64,000 nt of DNA from Squalus acanthias (GCA_030390025.1 CM059432.1:15192001-15256000), one strand, 5' to 3'. Positions 1 to 64,000 are shown, counted from the first letter of the stretch. Translations and numbers: made by a program. The notes: generated from the letters alone by a model not told the origin.

Positions 1-572
1 GATCTTGCATTGCAATTAACAAGCTGCACTCTATATGAATCTTATTTTAGATTCAAGGAAATTGCCAAGTTGAGGGAGAAGTGAGAGCACTGCTGTTGAA
101 TTTCTCTCTAATGACTCAACATATAGAAATTGGAGAGACTGTGGCTACCAAGCAATTGAGATTTATCCCAGCATTGCTCGACGGAGAACATATTTGTAAA
201 TTACAAATGTGCTTCATGTCCTCTTTCCACACAGACTTGTGTCAAGATCCTGACCACTCTGATTGCGGAGCAAGAGTCTTGTTGGACCAGCTGCTATGTT
301 TAAATCAAGACTCATCATGTTAGCTTCCCATCAACCTCATTCCTTCCAAGGACCTCCCTCCCTTTCCTACTACGATCCACAGGCTTGGCTAATCCTAAGC
401 GCAGGACCCTAATATACATTTGGTTATTAGGCCCCCCGCCAATTTTGGGCGCACACGATGAAGGACTAAGAAGAGGCCCGACTGAAAATGGCGCTGGGCG
501 TACTGCCAGTGCAGAATGGGCAGATGAGGCCGGGACCCAATTTTCAGGATCCTAACATTCATATTCTATACA

Positions 573-1023
573 CAGGAAACATAGGAACAGGAGTAGGCCA
601 TTCAGCCCCTCGAGCCTGTTCCGCCATTCCATGAGATCAAGGCTGATCTGTGACCTAACTCCATATACCTGCCTTTGCCCCATATCCCTTAATATACCTT
701 TGGTTAACAAATATCTATCAATCTCAGATTTAAAATTAACAACTGACCTAGCATCAATTGCCGTTCGTGGAAGAGAGTTCCAAATTTCTACCACCCTTTG
801 CATGTAAAAGTGTTTTCTAATTTCACTGCTGAAAGGTCTGGCTCGAATTTTTAGACTATGCCCCCTAGTCCTAGACTCCCCAACCAGCAGAAATAGTTTC
901 TCTCTATCTACCCTATCAGTTCCCCTTAATATCTTGAAAACTTTGATCAAATCACCCCTTAACCTTCTAAATTCCAGGGAATACAACCCTAGTTTGTATA
1001 ATCTCTCCTCGTAATTTAACCCT
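573..1023 (-). mobile_element. CR1 LINE 3' fragment
   Basis: ORF 552-1040 contains the CR1 ORF2 C-terminus (YEERL..LGLYSLEFRRLRGDLI, TRGHSLKI, RVVEIWNSLP) followed by the CR1 3' UTR and short tandem tail. Confidence 0.9.
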
Positions 1024-1074
1024 TTCTCAGCAGGAAACATGCGGGAAAAAGTAAAAAATCCCCCTCCGCATACA

Positions 1075-1440
1075 GCCCAGGAAGGTTGCAGGTTTGATCC
1101 TTGATCTACATTGACTTAACTGTCCTCAGATGGAGCACCTTTTGGGATGCTACAGTTGACCTCACCTTTCCTGGGTTAGGTAGGGGAAAAATTGCCTGTA
1201 TTCCCTTTTCAGACCTGATCCAATGACCCCCTACCAGAAGTACACAGGTGGACGGACATCAGGCAAAGATGGGTTTGGACTTGGCTATGATGCCCCCTGC
1301 AGCCAAACAGCCTGCCAACACGCACTGTTAAAACATCCCATTTAATAATTGGCACTTGGTTGAGATCTACGGTGTCGATTGAACTATATCCCCACAACGA
1401 GTCAATGTTTTCAGGAGAGGAGGGGGGACAATTGGCAAGA
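1075..1440 (+). mobile_element. Old degenerate SINE-like repeat (unclassified); related minus-strand copies near 9290-9580 and 18060-18540
   Basis: B-box-like ggtttgatcc at the 5' end; segments similar in reverse complement to the other two regions. Heavily diverged and compared by eye only. Confidence 0.4.
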
Positions 1441-2403
1441 AAGAAAAATGCCTTGAAGTAAAACAAAGAGTTTAATCAGTGTGCTTTCTGATTAGCTACC
1501 AACAATTTCCATCCTAATGACCGGCGGTCATACTGTGATTGCTAATTACCATGGAAATCACAGCTACCCAATCAGAACATGTGCTAATACACAAATTTAA
1601 GATGTCAGAAAAGAGCATCATTAGAAAAATGCTTTAAAAGTTGGTTGCCAATTGCTGTGGGATTGATTTTTAAACTCACTCAAATCACATTCTCAGTCTG
1701 AAAAACTGTCTCCTAAACTTTAAGCAGAAGACATGAATGGAGATTAGAAAGGAACACCTGATGCAGTTCAAAACCTTGCTGCCTTTGTGCAATTATGGGC
1801 ATCTTTTATAATTTTTCCATGAGTAGTAAATCTCTCCTTAATATCATAGAACATTCAATACCCAAGACAATAGAGATCCCATCGACAATACACACACACA
1901 CACTCCCTCCCCCCCCAGCCCCCAGAAGAACTGAGCCCCAATACATGCACACCCGTCAGGAGAACTGAACTTCCACGCATGCGTTTGCACACACAGAAAA
2001 ACCTTGAGAAGAAAGCCACCATGCACACGCACACAGACACACACAAAGAGGAGAATTCAGCTACTACGCAGATATATCTGGTGAATTCAATCACCGTCAC
2101 ACACATGCACCCCCTCCCCCCTCAGGAGAATTGAGCCCTCACACATGCACAATCCTCAAGAGAGTTGAAACTGCTCCAATATACACATATAGACAAATCC
2201 AGCCCCCAAGACAGACAGAAAGCAGTTGAATGTGATTTTCTATAGCGACCTTTGAAAGATCTGCGAGCAGAATTTTCATTCATTGAATGTAAATGTGTGA
2301 GTATTCTAGCCTGTATTCCCAACCACCCCCTTGTAAATATTCCAGAAATGGGCGATTCTTATAAAATACAGGGCAGAGATTGCTCAATGCCAAACAGTTT
2401 TAA

Positions 2404-2722
2404 AAAAAGACTTGCATTTATATAGCTCCTTTCACGTCCTCAGGACATCCCAAAGCACTTTACAACCAAGTACTTTTGAAGTGTAGTCACTGTTGTAATG
2501 CAAGAAAGGCAGAAGCCAATTTGTCCACAGCAAGCTCCCACAAACAGCCATGTGATAATGACCAGATAATCTGTTTCAGTGATGTTGATTGAGGGATAAA
2601 TATTGGTCAGGACACCGGGGAGAACTCCCCTGCTCTTCTTCGAAATAGTGGCATGGGATCTTTTACATCCACCTGAGAGAGCAGACGGGGCCTCGGTTTA
2701 ACGTCTCATCCGAAAGACGGCA
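2404..2722 (-). mobile_element. DeuSINE (SacSINE1-like), 5'-truncated
   Basis: Reverse complement of the 3' two-thirds of the SINE at 60824-61270. Confidence 0.85.
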
Positions 2723-2759
2723 TGTGAGTGAGGACAGTTCCACGTAGCTGGGCAACAGA

Positions 2760-3205
2760 GAATGGTGTGTTTAACTGTGTCAAAGGCTGTAGAGAGGTTG
2801 GGGTGGACGAGGAAGTATAATGCACTACAGTCACATTCGCAGAAAATAGTTTGTGACTTCGATTAGGGCCATTTCGGTGCTTTGGAGGAGTGAAAACGGA
2901 TGGGAGGGACTCGGACTTGGAGTTGCGGAAAACATGAACGTGGATCTGGGAGGCAACAACACGTTCAAGGACTTCAGAGAGGAAAGGAAGGTAGGAGATG
3001 GAGGCGGTAGTTAATGAGAACTGACAGGTCAAGGGTTGTGTTTTATGTGGAGTGGGGAGGGTTGGCGACGGTGATTTTTGAAGGGAGGGATACAATGCCG
3101 GGGAAAGGGAACCATTTACAATGTCAGTTAGTATGGGGGTCAGGAATGGAAGCTAGATGGTCAAGAGTTTTGTCGGAATGGGGCTGAGGGAGCAGGAAGA
3201 GAGCA
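2760..3205 (-). mobile_element. L2 LINE internal fragment, degenerate
   Basis: Similar to 29600-30000 of the longer L2 copy; ISYLPFLSEVLERVVASQI matches the ISNLPFLSKIL RT-proximal motif. Confidence 0.75.
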
Positions 3206-3711
3206 CCGTCTTTAACCACACCTTCAACACTTCTACTACCGCTCATGTCTGACTTGCCATCTGTGAAGTGCTTTGGGCATTTTGCTATGTTAAATGTCCC
3301 ATCTGGCTCCTCTGTCCTGTGCGCCCAGGAATGAGGTGATCTCGAAGTAACCCCGAAGCGGAAAATCTGTCCTGGTTGGAAGTTGTTGCTGCTGTCGTAT
3401 TGATGGAGATCCTTTCCAAAGGTATCTATTAACCCAGAATCAACTGCTTCTCCTTGAATGCCTATCTCACATATTCACTATCCCGTGGTTGTGGGGGGGT
3501 CGCATCTTGCTCCAAGCGAATTTTACAATTCTGTCCTCAAGATCTGAGCTCACTGTGTAAGTTTAATAGCCTGTTTATCTTGACAATATACCTTTTAATT
3601 ATTCCGAACACCTGTATCATGTCTCCTCTCCAATGACAGGTTAGGTATTAATAACATCAAATGTTCTAAATTTATCACTGCATTTATATTGTTAACCATA
3701 AAGCTGTTCTC

Positions 3712-3918
3712 AAGGCTTTATTGTTTAATTGTGGTCAATGAATGTAATGGGTTTACTATGTAATTGATGAGTTGTATCAGTACTATTGTACTTGAATAAA
3801 ATATTAACAAACAAAAAAGGCTTTATTTTATTGTGGCCAATGAATGTAATGGATTTACTATGTAATTGATGAGTTGTAATAAGTATTACTATATTTGAAT
3901 AAATGTTTATTAAAAAAA
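3712..3918. repeat. Two-unit imperfect tandem duplication, period about 105 bp, AT-rich
   Basis: aaggctttatt...attgtggYcaatgaatgtaatggRtttactatgtaattgatgagttgta...ttgaataaa starts at 3712 and again at 3817. Confidence 0.9.
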
Positions 3919-4899
3919 ATGTTCTGACAATTAAAGTTGTGACTTTAATTTTACTCAAATTCTAAATAAGGGATTTTGACAAACAATCGTTAAAAACATT
4001 CATGTTGTGGGCAATGCTCCTTGTAATTTTTTTTCCTGCGCAGTCCCTTTGAATTTGGTGCGCAGTATATTTCCCGCGGCAACAGCTTGTGAGCGACCTT
4101 CGCGGGGACGATTAATGCGCGCCCGGTTGTGGGGGGAAGTGAATGTTGTTAGAAAAAAGTCCAAATCTCAAACAGGAAGTTTTCTCAGCTAATTTTCTGA
4201 ACAGCAGGATAACATGATGAGGCTTGACGGAAATTAATTTTCTTTGTGCCTTTTAACCCAAACTGTGATTACCAATTAGCAAGTTATCCGCTCACATTTA
4301 GAAGCCGCGTTGTTATGAGTTGTGAAAAACAATTGGTTCTGAGCTTTTAGTTACTCCTGTGCTCACGGACAAGGTTCGTCTTGGCGAAATCCTGTATATA
4401 GTTCCGTCTCCACCTAAGCCCAGTTTAATATTGCCGTTTCCCCTATTCCTAGCAGAGTGAGAGCGGTAATGTTGTTGGGCTGATTGAGCATTGCGATACA
4501 AATTGAGTCACTGTTAAGATAATTAGTCACACCTACTCTGAATAATTACACCTGTTCTGTATGAAGGTAGCCTGTCGCAGCTGGAGGCAAACTGTTCCTA
4601 GAGCAAGGAAACTCGGAGTTTGTGATTTTTCCAAAGGCGGGGTTTTATCTTGTGAGAGTGTCGTTGGCTGCTCATTTAGGTTGCTCCTGCCGTCAGTGGC
4701 TCTCAACTGAGTTGGAGACTAATGGGTCTTGCGATCTGCCCATTAACTGAGCTGCCTGCTCTTTTCTTCACTGAAAGCACCGAGCCATTTTCCAGGCATC
4801 TCCTGATGTCGTGATGCTATTTCACAACACAAAAATGCAGAGGCATAGAAGATGCCAGCGTAAGTTCCGAGCCTGGTCTGAACTGTTTACTGGTTGCCC

Positions 4900-5170
4900 A
4901 TCTTTTGTTTCTTAACTTGTCCCATTGCCATCCCCTTTTGCCTTGCACCATCTCTTAATCTCTCCTGCCTTCCATCCTATCACAGACCTTCCCTGCCCCC
5001 TTTCCCTGCCCCTGCACTTGCTTAAAAACCTGTTCGATATCCAGCTTTTTCCAGCTCTGACAAAGGGTCATTGACCTGAAACGTTAGCTCTGTTTCTCTC
5101 TCCACTGCTGAGTATTTCCAGCATTTTCTGTTTTTATTTCAGATTTCCAGCATCCGCAGTATTTTGCTTT
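4900..5170 (+). mobile_element. Penelope-like element 3' (pLTR) fragment, family A, with degenerate hammerhead
   Basis: Flanked by 16-bp direct repeat tgtttactggttgccc (4884-4899 and 5171-5186). Shares the 3' end of the 11527-12217 element. Confidence 0.8.
5053..5089 (+). ncRNA. Minimal type I hammerhead ribozyme motif with G8-to-A core mutation (probably inactive)
   Basis: AGCT-CTGACAA-stem II (GGTCA..TGACC)-GAAA-CGTT-AGCT. Confidence 0.65.
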
Positions 5171-5552
5171 TGTTTACTGGTTGCCCCCTGCGTTGCTGCT
5201 GCTCGTTCAGTCGGCCTATTGGAGGCTGATTGGTAAAACAGAGACGCACCTGCAGTCACCATCATGTCCATCAGCACGGCCATCACCGCGCCCATATGTA
5301 CCCATCAACCTGCCATGTGCATACATAATAAGCAGCTGCAGGGCAAAGTATGAAACGCTGCACAAAAGTTTTTCAGATGTTGTTCTATCTTGGACCCTGC
5401 CAATAACATAAAATTGCGATTGACCAAGTAAAATAATACATTATAAATAGAGATCTGATCATCCTGGTATTGTAACATTTCATCGTATGGCGTATGCAAG
5501 TTGCACTGCAGGATCTGTGCCGCTACATAATAAACCGTTGAAAAAGGACTAT

Positions 5553-7291
5553 GGCCGGAATTTTGCCGGCGCTGAGAGGACGGGATCGGAGGCGGGTCAG
5601 CTGTGAAATTTCAAATGATTGACAGCGGGTCGGGACCCCCGCTGTCAACCCGCCTTCATGCTAGTCTCCCAGGTGTCAGCACTGAACAGACCCGACACCA
5701 AGCGAAGGGGAGGCAATTTAGATCATTAGCTGGATTGTTAAGAGGCAATTAAGTTGTATTTTAAGCTTAGCTTTAGATTTTTAGTGGTCGCCAACGGCCT
5801 CCCCGCTGCCCGGGGATCACGTCCCGTAAGGAGGTCGGGTGTTGTGTCAGCATGGGATGATTTACTAACTTAACAGCTGCAAATGGTCTATAAAAGCTCC
5901 CATTTCATAGGTCTTCACTTTCCAAGGTTAGAAGCTGTTGCTTACTGCAGTTGGAAGACAGATTGAGCTTTATGCAGCTTGCAAGTGTTTGGCGCAAACT
6001 CTCTATCCAGTGTCATCTCATTGGAACAACCTCTCTCACCATTGACATTACTTCTGTCATCTCAACCTCACCTGTCATCTATTCCATCAGCATCGGTGCC
6101 CTTGAAAAAATCTCACCTTGGTCCTCAGGATCCCACCACGATCAGCCCCAACACCAGCATCACCGGGAACACCAGCAACAACAACCCCAACCTTCTCTGC
6201 AATCACCTGATGCTGCACAGGACAGAGGGCATCAGCACCCGACCGCATTGCTGCCAGGGATGGCCTCACCATGGCCAGATTTACTTCACTTGACGCTGCA
6301 CACCCTGGCTGCCACATGATGCACCAGGTTGGCACCACCCCACACCCCCACACCAACACCATAAAGCATCCCTACAATGCCCAAGCCATTCCTTTCACAC
6401 TCATCACCATTGCGGGGTGAACTGTTATGTTTCACCATTCACTACAACTCACTCAGCCACTTCCAAAGGTGCACACAAATCTGTCCAAGAATGCAAAGTG
6501 TTGAAAATAAAGGTTTCAATGTTTGACACCACATTAACAGAAACATCACATAAACAGTGGCTAAAATACCCAAGTGCCTACGCTTGTGTGTTGTTAGTTG
6601 GTATGATTGGACTGGGATGAGGGTGAGTGTGAGGGGTGGCTAGTGAGATGGGGATGTGATAATGTAGATAGAGAGGGATGGGTGGAGGTGCAAGGTAAGT
6701 TGGTGTGAGTAAGGATGTGCAGGATTAGGGTAGGGAAGGTAGAGTGATGGGGATGTGATGAGTGGCACAGCAGGATGAGGTTGAGTGTGGCTTGGCAGTA
6801 ACATTTCGTGATCTACTGAGATCATTGAAAGGTTTGCACCACTGTAGCCTGGTCCTCCTGACGACATCCCTGCTTGTGTCCTCCTGTGCAATGTGCAACC
6901 ACGCTGCGTTGATATCCTGGGGAGGTCTCTTCCGCCCATTGGAAGGGAAGAGAACCTCCCTGCATTTGGAGGGAATCATGGGAGAGCCTGGGTGCAGCCG
7001 TGCACCTTTGTGCAGTGCTTGTCAGTGTTTGCAGCACATCAATGCTGTAGAACACTGACAGCACAACTGTCGCACTCCATGTGGACGTGGTCCCTTTAAG
7101 GAAACCGGCTGATGCCGCGTCATCAAATGACGTCATCAGACCCGCTTCCTTTTAATTGGTCGGGAACCTCGCTGGGCGGGCTTAACAAGCCCCATCAGGG
7201 CAAAATCACTTTAACAAAGCGGGAAAGGAGCAGGCAGCGGGCTGGGACCGCGCTACCGACCCCGGCCGCCTCACTCGGCAAAATCGCGGCC
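5553..7291. mobile_element. Internally deleted PIF/Harbinger DNA transposon (1739 bp)
   Basis: TIRs GGCCGGAATTTTGCCG / CGGCAAAATCGCGGCC; 3-bp TSD TAT (5550-5552, 7292-7294); Myb/SANT-like coding remnant inside. Confidence 0.85.
6803..7016 (-). pseudogene. Frameshifted Myb/SANT-like (trihelix) DNA-binding domain of the Harbinger accessory protein
   Basis: AAPRLSHDSL..., then in another frame REVLFPSNGRKRPPQDINAAWLHIAQEDTSRDVVRRTRLQWCKPFNDL. This fits the W..IA.........R...Q.+K.+.DL pattern of MSANTD/NAIF1-like domains. Confidence 0.75.
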
Positions 7292-7981
7292 TATGAGTTT
7301 CTCTGTTATGTAACGTCAAGTCGCACTGAATGAAGCAGCAGCCATCAAAACCATTCAGAAAACCATGGAAAGCAAACTTTTCTGATGCCTCGGTAGGTAA
7401 ATACCCTGCCCAGTGTCTTCCTGACCTGGCCTGTAATGAGTTAACTGATACTGAGGTTGGGTTGAGTGCCTTTCAACTAGAAAATGGAAGAAAACCCAAC
7501 TCCAGATTACATGAGCACATAAGAAATTGGAGCAGGAGTAGGAAATCCGGCCCTTGGAGTTCGCTTCACCATTGAATAAGATCATGGCCGATGTTTTAGC
7601 TCAACACCACCCCTACTGGGAGGTTTGTAGATAGATACGGAATAACGGCATCATCTATGCAGCTTTGATGGTAGGATAGCAGGTCCCCACTCATTTTTCA
7701 GGCTGTACATTAGTAATCACCAGTAAAGTTCTAGAGGGTGGCCAGCAACTGGGAAATTATCCTCCAGCGTGAGGCAGCACCTTCAGAATAGGAAGAGACA
7801 GAACTTGGGAAGACCAAGATCAAAATATATAAATATTGCAATACTGACGTGCCAATGTATTACAGGCAGCAATCCAGTTTCCGAGTTGTCAAACAAATAG
7901 TTCATTCAGCATTCTCACATCATCTGAACCCTTTAATTGGCTTACATCCTTGTGACTCATTGGCCGCCATGTGGTATTGAA

Positions 7982-8622
7982 AACAACTTGTGTTTACACA
8001 GCGCTTTTAATGTAGAAAAGCATCACAGAGGTGTACTCCGACAAAAACAAACGCAAGCCAAAGAACGAGATATTAGGAGAGGTGATTTAGGGTTCTAAAG
8101 GGGGAAAGGGACATTCTTTTTTTATTCATTCACGGGATGTGGGCGTCGCCGGCAAGGCCAGCATTTCTTGCCCACCCCTAATTGCCCTTAAGAAGGTGGT
8201 GGTGAGCCGCCTTCTTGAACCACTGCAGTCCGTGCGGTGAAGGTACTCCCACAGTGCTGTTAGGTAGGGAGTTCCAGGATTTTGACCCAGTGATGATGAA
8301 GGATCGGTGATATACTTCTGAGTCAGGATGGTGTGTGACTTGGAGGGGAACTTGGAGGTGATGATGTTCCCGTGTGCCTGCTGCCCTTGTCCTTCTAGGT
8401 TTAGAGGTCGCTGCTTTGGGAGGTGAAGAGGTTTATGGAGGGAATTCTATAGTGTAGGGCCTAGACAGCTGAAGGCACCACCTCCAATGGTGGGGCGAAG
8501 GGAGACGGGGATGCACAAGAGGCCAGAGTCAGAAGAACGGAGAGTTCACACGGTCCAGAGGAGGTTACAGAGATAGGAAGTGGTAAGGTCATGAAGGGAT
8601 TTAAACACGAGGATGAGAAATC
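7982..8622 (-). mobile_element. Degenerate L2 3' fragment interrupted by a non-LTR 3' fragment (about 8117-8424)
   Basis: L2-type tail at 7982 (caacttgtgtttacacagcgc); the insert matches 12905-13210; L2 similarity resumes at 8425. Confidence 0.7.
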
Positions 8623-8859
8623 CTCGCATATCCTATGCATGATGGACACATTTTCTTATATAGTTTATGTCATGTTTAAGGATATTACAATATTTCTTTT
8701 CCCCTCTGCAAATTTGAAGATTGTTTCTCAGATATTTCCCTCATGTTTCTTTCCCAGTTCGTCACAGAGTTTATTCATGTGACTTGAGACCTTTCAATGT
8801 TTTTTCTGGTTGATTAGTCACACCACTATGAAAAGAAGGAATTGCAGCATGTCCAAAAG

Positions 8860-9165
8860 TCAATGAATTACTTTTGAAATGCAGTCACTGTTTTGTAGGA
8901 AACTTCACAGCCCAACTTGTGCACAAACAGCCACGAGATAAATAACCAGATAACCTGTTTTCGGTGGTGTTTGGGACATCCACCTGAACAGGTAGTCAGG
9001 GCCTCAGTTTAACATTTCATCCAAAAGGTGGCACCTCTGACAGGGCAGCACTGCTTCAGTACTGTACTAATGTATCGGCCTCAATTATGTGCTGAAGTTC
9101 TAAAACGGGGCTTGAACCCATGACCTACTGACACAAGAGTGCTGCCATTGAGCTAAACTGGCGCT
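8860..9165 (-). mobile_element. Degenerate DeuSINE copy with internal deletion
   Basis: Patchy similarity to 19893-20362. Confidence 0.65.
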
Positions 9166-11527
9166 TGAAGTCACAAGTTGCACATCCTTTCCAAATAGCA
9201 GAACAAAACAAAAAATGCTCAACACGGTTACATTCCAAATGAAGTTGCAACTATTTCAGGAAGTTTAGAAATTATCTCTTTTTTTTACATTCCTATTGTT
9301 GCTCCCCTCGGGCACTCACTCCTGCTGTACAAGAGCAAACTACCAACCAATACCTCACCCAAGTGGTTCATTCTTTATGTGTGAGTTTAGAAGCCATCAC
9401 AGCTGAACTGGCTTGTCTCCGAATCCAGTCTCAGCACATGCCCTCTTGTTAGCATGAGTTATGGTTAGTGATAGCTGGACCCCCTAGTTGATGGTCTCCC
9501 TCATTAGTCCAGGAGTTCTAAAACCAAAAATAGTGCCCAAAACTGCTGCCTTGCCGAGATCAGCTTGCCACTATTTCGTGTCGCAGTTCATTGTAACTGA
9601 GCTTTATATAACACAAGTATATAAAACTGATCTCAAACACTTCGGACATTCTGGCAAAAAAAGATTTTAATACTGTGTTAAACATTTCAATGCATTTTTG
9701 TTTATCATCAGGAAATGACGATATGGTGTCGGACAGCTACTTTCCTGAAACATGTTTGGTTTGTAAGCTGACAGAAATATTGGATCCTATAACATTTTTT
9801 TTGAAGATAAAGCTTGTTTAGAAATCCTGCAAATCCGAGGTCTGTAAATTTCAAGGGTCAATTGATTTTCAAAAACGTAAGAAACGATTGAGTGTTTTTA
9901 CATTTTCCGCAGGAACTTGCTGAAGATACGGCAGACCTGAATCGCCCTGATAAATCGGTCAGTTAGAGTGACATGCAGGGACTGCTCGTTTAAAAAGTGA
10001 GATTACTGCGGAATCAAAACTGTCAGAGCAGCGAAACAAATCATGGGCATTATCACTCTTTTGTTAGCTCAAATCTTCTTGGGAAAACGTCTGGCAACCT
10101 TATCAGTCAGGAAGCGCCTGAGCAAAACTGCACTCTCCTCCAAGTTACTCGTGAAAGCCGACTTGGATTTTTTGCCTGCAAGCTGTTGTACGTCAGGCTG
10201 ACCACTAAATCCTTACCCAAACGGGAAACAGGGCAGCAGCTGGATAGCACAGACTCCCCATCCTCTCTGCTTCAGTGAGAACAAGCCAAATGAGCTGTTA
10301 AGTCTTGCCACATTTCCATCCTTGCAGCCGGTGCTGCTGGGAGGTAAATGCATCAATTTACAGAAGAAACCACCCTGGTTTTTATTAACTTCAGATGAGC
10401 TTGTTTGTGTCAAAGCCAGTTAACATCAAGCAGCACAATACTCTAATTATGTATCGCCGCTCACATCTGTAACCTTGCTAATCACATATTTGTAGCTTCG
10501 CTAAAACCATAAAAGTTGGCTAGCTGCAGGGTGTTAACTCAACAGTAAAAAAAACTATATCAGTATTAATAAATAGCGCCAACAGCCTGGAACTAAGAAG
10601 CGAGGTTTAACAACCAGACGATTGACCTCAAGCTCTTGTTGAAAAATATAAGGTTCTGGCAGGTTAATAGCTTTTTGTAGCCTGATTTTCACCTTTGATC
10701 TGCTATTACTCACTATACCCATAGGACATGTTTTTTCTGCCATTAATACCCCGACAGAAATAAGAATATATTGCAGCTCTCTGGCTAAAGATTTATACAG
10801 TCTGTGGAATATGTTCTGATTTCCACCAGTAAGGTAAGTGCAAGGAACAGTGTTGCAAATGAGTTAAGGGCTCAGTGTCACAAGTGGAAATGAAAACAAT
10901 GTAACATGGACTGTCATTTAATACGGAGCCCGGCCCAACTACATTTTGCAGTTGACTCTGTCTTTGCTTTGGGACCCCTACTGTTTTTAATTTACATTAA
11001 CAACTTGAGGTCGGGAGATCAAATCCCTCCATGATATTGTGAAATTAAATTCAATTATTCTGGTAATTTGTGGGCTAGCAGCAGAAAACAACTCAACTCG
11101 TTCGCTAATGTCCTTTAGGGAAGGAAACCTGCCGCCCCCTGCCTACATGTGACCCCATTCGTGTACTATGTGGTTTACTCTAACCATTCTCAGGATAAGG
11201 AAGGATGTACAACAACAACTTGCATTTATATAGCACCTTTTAATGTAGAGCAATGCCCCAAAGCAATAAATATTGCCTTGCCAGTGTTGCTCACTTCCCA
11301 AGATCAAAGAGAGAAAAAAATTGCAGACTGTTAAATCTGAGGAAGCAGCTCAGGAACTATCAAAGGATTTAGGCAAAATTTGTAAGTGGCCAGAACGATG
11401 ACAAACAAAATTTAAAGCAAGAAAGTGTGAAGCAAGAAGAAACATAGGAATGGTGCCAAAATAGCTAAGGATGAAGTAATGGGTGATATAAGTACTCCAT
11501 GAAGGAAGTCAAAATAGTTAAGGATGT

Positions 11528-11812
11528 ATTCGCTGCTCACGATGTGGTCTCCTCTACATTGGAGAGACCAAACGCAGATTGGGTGACCGCTTTGCGGAAC
11601 ACCTCCGTTCAGTCCATAAGGGGGACCCCGAGCTCCCGGTCGCCTGTCACTTCAATTCTCCGCTCCACTCCCACTCTGACCTCACCGTCCTCGGCCTATT
11701 ACACTGTTCCACGGAAGCGCAGCGTAAGCTCGAGGAATAGCACCTCATCTTTCGTTTAGGCATGCTACAGCCCTCTGGACTCAATATCGAGTTCAACAAT
11801 TTTAGATCATAA
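11528..11812 (+). pseudogene. C-terminal GIY-YIG endonuclease domain of a PLE ORF, with one premature stop
   Basis: Manual translation IRCSRCGLLYIGETKRRLGDRFAEHLRSV...PVACHFNS..HSHSDL...RKLEE*HLIFRLGMLQPSGLNIEFNNFRS*. Shows CxxC-YIGET, R..EH, HF and P.GLN motifs; TAG at 11738-11740. Absent from the ORF track. Confidence 0.88.
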
Positions 11813-12082
11813 CCTCAGCCCCATCACATTTTTATATTTTATTTTTTCATCCACCCTTTTGTTTGCACCCTCCCACCCCTTTTCCCTCCCAGAAGCTGGC
11901 AGCTGTCCTTCATTCTGCCAGTGCATTTCACACTTCTTTTAGCCTCAACCTGTCACATTAACACCACCTCTTGCCTTGATCATCTCTTAATGTCTCTTAA
12001 TCTCTCCTTTTGTTCTTTCATCCCCTCCCCCTTTTCCCAGCTTTATCCTTGCCTTAAATCTATTTCATTTCCTGCTATTTCC

Positions 12083-12119
12083 AGTTCTGACGAAAGGTCT
12101 TCGACCTGAAACGTTAACT
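12083..12119 (+). ncRNA. Minimal type I hammerhead ribozyme motif, intact core
   Basis: AGTT-CTGACGA-A-AGGTC/TTC/GACCT-GAAA-CGTT^AACT: stem I AGTT/AACT, 5-bp stem II, palindromic loopless stem III (AACGTT), GUU cleavage triplet. Confidence 0.8.
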
Positions 12120-12269
12120 CTGTTTCTCTCTCCACGGATGCTGCCTGGCCTGCTGAGTTTTTCCAGCGTTTTCTGTTGTTATTTCGGATTTCCAGCATCT
12201 GCAGTATTTTGCTATCGTAGTTAAGGATGAAGTTAAGAGAGTTTTGGTGGGCTTGATACTCAACATGTC

Positions 12270-12670
12270 CAATTTCCGTGGAGCAGCAATCAACAAGGCT
12301 AATAGAATGCTAAACAGAGCCAAGATAATAGAGTACAAGTCAAAAGAGGTCCTGCTCAAACTGTATACGTGGTGGTGAGACCCCACCTTGAGTACTGACA
12401 CGAGTTCTGGCTGCCGAGATTTAAGAGAGACATTCAAGATATAGCTGGAAAATCATTTCCAAATAAACCGTGAGAGTAGGACAAGGGGACACAGATTCAA
12501 ATTATTAAAGGAATTATTTAGGACTGATGTCAGGAAGTTCTTTTGCACACAAAGAGTGACCAACACATGGACTATGGAATCATTTAAGAAGCAGTTAGAT
12601 GCTGTGATGGGATCATTGCAAGGTCTTTCTGGATGGGTTGCCTAGATAGGCAGAATGGCCTTCCTCAATT
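12270..12670 (+). mobile_element. Old degenerate CR1 3' fragment
   Basis: Remnants of KANRML, EYKSKEVLL.LY..VRPHLEY and TRGH motifs with many indels. Confidence 0.65.
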
Positions 12671-12904
12671 GTATCTGGCTTGTAGTCTTGTGTTCAGCAC
12701 CTTATATTATAGGGTGTTATGTTTTAGAGTGTTTAACGCTTATTTTTTATTCTGTATACTTTTGGCTTCTGAGCTTTAGACTGCTCTTGTGGGTGAGCCC
12801 TCAATCCCTGAAACATCATAGACCTGCAAACATTTGCAACTTAATATGGATATTTAGTATTTTACTTTAATCTTGTTAATATGACTACAACTGAATAGGG
12901 AGTG

Positions 12905-13802
12905 TTTTTTTTAAATTCGTTTATGGGATGTGGGCGTCGCTGGCAAGGCCAGCATTTATTGCCCATCCCTAATTGCCCTTGAGAAGGTGGTGGTGAGCCG
13001 CCTTGAACCGCTGCAATCCGTGTGGTGAAGGTACTCCCACAGTGCTGTTAGGGAGGGAGTTCCAGGATTTTGACCCAGCGACGATGAAGGATCAGCAATA
13101 TACTTCTAAGTCAGGATGGTGTGTGACTTGGAGGGGAACTTGGAGGTGGTGGTGTTCCCATGCGCCTGCTGCCCTTGTCCTTCTAGGTGGAAGAGGTCGC
13201 TGGTTTGGCAGGTGCTGCCAAAGAAACCTTGGCAAGTTGCTGCAGTGCATCTTAAGATGGTACACACTGCAGTCACGGTACGCCGGTGGTGGAGGCAGTG
13301 AATGTTTAAGGTGGTGGATGGGGTACCAATCAAGCGGACTGCTTTGTCCTCGATGGTGTCGAGCTTCTTGAGTGTTGTTGGAGCTGCACTCATCCAGGCA
13401 AGTGGAAAGTATTCCATCACACTCCTTACTTGTGCCTCGTAGATGATGGAAAGGCTTTGGGGAGTCAGGAGGTGAAACACTCACCGCAGAATACCTAGCC
13501 TCTGACCTGCTCTTGTTGCCACAGTATTTGTGTGGCTGGTCCAGTTAAGTTTCTGGTCAGTGGTGACCCCCAGGATGTTGATGGTGGGGGATTCGGCGAT
13601 GGTAATGTCGTTGAATGTCAAGGGGCGGTGGTTAGACTCTCACTTGTTGGAGATAGCCATTGCCTGGCTCTTGTGTGGCGTGAATGTTACCTGCCCTTAT
13701 CAGCCCAAGCCTGAACGTCGTCCAGGTCTTGTTGCATGCGGGTATGGACTGCTTCATTATCTGTGGAGTTGTGAATGGCACTGAACACTGTGTAGTCATC
13801 AG
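12905..13802 (-). mobile_element. Non-LTR retrotransposon 3' fragment (CR1/L2-related family, distinct from the main CR1s)
   Basis: Encodes YEAQVRSVMEY.PLAW...LD.IEDKA.RLI; near-identical to 36972-37870; A-rich tail. Confidence 0.85.
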
Positions 13803-14252
13803 TTTGATGGTAACACGGAGGGCAGAGTCAGAAACAGTCTTCAATAAATAGTCACTAAGTATTGTACCTTGCCCGCTGGTGCAGAAAAATTGCTGTATGA
13901 CTAACAGCTTAGAAAAGTATTTACTTTTTTTCCCCTTCACCTCTCCTTGGTCTCCTTGTAATACACAACATCCATGAGTAAGAGGATGGGTCGGCAACCC
14001 TTCAGTAAGTATTCCCTCCTCCTGACACAGTAATTTAAAGACCTTTAATTGAATGTGGCTCAGTCATCACCAACTGAGAGCAGCAGTCAGTGGTAATGAG
14101 TGTTTGTACGGCCACTGATACAGCAGTCTGCAATACTCCTGGCATTGACATATTTATTGAGGGCACTTTGCAATTTATATTCAATTGCAGTATTTCAATG
14201 CCACATTTGACAATTTTGAATAAGATTTTTCCTCGTTTCCATAGACGCATTT

Positions 14253-15630
14253 AGAACATAAGAACATAAGAAATAACAGCAGGAGTAGGCCATACGGCCC
14301 CTCGAGCCTGCTCCACCATTCAATAAGATCATGACTGATCATCGACCTCAACTCCACTTTCCTGCCCAATCTCCATATCCCTTGATTCCCCATGAGTCCA
14401 AATATCTATCTATCTCAGCCTCGAATATACTCAAAGACTCAGCATTCACAGCCCTCTGGGGTAGAGAATTCCAAGATTCACAACCCTCTGAGTGAAGAAA
14501 TTCCTCCTCATCTCCGTCTTAAATGGCCTACCCCTTATCCTGAGACTATGCCCCCTAGTTCTAGACACTCCAGCCAGGGGAAACAACCTCTCAGCATCTA
14601 CCCTGTCAATCCCCTTCAGAATCTTGTATGTTTCAATGAGATCACCTCTCATTCTTCTAAACTCCAGAGAGTATAGGCCCATTCTACACCATCTCTCATC
14701 ATAGGACAGCCCTCTCATCCCAGGAATTAATCTAGTGAACCTTTGTTGCACCGCCTCCAAGGCAAGTATATCCTTCCTTAGATAAGGAGACCAAAACTGT
14801 GCACAGTACTCCAGGTGTGGTCTCACCAAGGCCCTGGATAATTGTAGCAAGACTTCCTTACTCTTATACTCCAACCCCCTTGCAATAAAGGCCAACATGC
14901 CATTTGCCTTCCTTATTGCTTGCTGTACCTGCATGCTAGCTTTCTGTGTTTCTTGCACGAGGACACCCAAATCTCTCTGAACACCAACATTTGTAAGTTT
15001 CTCACCATTTAAAAAATATTCTGTTTTTCTATTCTTCCTACCAAAGTGAATAACCTCACATTTCCCTACATTATACTCCATCTGCTACCTTACTGCCCAC
15101 TCACTTAGTCTATCTATATCCCTTTGCAGAATCTTTGTGTTCTCCTCACAGTTTACTGTCCCACCTAGCTTTGTATCATCAGCAAACTTGGATACATTAC
15201 ACTCGGTCCCTTTATCTAGGTCATTTATAGATTGTAAATAGCTGAGGCCCCAACACTGATCCTTGCGGCACCCCACTAGTTACAGCCTGCCAACCTGAAA
15301 AAGATCAGTTTATCCCTACTCTCTGTTTTCTGCCTGTTAACCAATCCTCTATCCATGCTACTATATTACCCCCAACCCCATGAGCCCTAATCTTGTGTAA
15401 TAATCTTTTATGTGGCACCTTATCGAATGCCTTTTGGAAATCCAAATATACTACATCCACTGGTTCCCCTTTATCTACCCTGCTAGTTACATCCTCAAAA
15501 AACTCCAATAAATTTGTCAAACACGATTTCCCTTTCATAAAACCATGTTGACTCTGCCTAATCATGTTATGATTTTCTAAGTGACTTTGATACCAATTCC
15601 TTAATGATGGATTCCAGCATTTTCCCGATG
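14253..15630 (-). mobile_element. CR1 LINE, 5'-truncated, RT domain to 3' tail
   Basis: [44 protein letters not shown]; tail agaacataagaacataag. Confidence 0.95.
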
Positions 15631-15635
15631 AGGAA

Positions 15636-15773
15636 AGCTAGATAAGCACATGAGGGAGAAAGGAATAGAGAAGTATACTGATAGGGTTACATGAAGAGAT
15701 GTGGGAGGAGACTCGTGTGGAGCATAAACACCGGCATAGACTAGTTGGGCCAAATGGCCTGTTTCTGTGCTGC
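15636..15773 (+). mobile_element. CR1 3' UTR fragment
   Basis: Reverse complement of the tail type seen at 46420-46560 and 58085-58220. Confidence 0.7.
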
Positions 15774-16100
15774 AGACGAGATGTGAGCCAATGTTTCCTT
15801 TGTATTATTCTGCATTCAACCACATGGAGGTGCACAAGAACACTACTTGCAGCGGTCAGATTGCCACAAAAACAAGGAAAGAGCTATAACAGCAGCACCC
15901 GGTCTATAGCTGGTAAAAAAAAAGGACATCGCTTCTGCCCCACTTTTCCATTGATCAGCAGAGGTGAGGCGCATTCAGATCACAGAACACAACAAAATCA
16001 ACTCACTGAATAGACTGATAGTGAAAATCCCAAATCATTTCCCGTCTAACTCATTGTGTTCATGTCTGTTAACCAAATAATTGGGGCAGTTTACTCTGTT

Positions 16101-17379
16101 AACAACAACAACTTGTATTTATATAGCGCCTTTAACGTAGTAAAATGTCCCAAGGTGCTTCACAGGAGTGTTAAAATTTTTAAAATGTGACACCGAGTCA
16201 CCAGGGCAGGTAACCAAAAGCTTGGTCAAAGAGGTAGGTTTTAAGGAGCGTCTTAAAGGAGCAAAGAGAGGTAGCAAGGCGGAGAGGTTTAGGCAGGGCC
16301 TAGGCAACCGAAGGCATGGCCACCAAAGGTTGAGCGATTATAATCAGGGATGCTCAAGAGGGCAGAATTAGAGGAGCGCAGATATCTCGGGGGGGGGTTG
16401 TGGGGTGGGGGGGGGTGGTGGTTGGAGGAGATTACACAGATAGGGAGGGGAGAGGCCATGGAGGGATTTGAAAACGAGGATGAGAATTTTGAAATTGAGG
16501 CGATGCTTAACCAGGAGCCAATGTAAGTCAGCGAGCACAGGGGTGATGGGAGAACGGGACTTGGTGTGAGTTAGGACACAGGCAGCCGAGTTTTGGACGA
16601 CCAAGTTTACGTAGGGTGGAATGTGGGAGGCCAGCCAGGAGTACGTTGGAATAGTCAAGTCTAGAGGTAACAAAGGCATTGATAAGGGTTTCAGCAGCGG
16701 ATGAGCTGAGGCAAGGGTGGAGACGGGCGATGTTACGGAGGTGGAAATTGGCGGTCTTAGTTATGCTGCGGATATGTGGTCGGAAGTTCATCTCAGGGTC
16801 AAATATGACACCAAGGTTGCGAACAGTGTGGTTCAGCCTCAGACAGATGTTAGGGAGAGGGATGGAGTCAGTGGCTAGGGAACGGAGTTTGTGGCGGGGA
16901 CCGAAAACAATGGCTTCGGTCTTCCCAATATTTAATTGGAAATAATTCCGCTCATCCAGACAAGCAGTCTGACAATTTAGAGACCGTGGAGGGGTCTAGA
17001 GAAGTGGTGGTGAGGTAGAGCTTGGTTTTGTCAGCGTACATGTGGAAACTGACGCTGTATTTTCGGATGATGTCGCCAAGGGGCAGCTTGTAGATGAGAA
17101 ATAGGAGGGGGGCCAAGGATGACGGTGGAGATGCGTTGGAGGAGGATAGTGTGGTCAACTGTATCAAAGGCTGCAGACAAGTCAAGAAGGACGGGGAGGG
17201 ATAGTTTACCTTTGTCACAGTCACAAAGGATGTCATTTGTGACTTTGATGAGAGCCGTCTCGGTTCTGTGGCAGGGGCGGAAACCTGATTGGACGGATTC
17301 AAAGATGGAGTTGCGGGAAAGATGGACACGGATTTGCGAGGCGACAACACGTTTAAGGACTTTGGAGAGGAAAGGGATG
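16101..17379 (-). mobile_element. L2 LINE 3' fragment with internal deletions
   Basis: FHMYAD.T.LY, LINAFVTSRLDYSN.LLAGLP, PITPVLADLHWL; tail ggcgctatataaatacaagttgttgttgtt. Confidence 0.92.
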
Positions 17380-18189
17380 TTAAATGGTTATTCTTTCCCC
17401 AGATTGACCATTTCCATCAGGTGCACAGCGCAAACTGCAGTCGCCTGTTGAAGGACTTCTGTTATTCCACAATTTCCCAAATTGCAGCAAATTGAAAGCA
17501 ACAAAAACAAGCCAGCAGCACCTACTTGCTCATCAGCAGATGGAACCAGAGTTACCTTGCTTCATGATGTGGCGCCTCTAAAGGTTGTTCATGAAAGAAA
17601 CTCTCTGCTCTGTGCTTCCCTTCCCACTGTAAATGGGACTCTAATCAACTCACACAGCAGGCACACAAACACTCAACTGCTTCTTGGAATGGACAGAAAA
17701 AAAATTACAACTGCATATGTTAGCTGAAAGTGTGTTAATAGGCCATAACCCAGTTCTCGCACAATTTAAAAAATCATCCAGAATCTTTGATTGCGTTCTT
17801 GCCAGATTGCACATTTTTCAAGCTGTTATTCAATGCTTAAGAAAGGTTGGTTAAAAGAACAGTTACATCTGCAAATGTAGCATTGCCATGTTTCATGTTA
17901 AGCAGCCAATGCACAGAGAATGACAGACAGCACAGAATGGGCTATACGTATTGGAGGGGAGGGCTTGGGTGATGCCAAACAATGAGAGGATGGAGTTCAG
18001 GAAGAAGATGTAGGTCATCGGAATTCTGAGAGGTCTTTAAACTTCTCAACATATCCAAGGCACTATGTTCTTTCCAACGTTCTCCCTATCTGAAGGTACT
18101 CTGTCATGCTCGGCTCCGTTCCACAGAGGCCATCAGTTCTTCAGTACCTCACGCAGATGGCCATTCTTTGTGTGCAAGCTTTTTCACTG

Positions 18190-18340
18190 TGAGATTTTTG
18201 CAAGATAAGGGAGTGAAGGGTTATGGGGAGTGGGCAGGGAAGTGGCTTTGAGCCCAAGATCAACCATGATCTTCTTGAATGGCGGAGCAGGCTCGAGGGG
18301 CCAAGTGGCTTATTCCTGCTCCTATTTCTTATGTTCTTAG
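18190..18340 (+). mobile_element. CR1 3' UTR fragment
   Basis: gaatggcggagcaggctcgaggggcc...cctatttcttatgttctta, same as the tail at 55400-55478. Confidence 0.8.
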
Positions 18341-18678
18341 GGTCGGCAGGCTGTTCGACTGCAGAGAAGTAGAATAGCTCAGCCGAGCCTGATCATGGCA
18401 CATAAATAGTTTCCATCAGGGGTAGTGGACAGCAAACAGGAGCGAGAACGCTGGTTGATTTTTTTTTTCTCCCCTTCTCACCCAGGTAAGTCAAGTTTAG
18501 CACTCTTACTTTGAGATCTGTGACCTCAGAACAGACCAGGTTATATACTCAGTATATAAAATGCAATTTATCAAACTTCTCTACAATTTAATGATGGATC
18601 GGAAAAAAGATTGCTCTATAGTTGTCAACATATTGAGAAATTCCAGTAAAATAGAAATGAATATTGAATTTACAGTAC

Positions 18679-18950
18679 CTGATACAAATTTGGCCAGAAA
18701 GTACTTATGGCCAACTCTGCTCTGTTCCAGCTTCTTGTCATCATTCCAGACACATTCCAGATTGGGTTCCCAAGAGGTCCATCATTGACCTTCACATAAA
18801 CATTTAGTAACCCAGGGTTGGCCCCTTCCTTGCCGGATAAAAAGTAATGGAAATCGATGCAGTGTGTGTCATTCTCTTTCAGTTTCGACAGCAGAAGATG
18901 TGCTTTTTGTCCTGCCTGACGTCCGGAGGTGTTAACCATCATAAAGGATC
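18679..18950 (-). CDS. PTPRM: Internal coding exon (272 bp, phase 1 to phase 0) of a type IIB receptor protein tyrosine phosphatase, MAM domain; best match PTPRM (RPTP-mu)
   Basis: Translates [91 protein letters not shown]. Canonical acceptor (ccacctcttgtacgcag|G) and donor (CAG|gtactg) on the minus strand. From recalled sequences, [20 protein letters not shown] and [18 protein letters not shown] fit PTPRM better than PTPRK/PTPRT/PTPRU. Confidence 0.9.
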
Positions 18951-19892
18951 CTGCGTACAAGAGGTGGAATTTGAAGCTCGTTAGAGACTGGAGTCGATAA
19001 ATCAAATCGGCATCAAGAGCAAATAAATTGATACAAAATTTGTCAGAAGCCAAAGATAAATAATCACCCCACATGGAAAAGCAACAGATTACTTTGTGCG
19101 TGCAAGTCCACGAAAGTTGTTTACAGTGATGCACTGACACTGGATCAATGTGCTCAGCCCAATACCAACAGCACCTTTTCTCCCTTCTCTCCTGAAGGCA
19201 TTAACTCTTGCTGGGCTGTAATTCGATGGGTACGGGCAGCCCAGACAGTCACCAGATTGGATTTTTAGTCGCAAATGAAATTCATATATAATCAGCACAT
19301 ATCGCTGATTCTTATTAAGGACAAGCTCAATTTAATAAATAAAAAAACTTTCCCAGAATGCGCTTATCAGGAATTCACTACCCTCAATTACTAATTGAGC
19401 ATGCAAATGGAGATAAATTGTTTCTAGCCCGAGTGTTCTTAAGTGGAGTGTTAGGAATACGAACAGGAAAGCTCTTCTTAAAGAATCAATTTTATGCTCA
19501 GAACTCCATTTTGTAGTTAAAAAACAGTTTGCAAAATCTGTTGAAATAAACAATATCCGTAGAATATCAACAAATGAACTCAAATCTCCAAGTCTGTACC
19601 GATTGACGTCATGCAAGATAGCCTTGGGTATTTCTAATCTTCTAATAAATATATCTGTCTGTATGGCGACCATATGTTTACCCTTCCTGTACTTGTAATG
19701 ACAGCTTTTGCTATGAGACCCACTTTCTACAATGCTGAGTTGATGCAAGTTAGCTGTAAAACCAAGAGTGAAGGTCATGGAGGAGGTGCTGTAATGGCTT
19801 TTTAGTGGAAGATAAAAAGCAAGACAATTGTAACCTAGTTAGAGAAGAAACAGAAGGCTAATCACCCGGCAACTGTAATGTGAGGTCTCCCG

Positions 19893-20362
19893 AAAAAAAG
19901 AAAAACTTGCATTTATATAGCGCCTTTCATGACCAACGGACGTCTCAAAGCGCTTTACAGCCAATGAAGTACTTTTGAAGTGTAGTCACTGTTGTAATGT
20001 GGGAAACGCAGCAGCCAATTTGCGCACAGCAAGCTCCCACAAACCGCAATGTGATAATGACCAGATAATCTGTTTTCGTTATGTTGATTGAGGGATAAAT
20101 ATTGGCCAGGACACTGGGGATAACTCCCCTGCTCTTCTTCGAAATAGTGCCTTGGGATCTTTTACGTCCACCTGAGAGGGCAGACGCGGCGTCAGTTTAA
20201 CGTCTCATCCGAAAGACGGCACCTCCAACAGTGCAGCACTCCTCAGCACTGCACTGGAGTGTCAGCCTAGATTTTTGTGCTCAAGTCTCTGGAGTGGGAC
20301 TTTGAACAAACAACCTTCTGACTCAGAGGCGAGTGTGCTACCCACTGAGCCACAGCTAACAC
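19893..20362 (-). mobile_element. Full-length DeuSINE (SacSINE1-like; tRNA head, Deu core, L2-type tail)
   Basis: Minus strand starts agctgtggctcagtgggtagcac (A box) with gttcaaagtccc (B box) and ends ggcgctatataaatgcaagt. Confidence 0.9.
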
Positions 20363-21199
20363 AGGAATAGAAACCCTTACCGATTGTCGAGATCCCACAA
20401 CCACCCCATCTGAGATCAGCCAATTCACAGGCCAGGAATCAAAACTTAAACCTTTCTGGACACTAGAGCTCAGTCACACACCAGAGATGAAGATTCCAAT
20501 TGAATGTGAATCTATCACCATGTTTCTATTGGGGTTAATTAAGCAGTTTTGGCAACGTGCTGGCATGCAATGAGCAAGTACAGCTGACCTTGCCTCAGTT
20601 AACAAGTTCAAATAAACTAAATAGATTCCCTGTCCACATTGGTTCAGGGATACTTAGCATCATTGTAGGAGCACCATCACCACAAGGCCTGCAGTGGTTC
20701 AAAGAGAAGGCACACCAGCACCTTCTCAGAGCAACCAGGAATGGACAATAAATGCTGGCCTTGTCAGCATCACCCACAATCTGAGAACAAATAAAGAAGA
20801 TGTACTGTTGTAGCTATACAAATTTTACTAGAGTTAGTATGTTGTTTTGAGTGCCCTACTTTAGGAAGGATGTCAAGGTCATTGAGATGGTGCAGAAGAG
20901 ATTTATTAAAATACCAGGGATGAGAGGTTTTAGTTATTCGTAGTTCGGAGAGAAACTGGATTGTTTTGAGTGCTGTAAAATTCTATGAATAACATGGTGA
21001 AGATTTCTGCAATACATGACAGAATGAACAGTTCAATTATTACTGTTTTCTGTATTGATATATACTGTATGGATCTTGTTGGATTGCACTACAATAGGAA
21101 TACTTTCTAATTGTCATTAATATCGATGTGAGTTTTCTAAATTCAAGTCTTCTATCTCTGTGAGTTCAGTTTTTGAAAGCAAGCAATACGTAGCTGATG

Positions 21200-21642
21200 T
21201 TAGCTATGAGGAAAGACTGGATAGGCTGGGTCTGTTTTCCTTGGAACAGAGAAGGCTGAGGAGAGACCTTATTGAGGTGTATAAAATTGTGAGGGGCATA
21301 GATAAAGTGGATAGAAAGACCTATTTCCCTTAGCAGAGGGGTCAAAAACCAGGGGGCACAGATTTAAAGTAAGTGATGGAAGATTTAGAGGGGATTTGAG
21401 GGGAAATTTCTTCACCCAGAGGGTTGTGGGGGTCTGGAACTCACTGCCTGAAAGGGTGGTAGAGGCAGGAACCCTAACCACATTTAAAAAGTACTTGGAT
21501 GTGCACTTGGGATGCTCTAACCTGCAGGGCTATGGACCAAGAGCTGGGAAGTGGGACTAGGCTGGATAGCTCTTTGTTGCCGGTGCAGATACGATGGGCC
21601 GAAATGGCCTCCTTCCGTGCTGTAACTTTCTATGATTCTATG
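21200..21642 (+). mobile_element. CR1 3' fragment
   Basis: Reverse complement of about 33976-34410; SYEERLDRLGLFSLEQRRLR; tail ttctatgattctatg. Confidence 0.9.
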
Positions 21643-22099
21643 CATATATTTATTTAAAGCTGCACTTCCTTCCCAATGCAATTCCCACCAAATCCAAGAG
21701 CTCCTAGACCAAAATAACTTCACCTTGCAACATCAGTTCATCTTCTGAGCTACCCTAATAGAAGGTTTGTTACCTTGGCAGAAAAACAATTGGCTTTTAT
21801 TTACCCTGGAAGCTGTCACTAAATCCTCTAGGGGAGGGAAAGGGGATTGGCATATATGCTAGCCACAGCCAGAAACCTGCACTTTAAGTAAATTCTGGCG
21901 TTATAAGAAAATGATAATGTTGTAACTTCCTTTTCTCATTTATGAAGCTTGCTGGAAATGAAAATGTCAAAGTAGTGACAAAAATTCATAGAAACATAGA
22001 AGATAGGAGCAGGAGTAGGCCATTCGGCCCCTCGAGCCTGCTCCGCCATTCAATGCGATCATGGCTGATCATCCAAATTCAGTACCATGTCCCTGCTTT

Positions 22100-24900
22100 C
22101 TCCCCATATCCCTTGATCCCCTTAGCCTTAAGAAATATATCTAACTCCTTCTTGAATATATTTAATGAATTGGCCTCAACTGCCTTCTGTGGTAGAGAAT
22201 TCCACAGGTTCACCACTCTCTGGGTGAAGAGATTCCTCCTCATCTCAGTCCTAAATGGCTTACCCCTTATACTTAGACTGTGACCACTGGTTCAAGACTC
22301 CCCCGCCATCGGGAACAGCCTTCCTGCATCTAGTCTGTCTAGTCCTTTCAGAATTTTATAAGTTTCAATGAGATCCCCTCTCATTCTTCTAAACTCTAGC
22401 GAATATAAGCCTAATCGACCCAATCTCTCTTCATACGTCATTCCTGCCATCCCAGGTATCAATCTGGTGAATCTTCGCTGCACTCCCTCCATGGCAAGAA
22501 CATCCTTCCTCAGATAAGGCGACCAAAACTGCACACAATACTAAAGGTTTGGTCTCACCAAGGCCCTGTACAACTGCAGCAAGACATCCTTGCTCCTGTA
22601 TTCGAATCCTCTCGCTATGAAGGCCAACATACCATTTGCCTTCTTAACCGCCTGCTGCACCTGCATGCTTACCTTCAGCGACTGGTGCACAAGGACACCC
22701 AGGTCTTGTTGCACTTCCCCTTTTCCCAATCTATTGCCGTTCTGATAATAATCTGTCTTCCTGTTTTTGCCACCAAAGTGGATAACCTCGCATTTATCCA
22801 CATTATACTGCATCTGCCATGCATTTGCCCAATCACCCAACCTGTCCAAATCATACTGGAGTTTCTCTGCATCCTCCTCACAGCACACACGCCCACCCAG
22901 CTTTGTGTCGTCTGCAAACTTGGAGATATTACATCTAGTTCCCTCGTCTAGATCATTAATATATATTGTGAATAACTGGGGTCCTAGCACCGATCCCTGC
23001 GGTACCCCACTAGTCACTGCCTGCCACTCGGAAAAAGACCCGTTTATTCCAACTCTTTGCTTCCTGTCTGCCAACCAGTTTTCTATCCAATTCAGTACCT
23101 TACCCCCAATCCTATGTGCTTTAACTTTGCACGCTAATCTCTTATGCGGGACCTTATCGAAAGCCTTCTGAAAGTCCAAGGACACCACATCCACTGGTTC
23201 TCCCTTATCTATTCTACCAGTTACATCCTCAAAACATTCCAGTAGATTAGTCAAGCATGATTTACCTTTTGTAAATCCATGTTGACTTTGTCCGATCCTG
23301 TCACTGTTTTCCAAGTGCTCTGCTATTACATCTTTTATAATGGCCTCTAGCATTTTCCCCACTACCGATGTCAGGCTTACCGGTCTATAATTCCCCGTTT
23401 TCTCTCTCCAACCTTTTTTATATCGTGGGGTTACATTAGCTACCCTCCAATCCATGGGAACCGTTCCAGAGTCTATAGAATTTTGGAAGATGACCAGCAA
23501 TGCATCTACTATTTCTAGGGCCACTTCCTTAAGTACCCTAGGATGTAGATTATCAGGCCCTGGGGATTTATCGGCCTTCAATCCCGTCAATTTCCCGAAC
23601 ACCATTTCCCTACAAATACTGATTTCATTCAGTTCCTCCATCTCATTAGACCCTATGTTCCCCGACATCTCTGGGAGTTTATTTGTGTCCTCCTTTGTGA
23701 AGACAGAACCAAAGTATGTATTTAATTGGTCTGCATTTCTTTGTTCCCCATTATAAATTCCCCTGATTCTGACTGCAAGGGACCTACGCTTGACTTCACC
23801 AATCTTTTTCTCTTCACATATCTATGGAAGCTTTTACAGTCAGTTTTTATGTTCCCTGCAAGCTTACTCTCATACTCTATTTTCCCCCTCTTAATTAATC
23901 CCTTTGTCCTCCTTTGCTGAATCTTAAACTGCTCCCAATCCTCAGGTTTGCTGCTTTTTCTGGCCAATTTATATGTCCTCTCCTTGGATCTTATGCTATC
24001 CCTAATTTCCCTTGTTAGCCATGGTTGAGTCACCTTTTTTGTTTTATTTTTATGCCAAACAGGGATGAACAAATTCTGTAATTCATCCAGGCGATCTTTA
24101 AATGTTTGCCATTGTCTATCCACCGTCAACCCTTTAAGTAACATTCCCAATCCATCCTAGCCAACTCGCGCCTCATACCATCATAGTTTCCTTTATTTAA
24201 ATTCAGTACCCTAGTCTCTGAGTCAACTATTACTTCACTCTCCATCTTAATGAAGAATTCTATCATATTATGATTGCTCCTCCCCAAGGGGCCTCGCACA
24301 ACAAGATTGCTAATTAATCCTTTCTCATTACATAATACCCAGTCTAAGATGGCCTGATCTCTAGTTGGTTCCTCGACATATTGGTCAATGAAACCATCCC
24401 GTATGCACTCTAGGAATTCCTCTTCCACAGTATTGTTACTAATTTGGTTAGCCCAATCTATATGTAGATTAAAGTCACCCATGATAACTGCTGTGCCCTT
24501 ATTGCACGCATCTCTAATTTCCCGTTTAATGCCATCCCCAACCTCAGCATTACTGTTTGGGGGTCTGTATACAACTCTCACTAACGTTTTCTGCCCCTTG
24601 GTATTTCTCAGCTCTACCCATACAGATTCCACATCATCAGAGCTAATATCCTTCCTTACTATTGTGTTAATCTCCTCTTTAACCAGCAATGCTACCCCAC
24701 CTCCTTTTCCTTTTTGCCTGTCCTTCCTGAATATTGAATACCCCTGGATGTTGAATTCCCAGCCTTGGTCACCCTGGAGCCATGTCTCCGTAATCCCAAT
24801 TATATCATATCCATTTACATCTATTTGCGCAGCTAATTCATCCACCTTATTACGAATGCTCCTCGCATTAAGACACAAAGCCTTCAGGCTTGTTTTTTTA
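22100..24900 (-). pseudogene. CR1 ORF2p: APE endonuclease plus reverse transcriptase, split by frameshifts
   Basis: [71 protein letters not shown]. Confidence 0.93.
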
Positions 24901-25063
24901 ACACTCTTAGACCTATTAGAATTATTGTTTACTATGGCCATGTTTGATTTACACCCTTGATTTCTCTGACTTCCACTTTTGCTTTTCTCCTTCCTGTCTT
25001 TTGCTTCTATCCTTGCTTCCCTTTCCTCTGTCTCCCTGCACAGGTTCCCAACCCCCTGCCATT

Positions 25064-25998
25064 TTAGTTTAAACCCTCCCCAACAGCATGAACAAACACT
25101 CCCCCTACGACATCGGTCCCAGTCCTGCCCAGGTGCAAACCGTCCAGTTTGTACTGGTCCCACCTCCCCCAGAACCGGTTCCAATGTCCCAGGAAATTGA
25201 ATCCCTCCCCCTCGCACCATTCTTCTAGCCATGTATTCATCTGAAATATCCTTCTATTTCTGCTCTGACTAGTACGTGGCACTGGTAGCAATCCTGAGAT
25301 TACTACCTTTGCGGTCCTATTTTTTAATTTACCTCCTAACTCCCTATATTCAGCTTTTAGGACCTCATCCCGTTTTTTACCTATATCGTTGGTACCTATA
25401 TGCACCACGACAACTGGCTGTTCACCCTCCCCCTCCAGAATGCCCTGCAGCCGCTCCGAGACATCCTTGACCCTTGCACCAGGGAGGCAACATACCATCC
25501 TGGAGTCTCGTTTGCGGCCACAGATACGCCTATCTTTCCCCTTACAATAGAACCCCCTATCACTATAGCTCTCTCGCTCTTTTTCCTCCCGTCCTGTGCA
25601 GCAGAACCACCCATGGTGCCAGGAAGTTGGTTGCTGCTGCCTTCCCCCGATAAGCCATCCTCCTCAACAGTATCCAAAGCGGTATATCTGTTTGAGAGGG
25701 GGATGGCCACAGGGGACCCCTGCACTACCTGCCTGCGCCTACTACTCTGCCTGGTGGTCACCCATTCCCTTCCTGCCTGTGCAGCCTTTACCTGCGGTGT
25801 GACCAACTCATTAAACGTGATATCCACGACGTCCTCAGCATCGCGAATGCTCCAGTATGTATCCATTCGCAGCTCCAGCCCCGCAATGCGGTCTGCCAGT
25901 AGCTGCAGCTGGATACACTTCCCGCACACATGGTCGTCAGGGACACAGGAAGTGTCCCTGATTTCCCACATAGTGCAGGAGGAGCATTCACTTTGCAT
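25064..25998 (-). pseudogene. CR1 ORF1p: C4 zinc finger, leucine zipper, SGNH/GDSL esterase domain; one frameshift
   Basis: CSSCTMWE...CGKCIQLQLL..RIAGLELR; IVIGGSIVRG (block I, GDS changed to GGS); VHIGTND; DGLHL. Confidence 0.88.
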
Positions 25999-26606
25999 TC
26001 CCCAGGCAAAGGGAGAAGGCCATAAAAATGTACCTGCTATTACAATTCCTTTGCCCCAAACTTATTGTTCAGGTAAAGTTCTTCTCCTCAATACACTGGA
26101 AGTTCTTGGATGGGATTTCCCATGACAAGTGAAGCTTGGGGACCACCTTAGGCAGAAACTTGAGGAGGGTCCTCAAAGCCGTTCCATCATAAGGCTAGAT
26201 AAGTAGTCATCAGCTGCCACAAGTAATAGGTTGGTGATTCTCTGGTCTAAACCAAACAATGTTTTTTTCCAGGATAGAAATTGTAAGACACCAGTCATAT
26301 TCTTAACTGATTTTATAAATCTTGAGCTGAAGGGCAGAAAACAATGAGTACTCATTGGAGGAATTAGGTGCGGATGATGGCGGGATCAGTGTTTCTAATT
26401 TACATCAAGAAGTCAGACTCAGAAACCCAGTGCAAATCGGTCACTTTTGTAGATGATACTAAATGAGGAGGAATCGGTGAAGGCAACTCAGAAATTACAG
26501 TATGACCTGGTCAACATAGCTTAGTAGGCAGATCAATGACAGGTCAAGTTAAAATATCAACAGTTGTAAAGTGCTGCACATCAGCTGGCCAAATCGGCAT
26601 GAATAA

Positions 26607-27239
26607 GGACCTCAAAATGGGGTTGATAGACTTAAGCCCCACTAAATCTGCACTCTGGAAACTGTAATTGTTAATGGGGCCAGGTGTCTGCCTGGGTGAT
26701 AGGCCTCAATTATACAAATTGGGGTTCGGTGGTGTAGTTTGGAACCCGCTTGCAATATTCAGGACACATGGCGGAACATGCGCCATGCACACTGTGTCCT
26801 GGCGCTGAGTGGCCTAACCAGTGGTCCTTAAAGGAACTACTGCTGGCTGCTGCAAATAAAGCCCAGAAAGGTTCTATTTTTGTGGAGCCAGTTTTGTAGA
26901 GCCAGGAGGAGCAAGAGCGCTGGTCCTGGGTTCATACAAAAACACTACGGGTTGCTGCCGACCCGGGCTTGCCCCCTTCCGCAATTCATTTCCCCCTCCC
27001 AGAACCCTACCTGCGAGCCGGTTTGGTGTCTGAGCCGTTCGATATTGATCCGGCCCAGAGCTGACGAGCTGCCTATCCAGGGGAGTGCAGCAAGATTCAA
27101 ATGAGGCCTCAGCTCAAAATAGCTCAGGCCTCCTCATCCACACGATGGACGGGAAGCAGGCGCGATCTGCCGGCTGGCTGCCCAAAAGTGAAAAGCGGCC
27201 CAAGTGTTGCTACGGGATCAGGTTCCATTTTTTTGGTCC
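26607..27239. mobile_element. Probable Harbinger-type MITE, degenerate
   Basis: Imperfect TIRs ggacctcaaaatgg / ccatttttttggtcc; GC-rich interior; TSD not clean. Confidence 0.4.
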
Positions 27240-27244
27240 ATAAT

Positions 27245-27987
27245 GGCCCAAAAATTAGTGCCGCTACGCGAGAGTACGCACTGTGTACTCTCGCGTATTC
27301 TGTCTCCAATTGCCGGTTTTCTGCATGCACTGCGCATGCGCTGAAAACCGGCACTTGGTGAATTCAAAAGGGGGCGGTTCCTAGGTGAACCGCGTGCGCG
27401 CTACAGGCTGCGCGCATGCAGTGCACTTAGTGGTTTGAACGCGCAGGTAAGCATGGAACATTTTAGACATAAAGAAAGGAGGCGTAAGACCCTCTTTTAA
27501 CAAGGTAAGTAGTTAATTAAGTATTATTTTGAATTTTTTTTAACAGGTATATCTTTTTTAGAGACTTTAAAGACAGGTAAGTTTATTTTTATAACTTTTT
27601 AAAAGATTTTAAATTTTTTCAAAAATTTAATTTTTTGTTTAAAATGGTTAATTTATTTAACTATACTTATTTTATTAATGTGATGGTTTTTTTTTTAAAT
27701 TTAATTGAGGTTTAGCTGTTCTTTTGGGGGGGTATAGATTCATAGCTTTCACAGCACTTATGTGAAAGCTATGAATGAAAGATGGTGTGCTGCCATTGGC
27801 TCTAACTGAGTCACGTGATCCCACAGCTCGCACGAATTAACTATGCCTGTGGGATACGCAAGCCCTGCACAGCAGCTGTCCAGAACATCAAGTTCGTGCG
27901 AGCTCGGACTGAAAAAGCCAGCGCGCAGTGAGAGATCGCGGGGAGGCCTTACCCTCGCACGAAGGCTCACTCACGAATTTTTGGGCC
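27245..27987. mobile_element. Harbinger-type MITE (743 bp) with CpG-rich arms and AT-rich core
   Basis: TIRs GGCCCAAAAATTAGTG / CACGAATTTTTGGGCC (15/16 match); flanks aat / tat. Confidence 0.75.
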
Positions 27988-28402
27988 TATGTCTTTATAA
28001 CAATAATGTGTGCAAACTTACGGACCCAGGCCAGACGTTCTTTCTCTATTGACTAGGTATCCAGAGGAAATGAGTCAACAGACAGCAAAGAGATTGCCCT
28101 GAATATTGTATCTACTGGAGGGGTATAAATAATTAATATGGTGATGGATTGACTATTGAGAAAGAAACTCTTTGATCGAAGGTGATGAAACCTGCCCTTT
28201 AAAGGCCTGAAGAACTGTAATTTCCCAATATCTCTAGTTGTACACCTCCCCCGCCAGTTCCTACATTGAAAGATGTTCCTTGGTGTCAACAGCCGACATA
28301 ACGTTTCATCAAAGACTCAGCTCAGAATGCACTGTTCGTGACTCGCTGTGTGTTTCTGTATCTGTGTAATTAACTTCTATTTGTTTGTTTCGTTTTAACC
28401 TG

Positions 28403-30537
28403 AACAACAACAACTTGTATTTATATAGCGCCTTTAACGTAGTAAAATGTCCCAAGGTGCTTCACAGGAGTATTAAAAGACAAAAAAATTGACACCGATC
28501 CACATAAGGGGAAATTAGAGCAGGTGACCAAAAGCTTGGTCAAAGAGGTAGGTTTTAAAGAGCGTCTTAAAGGAGGAATGAGAGGTGGAGAGGTTTAGGG
28601 AGGGAATTCCAGAGCTTAGGGCCAAGGCAACAGAAGGCACGGCCACCAATGGTTGAGCGATTATAATCAGGGATGCTCAAGAGGGCAGAATTAGAGAAGT
28701 GCAGATATCTCGTGGCGGGGGGCGGAGGGGGGTTTGTGGGGCTGGGAGGAGATTACAGAGATAGGGAGGGGCGAGGCCATGGAGGGATTTGAAAACAAGG
28801 ATGAGAAATTTGAAATCGAGGCGTTATTTAACCGGGAGCCAGTGTAGGTCAGCGAGCACAGGGGTGATGGGTGAACGGGACTTGGTGTAAGTTAGGACAC
28901 GGGCAGCCGAGTTTTGGATGACCTCAAATTTACGTATGGTAGAATGTGGGAGGCCAGCCAGGAGTGCGTTGGAATAGTCAAGTCTAGAGGTAACAAAGGC
29001 ATGGATGAGGGTTTCAGCAGCAGATGAGCTGAGGCAGGGGCGGAGATGGGCGATGTTACAGAGGTGGAAGCCGCGGATATGTGATTGGAAGCTCATTTCA
29101 GGATCAAATATGACACCAAAGTTGCGAACAGTGTGGTTCAGCCTCAGACAGATGTTAGGGAGAGGGATGGAGTCAGTGGCTAGAGAACGTGGTTTGTGGC
29201 AGGGATCGAAAACAATGGTATCGGTCTTCCCAAGATTTATTTGGAGAAAATTTCTGCTCATCCAGAACTGGATGTCGGATAAGCAGTCTGACAATTTAGA
29301 GACCGTGGAGGGGTCGAGAGAAGTGGTAGTGAGGTAGAGCTGGGTGTCATCAGCGTACATGTGGAAACTGATGCTGTGTTTTCGGATGATGTCGCCAAGG
29401 GGCAGCATGTAGATGAGAAATGGGAGGGGGCCAAGGATAGATCCTTGGGGGACACCAGAGGTAACGATGCGGGAGTGGGAAGAGAAGCCGTTGCAGGTGA
29501 TTCTCTGGCTACGATTAGATAGATAAGAATGGAACCAGGCGAGTGCAGTCCCACCCAGCTGGATGACGGTGGAGAGGCGTTGAAGGATGGGAGTGGTCAA
29601 CAGTGTCAAAGGCTGCAGACAGGTCGAGAAGGATGAGGAGGGATAGTTTACCTTTGTCACAGTCACAAAGGAGCTCTTTCGGTACTGTGGCAGGGGCAGA
29701 AACCTGATTGGAGGGATTCAAACATGGAGTTGCGGGAAAGATGGGCACGGATTTGGGAGATGACAACACGTTGAAGGATTTTGGAGAGGAAAGGGAGGTT
29801 GGAGATGGGGCGGTAGTTTGCAAGGACGGTCAAGGGTTGGTTTTTTGAGGAGAGTGGTGATGACGGCAGATTTGAGGGAGAGGGGGACAGTACCTGAGGA
29901 GAGAGAACCGTTAACAATATCAGCCAACATGGAAGCCTCAAGAAGGAAGTTGGGTGGTCAGCAGTTTGGTGGGATTAGGGTTGAGGGAGCAGGACGTGGG
30001 TCTCATGGACAAGACAAGCGCGGAGAAGTCATGAGGGAGATCGGAGAGAAACTGGAGAAAGATGTGGATTTCAGGGCTAGGGCAGGGCAGAACCTTAGAG
30101 AAAGTTTGGCCCGGTGGGGAAGGGAAGTGGCAGAGGCAGCTGAACGATGGTCTCAATCTTAGAGACAAAGAAGTCCATGAGCTCCTCACATTTGTTATCG
30201 GAGGTGAGGGTGGAGGAGACAGGGGAGAGGGGTTTAAGAAGACGGTTAGCAGTAGAGAATAGGAGCCGGGGTTTATCTTTGCATTCCAGAATGATTCTGG
30301 AATAGTGAGCAATTTTGGCAGACGATGGCAGGGCCCTGATAATGCTTTATGTGGTCCAGCCAGATCTGGAGGTGAATGGCTAAACCAGTTGTCCGCCATA
30401 TCCGTTCAAGTCTGCGTCTCTTGGACTTAAGTGAGCGAAGATGAGGGCCGTACCAGGGGGAACAGCCAGGGTGAGAGAGAGTAATTGTTTTAATAGGGAC
30501 TAGGACATCAAAGGTGGTGGTGAGGATGTGGTTGAAC
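28403..30537 (-). mobile_element. L2 LINE, 5'-truncated (about 2.1 kb of ORF2)
   Basis: NYRPISNLPFLSKIL, LLDLSAAFDTVDH, GVPQGSILGP, HMYADDTQLY, SRLDYSN, LHWLPV; (GTT)n tail. Confidence 0.95.
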
Positions 30538-31533
30538 ATAACAATTTGATAATGGAATATTTTCTCTGCAGTGGAGAGCAGAACACAATGGACAGCCCAC
30601 ATAATTCCTAGTGAGGTGAAAGAATAAATGTCAGTCTTCTGGCATACCATCTCATTCATTGCAAACATAAGGTTGCAAGTTTCAGTTCATGTGAGATCAT
30701 CTTCTTCTAAAAATTGCCTTTTAGCTGGGAGCATAGGTTAAGAATGCTGGGGGGAGCACCTGAATTGCAACAAGAATCACCATGAACTCTGATGCACAGT
30801 GAGCTCCTCCCTATCTTACTGTGAGGGTGCCAAGAGAACGCATCATGGAAGGGCAAGTTAGAAACAGTCATGGGGAGGATGAAATTTGGCAGTTTGAGGC
30901 AGATAAGGAACAAGTGGAAAGGGAGGGCAGGTTGAAAACAGCATTGGGAAAGTGTACAAGGGTTATGGATCTGAGAGGGCCAGATGTGGAAGCAGGATAC
31001 CAAGACTTGAATGGGGAGGAGTGATTCTAGAGTCATGGAAACAGGAGGTGTCAGATCTTGGAGAGACAGAGAAGATGCAGACAATGGCAAGGGGAAGTCG
31101 GAGTTACTGACCGAACAGGAGAGGGAAAACTGCTTGTGATAGCATTTATTAAACTGTAAAAAAAATCTTCAGCAGCTGTTGAGGAGCAGCAGACGATTCT
31201 CTCCCCTAAGTAAAATTATTCTAGATGGAGCAGTAAGCCATGATAAAGACTACATTAAAATATAGGAACGTCTAAGGAGAGTATTCTTTGCTTAGAGTGC
31301 TGCCCCTTTTTTATGGAAGAAAATAAGTTTCACTAGAATTTCTTTGATTTCATTTTAAAGTATGTCCATTTTATTGCTGGCAGGCAGAGCCGCATTTAGA
31401 TGAGCACTTGAAACGCCATAGCATACAAGGCTACGGACCAAGTGCTGGAAAATGGGATTAGAATAGACAGGGCTCGATGGCCGGCGCGGACACGATGGGC
31501 TGAAGGGCCTCTTTCTGTGCTGTATAACGCTAT

Positions 31534-32421
31534 GGAGGAAAAATTCAGTTGGTTGCGCCTCCCGTTAGCGCCTTAAGAGTGCGCTAATGGGCGCAAAGCA
31601 ACTAGTGCCCGGGCGCAGCGATGTTTGCGCCGCTCGCGAAATTAACTAGAAATTTTGCGGCGGCGCTAAACACTACCGCCACGATCTCCTGCGCCGGCAG
31701 ATCGTGACGTCAGTCGAGTGTGCAATGCCCCAGTAGCGCCCCGGAGCGTATATTGAGTGGCGCCCCCTGCCTTACCGCCTGCCGCTAGCAACGACAGGTT
31801 GAGGGGAGCGTTTTGCAGTCAGGAAGGGACTGGGGGAGTGCTATTTAAAGGCAACCGCTTCCTGACTTTTTTTGTTGGTGACATTTTTGAACCACGCATT
31901 CTGAGAGAGAGAGAGACTTCTGGAGAGATTCAACGCTGTGTCAAGGAGTTTTGGGTACTGAGCAGCACTTTGCAGGTTCATTTTGATTTTCCCTTCCTTG
32001 TATCGATTTAGAAGAGACTGTGGGGGCTGCACTCTGAGCTCTTTCCCTGGTACTCTCCATTGATCTTTCCAGCAGATTTGATGTACAGGTCTCTCCAGGC
32101 CAAGATTCAAGGCTGTAATGAGCAGGATGTGGATGGAAAGCAAGATCAAACCTCCCCTTTAAGAACTGGCCGGCGCCATTGTGTCTGTGTTCCATTGCTG
32201 ACTGACATCACATGAGCTTCGCCAGCGCTCTGAGTTAGCGCCTCGCTCCTCGGCCTTTGCGCCTTAAGACAGATGTGTAGCGCCTGATTTAGCGCTCCAA
32301 TCACCTCCAGGGGCGATAAAAGTCAAGTTTGCAGTCGGAGGCGATAATTAGCGCCAGGCGCTAATCTTTGTACCCGGCCGATAATTGCGCCCGAAATGGG
32401 GCGATACTGAATTTTTCCCCC
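31534..32421. mobile_element. Harbinger-type non-autonomous transposon, copy 1 (888 bp), inserted in a CR1 tail
   Basis: TIRs GGAGGAAAAATTCAGT / ACTGAATTTTTCCCCC; TSD TAT (31531-31533, 32422-32424); highly similar to 52943-53835. Confidence 0.9.
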
Positions 32422-32801
32422 TATGACTCTAAGTAGGGTCTCACTCCCTGCTGGACCACTTCACCAGTAGCAATTATGGGGAACATCCCTGTGTGTCCCA
32501 AAGTGGCTCTATTGCACACAGAAATGGTTCAGATCCTGCAAACTGATGCTGCAAGTTGAAAATGAGCATTTCCAGCCTATAGTGTGGTTTCCGCGGGTCA
32601 GGCAGCTTCAGAGCAGCTCTAAGGCTGGTTTAAAATCCTGCAACCTTCCCCCACCCAATCCTATTTGCAATCGAACCACTTTGGGATGCACCCCATAATT
32701 AACATCACTGGAGACTTTCCTCCCCCTTTGAGAGAAAGAACAAAGACAGAGAGGAGAAGTCGCACAACACCAGGTTATAGTCCAACAGTTTTATTTAAAA
32801 T

Positions 32802-32835
32802 TACGAGCTTTCGGAGCTCCGCTCCTTCTTCAGGT
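32802..32835 (-). ncRNA. Minimal hammerhead ribozyme motif (family B) on the minus strand, intact core, 2-bp stem I
   Basis: Reverse complement reads AC-CTGAAGA-A-GGAGC/GGA/GCTCC-GAAA-GCTC^GTA. Confidence 0.7.
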
Positions 32836-32839
32836 CCTG

Positions 32840-32874
32840 TACCTGACGAAGGAGCAGCGCTCCGAAAGCTCGTA
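32840..32874 (+). ncRNA. Minimal hammerhead ribozyme motif (family B), intact core
   Basis: TAC-CTGACGA-A-GGAGC/AGC/GCTCC-GAAA-GCTC^GTA; palindromic AGCT stem III; CUC cleavage triplet. Confidence 0.78.
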
Positions 32875-33029
32875 ATTTAAAATAAAACTGTTGGACTATA
32901 ACCTGGTGTTATGCGACTTCTCATTTTTGTCCACCCCAGTCCAACACAAGCATCTCTGCATCAAAGACAGAGAGGGAAGAGAAAGGATACTTTAAAAAAA
33001 AAATACACTTCAGTCTGATCAGGAAACCT

Positions 33030-33825
33030 CATACATGCCTTGGAGGAGGTGCAAAGAAGGTTCACTACATTGATCGCTGGGATGAGAGGGTTGTCCTATG
33101 AGGAGAGATTGAGCCTATACTCTCCGGAGTTTAGAAGAATGAGAGGTGGACAACACGGTGGCATAGTGGTTAGCACTGTTACCTCACAGCGCTAGGGACC
33201 CGGGTTCGAATCCGGCCTCGGGTGACTGTCTGTGTGGAGTTTGCACATTCTCCCCGTGTCTGCGTGGGTTTCCTCCGGGTGCTCCGGTTTCCTCCCACAG
33301 TCCAAAGATGTGTGGGTTAGGTTGATTTGGCTATGATAAATTGACCCTTAGTGTTAGGGGGGATTAAATACGTGGGGATATGGGGATAGGGGGGGATATG
33401 TGTCGGTGCAGGCTCGATGGGCCGAAATGGCCTCTATCTGCACTGTGGGGATTCTGTGATTCTGTGATCTCATTAAAACATATAAAATTCTGAGGGGGAT
33501 TAACAGGGTAGATGCTGTGAGGTTGTTTCCCTGGCTGGAGAGTCTAGAACTAGGGGACACAGTCTCAGGATAAGGGGTCGGCCATTTAAGACTGAGATGA
33601 GGAGGAATTTCTTTACTCAGAGGGTTGTGAATCTTTGGAATTCTCTACCCCAGAGGGCTGTGGATGCTCAGTCGTTGAGTATATTCAAGGCTTAGATAGA
33701 TAGACTTTTGGACTCTAGGGGAATCAAGGGATATGGAGATCGGGCAGGAAAGTGGAGTTGAGGTCGATGATCAGCCATGATCTCACTGAATGGCGGAGCT
33801 CCTAATTCTTATGTTCTTATGTTCC
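33030..33825 (+). mobile_element. CR1 3' fragment interrupted by a V-SINE
   Basis: CR1 sequence gaatgagaggtg|atctcatt is split by 33149-33466; tail ttcttatgttcttatgttc. Confidence 0.9.
33149..33466 (+). mobile_element. V-SINE (HE1-like): tRNA head, V domain, CR1-type tail
   Basis: A box ggtggcatagtggttagc, B box ggttcgaatcc; V-domain tgtgtggagtttgcacattctccccgtgtctgcgtgggtttcctccggg; tail gattctgtgattctgtg. Confidence 0.88.
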
Positions 33826-33975
33826 TTGGTATTCGCACCAATAATCAAACCATTTCTACTTGCTGTTATGCAGCTCTTTCAAAGAGCCTGTACAGGCACG
33901 ATGGGCCGAATGGCCTCCTTCTGTGCTGAATCACTCTATGACAAAGCTGATGTTTAGGGTTTCTGAGCTAGTCCT

Positions 33976-36730
33976 AGAATCATAGAATCATAGAAAGTTA
34001 CAGCACGGAAGATGGCCATTTCAGCCCATCGTGTCCGCGCCGGCCAACAGCCTAATCCCACTTCCCAGCTCTTGGTCCGTAACCCTGCAGGTTACAGCAT
34101 CCCAAGTGCACATCCAAGTACTTTTTAAATGTGGTTAGGGTTCCTGCATCTACCACCCTTTCAGGCAGTGAGTTCCAGACCCCCACAACCCTCTGGGTGA
34201 AGAAATTTTCCCTCAAATCCCCTCTAAACCTTCCACCAATTACTTTAAACCTGTGCCCCCTGGTTTATGACCCCTCTGCTAAGGGAAATAGGTCCTCTGT
34301 ATCCACTTTATCTATGCCCCTCATAATTTTATACACCTCAATAAGGTCTCCCCTCAGCCTCCTCTGTTCCAAGGAAAACAGACCCAGCCTATCCAGTCTT
34401 TCCTCATAGCTAAGATTCTCTACTTCCGGCAACATCCTTGTAAATCTCCTCTGTACCCTCTCTAGTGCAATCACATCTTTCCTGTAATGTGGTTACCAGA
34501 ACTGCATGCAATACTCTAGCTGAGGCCTAACTAGTGTTTTATACAGTTGAAGCATAACCCCCCTGCTCTTGTATTCTATGCCACGGCTAATAAAGGCAAG
34601 CATTTCGTATGCCTTCTTAACCCCTTATCTAACTGGCCTGCTACCTTCAGGAATCTGTGGACATGCACTCCAAGGTCCCTTTGTTCCTCTACACTACTCA
34701 GTGTCCTACCATTTAATGTGTATTCCCTTTCCTTGTTAGCCCTCCCCAAATGCATTACCTCACACTTCTCCGGATTGAATTCCATTTGCCACTGTTCTGT
34801 CCACCTGACCAATTTATTGATATCTTCCTGCAGTCTACAGCTTCCTACTTCAGTATCAACCACACAGCCGATTTTAGTATCATCTGCAAACTTCTTAATC
34901 ATACCCCCTATATTCAAGTCCAAATCATTGATATATACCACAAAAAGCAAGGGACCTAGCACTGAGCCCTGCGGAACCCCACTGGAAACAGCCTTCCAGT
35001 CACAAAAACACCCATCAACCATTACCCTCTGCTTCCTGTCTCCGAGCCAGTTTTGAATCCAACTTGACACTTTGCCCTGGATCCCATGGGCTTTTAACTT
35101 CATGACCAGTCTGCCTTGTGGAACCTTATCAAAAGCCTTGCTAAAGTCCATATAAACTACATCAAATGCACTACCCTCATCTACCCTCCTTGTTACCTCC
35201 TCAAAAAATTCAATCAAGTTTGTCAGACACGACCTTCCCTTAACAAATCCGTGCTGACTATCCTTGATTAATCCGTGTCTCTCTAAATGAAGATTTATCC
35301 TGTCCTTCAGAATTCTTTCCAATAACTTTCTCACCACCGAGGTTAGGCTGACTGGCCTGTAATTACTCGGTCTATCATTTTCTCCCTTTTTAACAAGGGT
35401 ACAACATTAGCAGTCCTCCAGTCCTCCGGCACCACACCTGAAGCCAGAGAGGATAGAAAAATGATGGTCAGGGCCTCTGCTATTTCCTCTTTTGCTTCGC
35501 TTAACAGCCTGGGATACATTTCATCCGGGCCTGGGGATTTATCCACTTTTAAAGCTGTTAAACCCCTTAATACTTCCTCTCTCACTATGTTTATTTCATC
35601 TAATATTTCGCACTCCTCCCCCCAATAGCAATGTCTGCTTCGCCCCTCTCCTTTGTGAAAACAGACGCAAAGTATTCATTAAGAACCCTACCAACGTCTC
35701 CCGCCTCCACACACAGATTACCCTCATGATCTCTAATAGGCCCTACCCTTTCTTTAGTTATCCTCTTACTCTTAATATATTTATAAAACATCTTTGGGTT
35801 TTCCTTGATTTTACTTGCCAAGAATTTGTCATGCTCTCTCTTTGCTTTCCTAATATCCTTTTTAATTGCACCCCTGCACTTTCTGTACTCCTCTAAAGAT
35901 TCTGGAGTATTTAGCCCTCGGTGGTATCTGTCATACGCCTCCCTTTTTTTCTTTATCCTTCCCTGTATGTCCCTAGACTTCCAGGGGGCTCTAGATTTGT
36001 TAGACCCACCTTTTTTCTTTAAGGGCACATATTTGGTCTGAACCCTCCGGATCTCCTCCTTGAATGCCTCCCACTGCTCTGACACTGATTTACCTTCAAG
36101 TAGCTGTTTCCAGTCCACTATGGCTAAATCCCCTCTGAGCTTAGCAAAATTTGCTTTTCCCCAATTTAGAATTTTTATTCCTGGTCTATCCTTGTCCTTT
36201 TCCATAACTACCTTAAATCTAACAGGATTATGGTCACTAGCACCAAAATGCTCCCCCACTGATACGCCTTCTACCTGCCCAGCTTCATTCCCTAAAACTA
36301 AGTCCAGAACCGCCCCCTCCCTTGTTGGGCTTGCTACATACTGGCTAAAAAAGTTCTCCTGGATGCATTTTAGGTATTCCGCATCCTCTATACCATTCAC
36401 ACTAATTTTATCCTAGTTAATATTGAGGTCGTTGAAATCCCCTACTATTACTGCCCTATAGTTTCTGCACTTCTCAGAAATTTGTCTACATATTTGTTCT
36501 TCTATCTCCCTCTCACTGTTTGGGGGTCTGTAGTACACTCCCAGCAGTGTGATCGCCCCTTTTTTGTTTTTCAATTCGACCCATATGGCCTCGTTTGATG
36601 ATCCCTCCAACAGATCATCCCTCCTCACAGCTGTAATAGTTGCTTTAATCAATACCTTGACCCCCCCCTCCCTTTTTACCTCCCTCTCTATCCCGTCTGA
36701 AAATCCTGTAACCAGGAATGTTGAGCTGCC
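33976..36730 (-). mobile_element. CR1 LINE, 5'-truncated within the endonuclease (about 2.75 kb)
   Basis: YYRPP, VGDFN, SDHN, QHGFVKGRSCLTNL, YMDFSKAFDKVP, KFADDTKI; tail agaatcatagaatcatag. Confidence 0.95.
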
Positions 36731-36971
36731 TCCTGTGGCATTCTCGTCTTCTTAGTTAAAATTCCAAGTTGCTTCCCTTTAGGGTTGGTTAACAGCATCC
36801 TAAACTGATCTCAGGATACCTTGACACAACTCCTTTTGATATACAGATCAGGGTCCTATGACGTACATAGGACCTCAATTGCAATCTTAGGACAGTGCAT
36901 GCTCCACCCAGTACCAGCGTGGCAAAAGAGGAGACCAGCAGCTTAGTTTTAATTTATTTTTGTGGGGCTTT

Positions 36972-38146
36972 TTTTAATTTGTTTATGGGATCTGGGCGTC
37001 GCTGGCAAGGCCAGCATTTATTGCCCATCCCTAGTTGCCCTTGAGAAGGTGGTGGTGAGCCGCCTTCTTGAACCGCTGCAGTCCGTGTGGTGAAGGTACT
37101 CCCACAGTGCTGTTAGGGAGGGAGTTCCAGGATTTTGACCCAGCGACGATGAAGGATCGGCAATATACTTCTAAGTCAGGATGGTGTGTGAGTTGGAGGG
37201 AAACTTGGAGGTGGTGGTGTTCCCATGCGCCTGCTGCCCTTGTCCTTCTAGGGGGAAGAGGTCGCAGGTTTGGGAGGTGCTGCCAAGAAGCCTTGGCAAG
37301 TTGCTGCAGTGCATCTTGCAGATGGTACACACTGCAGCCACGGTACGCCGGTGGTGGAGGGAGTGAATGTTTAAGGTGGTGGATGGGGTGCCAATCAAGC
37401 GGGCTGCTTTGTCCTCGATGGTGTCGAGCTTCTTGAGTGTTGTTGGAGCTGCACTCATCCAGGCAAGTGGAGAGTATTCCATCACACTCCTTACTTGTGC
37501 CTTGTAGATGGCAGAAAGGCTTTGGGGAGTCAGGAGGTGAGACACTCGCCGCAGAATACCTAGCCTCTGACCTGCTCTTGTTGCCACAGTATTTATGTGG
37601 CTGGTCCAGTTAAGTTTCTGGTTAATGGTGACCCCTAGGATGTTGATAGTGGGGGATTCGGCGATGGTAATGCCATTGAATGTCAAGGGGAGGTGGTTAG
37701 ACTCTCGCTTTTTGGAGATAGTCATTGCCTGGCACTTCTGTGGCGCGAATGTTACCTGCCACTTATCAGCCCAAGCCTGAACGTCGTCCAGGTCTTGTTG
37801 CATGCGTGCATGGACTGCTTCATTATCTGAGGAGTTGTGAATGGCGCTGAACACTGTGCAGTCATCAGCGAACGTCCCCATTTCTGACCTTATGTTGGAG
37901 GGAAGATCATTGATGAAGCAGCTGAAGATGGTTGGGCCTAGGACACTGCCCTGAGGAACTCCTGCAGCGATGTCATGGGGCTGTGATGATTGGCCTTCAA
38001 CCACCACAACCATCTTCCTTTGTGCTAGGTATGACTCCAGCCAGTGGAGCGTTTCCCCGATTCCCATTGACTTCAGTTTTACTAGGGCTCCTTGATGCCA
38101 GACTCGGTCAAATGCTGCCTTGATGTCAAGGGCAGTCACTCTCACG
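36972..38146 (-). mobile_element. Non-LTR retrotransposon RT-to-3' fragment (same family as 12905-13802)
   Basis: Open frame [46 protein letters not shown]. Confidence 0.92.
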
Positions 38147-38412
38147 TCAGGAGGGACAGGAGCGCGCCTCCGCGCTCCACAAAAACAACCTGGATGCTGA
38201 CGCATCAGGTTCACCCCACCACCCCCTTCCCGAAAATGTACCTCCTCCACCAGAGCTCAATGAAAGCTGCCCAAGCGGCACTTGCTGTCCGCTCGCAGTC
38301 TGCCAGCCCTATGCGACGAAAGCCCGGCCCTCCTCACGGGACTATTGGGCAGCCGGCGGGCACGCTCCACCAGCCGGCCCCTCGAACACTCGCTCTCTGC
38401 TTCATTGTGCAA

Positions 38413-38669
38413 TAGGGTTGCCAACCCTCCAGGTTTGCCCTGGAGCCTCCAGGAATGAAAGATTAATCTCCTGGACCCAGCTTCGAATAACCCAGGAGAA
38501 ATATCATGGATGCATTAAAAAAAAAGGTGTCTTTTTTGATTTACTTTTAACGCTTTCTTTTATTAGTTACAAAAATATTAGAGATGGGAAATAAAGGCTG
38601 TTTGACTGGGCATTGGAGATCATGTAATGAAGCCTGCAGGAATATGTTTAACCAGGGTTGGCAATCCTG
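38413..38669. mobile_element. hAT-type MITE (257 bp)
   Basis: TIRs TAGGGTTGCCAACCCT / AGGGTTGGCAATCCTG; perfect 8-bp TSD TTGTGCAA (38405-38412, 38670-38677). Confidence 0.88.
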
Positions 38670-39159
38670 TTGTGCAATGTTAGCCAGTTGAATAATTATA
38701 TTAATTACAAATAAAGCAAGGAGATACTATATAATCCTGGAAATATAGGTTAATGCTGTCGACCGGACATATTGTTCAAATATTAACACGGGATTATGTC
38801 AAAGAGATAGGTTAAAACCTTCTTACTGATCTGCAATCAATGCAAATGATTTTTATCTTGATTTTTCAGCTGTTCAATCTAGCCATTAAGTCTGGTATTG
38901 ACAGCAACATCAGACTAACACAACGCATTAAATCAAAGATTTAATAACACTTACGGTTTCATTAGAAGTGTTTACAATTTTGTTTCATAGGCAATTGCCT
39001 ATAGCTGTACTATTAGGATTCAAATGTAATAATCTACCTAGTTACTATTACAGTGTGTACAAGCTTGTTTTGCACAAGATGTGGGCAAATATTTGTGGCT
39101 ATATCCTTAAACGTACGTGTCCAATCTATATTCCACTCCAGGGATGGTATACATTAAAA

Positions 39160-39590
39160 AAGAAAGAAAGACTTGCATTTATATAGCATCTTTCATGACC
39201 ACATGTCCCAAAGTGCTTGACAGCCAATGAAATACTTTTAAAGTGGCGTCACTGTTGTAATGTAGGAAACGTGGCAGCCAATTTGCGCACAGCAAGGTCT
39301 CTCAAACAGCAATGTGATAATGACCAGATAATCTGTTTTAGTGATGTTAATTGAAGGATAAATATTGTCCAGGACACCGGGGATAACTCCCCTGCTCTTC
39401 TTCAAAATAGCGCCACGGGATCTTTTACATCCACCTGAGAGAGCAGATGGGGCCTCGGTTTTAACATCTCTTCTGAAAGATGGCACCTCTGACAGTGCAG
39501 CACTCCCTCAGTGCTGCACTGGAGTGTCAGCCTAGATTTTATGCTCAAGTCTCTAGAGTGGGACTTGAACCCACAACCTTCTGACTCAGA
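39160..39590 (-). mobile_element. DeuSINE (SacSINE1-like), nearly full length
   Basis: Collinear with 19893-20330. Confidence 0.9.
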
Positions 39591-41050
39591 TTAGTAATTT
39601 GTTTTTATTTGTTCTGGGATGTGGGCGTCACTGGCATTTATTGCCCATCCCTAATTGCCCTCATTAACTTTAAAATTCTACGCAAAAATAAATGTAAAAT
39701 CATATTTGCTTTTATTTTCTTTTGTTCCTACTGTTACTGGGTTGAAAGCGGGACTTATTTCAGCAGCACTCTCCTCACTCATTTTTTCAAGCCTTCAAAA
39801 ACTGTGGAACTTCTTACCTCCTCTCATCGCTAAGCTTTTAAAACCCAAGGTGGCACAATCACTACTTCCCGATTGACCGGATTTCTTCTACTCTTTTCAA
39901 TCAATATGATCGGCCTTGGCCCTTCACCCAAGTTCCTTGATGTTCGAAAAATCATGATAAAGCTGCTATTAAAATGGACAACTTAAAAAAAACTCATCAA
40001 ATAATAATCTACATGTTTCACATCCGATCCTCTGGAAGTATCTGTAATTCAATCAATAAAGTATTCCATCATGCAGTTAAGGGAAATGATCAAAGCTGGC
40101 TTTACATGAAACGAGGGTACAATCTCAATTTAATAAATGAAGTTTGAAACAAAAGATTAGAGAGCTGCTGATTTTATTTAGAAAATGAAAATATGAGCCA
40201 AAGACAATCTCCCCATCAGACACAAAACACATATTGTATCCCTTTGGGAAATATCCTGCGTTAGTTTTATAAGGCAGCATAATTCATGTCGTTTTGAAGT
40301 TAATTGCCAAACTACACCTGTTTTTTTTCTTTCTTTCATTCTTGATAACTGATATTTTGTCAAACAATCCACTTGTTGTAACAAGTGTACCGCTGTATTG
40401 TTTACACAGCATTGTTTGACTTATGTTTCTATTCAGGGACTGTTCCATTTTGGGTCCTTTATAATACAATTGCTCCCCAGTGTATTAAACAATGGTTGAG
40501 ACAGATTAATGGTCTCCAGCTCACAAACCTTACACACCGTAAGTGTAGGTAGGTGATTGTGCCCGTGGTAAAACCGGCGGGGTCCTACTTTAAATATGCC
40601 TATCGGGCTCTGATGGTGATGGCATTGGGGCCCCGACTGCTATTTTAACCAGAAGTCTCGCAGAGAAGCCTGTTGTGGCTTTCACCCCATGCCAACCTGG
40701 CGGGAAGAGGAGTCGGGGCACTCCTGCTCCTCCGGGCCCCACAAGGAAAGATTGGGCCTCCCTACGCCAATTGCGAGGAGCTCCTGAACCCCCCCCCCCC
40801 CCGCGATTTACCTGAGTACCGGGGACCACTTCTTCTGTCCCCAGCAGCCGCCTCCCGCTGCCCGGCATTGCGCCTCTGCCTGCAGGCCAGCTGCCACTTC
40901 CCGCCGGGAAACTGACTGAGGCGATGCAGATGTGGCCCGGCAGTTAAAATCTCCCGGGCCTCGAGCTGCCGAGAGCAAGACAGTTTGCCTTCTGCCTTAG
41001 CCGCTGCCCGTCTGACTCCAGCCCAGAGTTAAAATTAGGGCTGAAACCAT

Positions 41051-41303
41051 GGGCTGGATTTTGATACTGGGGCGGGTTGGGGTCGTGTCATCCGCTTTTC
41101 GTGTTATCCACCCGACTGCAATTGGATGTGGGAGATTGATGCAATTTTCACCTAATTGGGCAATTGAGTTCCAGCATGTGGGAACCCATGAACCAATTAG
41201 TGTTTTCAGTCTGAAAGTCGCCTCTGATGATGTCATCATTGCTGCTGCATTGAAGGTCTTCAGAGACTGCCTGGCCTTTGCTGTGAGAGGACCTGGATGG
41301 ATG

Positions 41304-41339
<36 letters not shown>

Positions 41340-41732
41340 TTTCCCAGATATGTCTCCTCCACCACTCCCAGATGCCTGCCAGCCACTCACTCACTGATAG
41401 TCAGCCCAGCCACTGATAGTCAGCTATCCAAATGTGCTCCCGCCAGGTTTCACAATCGTGGTTCAGAACAGGCGTGCTTCACGTAGAACAAGGGTTAAAA
41501 TCACAAAGGTCTTTCAAAATGGCATTATAGAGGCAATTTAGTGCTTGTTAAGGGCCTTAACAGCCTATCCCGTCTCTTAAAGGCGGGACGCAGTCGGGAC
41601 CAGCAGACACGATTTAATGAAAATTGCGTGGAGGCGGGATAGAGGCGGACTTGTGCCCACCCGCCAGTTTTTGCAATTTTAACCCCCCACACGCCTCCAA
41701 ACTCGCCTCCACGGGTCAATGAAAATCCAGCC
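41051..41732. mobile_element. Harbinger-type MITE (682 bp)
   Basis: 12-bp TIRs GGGCTGGATTTT / AAAATCCAGCCC; TSD imperfect. Confidence 0.75.
41308..41336. repeat. (AG)n microsatellite
   Basis: About 14 perfect AG units. Confidence 0.95.
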
Positions 41733-41994
41733 CGTTAACTCTGTTTCTCTCTCCACGGATGCTGCCTGGCCTGCTGAGCGTTTCCAGCATTTCTGTTGTT
41801 ATTTCAGATTTCCAGCATCCGCAGTATTTTGCTATTGTATTAAAATTAGGGCTTCTTTTTCTAAAGTCCTCCGCCTTTTACTTCTACACTCACATTCAAA
41901 CGTCTCCTCAAAGTCTAACTCTGACCAAACAATTAGTTACCTTTACCAACTCCTAATTGTTGGCCATTTCCTTTAAAACAAAAAGTTAGATACT

Positions 41995-42126
41995 GGGGAG
42001 AGAAACTGAGTTAACAAACGTTTCAGTTCTGACGAAAGGTCATCGACCTGAAACGTTAACTCTGTTTCTTTCTCTACAGATGCCGCCTGACCTGCTGAGT
42101 GTTTCCAGCATTTTATGTTGTTATTT
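41995..42126 (+). mobile_element. Family A PLE fragment with short inverted pLTR head and intact hammerhead core (42025-42061)
   Basis: AGTT-CTGACGA-A-AGGTC/ATC/GACCT-GAAA-CGTT-AACT, preceded by gagagaaactgagttaac(aaa)cgtttcag, an inverted copy of the downstream ctgaaacgttaactctgtttct. Confidence 0.8.
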
Positions 42127-42699
42127 ATTGAACATTTCTCTCCCCTTCTGTGAAGCATCTTGAGAAATCCTGGAATGTAGAGGCCTTCCATCATAGCAAA
42201 TTGTTGGACAGGCAGAGTTTGGAGAGGAGTTTGGGCAGTTTGAACCGACCTGCCATTTTTAAAAAAAAGGAAACTTTGCTCCATTGGGAGTTTTTAGGCA
42301 TTCGGTTCCTAGAACAGCCAAATCCAGAAAGTCTGCTCAAAGAATGGTGAATTCACTATCGGAGTAAATTCATGAGACCACATTTTCCACTAACAGTGAA
42401 GGAAAGTTTCTGCAGCAGATTCAGTCGGAAGGTTTTTCCAAAAAAAACTCTTTTTCCACCTAGTGTCAGTAACCAGTATTCCCGGGTTAGGTATGGTAAA
42501 TTTAGATAGAGAGTACAAAGTTCCCTTTATATTGTCACAACAATGCTGCTAAACCCCAAATTCAGAAGAACACCCCAACTGTATCAATGTGCCATTTGTG
42601 GCCTTACAGCCTCACCGAGTGGGACTGATAAGTTCGTACCAATTATGGGCAGCTTTGATCCGTAGCTTCACAGCAACTTGAGCCCAAACTTAAAATTCT

Positions 42700-43106
42700 C
42701 ATTCTTAAAATTCAAATCCCTTCATGGCCTTGCATCTCCATGTCTCTATAATCTCTTCCAGCCCTACAATTCCTCTGCCCCCCGCCCCTCCCACCCGTCC
42801 TGCTGCCCCCCAACCCCCCTGCCACCACCCTCCCCAGATTCTCCATTCTTCTGACTCTGGCCTTTTATGCATACCCACCCACCCAACCCCACCCACCCAC
42901 CTTTGCCCAACCATTGATAGCTGTTCTTTCAGTCGTGTTGGTCCCATGGAATTCCCCCCCTAAACCCCTCTGCCTCTCCTCTTTTAAGGTCCTCGTCCTG
43001 ATATCTCCGTTGTCTTGGTATCTATTTTTATCTGATTACGCTTCTGCAAAGTGACTTGGGACGTTTTTCTGATTAAAAACGCTATATAAATGCAAGTTGT
43101 TGTTGA
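42700..43106 (+). mobile_element. L2 3' fragment
   Basis: aaaattctcattctt...ttcaaatcccttcatggcc; ends acgctatataaatgcaagttgttgttg. Confidence 0.75.
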
Positions 43107-43254
43107 TTTAATAGAAGTAGAAGACGAGCATGGAGAGGAGACTGTGCCGTTGCATGGGCTAGCTACCACAGAACAAAATCTGAGAGTTACATTCATGGTC
43201 TCCCAATACCTTCCATTGCCACATAAGGAAGCAGAAATTCTGGTATTACAGAAA

Positions 43255-43714
43255 AAGAAAAAGAAAGACTTCCATTTATACAGCGTCTTTCATGACCTCA
43301 GGATGTCCCAAAGTGCTTTACAGCCAATGCAGTACTTTTAAAGTGGAGTCACTGTTGTAATGCAGGAAACGCGGCAGCCAATCTGCGCACAGCAAGCTCC
43401 CACAAACAGCAATGCAATAATGACCAGATAGCCTTTTTTTTTAATGATGTTGATTGAGGGATAAATATTGGCCAGGATATAGATGAGAACGCCCCTGCTC
43501 TTCTTGGAAATAGTGCCACGGGATCTTTTACGTCCACCTGAGAGAGCAGACGGGGCCTCGGTTTAACGTTTCATCCGACAGTGTAGCGCTCCCTCAGCAC
43601 TGCACTGGGGTGTCAGCCTAGATTTTTGTGTTCAAGTCTCTGGAGTGGGACTGTGAACCCACAACCTCCTGACTCAGAGGCAAGAGCGCTACCCACTGAG
43701 CCACGGCTGACACT
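43255..43714 (-). mobile_element. Full-length DeuSINE (SacSINE1-like)
   Basis: Collinear with 19893-20362, including the tRNA-derived head. Confidence 0.9.
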
Positions 43715-46700
43715 AGCCAACAGTATTGAGGCTAGCACTTTGGGTGGAATACAGCAATCTGAAATATATAAACTACAAACGCACAAAACAAGTCTTATAA
43801 GAGCATACTCAAGGAAATGATGGCAATACGGTACTTATCTCTTCAGCTTTACTGTGTATGCTATGTCTCAGCTGACAGACAATGGTATAGACTCGTGTTG
43901 TAGGAAAACAAAAGCACCTCTATAGCCCATGGCACTCAACATAAAACTATACAAAGTGTTGTGAAAAGCATGTGTGACACATCAATAAGCCAGAGAGCAT
44001 GCTCGCCCCAGGCAGCACTCACTTACAAGAATAATTTACTCCGATTCCTCTTATTTTTTCTGCGCGTGACTTAAGGCAGTAATAACCTAGAAATGTTCTG
44101 TCGTATTTGCAGAAATTATTACAGGAATTAAAACATGCCGGGGAGCTGAGAAACGGCATTTCATCAGGGTCAGAGTCGAAAATATGAGAATGTTACAGGC
44201 TTCACAATACACTCGAATGACCTGCAGCTTTTCCAGGGTAAACAAGTACAGTCATGTCCCTGGATGCTTTTCCACAAAATCAGTTTTGACAAATGAATGG
44301 GTTTTAGGTTCATGTGTTGTAAGTTGCCATAGAAACGCTAAGATCAAACAACAACAACAAAAAGTTGCTGTGAATTGAGTCGCATTAAACTAACAACACT
44401 TCAGCGTCCAGTTTTGTACAGGGGATTTTTTTTTGTGTTTGTTTTGAACAAGTGCTTCTAACATTAAACATTTGCCTCAGATTTCCTTCACAGCATCGCA
44501 AGCTTATTTACGGATCGCAGCTTGGTAACAGGAGCGGATTAACAGTGTGATTCAGCTTCATTAGAAAATGCTTGCTTGTAGCCATTGGGTTAAGCGGTGA
44601 TTACCCTTTACGGTACATTGGCCTATCACAGACATTCAGGCCTATAAATCCGGCTGCGCTTCGGCCGACTAAGCCCCCAATTTGCGGAGGTGCGCAGCCT
44701 GCCATATTGGGAAAGGAAAAAAAAGTCATTGGGCAGTTCCCATGCCTGAAGCAGGTGTTAGATGCCTTGCTTATGCAATTAGGGCCTGTTTGAGGCCCTA
44801 ACTGCAATAAACGCTGGCCTTGCCAGTGATGCCTACATCCCAGAAATGAATATAGAAAAAACTGCAAGATTGGTTTGCACTGAAGAACAGGCCTTGCAAC
44901 CGCCTGTTACCAACAAAGTAAGTTTGTGAAATATAGCTCCTTGAATGTGGAGCTGGAAGGAGCAGGAGTGCTCTTCCCGCCCCGACATTTAAATAACACC
45001 CACGGCATTCTTCCAATCACTGGGTGGAACACCGTGGGTGAATTTCTATGTGGGTTCTCCTGATTGTCTCCCGTAACTTTGACAGAAGAACCGCGGAAAA
45101 AATGGCAAAATCCAGGAAAAAGAACATCAAAAACAGCTCAAAATAACATCCCGTGCACTCAATTCATATGGATGAAATGAAGAATCGGTCTGCTCCTAGA
45201 ATAAAGGCCCGGACATATCATCGGTTTCCAAATGAGGCCACTTCTGCTGCAGCAACATATTTAAGTAAAGCTCTTGCCTATTTCTGGTCGGAGCTTTGCG
45301 CATCAGTCATATGCTCCACCAGAAATGCACGTCATACACCTTGCAGGCAGGGTTCGGGCAGAAGTGAAGTCCGCCCATATTTCTAGTCAGTTATGCCCTG
45401 ATCACCCCAACAATGACAGTTGACAAATTACTCTAACGGGCACAGGACTCTAGGTCTACGTGAAGGGACATTCACCACATCAATTTTCCTCGGGTTTAAA
45501 TTGTTCGTCTTGTATTATTTTTGTGAGGGTGTTTTCTACTCAGACTCCAGTAAATTGTACTGCCTACCTTTCTGAGCTATATAAAATTAATACAAAGGCC
45601 TTTTAGTTGCCACTTTCTCATCACTGATGGTCAGTGCAAGTTCCATATGGCCCTGATTTTTAACTTCAGGTGGAATCCCCGCTCAGGCCTGAGTTAAAAT
45701 TACAGTGGGCTCTCAATGATGTCATCAGACCACAACATGCATATGTAAAGAAGGACCCTGTTGGCTCCGGGCGCGTGTCCTTGCTGCCTGCTCAGGAGAG
45801 CGGGTTAAAATTGCAGATGTTGCGATCATGATGGCTTTCGAACAGGCGAGAGCCAGGGTGATTTTAACCGCCCACCCGCCAGGCTTCTGCTGAGCGAGGA
45901 GGGTTAAAATCGCCCCCCCCTCCCCCCCACCCCATTTTTAATATCAGTTTTCTTTCCACTGGCTCCAGAGCTGCTGTAGATGTTTTTGCCTTGGTATTTG
46001 ACTGTTCTGGAGGTTGTAACTGCTGCTTAGCTGCTCCCTTGTGGTACTTTACCATGCTCATCACGAGGAAACCAATTTGCTATTGCTCAGTTCTGCTCGG
46101 ACACCAGCAATTTTTTTCACGTGGACAGCAAATGGTGCTAAGTGCAGAAATGTGTAGGAATTGTTACGTTGCATCAAATCACTTGCCCTACTTAACCGTG
46201 TGTTTTTTTCTTAGCTCTGGCATGTTGTTGTGGAATTTAATGAATAATACATTATTCCAGTGGTTTTGATAACTGAGAAGGCAACAAAGGTTGCAGCGTA
46301 CAAGCTCCAAAGCAGCTCATTGCCATTGCATTCGCTTCAACGAAGGCCCAACGAGTGGCAGTTTTGCTTCTTTCAAATTTTTACGTAGGATTACACAGGA
46401 TTACATAGGATATACGGCACAGCAACAGGCCATTCGGCCCAACCAGTCCATGCCGGCATTTATGCTCCACTCGAGCCTCCTCCTGTCTTTCCTCATCTAA
46501 ATCTATTAGCATAACCCTCTATTCCCTTCTCCCTCATGTGCTTGTCCAGCCTCCCCTTAAATGCATCTATACTTTTCGCTTCAACCACTCCCTGTGGTAG
46601 CGAGTTCCACATTCTCACCACTCCCTGGGTAAAGAAGTTCTTCTGAATTCCCTATTGGATTTCTTGGTGACTATCTTGTATTGATGGCCTCTAGTTATGC

Positions 46701-48091
46701 TCTTCCCCACAAGTGGAAACATTCTCTCTGTATCCACTCTATCAAAACCTCTCATAATTTTAAAGACCTCTATTAGGTCACCCCTCAGCCTTCTTTTTTC
46801 AAGAGAAAAAAGACCCAGCCTGTTCATTCTTTCCTGATATGTATACCCTCGCATTTCTGGTATCATCCTTGTAAATCTTCTCTGCACCCTCTCCAGTGCC
46901 TCCATATCCTTTTTATAATATGGCGACCAGAACTGTACACAGTACTCCAAGTGTAGTCTAACCAAGGTTCGATACAGGTTTAGCATAACTTCCCTACTTT
47001 TCAATTCTATCCCTCTAGAAATAAACCCTAGTGCTTGGTTTGCTTTTATTATGGCCTTGCTAACCTGTGGCGCAACTTTTAGTGATTTGTGTATTTGTAC
47101 TCCGAGATCCCTTTGTTCCTCTACCCCACCTAGACTCGCACCCTCCAAGTGATAAGTGACCTCCCTATTCTTCCTACCAAAATGTAATACCTCACATTTA
47201 TCTGTGTTGAACTTCATTTGCCAATTATTTGCCCATTCTGCAAGTTTATTAATGTCCTCCTGTAATTTGTTGCAGTCCTCCTCAGTATTGACTATCCCCC
47301 CAATTTGGTATCATCCGCAAATTTAGAAATTATGTTTTTGATTCCAAAATCTAAATTGTTAATATAAATTGTGAACAGCAGTGGTCCCAGCACTGACCCT
47401 TGTGGAACACCACTACCCACCTTCTGCCACTGTGAATAGCTACCCTTTACTCCCACTCTCTGCTTTCTGTCTTGAAGCCAGCAAGCTATCCATTCTGCTA
47501 CTTGCCCCCTGACTCTGCATTCTCTGACCCTATTCATTAGTCTATTATGGGTTACCTTATCGAAGGCCTTTTGAAAATCTAGATGAATTAACACTGTCTA
47601 CTCTCTCTGTTACCTCTTCAAAAATTCAATGAGGTTGGTCAAGCAAGATTTTCCCTTTTGAAATCCATGCTGACTATTCATTATTATACTTTTCATTTCT
47701 AGATGTTCTTCTATTTTCTCCTTTAGTAAGGATTCCATTATTTTTCCTACCACCGATGTTAAGTTGACTGCTTTATAATTCCCTGGACATGTTCTATCCC
47801 CCTTCTTAAATATATGTATTACGTTAGCAATTCGCCAGTCATCTGGCACTACACCTTTTTCTAATGAATTATTAAATATGTGTTGCCTCTGCTATCTCTT
47901 CCCTAGATTCTTTTAAAATGCGTGGATGCAATCCATCCGGACCAGGGGTTTTATCCTCTTTGAGCTTGATTAGTTTATTTAATATATCCCCTTTTGTTAT
48001 TTTAAATGCACTTATCTCATTACTATTCTCGTCATCTAATGTCATGTCCACCTGTTCTATCTCCCTGGTAAATACCGAAGCGAAATAATGA

Positions 48092-48313
48092 GTCACAGAG
48101 TCATATGGCACAGAAGGAGGCCATTCGGCCCATCTAGTCCGTGCCGGCTCTCTGTAGAGCAATCCAGTCAGTCCCATTCCCCCGCTCTAGCCCCGTAGCC
48201 CTGCAAGTTTATTTCCCTCAAGTGCCTATCCAGTCTCCCCTTGAAAACATTGAGTGTCTCCACTTCCACCACTTCCGTCGGCAGCAAATTCCAGGTCCTC
48301 ACCACTCGCTGCG
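48092..48313 (-). mobile_element. Short CR1 3' fragment nested in CR1
   Basis: TSD taatga (48086-48091, 48314-48319); CR1-type hairpin and tail. Confidence 0.8.
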
Positions 48314-49092
48314 TAATGATTTAATATTTCTGCCATCTCCCTATCGTTGCCTGTGGCATTGTCCTGTCTATCCCTTAATGACTCTATTCCCATCCCAACT
48401 TTCCTTTTTTTATTGATGTGCCTGTAAAATATTTTACTATTTTGTTTTATGTTCCTTGATAATTTAATTTCATAGTTCCTCTTTGCCTTCCTAATTGTTT
48501 TTTTGACTTCTCTCCTAATCCCTTCATATTCTCTCTTATCATACACTGCTCTGCTATCTATGTACTTAATGTATGCCTCTTTCCTTACCCTCAATTGTTC
48601 CCTTATGTCTTTATTCATCCATGGAGTCTCATTCGTGTTTAGTTTGTTCTTTCCTTTTAGCGGAGTATATTTTTCCTGCACTCTGTTGAACACCATTTTA
48701 AATGTCTCCCATTGTTGTTCTACATCGTTGTTTGCCAATATTGTTGCCCATTTTATCTTCCCAACTTCTATTCTTAGCGCCTCAAAATCAGCTTTTCTCC
48801 AATCTATTAATCTGGTTTTTGTCATACTTATGTCCTTCCCTATTATCATCTTAAAACATATTATATTATGACCACTATTGCCTATATGTTCCCCTACTTT
48901 TACTTCTCTTATCTGCTCTGGCTCATTCCCCATTACTAGATCCAATAGTGAATCCTCCCTTGTTGGGCTTTTTACATATTGGGTTAGAAAGGAGTCCTGT
49001 AGACATTGTAGGAACTCCATTCCCTTATCCCCTTTACCTACCTCTTCCGTCCAATTAATATCGGGGTAGTTGAAATCCTCCATTATTATTAT

Positions 49093-51095
49093 CCCCTCTC
49101 AATCTTCTAAACTCCAGTGTGTACATCCCTAAACTACATAGTCTCTCCTCATAGGTCAATCCCGCCATTCCTGGTATCAGCCTGGTGAATCGCCGCTGCA
49201 CCCCCTCCATGGCAAGAACATCTTTCCTCAGATGAGGCGACCAAAACTGTACACAGTACTCGAGGTGTGGTCTCACCAGTGCCCTGTACAGCTGCAGCAA
49301 GGTATCCCTGTTCCTGTATTCCAACCCTTTTGCTATGAAGGCCAGCATACCGTTTGCCTTCTTGACCGCCTGTTGCACCTGCATGCTCGCCTTCAGTGAC
49401 TGGTGTACAAGAACACCCAGGTCTCTCTGTACTTCCCCCTCTCCCAATTTATTGCCATTTAAATAATAATTTGCCCTCCCGTTCCTGCACCCAAGGTGGA
49501 TAACTTCGCACTTGTCCACATTATAGTGCATCTGCCATTTATCCGCCCAATCACCCAGTCTGTCCAAATCGCTCTGGAGCTTCCTGGTCTCCTCCTCTGA
49601 GCCCACCCCCCCTCCTAGTTTAGTGTCGTCTGCAAATTTGGAAATGCTGCATTCGACTCCCTGATCCAGGTCATTAATATAAATTGTGAACAGCTGGGGA
49701 CCCAGGACAGATCCCTGTGGTACCCCACTTGTTACTGCCTGCCATTCAGAAAATGAGCCGTTTATTCCAACTCTCTGTTTTCTATCTGACAGCCAGTTCT
49801 CTATCCACGTCAATACTTTCCCCTTTATCCCATGAGCTTCAATTTTCCATGCTAATCTTTTATGTGGGACCTTATCGAAGGCCTTTTGGAAGTCCAGGTA
49901 CACCACATCTACTGGCTCTCCCCCATCTATTTTACCAGTTACTCCCTCAAAAAATTCCAATAGATTAGTCAAGCACGATTTACCCTTTGTAAATCCATGT
50001 TGACTCTGTCCTATCCTGTCCCCATTTGCTAAGTGCTCGGCTATTTCATCCTTAATGATGGACTCCAGCATTTTGCCCACAACTGATGTAAGGCTTACAG
50101 GTCTGTAATTACCTGCTTTTTCCCTACCCCCCTTTTTGAATAGTGGGGTAACGTTAGCTACCCTCCAATCCATGGGCACTGTTCCCGAGTCTAATGAATT
50201 CTGAAAAATCATGCTTAGTGCATCCGCTATCTCTAGGGCCACCTCCTTCAGTACCCTAGGATGCATGTTATCAGGCCCTGGGGATTTGTCCGCCTTCAAT
50301 CCCTTTAGCTTCCTTAACACCATATCCTTAGAGATATTGATTTGCGTCAGTTCCTCCTTTGCCAATGTCCCTATTTTTCCCGATATCCCAGGGAGGTTTT
50401 TTGTGTCTTCCTTCGTAAAGACTGACCCAAAGTATGCATTTAGTTGGTCTGCCATTTCCTTATTTCCCATTATATATTCCCCCGTATCTGACTGCAATGG
50501 ACCAACTTTGGTTTTCACCAGTCTTTTCCTCTTGATATACTTATAAAAGCTTTTGGAGTTAGTTTTTATATTTTCCGCCAGCTTGCTTTCGTAAGCTATT
50601 TTGCCCTTCTTGATTAAGCCCTTTGCCCTCCTTTGCTCTATCTTAAACTGTTCCCAATCTTCCGCTCTGGCGCGTTTTTTGGCTATTTTATACGCCCTAT
50701 CTTTGGATTTTATGCTGTCTCTAATTTCCCCTGTTATCCACGGTTGAGTCACCTTTTTAGATTTCCTTTTATGCCAGATTGGTATAAACAATTTTTGCAA
50801 TTTTGTCATTCTATCTTTAAATGCTTGCCATTGTTTATCTACCTCCAGTCCTCCCAGGAACGTTGTCCAATCAGACCTACTCAGTTCCCGTCTAATGGCA
50901 TCATAATTCCCCTTGTTTAAATTCAGGACCTGAGTCTCTGAGTCAATTTCTTCGCTCTCCATTTCGAGTGAGAAATCGATCATGTTATGATCGCTCTGAC
51001 CCAAGGGTCCCCGTACAACAAGATTACTAATTAGTCCCTTCTCATTGCACAGTACCCAGTCCAATATAGCCTGTTCCCGAGTTGGTTCCTCTATG
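49093..51095 (-). mobile_element. Internal CR1 ORF2 segment (about 2.0 kb, uninterrupted frame) nested in another CR1
   Basis: ORF 49055-51064 (669 aa) runs from the end of APE (SDHNMI) through RT (KFADDTKL) to LEFRRLRGD; no 3' UTR or tail. Confidence 0.92.
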
Positions 51096-51865
51096 TTTTT
51101 TACTCATTTCCCTAATTTATCTGCATATTTCTTCCTCCACCTCCCTTCCACTATTAGGTGGTCTGTAGACTATGCCTATTAGTGTGATTGATCCTTTATT
51201 ATCTTTTATCTCTATCCATATGGATTTTTCTTCTTTGACTTAGTGCAGAAGCACTGCACTTCTGACATTACGATATACTTTATATCAGTTCTTCGAACCA
51301 TCAAGAGTCAGGGGCTGTGGGAGGAACTTTACGAGGCGCTGTGTCATCAGTGATTGTCTTAACACAAAATCACGATTTTCAGCCTGTTGACGTTAATGGA
51401 TGGACCAATCAGAAGCAATGCGCCACGATTGTCCAATAAGTTGCCAGCTGCACTGGAGGCTCCACCTGTGACGGGCAGCCTTGGAAAATTATGCCCTCTT
51501 TTTCCACACAAGAAGACTTTATTTACCACATCGCCGTTTGTTTCATTACTTTTCTAGCAGCTTCACAATTACTAATGTCGTGTGCATATATTTAGATAGA
51601 GGTGATTGCTCAGCTTGTTCACCATATGTTCCTGTTCTAGGAATCTACACATAAACTAATTGTCTGCTGTATCAAATGGACTGACGGCTCACTGCTCCCA
51701 GTAGCAACTGAGAAAAATGGCCACCTCTACGTGTAAAGTCCAATTGGCAGCTATTCACATATTTCAAGTCAAACAGGGAAAAATACTGACCTGGACCAGT
51801 AGAGGTAATTCTGCTACTGATCAAGTCTACTATCGGACATGACATGGTTACTTCCATTTCCATTT

Positions 51866-54800
51866 TGAAAAGACAGGCAGAATGGAAAAGGAGGGGGAGT
51901 AGCCCTGATAATAAAGGATGACATAAGGACAGTAGCGAGAAAGGATCTCGGCTCGAAGATCAGGAAGTAGAATCAGTATGGGTGGAGATATGGAATAACA
52001 AGGGACAGAAAACACTGGTGGGAGTAGTATATAGGCTCCCTAACAGTAGCTATACCGTTGGACAGAATATTAATCAAAAAATAGTAGGAGCTTGCAACAA
52101 AGGTAATGCAATAATCGTGGGGGACTTTAATCTTCATATAGACTGGACAAATCAAATTGGCAAAGGTAGTCTGGAGGACGTTCATGGAATGCATTCGGGG
52201 CAGTTTCCGAGAACAATATGTCATGGAAGCAACCAGGGAACAGGCAATTTTAGATCTTGTATTGTGTAATGAGACAGGGTTAATTAATAATCTCATAGTA
52301 AAGGATCCTCTGGGGCAGAGTGATCATAATTCGATAGAATTTCACATTAAGTTTGAGAGTGACTTGCCTAAGTCTGAAACTAGAGTCTTAAATTTAAATA
52401 AAGCCAATTACATAGGTATGAGGGGCGAGTTGGCTAAGGTAAATTGGAAAAATATATTAAAAGGTATGGCGGTAGATAAGCAGTGGCTAGCATTTAAAGA
52501 AATATTTCATAATTCTCAACAAAAATACATTCCATTGAGAAACAAAAACTCCACGGGAAAAGTGATCCATCTGTGGCTAACTAAACAAGTTAAGGATAGC
52601 ATTAGATTGAAAGAAGAAGCTTATAATGTTGTGAAGAATAATAGTAAGCCTGAGGATTGAGAGAGTTTCAGAAACCAGCAAAGGATGACCAAAAAATTAA
52701 TAAAAAGGGAAAAAATAGAATATGAGAGAAAACTAGCAAGAAATATAAAAACAGATTGTAAGAGCTTCTACAAGTATGTAAAAAGGAAGAGAGTAGCAAA
52801 AGTAAACATTGGTCCCTTAGAGGCTGAGACAGGAGAAATTATTATGGGGAATAAGGAAATGGCAGAAATGTTAAACAAATATTTTGTATCTGTCTTCACA
52901 ATAGAAGTCACAAAAGGCATATCAAAAATGGTGAGGAACCAAGGGGGAAAAATTCAGTTGGTTGCGCCTCCCGTTAGCGCCTTAAGAGGGCGCTAATGGG
53001 GCGCAAATCATCTAGCGCCCAGGCGCGGCGATGTTTGCGCCGCTCGCGAAATTAACTAGACATTTTGCGGCGGCGTTAAACACTACCGCCACGATCTCCT
53101 GCGCCGGCAGATCGTGACGTCAGTCGAGTGCGCAACGCCCCGGTATCGCCCCAGAGCGGATATTGAGTGGCGCCCCCTGCCTTACCGCCTGACGCTAGCA
53201 ATGACAGGTTGAGGGGAGCGTTTTGCAGTCATGAAGAGACTGGGGGAGCGCTATTTAAAGGCGACCGCTTCCTGCCTTTTATTGTTGGTGCCATTTTTGA
53301 ACCACGCATTCTGAGAGAGAGGGAGAGAGACTTCTGGAGAGATTCAACGCTGTGTGAAGGAGTTTTGGGTACTGAGCAGCACTTTGCAGGTTCATTTTGA
53401 TTTGCCATTCCTTGTATCGATTTAGAAGAGACTGTGGGGGCTGCACTCTGAGCACTTTCCCTGGTACTCTCCATTGTTCTTTCCAGCAGATTTGATGTGC
53501 AGGTCTCTCCAGGCCAAGATTCAAGGCTGCAACGAGCAGGATGTGGATGGAAAGCAAGATCAACCATCCCCTTTAAGAACTGGTCCGTGCCATTGTGTGT
53601 GTGTTCCATTGCTGACTGACATCACATGAGCTTCGCCAGCGCTCTGAGGTAGCGCCTCGCTCCTCGGCCTTTGCGCCTTAAGACAGGTGTGAAGTGCCTG
53701 ATTTAGCGCTCCAATCACCTCCAGGGGCGATAAAAGTCAAGTTTGCAGTCGGTGGCGATAATTAGCGCCAGTCGCTAATCTTTGCGCCCGGCCGATAATT
53801 GCGCCCCAAATGGGGCGATACTGAATTTCTCCCCCCAAGTGTCTAATGAGGGTGAGGAACTTAATGTAATTAATATAAGTAGAGAAAAAGTACTAGGGAA
53901 ACTAATGGGACTAAAAGCCAACAAATCCCCTGAACCTGACGGCCTACATCCTAGGGTTCTAAAAAAGGTGGCTGCAGAGATAGTGGATGCATTGGTTTTG
54001 ATCTTCCAAAATTCCCTAGATTCTAGAGCGGTCCCAGCGGATTGAAAGGTAGCAAATGTAACACCGCTATTCAAGAAAGGAGGGAGAGAGAAAACAGGGA
54101 ACTGCAGACCAGTTAGCCTAACATCAGTCGTTGGGAAAATGCTGGAATCATTGTTAAGGAAGTGGTATCAGGGCACTTAGAAAATCATAACATAGAGTCA
54201 ACATGGTTTTATGAAAGAGAAATCATGTTTGACAAATTTATTAGAGTTTTTTGAGGATGTAACTAACAGGGTAGATAAAGGGGAACCAGTGGATGTAGTA
54301 TATTTGGTTTTCCAAAAGGCATTCGATAAGGTACCACATAAAAGGTTATTACACAAGTTAAGGGCTCATGGGGTTGGGGGTAATGTAGTAGCATGGATAG
54401 AGGATTGGTTAACGGACAGAAAACAGAGAGTAGGGATAAATGGGTCTTTTTCAGGTTGGCAGGCTGTAACTAGTGGGGTACCGCAAGGATCAGTGTTGGG
54501 GCCTCAACTATTTACAATCTATATTAATTACCTAGATAAAGGGACTGAGTGTAATGTATCCATGTTTGCTGATAATACAAAGCTAGGTGGGACAGTAAGC
54601 TGTGAGGAGAACACAAAGAGTCTGCAAAGAGATATAGATAGACTAAGTGAGTGGGCAGTAAGGTGACAGATGGAGTATAATGTTGGAAAAAGATGAGGTT
54701 ATTCACTTTGGTAGGAAGAATAGAATATTTTTTTAAATGGTGAGAAACTTTTAAATGTTGGCATCCAGAGAGATTTGGGTGTCCTCGTGCAAGAAACACA

Positions 54801-55478
54801 GAAAGCTGGCATGCAGATACAGCAAGCAATAAGGAAGGCAAATGGCATGTTGGCCTTTATTGCAAGGGGGTTGGAGTATAAGAGTAAGGAAGTCTTGCTG
54901 CAATTGTACAGGGCCTTGGTGAGACCACACCTGGAGTACTGTGCACAGTTTTGGTCTCCTTATCTAAGGAAGGATATACTTGCCTTGGAGGCGATGCAAC
55001 AAAGGTTCACTAGATTGATTCCTGGGATGAGAGGGCTGTCCTATGATGAGAGATTGTGTAGAATGGGCCTATACTCTCTAGAGTTTAGAAGAATGAGAGG
55101 GGAATCTCATTGAAACGTACAAGATTCTGAAGGGGATTGACAGGGTAGATGCTGAGAGGTTGTTTCCCCTGGCTGGAGGGTCTAGAACTAGAGGGCATAG
55201 TCTCAGGATAAGGGGTAGGCCATTTAAGACCGAGATGAGGAGGAATTTCTTCACTCGATGGGTTGTGAATCTTTGGAATTCTCTACCCCAGAGGGCTGTG
55301 AATGCTGAGTCTGAGATAGATAAATTTTTGGCCTCTAGGGGAATCAAGGGATATGGAGATCGGGCGGGAAAATGGAGTTGAGATCGATGATCAGCCATGA
55401 TCTTATTGAATGGCGGAGCAGGCTCGAGGGGCCATATGGCCTACTCCTGCTCCTATTTCTTATGTACTTATGTTCTTA
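51866..55478 (+). mobile_element. CR1 LINE, 5'-truncated in the endonuclease, interrupted by a MITE
   Basis: [51 protein letters not shown]; tail ttcttatgtacttatgttctta. Confidence 0.95.
52943..53835. mobile_element. Harbinger-type non-autonomous transposon, copy 2 (893 bp)
   Basis: TIRs GGGGGAAAAATTCAGT / ACTGAATTTCTCCCCC; TSD CAA (52940-52942, 53836-53838); CR1 sequence rejoins across it. Confidence 0.92.
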
Positions 55479-56289
55479 TTTTCTATTGACTATAAAAGAT
55501 TTCCCAATGGGTTACATCCAACTAGTTTCACAGCCCTGTTGAGATGTTATCAGTAGTTAGTGATAAATTCCAGTATAAGTACTGACATAATGCTGACGCT
55601 GTTACAGAGATCTGAACATTGAAAATGCCAAAATACTGAGATTTATGCCCTGTAAAATTGGACCTCCAGGATGTGATAGTCAATGGGGGATGTGAACCAA
55701 CACTGCAGAACCGTACAGAATTCAAAGCAGCCTGGATCCATGGCCAAGAGAGCCTTCTATATTTATACTCCAGTTACATTACAGATTTGCTTCCGTTGGC
55801 ACCGCAGGGCAAATTTGGCAACACTGGAACAAGAGCGCATATGTAGAATCATACAGCATAGGAGGCCATTTGGCCCATCCTGCCTGTGCTGGCTCTTTGC
55901 AAGAGCTATCCAATTGGTTCCTCTCCCCTGCTCTCTCACTGCAGCCCTGCAAATGTTTTCCCCTGTACATCTTGAGACTTTATCATTCTGGCCATGGACC
56001 TCCCTCCTTATCTGAGGTTCGTCTGTATGTGGACTTTGCTTCTGGTAATGAACCCCCCACCTGTGGGCACCAATGTCCCCTCTTTAATATCATAGCAAGG
56101 CTTCTGACAACAGAGCTCCCTCTGGGGACAGAACTGTGCAGTGTAAAATGAAATGTGTGTGAAAGATCGCCATACAAAAGCTCAGCAACACAACATACAC
56201 CTTTGCTCTTTGCTAAGTTCCACAGTGAATTAAATTTTCCCACCACTGCATTAATGTTAATACCATTCAAGATGGTACAGAAGCTTCAT

Positions 56290-56995
56290 AGTCAACATTC
56301 AACGGCAGTACCATCGTCGAATCCCTCACCACCAACATCCTGGGGGTCACTGGGACCAGGAGCTTAACTGGACCAGCCACATAAATACTGTGGCTGTAAG
56401 AGCAGGTCAGAGGCTGGGTATTCCGCACCTCCTGACTCCCCAGTGTATTTCCACCACCTACAAGACACAAGTCAGGAGTGTGATGGAATACTCTCCACTT
56501 GCCTGGATGAGTGCAGCTCCAACAACACTCAAAACGCTCGACACCATCCAGGACAAAGCAGCCCGCTTGATCGGCACTCCACCCACCACCTTAAACATCC
56601 ACTCCCTCCACCACTGGCGTACCGTGGCTGCAGTGTGTACCATCTACAAGATGCACTGCAGCAACTCGCCAAGGCTTCTTCAACAGAACCTTCAAAACCC
56701 GTGACCTCTACCACCTAGAAGAACAAGGGCAACAGGCACTTGGGAACACCACCACCTCCAAGTTTCCTTCCAAGTCATACACCATCTTGACTTGGAAATA
56801 TATCACCGTTCCCCAGCGATGATGGGTCAACATCCTGGAACTCCCTCCCTAACAGCAATGTGGGAGTACCTTCACCACACGGATTGCAGCGGTTCAAGAA
56901 GGCGGCTCACCACCACCTTCTCAAGGGCAACTAGGGATGGGCAATAAATGCTGGCCTTGCTAGCGACGCCCACATCCCGTGAATGATTATAAAAA
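56290..56995 (+). mobile_element. Non-LTR retrotransposon 3' fragment (same family as 36972-38146)
   Basis: YKTQVRSVMEYSPLAWMSAAPTTL; ends gacgcccacatcccgtgaatgattataaaaaa. Confidence 0.88.
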
Positions 56996-58077
56996 AGCAC
57001 CAGTGCAGATGCCTGTTCTTAAAGCAGAACCTAAGTTCAACTGCCCACCCTTTAAGTGCTGCTTCCATGGATCTAGTGCTGTAACTCAAGGCATCTGGCA
57101 TACTGGTTGAATAGCAGGGCAGGTCAGCACAATGAGGGACTGCCTGTCCACTGACTAACCTATACACTCTCTGCTCTTGCTGTTGATCAGTAATAAGAGC
57201 AGGCAAAGGAAGTCATTGAACTGAAAATGTAAGATCTCCTGACGGGAAAGGCAGTCCTCAAAAAGATTTGCCTTGTGGAATTGCTTATGCTGCATGTGGA
57301 GAACAATGAATGAATGAAGAAACATTATAAATGGATCTCCAGGTATTCTTAGAGAGCAAAGATAGCACTTTAAAAGTGACAATGAAGAGAGACAGTCACA
57401 TCAATCATCAGTTCCCTTTGGCCGAATGTCAGTGGGGAATTTGTAGGCAAATAATGTGTTTGTATTTTTGAAGAAGTTGAGTACGGGTAAACACTTGTCC
57501 CTGCAGGGGTGGCAGTGCTTTCTGTAAATATTTCTCTTCTTTTATATAAAAAGCGAATTTGCTCAGAGAGCGTGTGTCCAGAAGTGCATTCTGACTGACA
57601 TCAAAAGCACCTTATCATGACAAACAAAGGAACTCACCAATTCCACCTCTCCCTTTGTACAGTGGCACATCTGCAAGCAACTAGCTTGTGCAGAGGCTGG
57701 GCTTTTCATTGGACAAGATATAAAATCAGTCCTTAAAATTTCAAGCCTCAAACTTTTACCAGCTAGTTCTAATGGGCAGAAGAAGAAAACAGCTTGAAAT
57801 CCAAGGGGTAATTTTCTGACTTGGTGCTCCCGGCGGGGAGTCTCGCCAGCTGGGAGCGCGCATTGGAAATGTTGAGTGCCTGCGACATCAATTTAAAGTA
57901 CATCTGGATCTCTGAAACGTGTTCCAACAGGCTGGGATCTGTGCCAGGAGCTCTAAGATGGAAAATTGGGCCCTCCAAATTTACATCGGAAAATGTTGGC
58001 AATGCAGGTCTGCACCCAAAAACATAAACCTATTTTTCCTCTTCCAGCTCCAGGTGCTGCACTTTTGAATAAAATTG

Positions 58078-58310
58078 AAATAGAATTTACAGCGGAATAA
58101 CAGGCCATTCGGCCCAACTGGTCTGGTGTTTATGCTCCACATGAGCCTCGTCCCACCCCGCTTCATATAACCCTATCTGCATATCCTTCTATTCCTCTTC
58201 CCTCACGTGTTTATCTAGCTTCCCCTGAAATGCATCCATGCCATTCGCCTCAACCATTCCTTGTGGTAGCGAGTTCCACATTCTAACCACTCTCTGGGTG
58301 AAGAAGTTTC
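58078..58310 (-). mobile_element. CR1 3' fragment
   Basis: Matches 46420-46640. Confidence 0.75.
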
Positions 58311-59274
58311 TCCGTGCTGCTTAGTTAAACCCACAGGTCGAGGTTTTCCAAAGTAAATGGGCAGAAAGTTGAGAGCACGGAAGCGGAAAACCTTCACCAT
58401 TATATGTCCTGCTGCTGGACCTCAAATGCGGTTTGCAAAAATAAGATTATATTTCTGTCTTGGTTCAGCAGATTTAAGTTGGAGAAAGAAATCTCTGGAT
58501 TGTTCAACTGGTTAAGGTGGTGAGCAGCAGAGCTATACAGACCAGGAAGCTCCAAGGATCGACATCTGGTCCGTACTGAATCGACTGTTCTTAGTAATCG
58601 GTTCACTGCAATTGGTCATAACACCCCTGGGTTTCGTTGGGAAAGCAGGTGAGATCAGGATTAGGCTTAGCGGTGCCGTCCCAATGAATATACCACCCAT
58701 CGTCAATATCTACGCACAGGCAAGAAGAATGGAGTGGAGGCAAGGAGTCAATGCCTTCAACAGAGGAAAAGTGGAAAGGGAAAAAGATGGTAGGAAAAAT
58801 AGGTTAAAAAAGACACACGCAGTCTACTGCACTGTCTAACTATTTCCAGTGATCAAAAGGAGCTGTCTGGTCAGTTCCTTCTATAATTACCAAGTTCACT
58901 GGTAGTCAGAAGCTGATGAACACAAATTAGTACGCTTGTTTGGAACTCCAACTACCCTCACTCAGCAGCAATACGCACAGGCAGCGTGACTCATGCTACC
59001 CGGTCGTACCAGTATTAGCTAGGTGCCTGGCACTGTAGTAGTTGGTGCAGGATATCTGGGTCATAACAGTGCTTCACCCACCACTCCCTCTCTGCGGAGA
59101 ACAATCATTCTCAGCTGCTCTGGATAGTACAGGTATGCCATCACATAGAATTTACAGCACAGAAACAGGCCATTCGGCCCAACTGCTCCATGCTGGTGTT
59201 TATGCTCCACACGAGCCTCCTCCCACCTTACTTCATCTAACCCCATGCTGATGAGATCATACATGCACTGCTGC

Positions 59275-59524
59275 TGGGCAGGATGAGTCACTATTATCCC
59301 TGGTGTCCCGGCCAATATTTAGTACTAAAAATCATCACCACTAAACCAGATTACCTGATCGTTATCTCATTGCTGTTTGTAGGAGCTTGCTGTGCGCAAA
59401 TTGGCTGCCGTGTTTCCTACATTACAGCAGTGACTACACTTCAAAAAAAAGTACTTCATTGGCTGTAAAGTGCTTTAGGACGTCCTGAGGTCATGAAAGG
59501 CGCTATAGAAATGCAATTCTTTTC
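59275..59524 (+). mobile_element. DeuSINE 3' half, adjacent to a minus-strand CR1 tail (about 59143-59245)
   Basis: Collinear with 61030-61270. Confidence 0.8.
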
Positions 59525-60823
59525 TACGACGGCAACTTCCTTTTAACAAGCGAACACACAAACCCATTACTGAATAAAATAACGGCCCCGATTTTAACTC
59601 CAGGCCAGATTTAGGCGGTTGAGCAGTGCTGTGAGTTAGAAACTATCCCGCTGCCCCGAAAATTAAATCCCGCCCGTTGCAGGCAGGACGTCGGCGGACA
59701 CTCGGCGACAGCAGGCAAGTGACGGGGTCGGCTGCCAGGCCTTCTCGCGGGGCACCCTGCAATCAGCCGGGGCTGGGGCTTGGGGGGGGGCGGGTGGCAA
59801 GATCGTGGCCAGGAGGCCAAAGCTTTCCTTACGGCCTCACAAGGAAAGTAAAAGAAAGAATTTAAAGGTAACCTTTCGGGCCTTTTCTGGCCCCGATCCT
59901 CTTCGCTACTGGGTTGGCCTGGCGGAAAACTCACTGCCATGTCCCGCTAGTAAAATTTGCCCAAAACCACGGGATCCTTCTTTGCATATGCACATCATAT
60001 GACACCATTGGGACACGACTGCAATTTTAACCGGTGGCCTGAGTGCTGAGGCTTTCCCACCAAGTAAAGGTAAAGGGAAGAGGACCCGGAGCCAAAAGAG
60101 ATCCGAACAGGTAAGACTTTTAAAAAAAAAAATGTCTTTCCTTTGTGCGGCCAGGAGGAGCAGGAATATTCTTCAGGCCTGGCAAGGAAAGCTTAGGCCT
60201 CCCCTGACTCGGACTCCACTCCCACCCCCCCCCATCCCCGAACCCGAGACAGTCCCAGAAGCCATTGCCGCCAATTGCCCTGTATCGGAGGCTGCCCCAT
60301 TTAATCTCTGTCGCTGTACATTGTAAATCGTGAGCAAATGTCAGTCCCACGGCACAGCATCCCACTCCATGGCACTATAAAGGCACGGTTCATAGGACCT
60401 TCGATATGCTCATGGAAACTGCCTCCCTGACACGAGTACAGGATAGAAATGTTGTGAGAAAGGCCCAACCATAAGAGTAATTAATACAAACAGAAATTAG
60501 AAGTGGCCTTGTTTGAAAGTGACCGAATTTAGTCACCAGGAAACAGGAAATGACTGCACGGTTTCAACTGGCAGCAGATTCCCACAGGAGGTGTGGTATT
60601 TGAACTCTCCTGGTTAAGTAGTTGTAATGCATTTGCATGTTGAACAACATCTCCTTGCATAGACGGGTAGGTTAATTGGTTCAGTGTATGTAGACAACCA
60701 GGCAATCCGAAGATAGATTGAGAGACATTACAGATGTGGGCAGTCAGTTTGAAAGGGTAGCGCAGTACAGTGATTAATCTATCGACAGTGCTAGGTCTGT
60801 AAATGGGTATCTAGTAAATAGAT

Positions 60824-61270
60824 TGTCAGCTGTGGCTCAGTTGGTAGCACACTTGCCTCTGAGTCAGAAGGTTGTGGGTTCAAGTCCCACTGCAGGGACT
60901 TGAGCATATAGAGCTAGGCTAACACTCCAGTGCAGTGTCAGAGGTGCCGTCTTTCGGATGAGGCATTAAACCGAGGCCCCGTCTGCTCTCTCAGGTGGAT
61001 GTAAAAGATCCCAAGGCACTATTTCGAAGAAGAGCAGGGGAGTTATCCCTGCTGTCCCGACCAATATTTATCCCTCAACCAACATAACAAAAACAGATTA
61101 TCTGGTCATTATCACATTGCTGTTTGTGGGAGCTTGCTGTGCGCAAATTGGCTGCCGCGTTTCCCACATTACAACAGTGACTGCACTTCAAAAAAGTACT
61201 TCATTGGCTGTAAAGCGCTTTGAGACGTCCGGGGGCCGTGAAAGGCGCTATATAGATGCAAGTCTTTCTT
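60824..61270 (+). mobile_element. Full-length DeuSINE (SacSINE1-like)
   Basis: A box tggctcagttggtagc, B box gggttcaagtccc, Deu-like core, L2-type tail ggcgctatatagatgcaagtc. Confidence 0.9.
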
Positions 61271-62646
61271 TTTTATCTTTCGAGGAGAGATAGGTGTAAA
61301 TCTGAACACTCTCCCACATTCAGTGTCGCCCTCGCTTCCTAGCTACTTTGTCAAAGGTTGCAGGCGAGCGCAGGGTTGATTTGTGGAAATGATCCGTCTG
61401 GAGCGTTTCCTTTTTTCAGTACGATTCTAATCTTTCTTGGCTGGGGGGGTGGGGGGGGGGGGAGGGGAAACGGTTGCTAACCAGACTATTTCCCTCGGGT
61501 GACCTTGATGAGAGGTGAGCCAGGCCCTTTAAACTGAACATCTGCCGCAGAGCGTGCCTGTGCTGAGCAGCCTCCTGTTAACGGGCAGCCGCGAGCCTCA
61601 CAAGATGTGCCCTGCTGATCGCGCTCCTCCCTCCGCTGTGCGGGAAGCTTGTCAATCTCTAGAAGCAAAAGCTGCTGGGCCGCTGATGAATGGGATCGGC
61701 CTTCAGTGGTGGCGAGCTGCCAGATTAATCTGGCCACTTCCCATCAAGTTTTTAATCAGAGTCTTAAACGAACAGGGTTGGCCAGAGTACCGTATGCAAC
61801 AAGGCTTCTTGATAAATGCTAACTTTTCTTTTTAAGATAAATGTTTAGCAGACAAGTCCGTGCAAGCAAGTCTGACCGCCCCCCCACCCCTGCCTCCCCC
61901 GAACAGACAAGAACGACTAACAGAAGAACCTTGGTTACTAAGAAACCGAACTGTTCCAAACACAATTAGCTGCCTTCTATCAATACAGGGGAAAAAGGCA
62001 ACCTGGTATATAATTTACACGGTCCTGTTCTGCTAGAACATGATTGCTGAATAGCTTTTGCATTGCAATTACCGCACACTTGACGAAACAATCGATTGCT
62101 TGCAAATGTAAATAATATTGAACTTATTACTGGATTTATTTTATGGCTGGCAACAGAAACTTCTTTTGTCTGTCAGAGAGTGCATCTTACTTTGTTGTAT
62201 TAATATTACCTGCGATTACATTTTTGTTGAATCACTGCAGTTATTCAGAAGCTTTTATCCAGCCTCTCAATCTGGTTGGGGTGAAATTATGTTTTGAAGT
62301 GCACTTTTGTTACTTCTTAAGGTCTTTATTGAACTGAGGCGGTATTGTCTGCTTCGATTTCACTACCTGGCTCGCTTCTGCAGGCTCGGTTTCTGCTTAC
62401 TCCGCTGGGACACATCACTCTGGCGGTAGCGCGCATCCGTTCTCGCTGGTTCCCATCCTGCTCTGGACGCTGCCGCAAGGTTTCTGCTTCGCTGCTTCCC
62501 ATGGCCGCTGACTGATGTGCTTCACTTGCCCACCGGAGCTCCTCCATTACCTTTCGTTGGACTCCAACTGGCCTGGGCAAGGCCCCTGGCACAAGAGGGC
62601 GTGGGGTTGGGGGGCTGGGGGGGAGGGTGTGGCTGTGGCTGGGGAA

Positions 62647-62846
62647 TAGGGTTGCCAACCTTCCAGGGATTGTCCTGGAGTCGTCAGGAATTAAAGATTA
62701 ATCTCCTGGGCGCTGCTGCAAGCAACACTTTCCATTATTAGTTATATTAAAAAAATAGTGAAGATTGGGGAAAAAGGGCTGCTTGGAGGCAGGAGATCAC
62801 GTGATTAAACTTCCAGGAATACATCCAACCAGAGTTGGCGACCCTA
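62647..62846. mobile_element. hAT-type MITE, second copy (200 bp)
   Basis: TIRs TAGGGTTGCCAAC / GTTGGCGACCCTA; interior similar to 38413-38669; TSD degenerate (ctggggaa / atgggaag). Confidence 0.8.
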
Positions 62847-64000
62847 ATGGGAAGGGGAGTCCCAGGTCAGGAGTTTCCTTGTTTCCTGGCTGGTGGAAGA
62901 ACAGCGGGCTCGTACTCCAAGTGAGAGCAGGCCTGACAATTGGCCTTCTGGTAGAAGCGACGGCCCAGCTGGGAGTCAAGGTCTGGGTGCCGAAGATTGC
63001 TAACATTTTCTGACTACATTTTGTTCCCCATATTAACTTTTTTCCCCAGGGCAGACGGGAAGGGACATCTATTATTAAAATTAAGTGGCCTCCCCGACCT
63101 AGCAAACTTTGGCAGGACGGGTGCTGAAGGTGGGTGCCTCCCAGCACTTGTGTCAGGGTGTCAGGCCCAATGATTTTCAAGCTCTGCCTGTTTTTATTAC
63201 AGGCCAGTTGGGGTCTTTATGGTTCAGGACCAGGCGCTGCCTTTACTCCTGGAACAAAGTGACCATTTTAATGGCGAGAACCAGCCATGCCAATGAAAAA
63301 AAGCAAATCACTGATGACCTGTACTTTGTCATTCAGGTGCAGTGTTGCCAAGCCAAAGTGTTTTGCAAGACACTTCTTTCTTTGGAAGCAGAAGAGGATG
63401 CAATGACGTCAGGGGTAATTTTCAACTTGCTGCCCAGATGTAACACTGGCATTGCGGATTGGCTACCAGTTATAGAAACCGCCCGATTTGCATTCACATG
63501 GGAAATTATAATCGCGCTGCTTCTAAAACGGGCGGCAGATCTGGAACGCCAGATGTTACGCCCAGGCAGTGCGTTGATAATCTGCCACAAAAACGGGAAC
63601 TTTCTATGGCCCCTGTGACAATATATGACAGCATTGCAACAGAGGTTCCAGAGCCAGATGGTTTCGGCCTGTTCCTGTTAGGGAGCCAGCCTGAAAAGTA
63701 TTTCAGCGAGGCTACAGCACCTCCTTAAAATTTGAGAGCCACAACTAAACAACAAGCGGTTAGGAACCCCATTAACCTCCTTTGTCATTATTAATTGTGA
63801 AGCACAAGAATAGCTCTCCTAGGATCCAAAGGGTTGTCAGCCTGTGAGATAACACTTTAACATATCTACTTGACCTTTCCTTGGTGTAGGGTCCACAGGG
63901 AATCTTGTCAATGCCTGGCAATTAATCTTCAGTCACAAAGTGGCTCCCGACCATTTTAATGGAGCATTAAGGACATATTGAACTATACATTTAATCGTGT

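Follow-up and report, generated by a model that had tools for sequence, protein, structure and literature searches.

Endonuclease-bearing Penelope-like elements (PLEs) are defined by a single ORF in which a reverse transcriptase (RT) is followed by a GIY-YIG nuclease, two Cys lying between its GIY and YIG motifs and two His in addition (CCHH), and a CX2-5CxxC linker upstream of GIY-YIG marks the Neptune/Nematis type (PMC8557442). In the insertions described in the main passages of Craig et al. (2021, PMC8557442), pLTRs arising from partial tandems adjoin an inverted 5′-truncated copy, with a tail of 30-40 bp on one side and a target-site duplication (TSD) of variable length. Metazoan PLEs carry minimal hammerheads in their pLTRs, with dual motifs occurring, one on each strand, at distances of 100-700 bp (Cervera & de la Pena 2014, PMC4209133), and the PLE hammerheads published there cleave weakly in vitro, as dimers. 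In PAc, a Poseidon element of Anolis carolinensis, the hammerhead cleaves only with the element's protein, and in vitro both DNA strands are cleaved and extended while two internal RT start sites bracket the tail (Frangieh et al. 2024, PMC11167929).

Here we have analysed an insert at positions 32741-32975 of a 64,000-nucleotide stretch of the Squalus acanthias genome (the window; C8:15192001-15256000 in the 3.71-Gb assembly that was searched), in which a preliminary description had seen a non-autonomous mini-element with a hammerhead on each strand. The insert shares with the units of PMC8557442, as far as the passages on them go, the head-to-head inverted 5′-truncated copy, the tail at one end (39 nt here), the variable TSD, the pLTR hammerhead and the strong 5′ truncation. 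It differs from them in that both of its copies are cut to about 85-125 nt, the hammerhead end alone remaining.

Results

Architecture of the insert

The insert is framed by two copies of a 14-bp direct repeat, CAAAGACAGAGAGG, at 32741-32754 (left TSD) and 32962-32975 (right TSD), found by reading the sequence and by a repeat finder, which together bracket 207 bp (32755-32961). The last 2-3 nt (GAG) of the left copy may equally be the end of the arm (microhomology), and since the leading CA of the repeat may derive from the element's ...GCATCATG end, the true duplication would measure 12-14 bp. A script comparison showed that the arms 32754-32835 and 32841-32922 are reverse complements over 82 nt with 5 mismatches, while the repeat finder gave longer arms of 91 nt (32745-32835 and 32841-32931, 91% complementary) with 5 nt between them. 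Of the five mismatches, three affect the hammerhead positions N7 (A vs C) and loop II (GGA vs AGC), the fourth is at helix-I position 1.8 (T vs A), and the fifth is private (G/A, 32765/32911). No further copy of the arm was found by script search elsewhere within the 64-kb window.

The left arm is an inverted, tail-less, 5′-truncated copy of a PLE end (32755-32835, minus strand; haplotype N7=A, loop II=GGA, 1.8=T), and its outer end coincides with the proximal end point of the family (reference index 109-117). The right arm is a direct 5′-truncated copy (32836-32922, plus strand; N7=C, loop II=AGC, 1.8=A), and the two meet in a 9-nt head-to-head junction, GTCCTGTAC, between both CUGA boxes (32834-32842). 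An AATAAA at 32881-32886 on the plus strand, with its mirror copy on the minus strand of the other arm, sits in an AAATAAA block that is nearly invariant across the 80 distinct family variants of our alignment A2. The direct arm continues into a 39-nt tail (32923-32961, plus strand), present on this side only, which in full-length copies ends at the start codon of the ORF (...GCATCATG). A weak stem-loop (UGUUGGACU / AGUCCAACA; z -2.2) is predicted at 32889-32946 on the plus strand, with the tail-less end point in its apical loop and with its 3′ half as part of the tail.

The layout that the preliminary description had given (14-bp repeats, 207 bp, 82-nt arms, 5 mismatches, CUGANGA...GAAA cores, AATAAA) was confirmed in every detail by re-reading. 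It had also proposed folding both strands: the long hairpin is the predicted fold of each (-148.3 and -156.4 kcal/mol; z -21.7 and -22.8), and none of 200 shuffles was as good. On this prediction, a transcript of either strand across the insert would form a hairpin of about 90 bp in which both hammerhead motifs are masked.

The hammerhead motifs

Each arm reads on its own strand CUGANGA, an extra A, a 5-bp helix II (GGAGC/GCUCC), a 3-nt loop, GAA-AGCU-C, GUAAUUU and AAUAAA. The putative minimal hammerhead of the minus strand lies at 32802-32837 (GGAC-CUGAAGA-A-GGAGC-GGA-GCUCC-GAA-AGCU-C-GUA; predicted cleavage 32805/32804; row L001:1454-1506:- of alignment A2), and that of the plus strand at 32839-32874 (GUAC-CUGACGA-A-GGAGC-AGC-GCUCC-GAA-AGCU-C-GUA; predicted cleavage 32871/32872). 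The predicted cut sites at 32872 (+) and 32804 (-) of the preliminary description were reached again by independent numbering. Both arms have the CUGANGA and GAAA boxes with an H17 other than G (H17=C). Helix I has 3 bp in the plus arm; the minus arm keeps only 2 nt (AC) 5′ of CUGA, GGAC replacing GUAC, so its helix I is reduced to 2 bp.

Across the 80 distinct variants, the unpaired extra A between A9 and 10.1 is invariant and the pair 10.1-11.1 is GC in 78 and GU in 2. There is an AGCU palindrome at 15.2-16.2, through which a dimer could form, and no real helix III, with G35 and C36 invariant and T37 conserved in at least 90% of alignment A2. The helix-I pair 2.3-1.3 is UA in 67 variants, CG in 5 and UG in 3, the CG rows coming all from one older lineage, and the pair 2.4-1.4 forms in only 14/80. 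The preliminary description had named core conservation and stem covariation as the signs to look for among genomic copies: the core positions named above are invariant or nearly so, and helix II, paired in 99.5% of cells, shows one-sided changes only. These pairing counts give modest support to the hammerhead, kinship of the sequences inflating such counts.

It had also been claimed that an intact ribozyme lies on each strand; the core boxes are intact, but the claim as a whole is not supported. The Infernal check that it had suggested gave no match of any Rfam 15 hammerhead model at E<=10, in window positions 32000-33700 plus the loci L028 and L041; these models expect closed helices that the motif does not have. 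Helix I has only 3 or 2 bp, and the minimum-energy structure of the window's single arms is not a hammerhead (z about 0); only the arm of a younger subfamily, described below, has the three-way fold as its minimum (z -1.56).

The motif fits the PLE minimal hammerhead and is only predicted to cut RNA. It has in common with the motifs of PMC4209133, in the parts that describe them, the CUGANGA/GAAA boxes, the unpaired nucleotide between A9 and 10.1, the G10.1-C11.1 pair, the palindromic 15.2-16.2 (AGCU) and the lack of a real helix III, as well as the short helix I, the residence in pLTRs, the close dual motifs on opposite strands and the highly variable free positions. It differs in the length of helix II, 5 bp here against 7-8 bp in the Schistosoma families, and of helix I, 3 bp (plus arm) or 2 bp (minus arm) against the 4-5 bp described (PMC4209133).

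The arms are ends of a Penelope-like element

The preliminary description had proposed a search of the genome with the arm, and both arms are genome-wide repeats. The direct arm with its tail (32836-32961, 126 nt) gave 959 first-look candidates, and all 40 places scored match it over the full length with 95-100% identity; the inverted arm gave 1039 first-look candidates, with matches at 40/40 scored. The copies end alike at the 3′ side (...CTCCGCAT/CATG) and then pass into unrelated flanks, and most of them adjoin an inverted second arm. Some arms extend 5′ into common sequence that leads to the C-terminus of an ORF ending ...FMSRYRT, and a 463-aa piece of this ORF is a reverse transcriptase (Pfam RVT_1 3.1e-8). 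When this piece, the RT-EN half, was searched against the genome, 66,030 first-look candidates were obtained; the 92 that were scored are all 99-100% identical, with open frames of up to 947 aa.

In three full-length copies (L041, L042 and L043), an arm with hammerhead and tail is followed at once by an ATG, a 919-codon frame, a 3′UTR of about 250 nt and again the arm. The order of the element is 3′UTR, minimal hammerhead, AAUAAA, stem-loop/tail, ATG, 892-aa ORF (within the 919-codon stop-free frame), 3′UTR and hammerhead. The family protein carries the RT domain (RVT_1 2.3e-8), YIDD, a linker CHGNLCKTC present in both subfamilies, VVYLIRCSKGCSRAWYIG and two downstream His. The linker has the form CX4CxxC, in which motif alone the family is Neptune/Nematis-like. 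The Pfam GIY-YIG model found no match on the family ORF at E<=1, so the endonuclease call is based on motifs read by eye; a search of the PDB gave no relative for this ORF either.

Two subfamilies can be told apart. In the window's subfamily H17 is C and CUGA is preceded by GUAC, and in a sample of 12 loci its coding copies are 96-98% alike and broken. The younger one has H17=U, the loop GACA and CUUAC 5′ of CUGA, and its exact 49-nt motif has 1222 matches in the genome and 0 in the control.

Our results show that the arm plus tail is the pLTR/ORF junction of an abundant PLE family with intact 919-codon frames elsewhere in the genome. The view of the insert as a PLE derivative is borne out, the arm being the hammerhead-bearing end of an RT and GIY-YIG element; the absence of a link to such an ORF had been named as a finding that would speak against it, and in L041-L043 the arm stands on both sides of one. 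In those parts of the literature that were found here, the family itself has no name.

Insertion signature of the family

We assembled 40 de-duplicated head-to-head pairs. The first sample (L001-L058) had been chosen for its likeness to the arm with the tail, and every sample is small (<=30 loci per search) against thousands of genomic copies. In 35/40 pairs the outer flanks are identical over at least 10 nt (range 10-16 nt, mostly 12-13), compared with 1/486 mismatched control flanks, and as this TSD surrounds the whole pair, each pair is one event.

Exactly one arm bears the tail in 39/40 pairs. The tail-bearing arm ends at reference index 147-151, which is the ATG of the ORF, and the tail-less arm at index 109-117, in ...CTTCTCATTTTT, with one arm ending at index 81. 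The same rule was found in 17/17 pairs of a sample that had not been selected by the tail and in 7/7 complete pairs of the younger subfamily; if each end were chosen independently, its chance would be at most 0.5^24. Of the first 100 among the 1222 matches to the young motif, 48 belong to 24 head-to-head pairs whose members are 9-4238 nt apart; only 2 pairs are tail-to-tail and 2 tandem. A head-to-head pair with a single tail and a 10-16-nt TSD is the usual form of this family, and the window's insert is its extreme case, both copies being truncated just 5′ of the hammerhead. A preference for a single target site was not clear in this small sample: only 4/34 pairs had flank homology to another pair's flank, at differing positions.

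Differences between the arms of a pair

Among the 34 TSD-flanked pairs, the two arms differ at N7 in 13/31, at the two variable loop-II sites in 9/33 and 10/33 and at 1.8 in 4/34, against 64/2955 (2.2%) at all other sites. All four sites could be read in 31 pairs, 19 of which differ at one site or more (8.4% expected from the 2.2% rate; p 2e-13), and 12 are fully concordant. The two loop-II differences are linked, GGA occurring and GGC never (Fisher p 0.0013), and the four sites make 12 haplotypes among 62 arms.

The window's inverted arm (A/GGA/T) is 100% identical over 81-84 nt to at least 29 other places in the genome; thus its differences from the direct arm (C/AGC/A) are lineage differences and not decay. 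Within each of the full-length elements L041 and L043, the 5′ and 3′ pLTRs carry the same variant. In L046, the long arms that stand head to head agree with each other at 99.5% but with L041 at only about 97%, which indicates that arms can also come from one lineage. The window's two arms were likely copied from two different RNA variants. The preliminary description had supposed a copying from two functional variants: the discordance at N7, loop II and 1.8 in 19/31 pairs and the separate heritable lineage of the inverted arm support this, functionality being predicted only. In the published main texts and passages on two-template or both-strand copying of PLEs, we found no statement that arms differ in variant.

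Junctions between the arms

Where the CUGA boxes are 60 nt apart or less (23 pairs), 17 distinct junction strings occur; in the other pairs the arms reach hundreds of nt inward. GTAC, seen in 5 pairs, and GTACAGGTAC, seen in 3, are the most frequent junctions, besides GTACCTGTAC, and the window's is GTCCTGTAC. The GTAC and GTACAGGTAC junctions have as their basis the GUAC palindromes found before CUGA in the window's subfamily. Junctions of at most 39 nt were found in 22/35 pairs of the GUAC subfamily and in 3/13 comparable pairs of the younger (CUUAC) subfamily (Fisher p 0.022), an excess that leans towards palindrome-assisted joining, though the fold-back point may also be the 5′ end of the element's RNA.

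Since junctions and variant combinations vary by locus while the outer ends lie at two fixed points of the element, each hairpin appears to be formed anew at its insertion, as a dead end. The label of a non-autonomous mini-element is not supported: a propagating unit would have one internal junction copied to many loci and a tandem or promoter-bearing structure, whereas here junctions and variant pairs differ between loci and there is no tandem unit at the locus. The insert carries neither an ORF nor a promoter, and no further mobility is predicted for it.

Genomic context

A MAM-domain exon of a PTPRM-like gene lies at 18673-18957 on the minus strand (Pfam MAM 1.2e-18; PDB 2c9a, RPTP mu residues 44-138, E 8.6e-49); it is nearest to RPTP mu, in agreement with the host gene and strand given by the preliminary description, and its match to PTPRK (E 7.5e-35) is weaker than that to human RPTP mu (8.6e-49). 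In the gene's own direction, the insertion is 13.8 kb upstream of this exon. No MAM match was found among 60 minus-strand open segments at 19.3-32.8 kb, where a short exon could escape and where LINE ORFs are present, and six-frame searches with short phosphatase signature motifs gave no convincing match. Most likely the insertion is inside an intron upstream of the MAM exon, with the minus arm sense to the host transcript, since the gene is on the minus strand. As the hairpin of about 90 bp would hide both motifs in the PTPRM pre-mRNA, self-cleavage is not expected at this locus. Contigs from 4 runs (3 organisms) cover only the repeat parts 32747-32962 and from 33044, with 0 unique flanks, and are uninformative on expression, ends or editing.

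Discussion

We propose, and consider highly probable, that the insert at 32741-32975 is one PLE insertion, in which a TSD surrounds two heavily 5′-truncated copies of the hammerhead end, head to head, made likely in a single event with both cut strands priming RT. Two primers would arise from a double cut with a stagger of about 12-14 bp. The distal end point (the end of the tail, at the ATG of the ORF) would be the start of one cDNA, and the other would begin 39 nt upstream, in the loop of the predicted stem-loop. Synthesis of both would proceed 5′-ward across the hammerhead, and the two would be joined at the GUAC palindromes immediately 5′ of CUGA or close to them. In the window, the two cDNAs would come from two RNA variants (A/GGA/T and C/AGC/A). 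In LINE-1 twin priming, both ends of a staggered break likewise prime cDNA, which leaves an inverted 5′ segment and a direct 3′ segment in one TSD. The L1 segments, however, are successive stretches of a single RNA, while the PLE arms both represent one and the same part of the element, often in different variants.

Priming from both strands is inferred from the in vitro behaviour of the Anolis element, which belongs to another PLE clade, and may hold here by analogy. As in PAc, the hammerhead is at the pLTR-ORF junction and there are two adjacent end points whose interval equals the tail, and the predicted stem-loop at 32889-32946 resembles the AC-rich stem-loop of the PAc RT start region (PMC11167929). 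The start sites of PAc are 111-118 nt inside the ORF (PMC11167929), whereas our family has its end points at about -39 and 0, counted from the ATG. The Anolis in vitro system shows no strand bias in the use of its start sites (PMC11167929), in contrast to the one tail per pair (39/40) of our family, and does not by itself account for the one-tail rule.

How many RNAs are used in each insertion is a more delicate matter, since the four variable sites are nearly the sole markers in the 90 nt common to both arms, and with so few markers the use of two RNAs looks the same as that of one RNA whose pLTRs are unlike, or as hypermutation at specific sites. It is possible, if doubtful, that the arms were identical at insertion, coming from one RNA or by snap-back, and were then changed by site-specific hypermutation (RT reading RNA that had been modified or edited, or erring at unpaired hammerhead positions), or that one RNA carried two unlike pLTRs. 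The confinement of the differences to four unpaired positions, the 12 haplotypes among 62 arms and the near identity of the long arms of L046 (99.5%) would agree with this, and the extreme variability of PLE hammerheads has been considered hard to explain at the DNA level in the part of PMC4209133 that treats it. Against these alternatives stand the linked loop changes, in which GGC never arises (Fisher p 0.0013), an A/GGA/T variant that is heritable (100% identity of the window's arm with at least 29 other places), the 12/31 fully concordant pairs, and L041 and L043, whose 5′ and 3′ pLTRs carry the same variant. In the opposite direction, every head-to-head insertion could come from two RNAs held in a two-headed complex, one per cut strand, with the palindromic helix III of the hammerhead pairing the RNAs, so that its main job would be pairing and not cutting and the N7 and loop II mismatches would be a fossil record; in this general form we think the proposal rather unlikely.

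The hairpin could be a ribozyme-bearing non-autonomous element, transcribed and copied as a unit by PLE enzymes in the manner of a retrozyme or SINE, and in favour of this the hairpins are very numerous, L001, L007, L010 and L012 share one variant pair, an inverted A/GGA arm beside a direct C/AGC arm, and PLE-dependent non-autonomous hammerhead repeats exist in animals, according to the portion of bioRxiv 10.64898/2026.07.22.740005 that deals with them. Yet the junctions of those four loci (9, 10, 67 and 10 nt) differ in sequence, copying as a unit from the tail end would give variable 5′ truncation of the far arm, which ends instead at a fixed point in 39/40 pairs, there is no promoter or tandem arrangement, and a perfect stem of about 90 bp would be a poor template for RT, all of which makes this highly improbable. 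The metazoan non-LTR retrozymes of Li, Clavereau & Pollet (2026) are, in the passages concerned, likewise non-coding hammerhead repeats related to PLE ends, but they are arranged as direct repeats in tandem and are believed to spread through circular RNA, whereas the window holds an inverted pair in a TSD with no tandem unit. A hairpin RNA gene kept by host selection in the PTPRM intron, as a miRNA precursor or regulatory dsRNA, would suit the very stable fold and the sub-threshold Rfam matches to mir-1597 (46 bits) and mir-553 (28.5 bits); the insert is one of thousands of near-identical repeat copies, and such a role seems extremely improbable. As precursors, mir-1597 and mir-553 were themselves rejected, with 46 vs 93 and 28.5 vs 82 bits, far under their gathering thresholds. 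Finally, a long inverted repeat inside a direct repeat recalls a DNA-transposon MITE with terminal inverted repeats of about 90 bp, which is scarcely credible, given inner arm ends that vary from 4 to several hundred nt and run into the 3′UTR and ORF of an RT element; the 39-nt unpaired tail at the right end and a TSD varying from 10 to 16 nt refute it.

What is the meaning of a single PLE insertion of this form? The window's insert is an ordinary dead-end stump of a known kind of PLE insertion, and at the level of the locus its importance is small: a dead stump with a potential dsRNA hairpin of about 90 bp and a hidden sense-strand AATAAA in a probable PTPRM intron. What the analysis adds is quantitative: the one-tail rule, which is kept strictly, and the frequent disagreement of the two arms in their variants. 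Such stumps are natural records of single Penelope integration events, of which the genome holds thousands, beside a subfamily with intact ORFs. The mechanism of PLE integration, which is poorly known, is constrained by one tail per pair, by a TSD around the whole pair and by arms that are discordant at free positions in about 60% of pairs. These regularities speak for a coupled and asymmetric making of the two ends, and they also suggest that two templates are often used. Both points are testable in the existing in vitro system.

Discussion

In the Penelope-like element (PLE) family to which the window's hairpin belongs, a head-to-head pair of hammerhead-bearing arms carries one 39-nt tail and no more. 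This was found in 39 of the 40 family pairs overall (loci L001-L088), in all 17 unselected pairs and, for the young subfamily, in 7/7 pairs (L089-L118), the sole exception being L026, a locus with two tails. Since there is one tail per pair, the two insertion ends are not generated independently of each other. Published in vitro PLE work describes a start site without strand bias (PMC11167929), so the one-tail rule is left unexplained by it. At another locus (L107:1452-1610), a tail-less direct arm is abutted by an inverted fragment consisting only of the tail; judging from this sequence, the tail appears to have become detached and then flipped to the opposite side.

A stem-loop with arms UGUUGGACU / AGUCCAACA is weakly predicted both in the window (32889-32946) and at the family locus L028 (1554-1611), with z values of -2.2 and -1.6. 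Its apical loop holds the end point of tail-less copies, and its 3' half is part of the tail. As modelled, this structure recalls the AC-rich stem-loop at which reverse transcription (RT) is initiated in PAc, the Poseidon element of Anolis carolinensis.

The window also holds other repeats. A LINE on the minus strand (22544-25663) matches Exo_endo_phos (6.7e-13) and RVT_1 (1.5e-34); it also has an ORF that resembles GDSL lipases (7.4e-13). The same strand carries additional RT fragments at 15308-15637, 17034-17387 and 28827-29974. The 3' coding remnant of a CR1-like LINE (...VQRRFT...EERL...; 33040-33150) starts 65 nt downstream of the hairpin insertion and is followed by a tRNA-related SINE-like repeat (33157-33200), both being very abundant in the sequencing-run contigs examined.

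Judged by its sequences, both genome-wide and at loci L041 (1432-4107), L042, L043 and L045 of the genome searched (G000), the younger PLE subfamily seems to be active now or to have been so very recently. Its RT-EN half gave 66,030 first-look candidates genome-wide, and the 92 copies that were scored are all 99-100% identical. Intact 919-codon frames are present in many copies, and exact matches to the 49-nt hammerhead motif number 1222 in the genome. At L031 (the region of L016; 372-3043), a hairpin of the older subfamily has a 1.75-kb younger-subfamily copy between its inverted arm and its direct arm, an arrangement that, as read from the sequence, is a nested insertion into the hairpin of a relative.

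No intact ORF of the older subfamily was found among the 12 coding copies examined. Many arms of the older-type hammerhead lineage with N7=A, loop GGA and 1.8=T (L060-L088) are 100% identical. One possibility is that the younger subfamily mobilises this lineage in trans; alternatively, the lineage's source copies may lie outside the sample.
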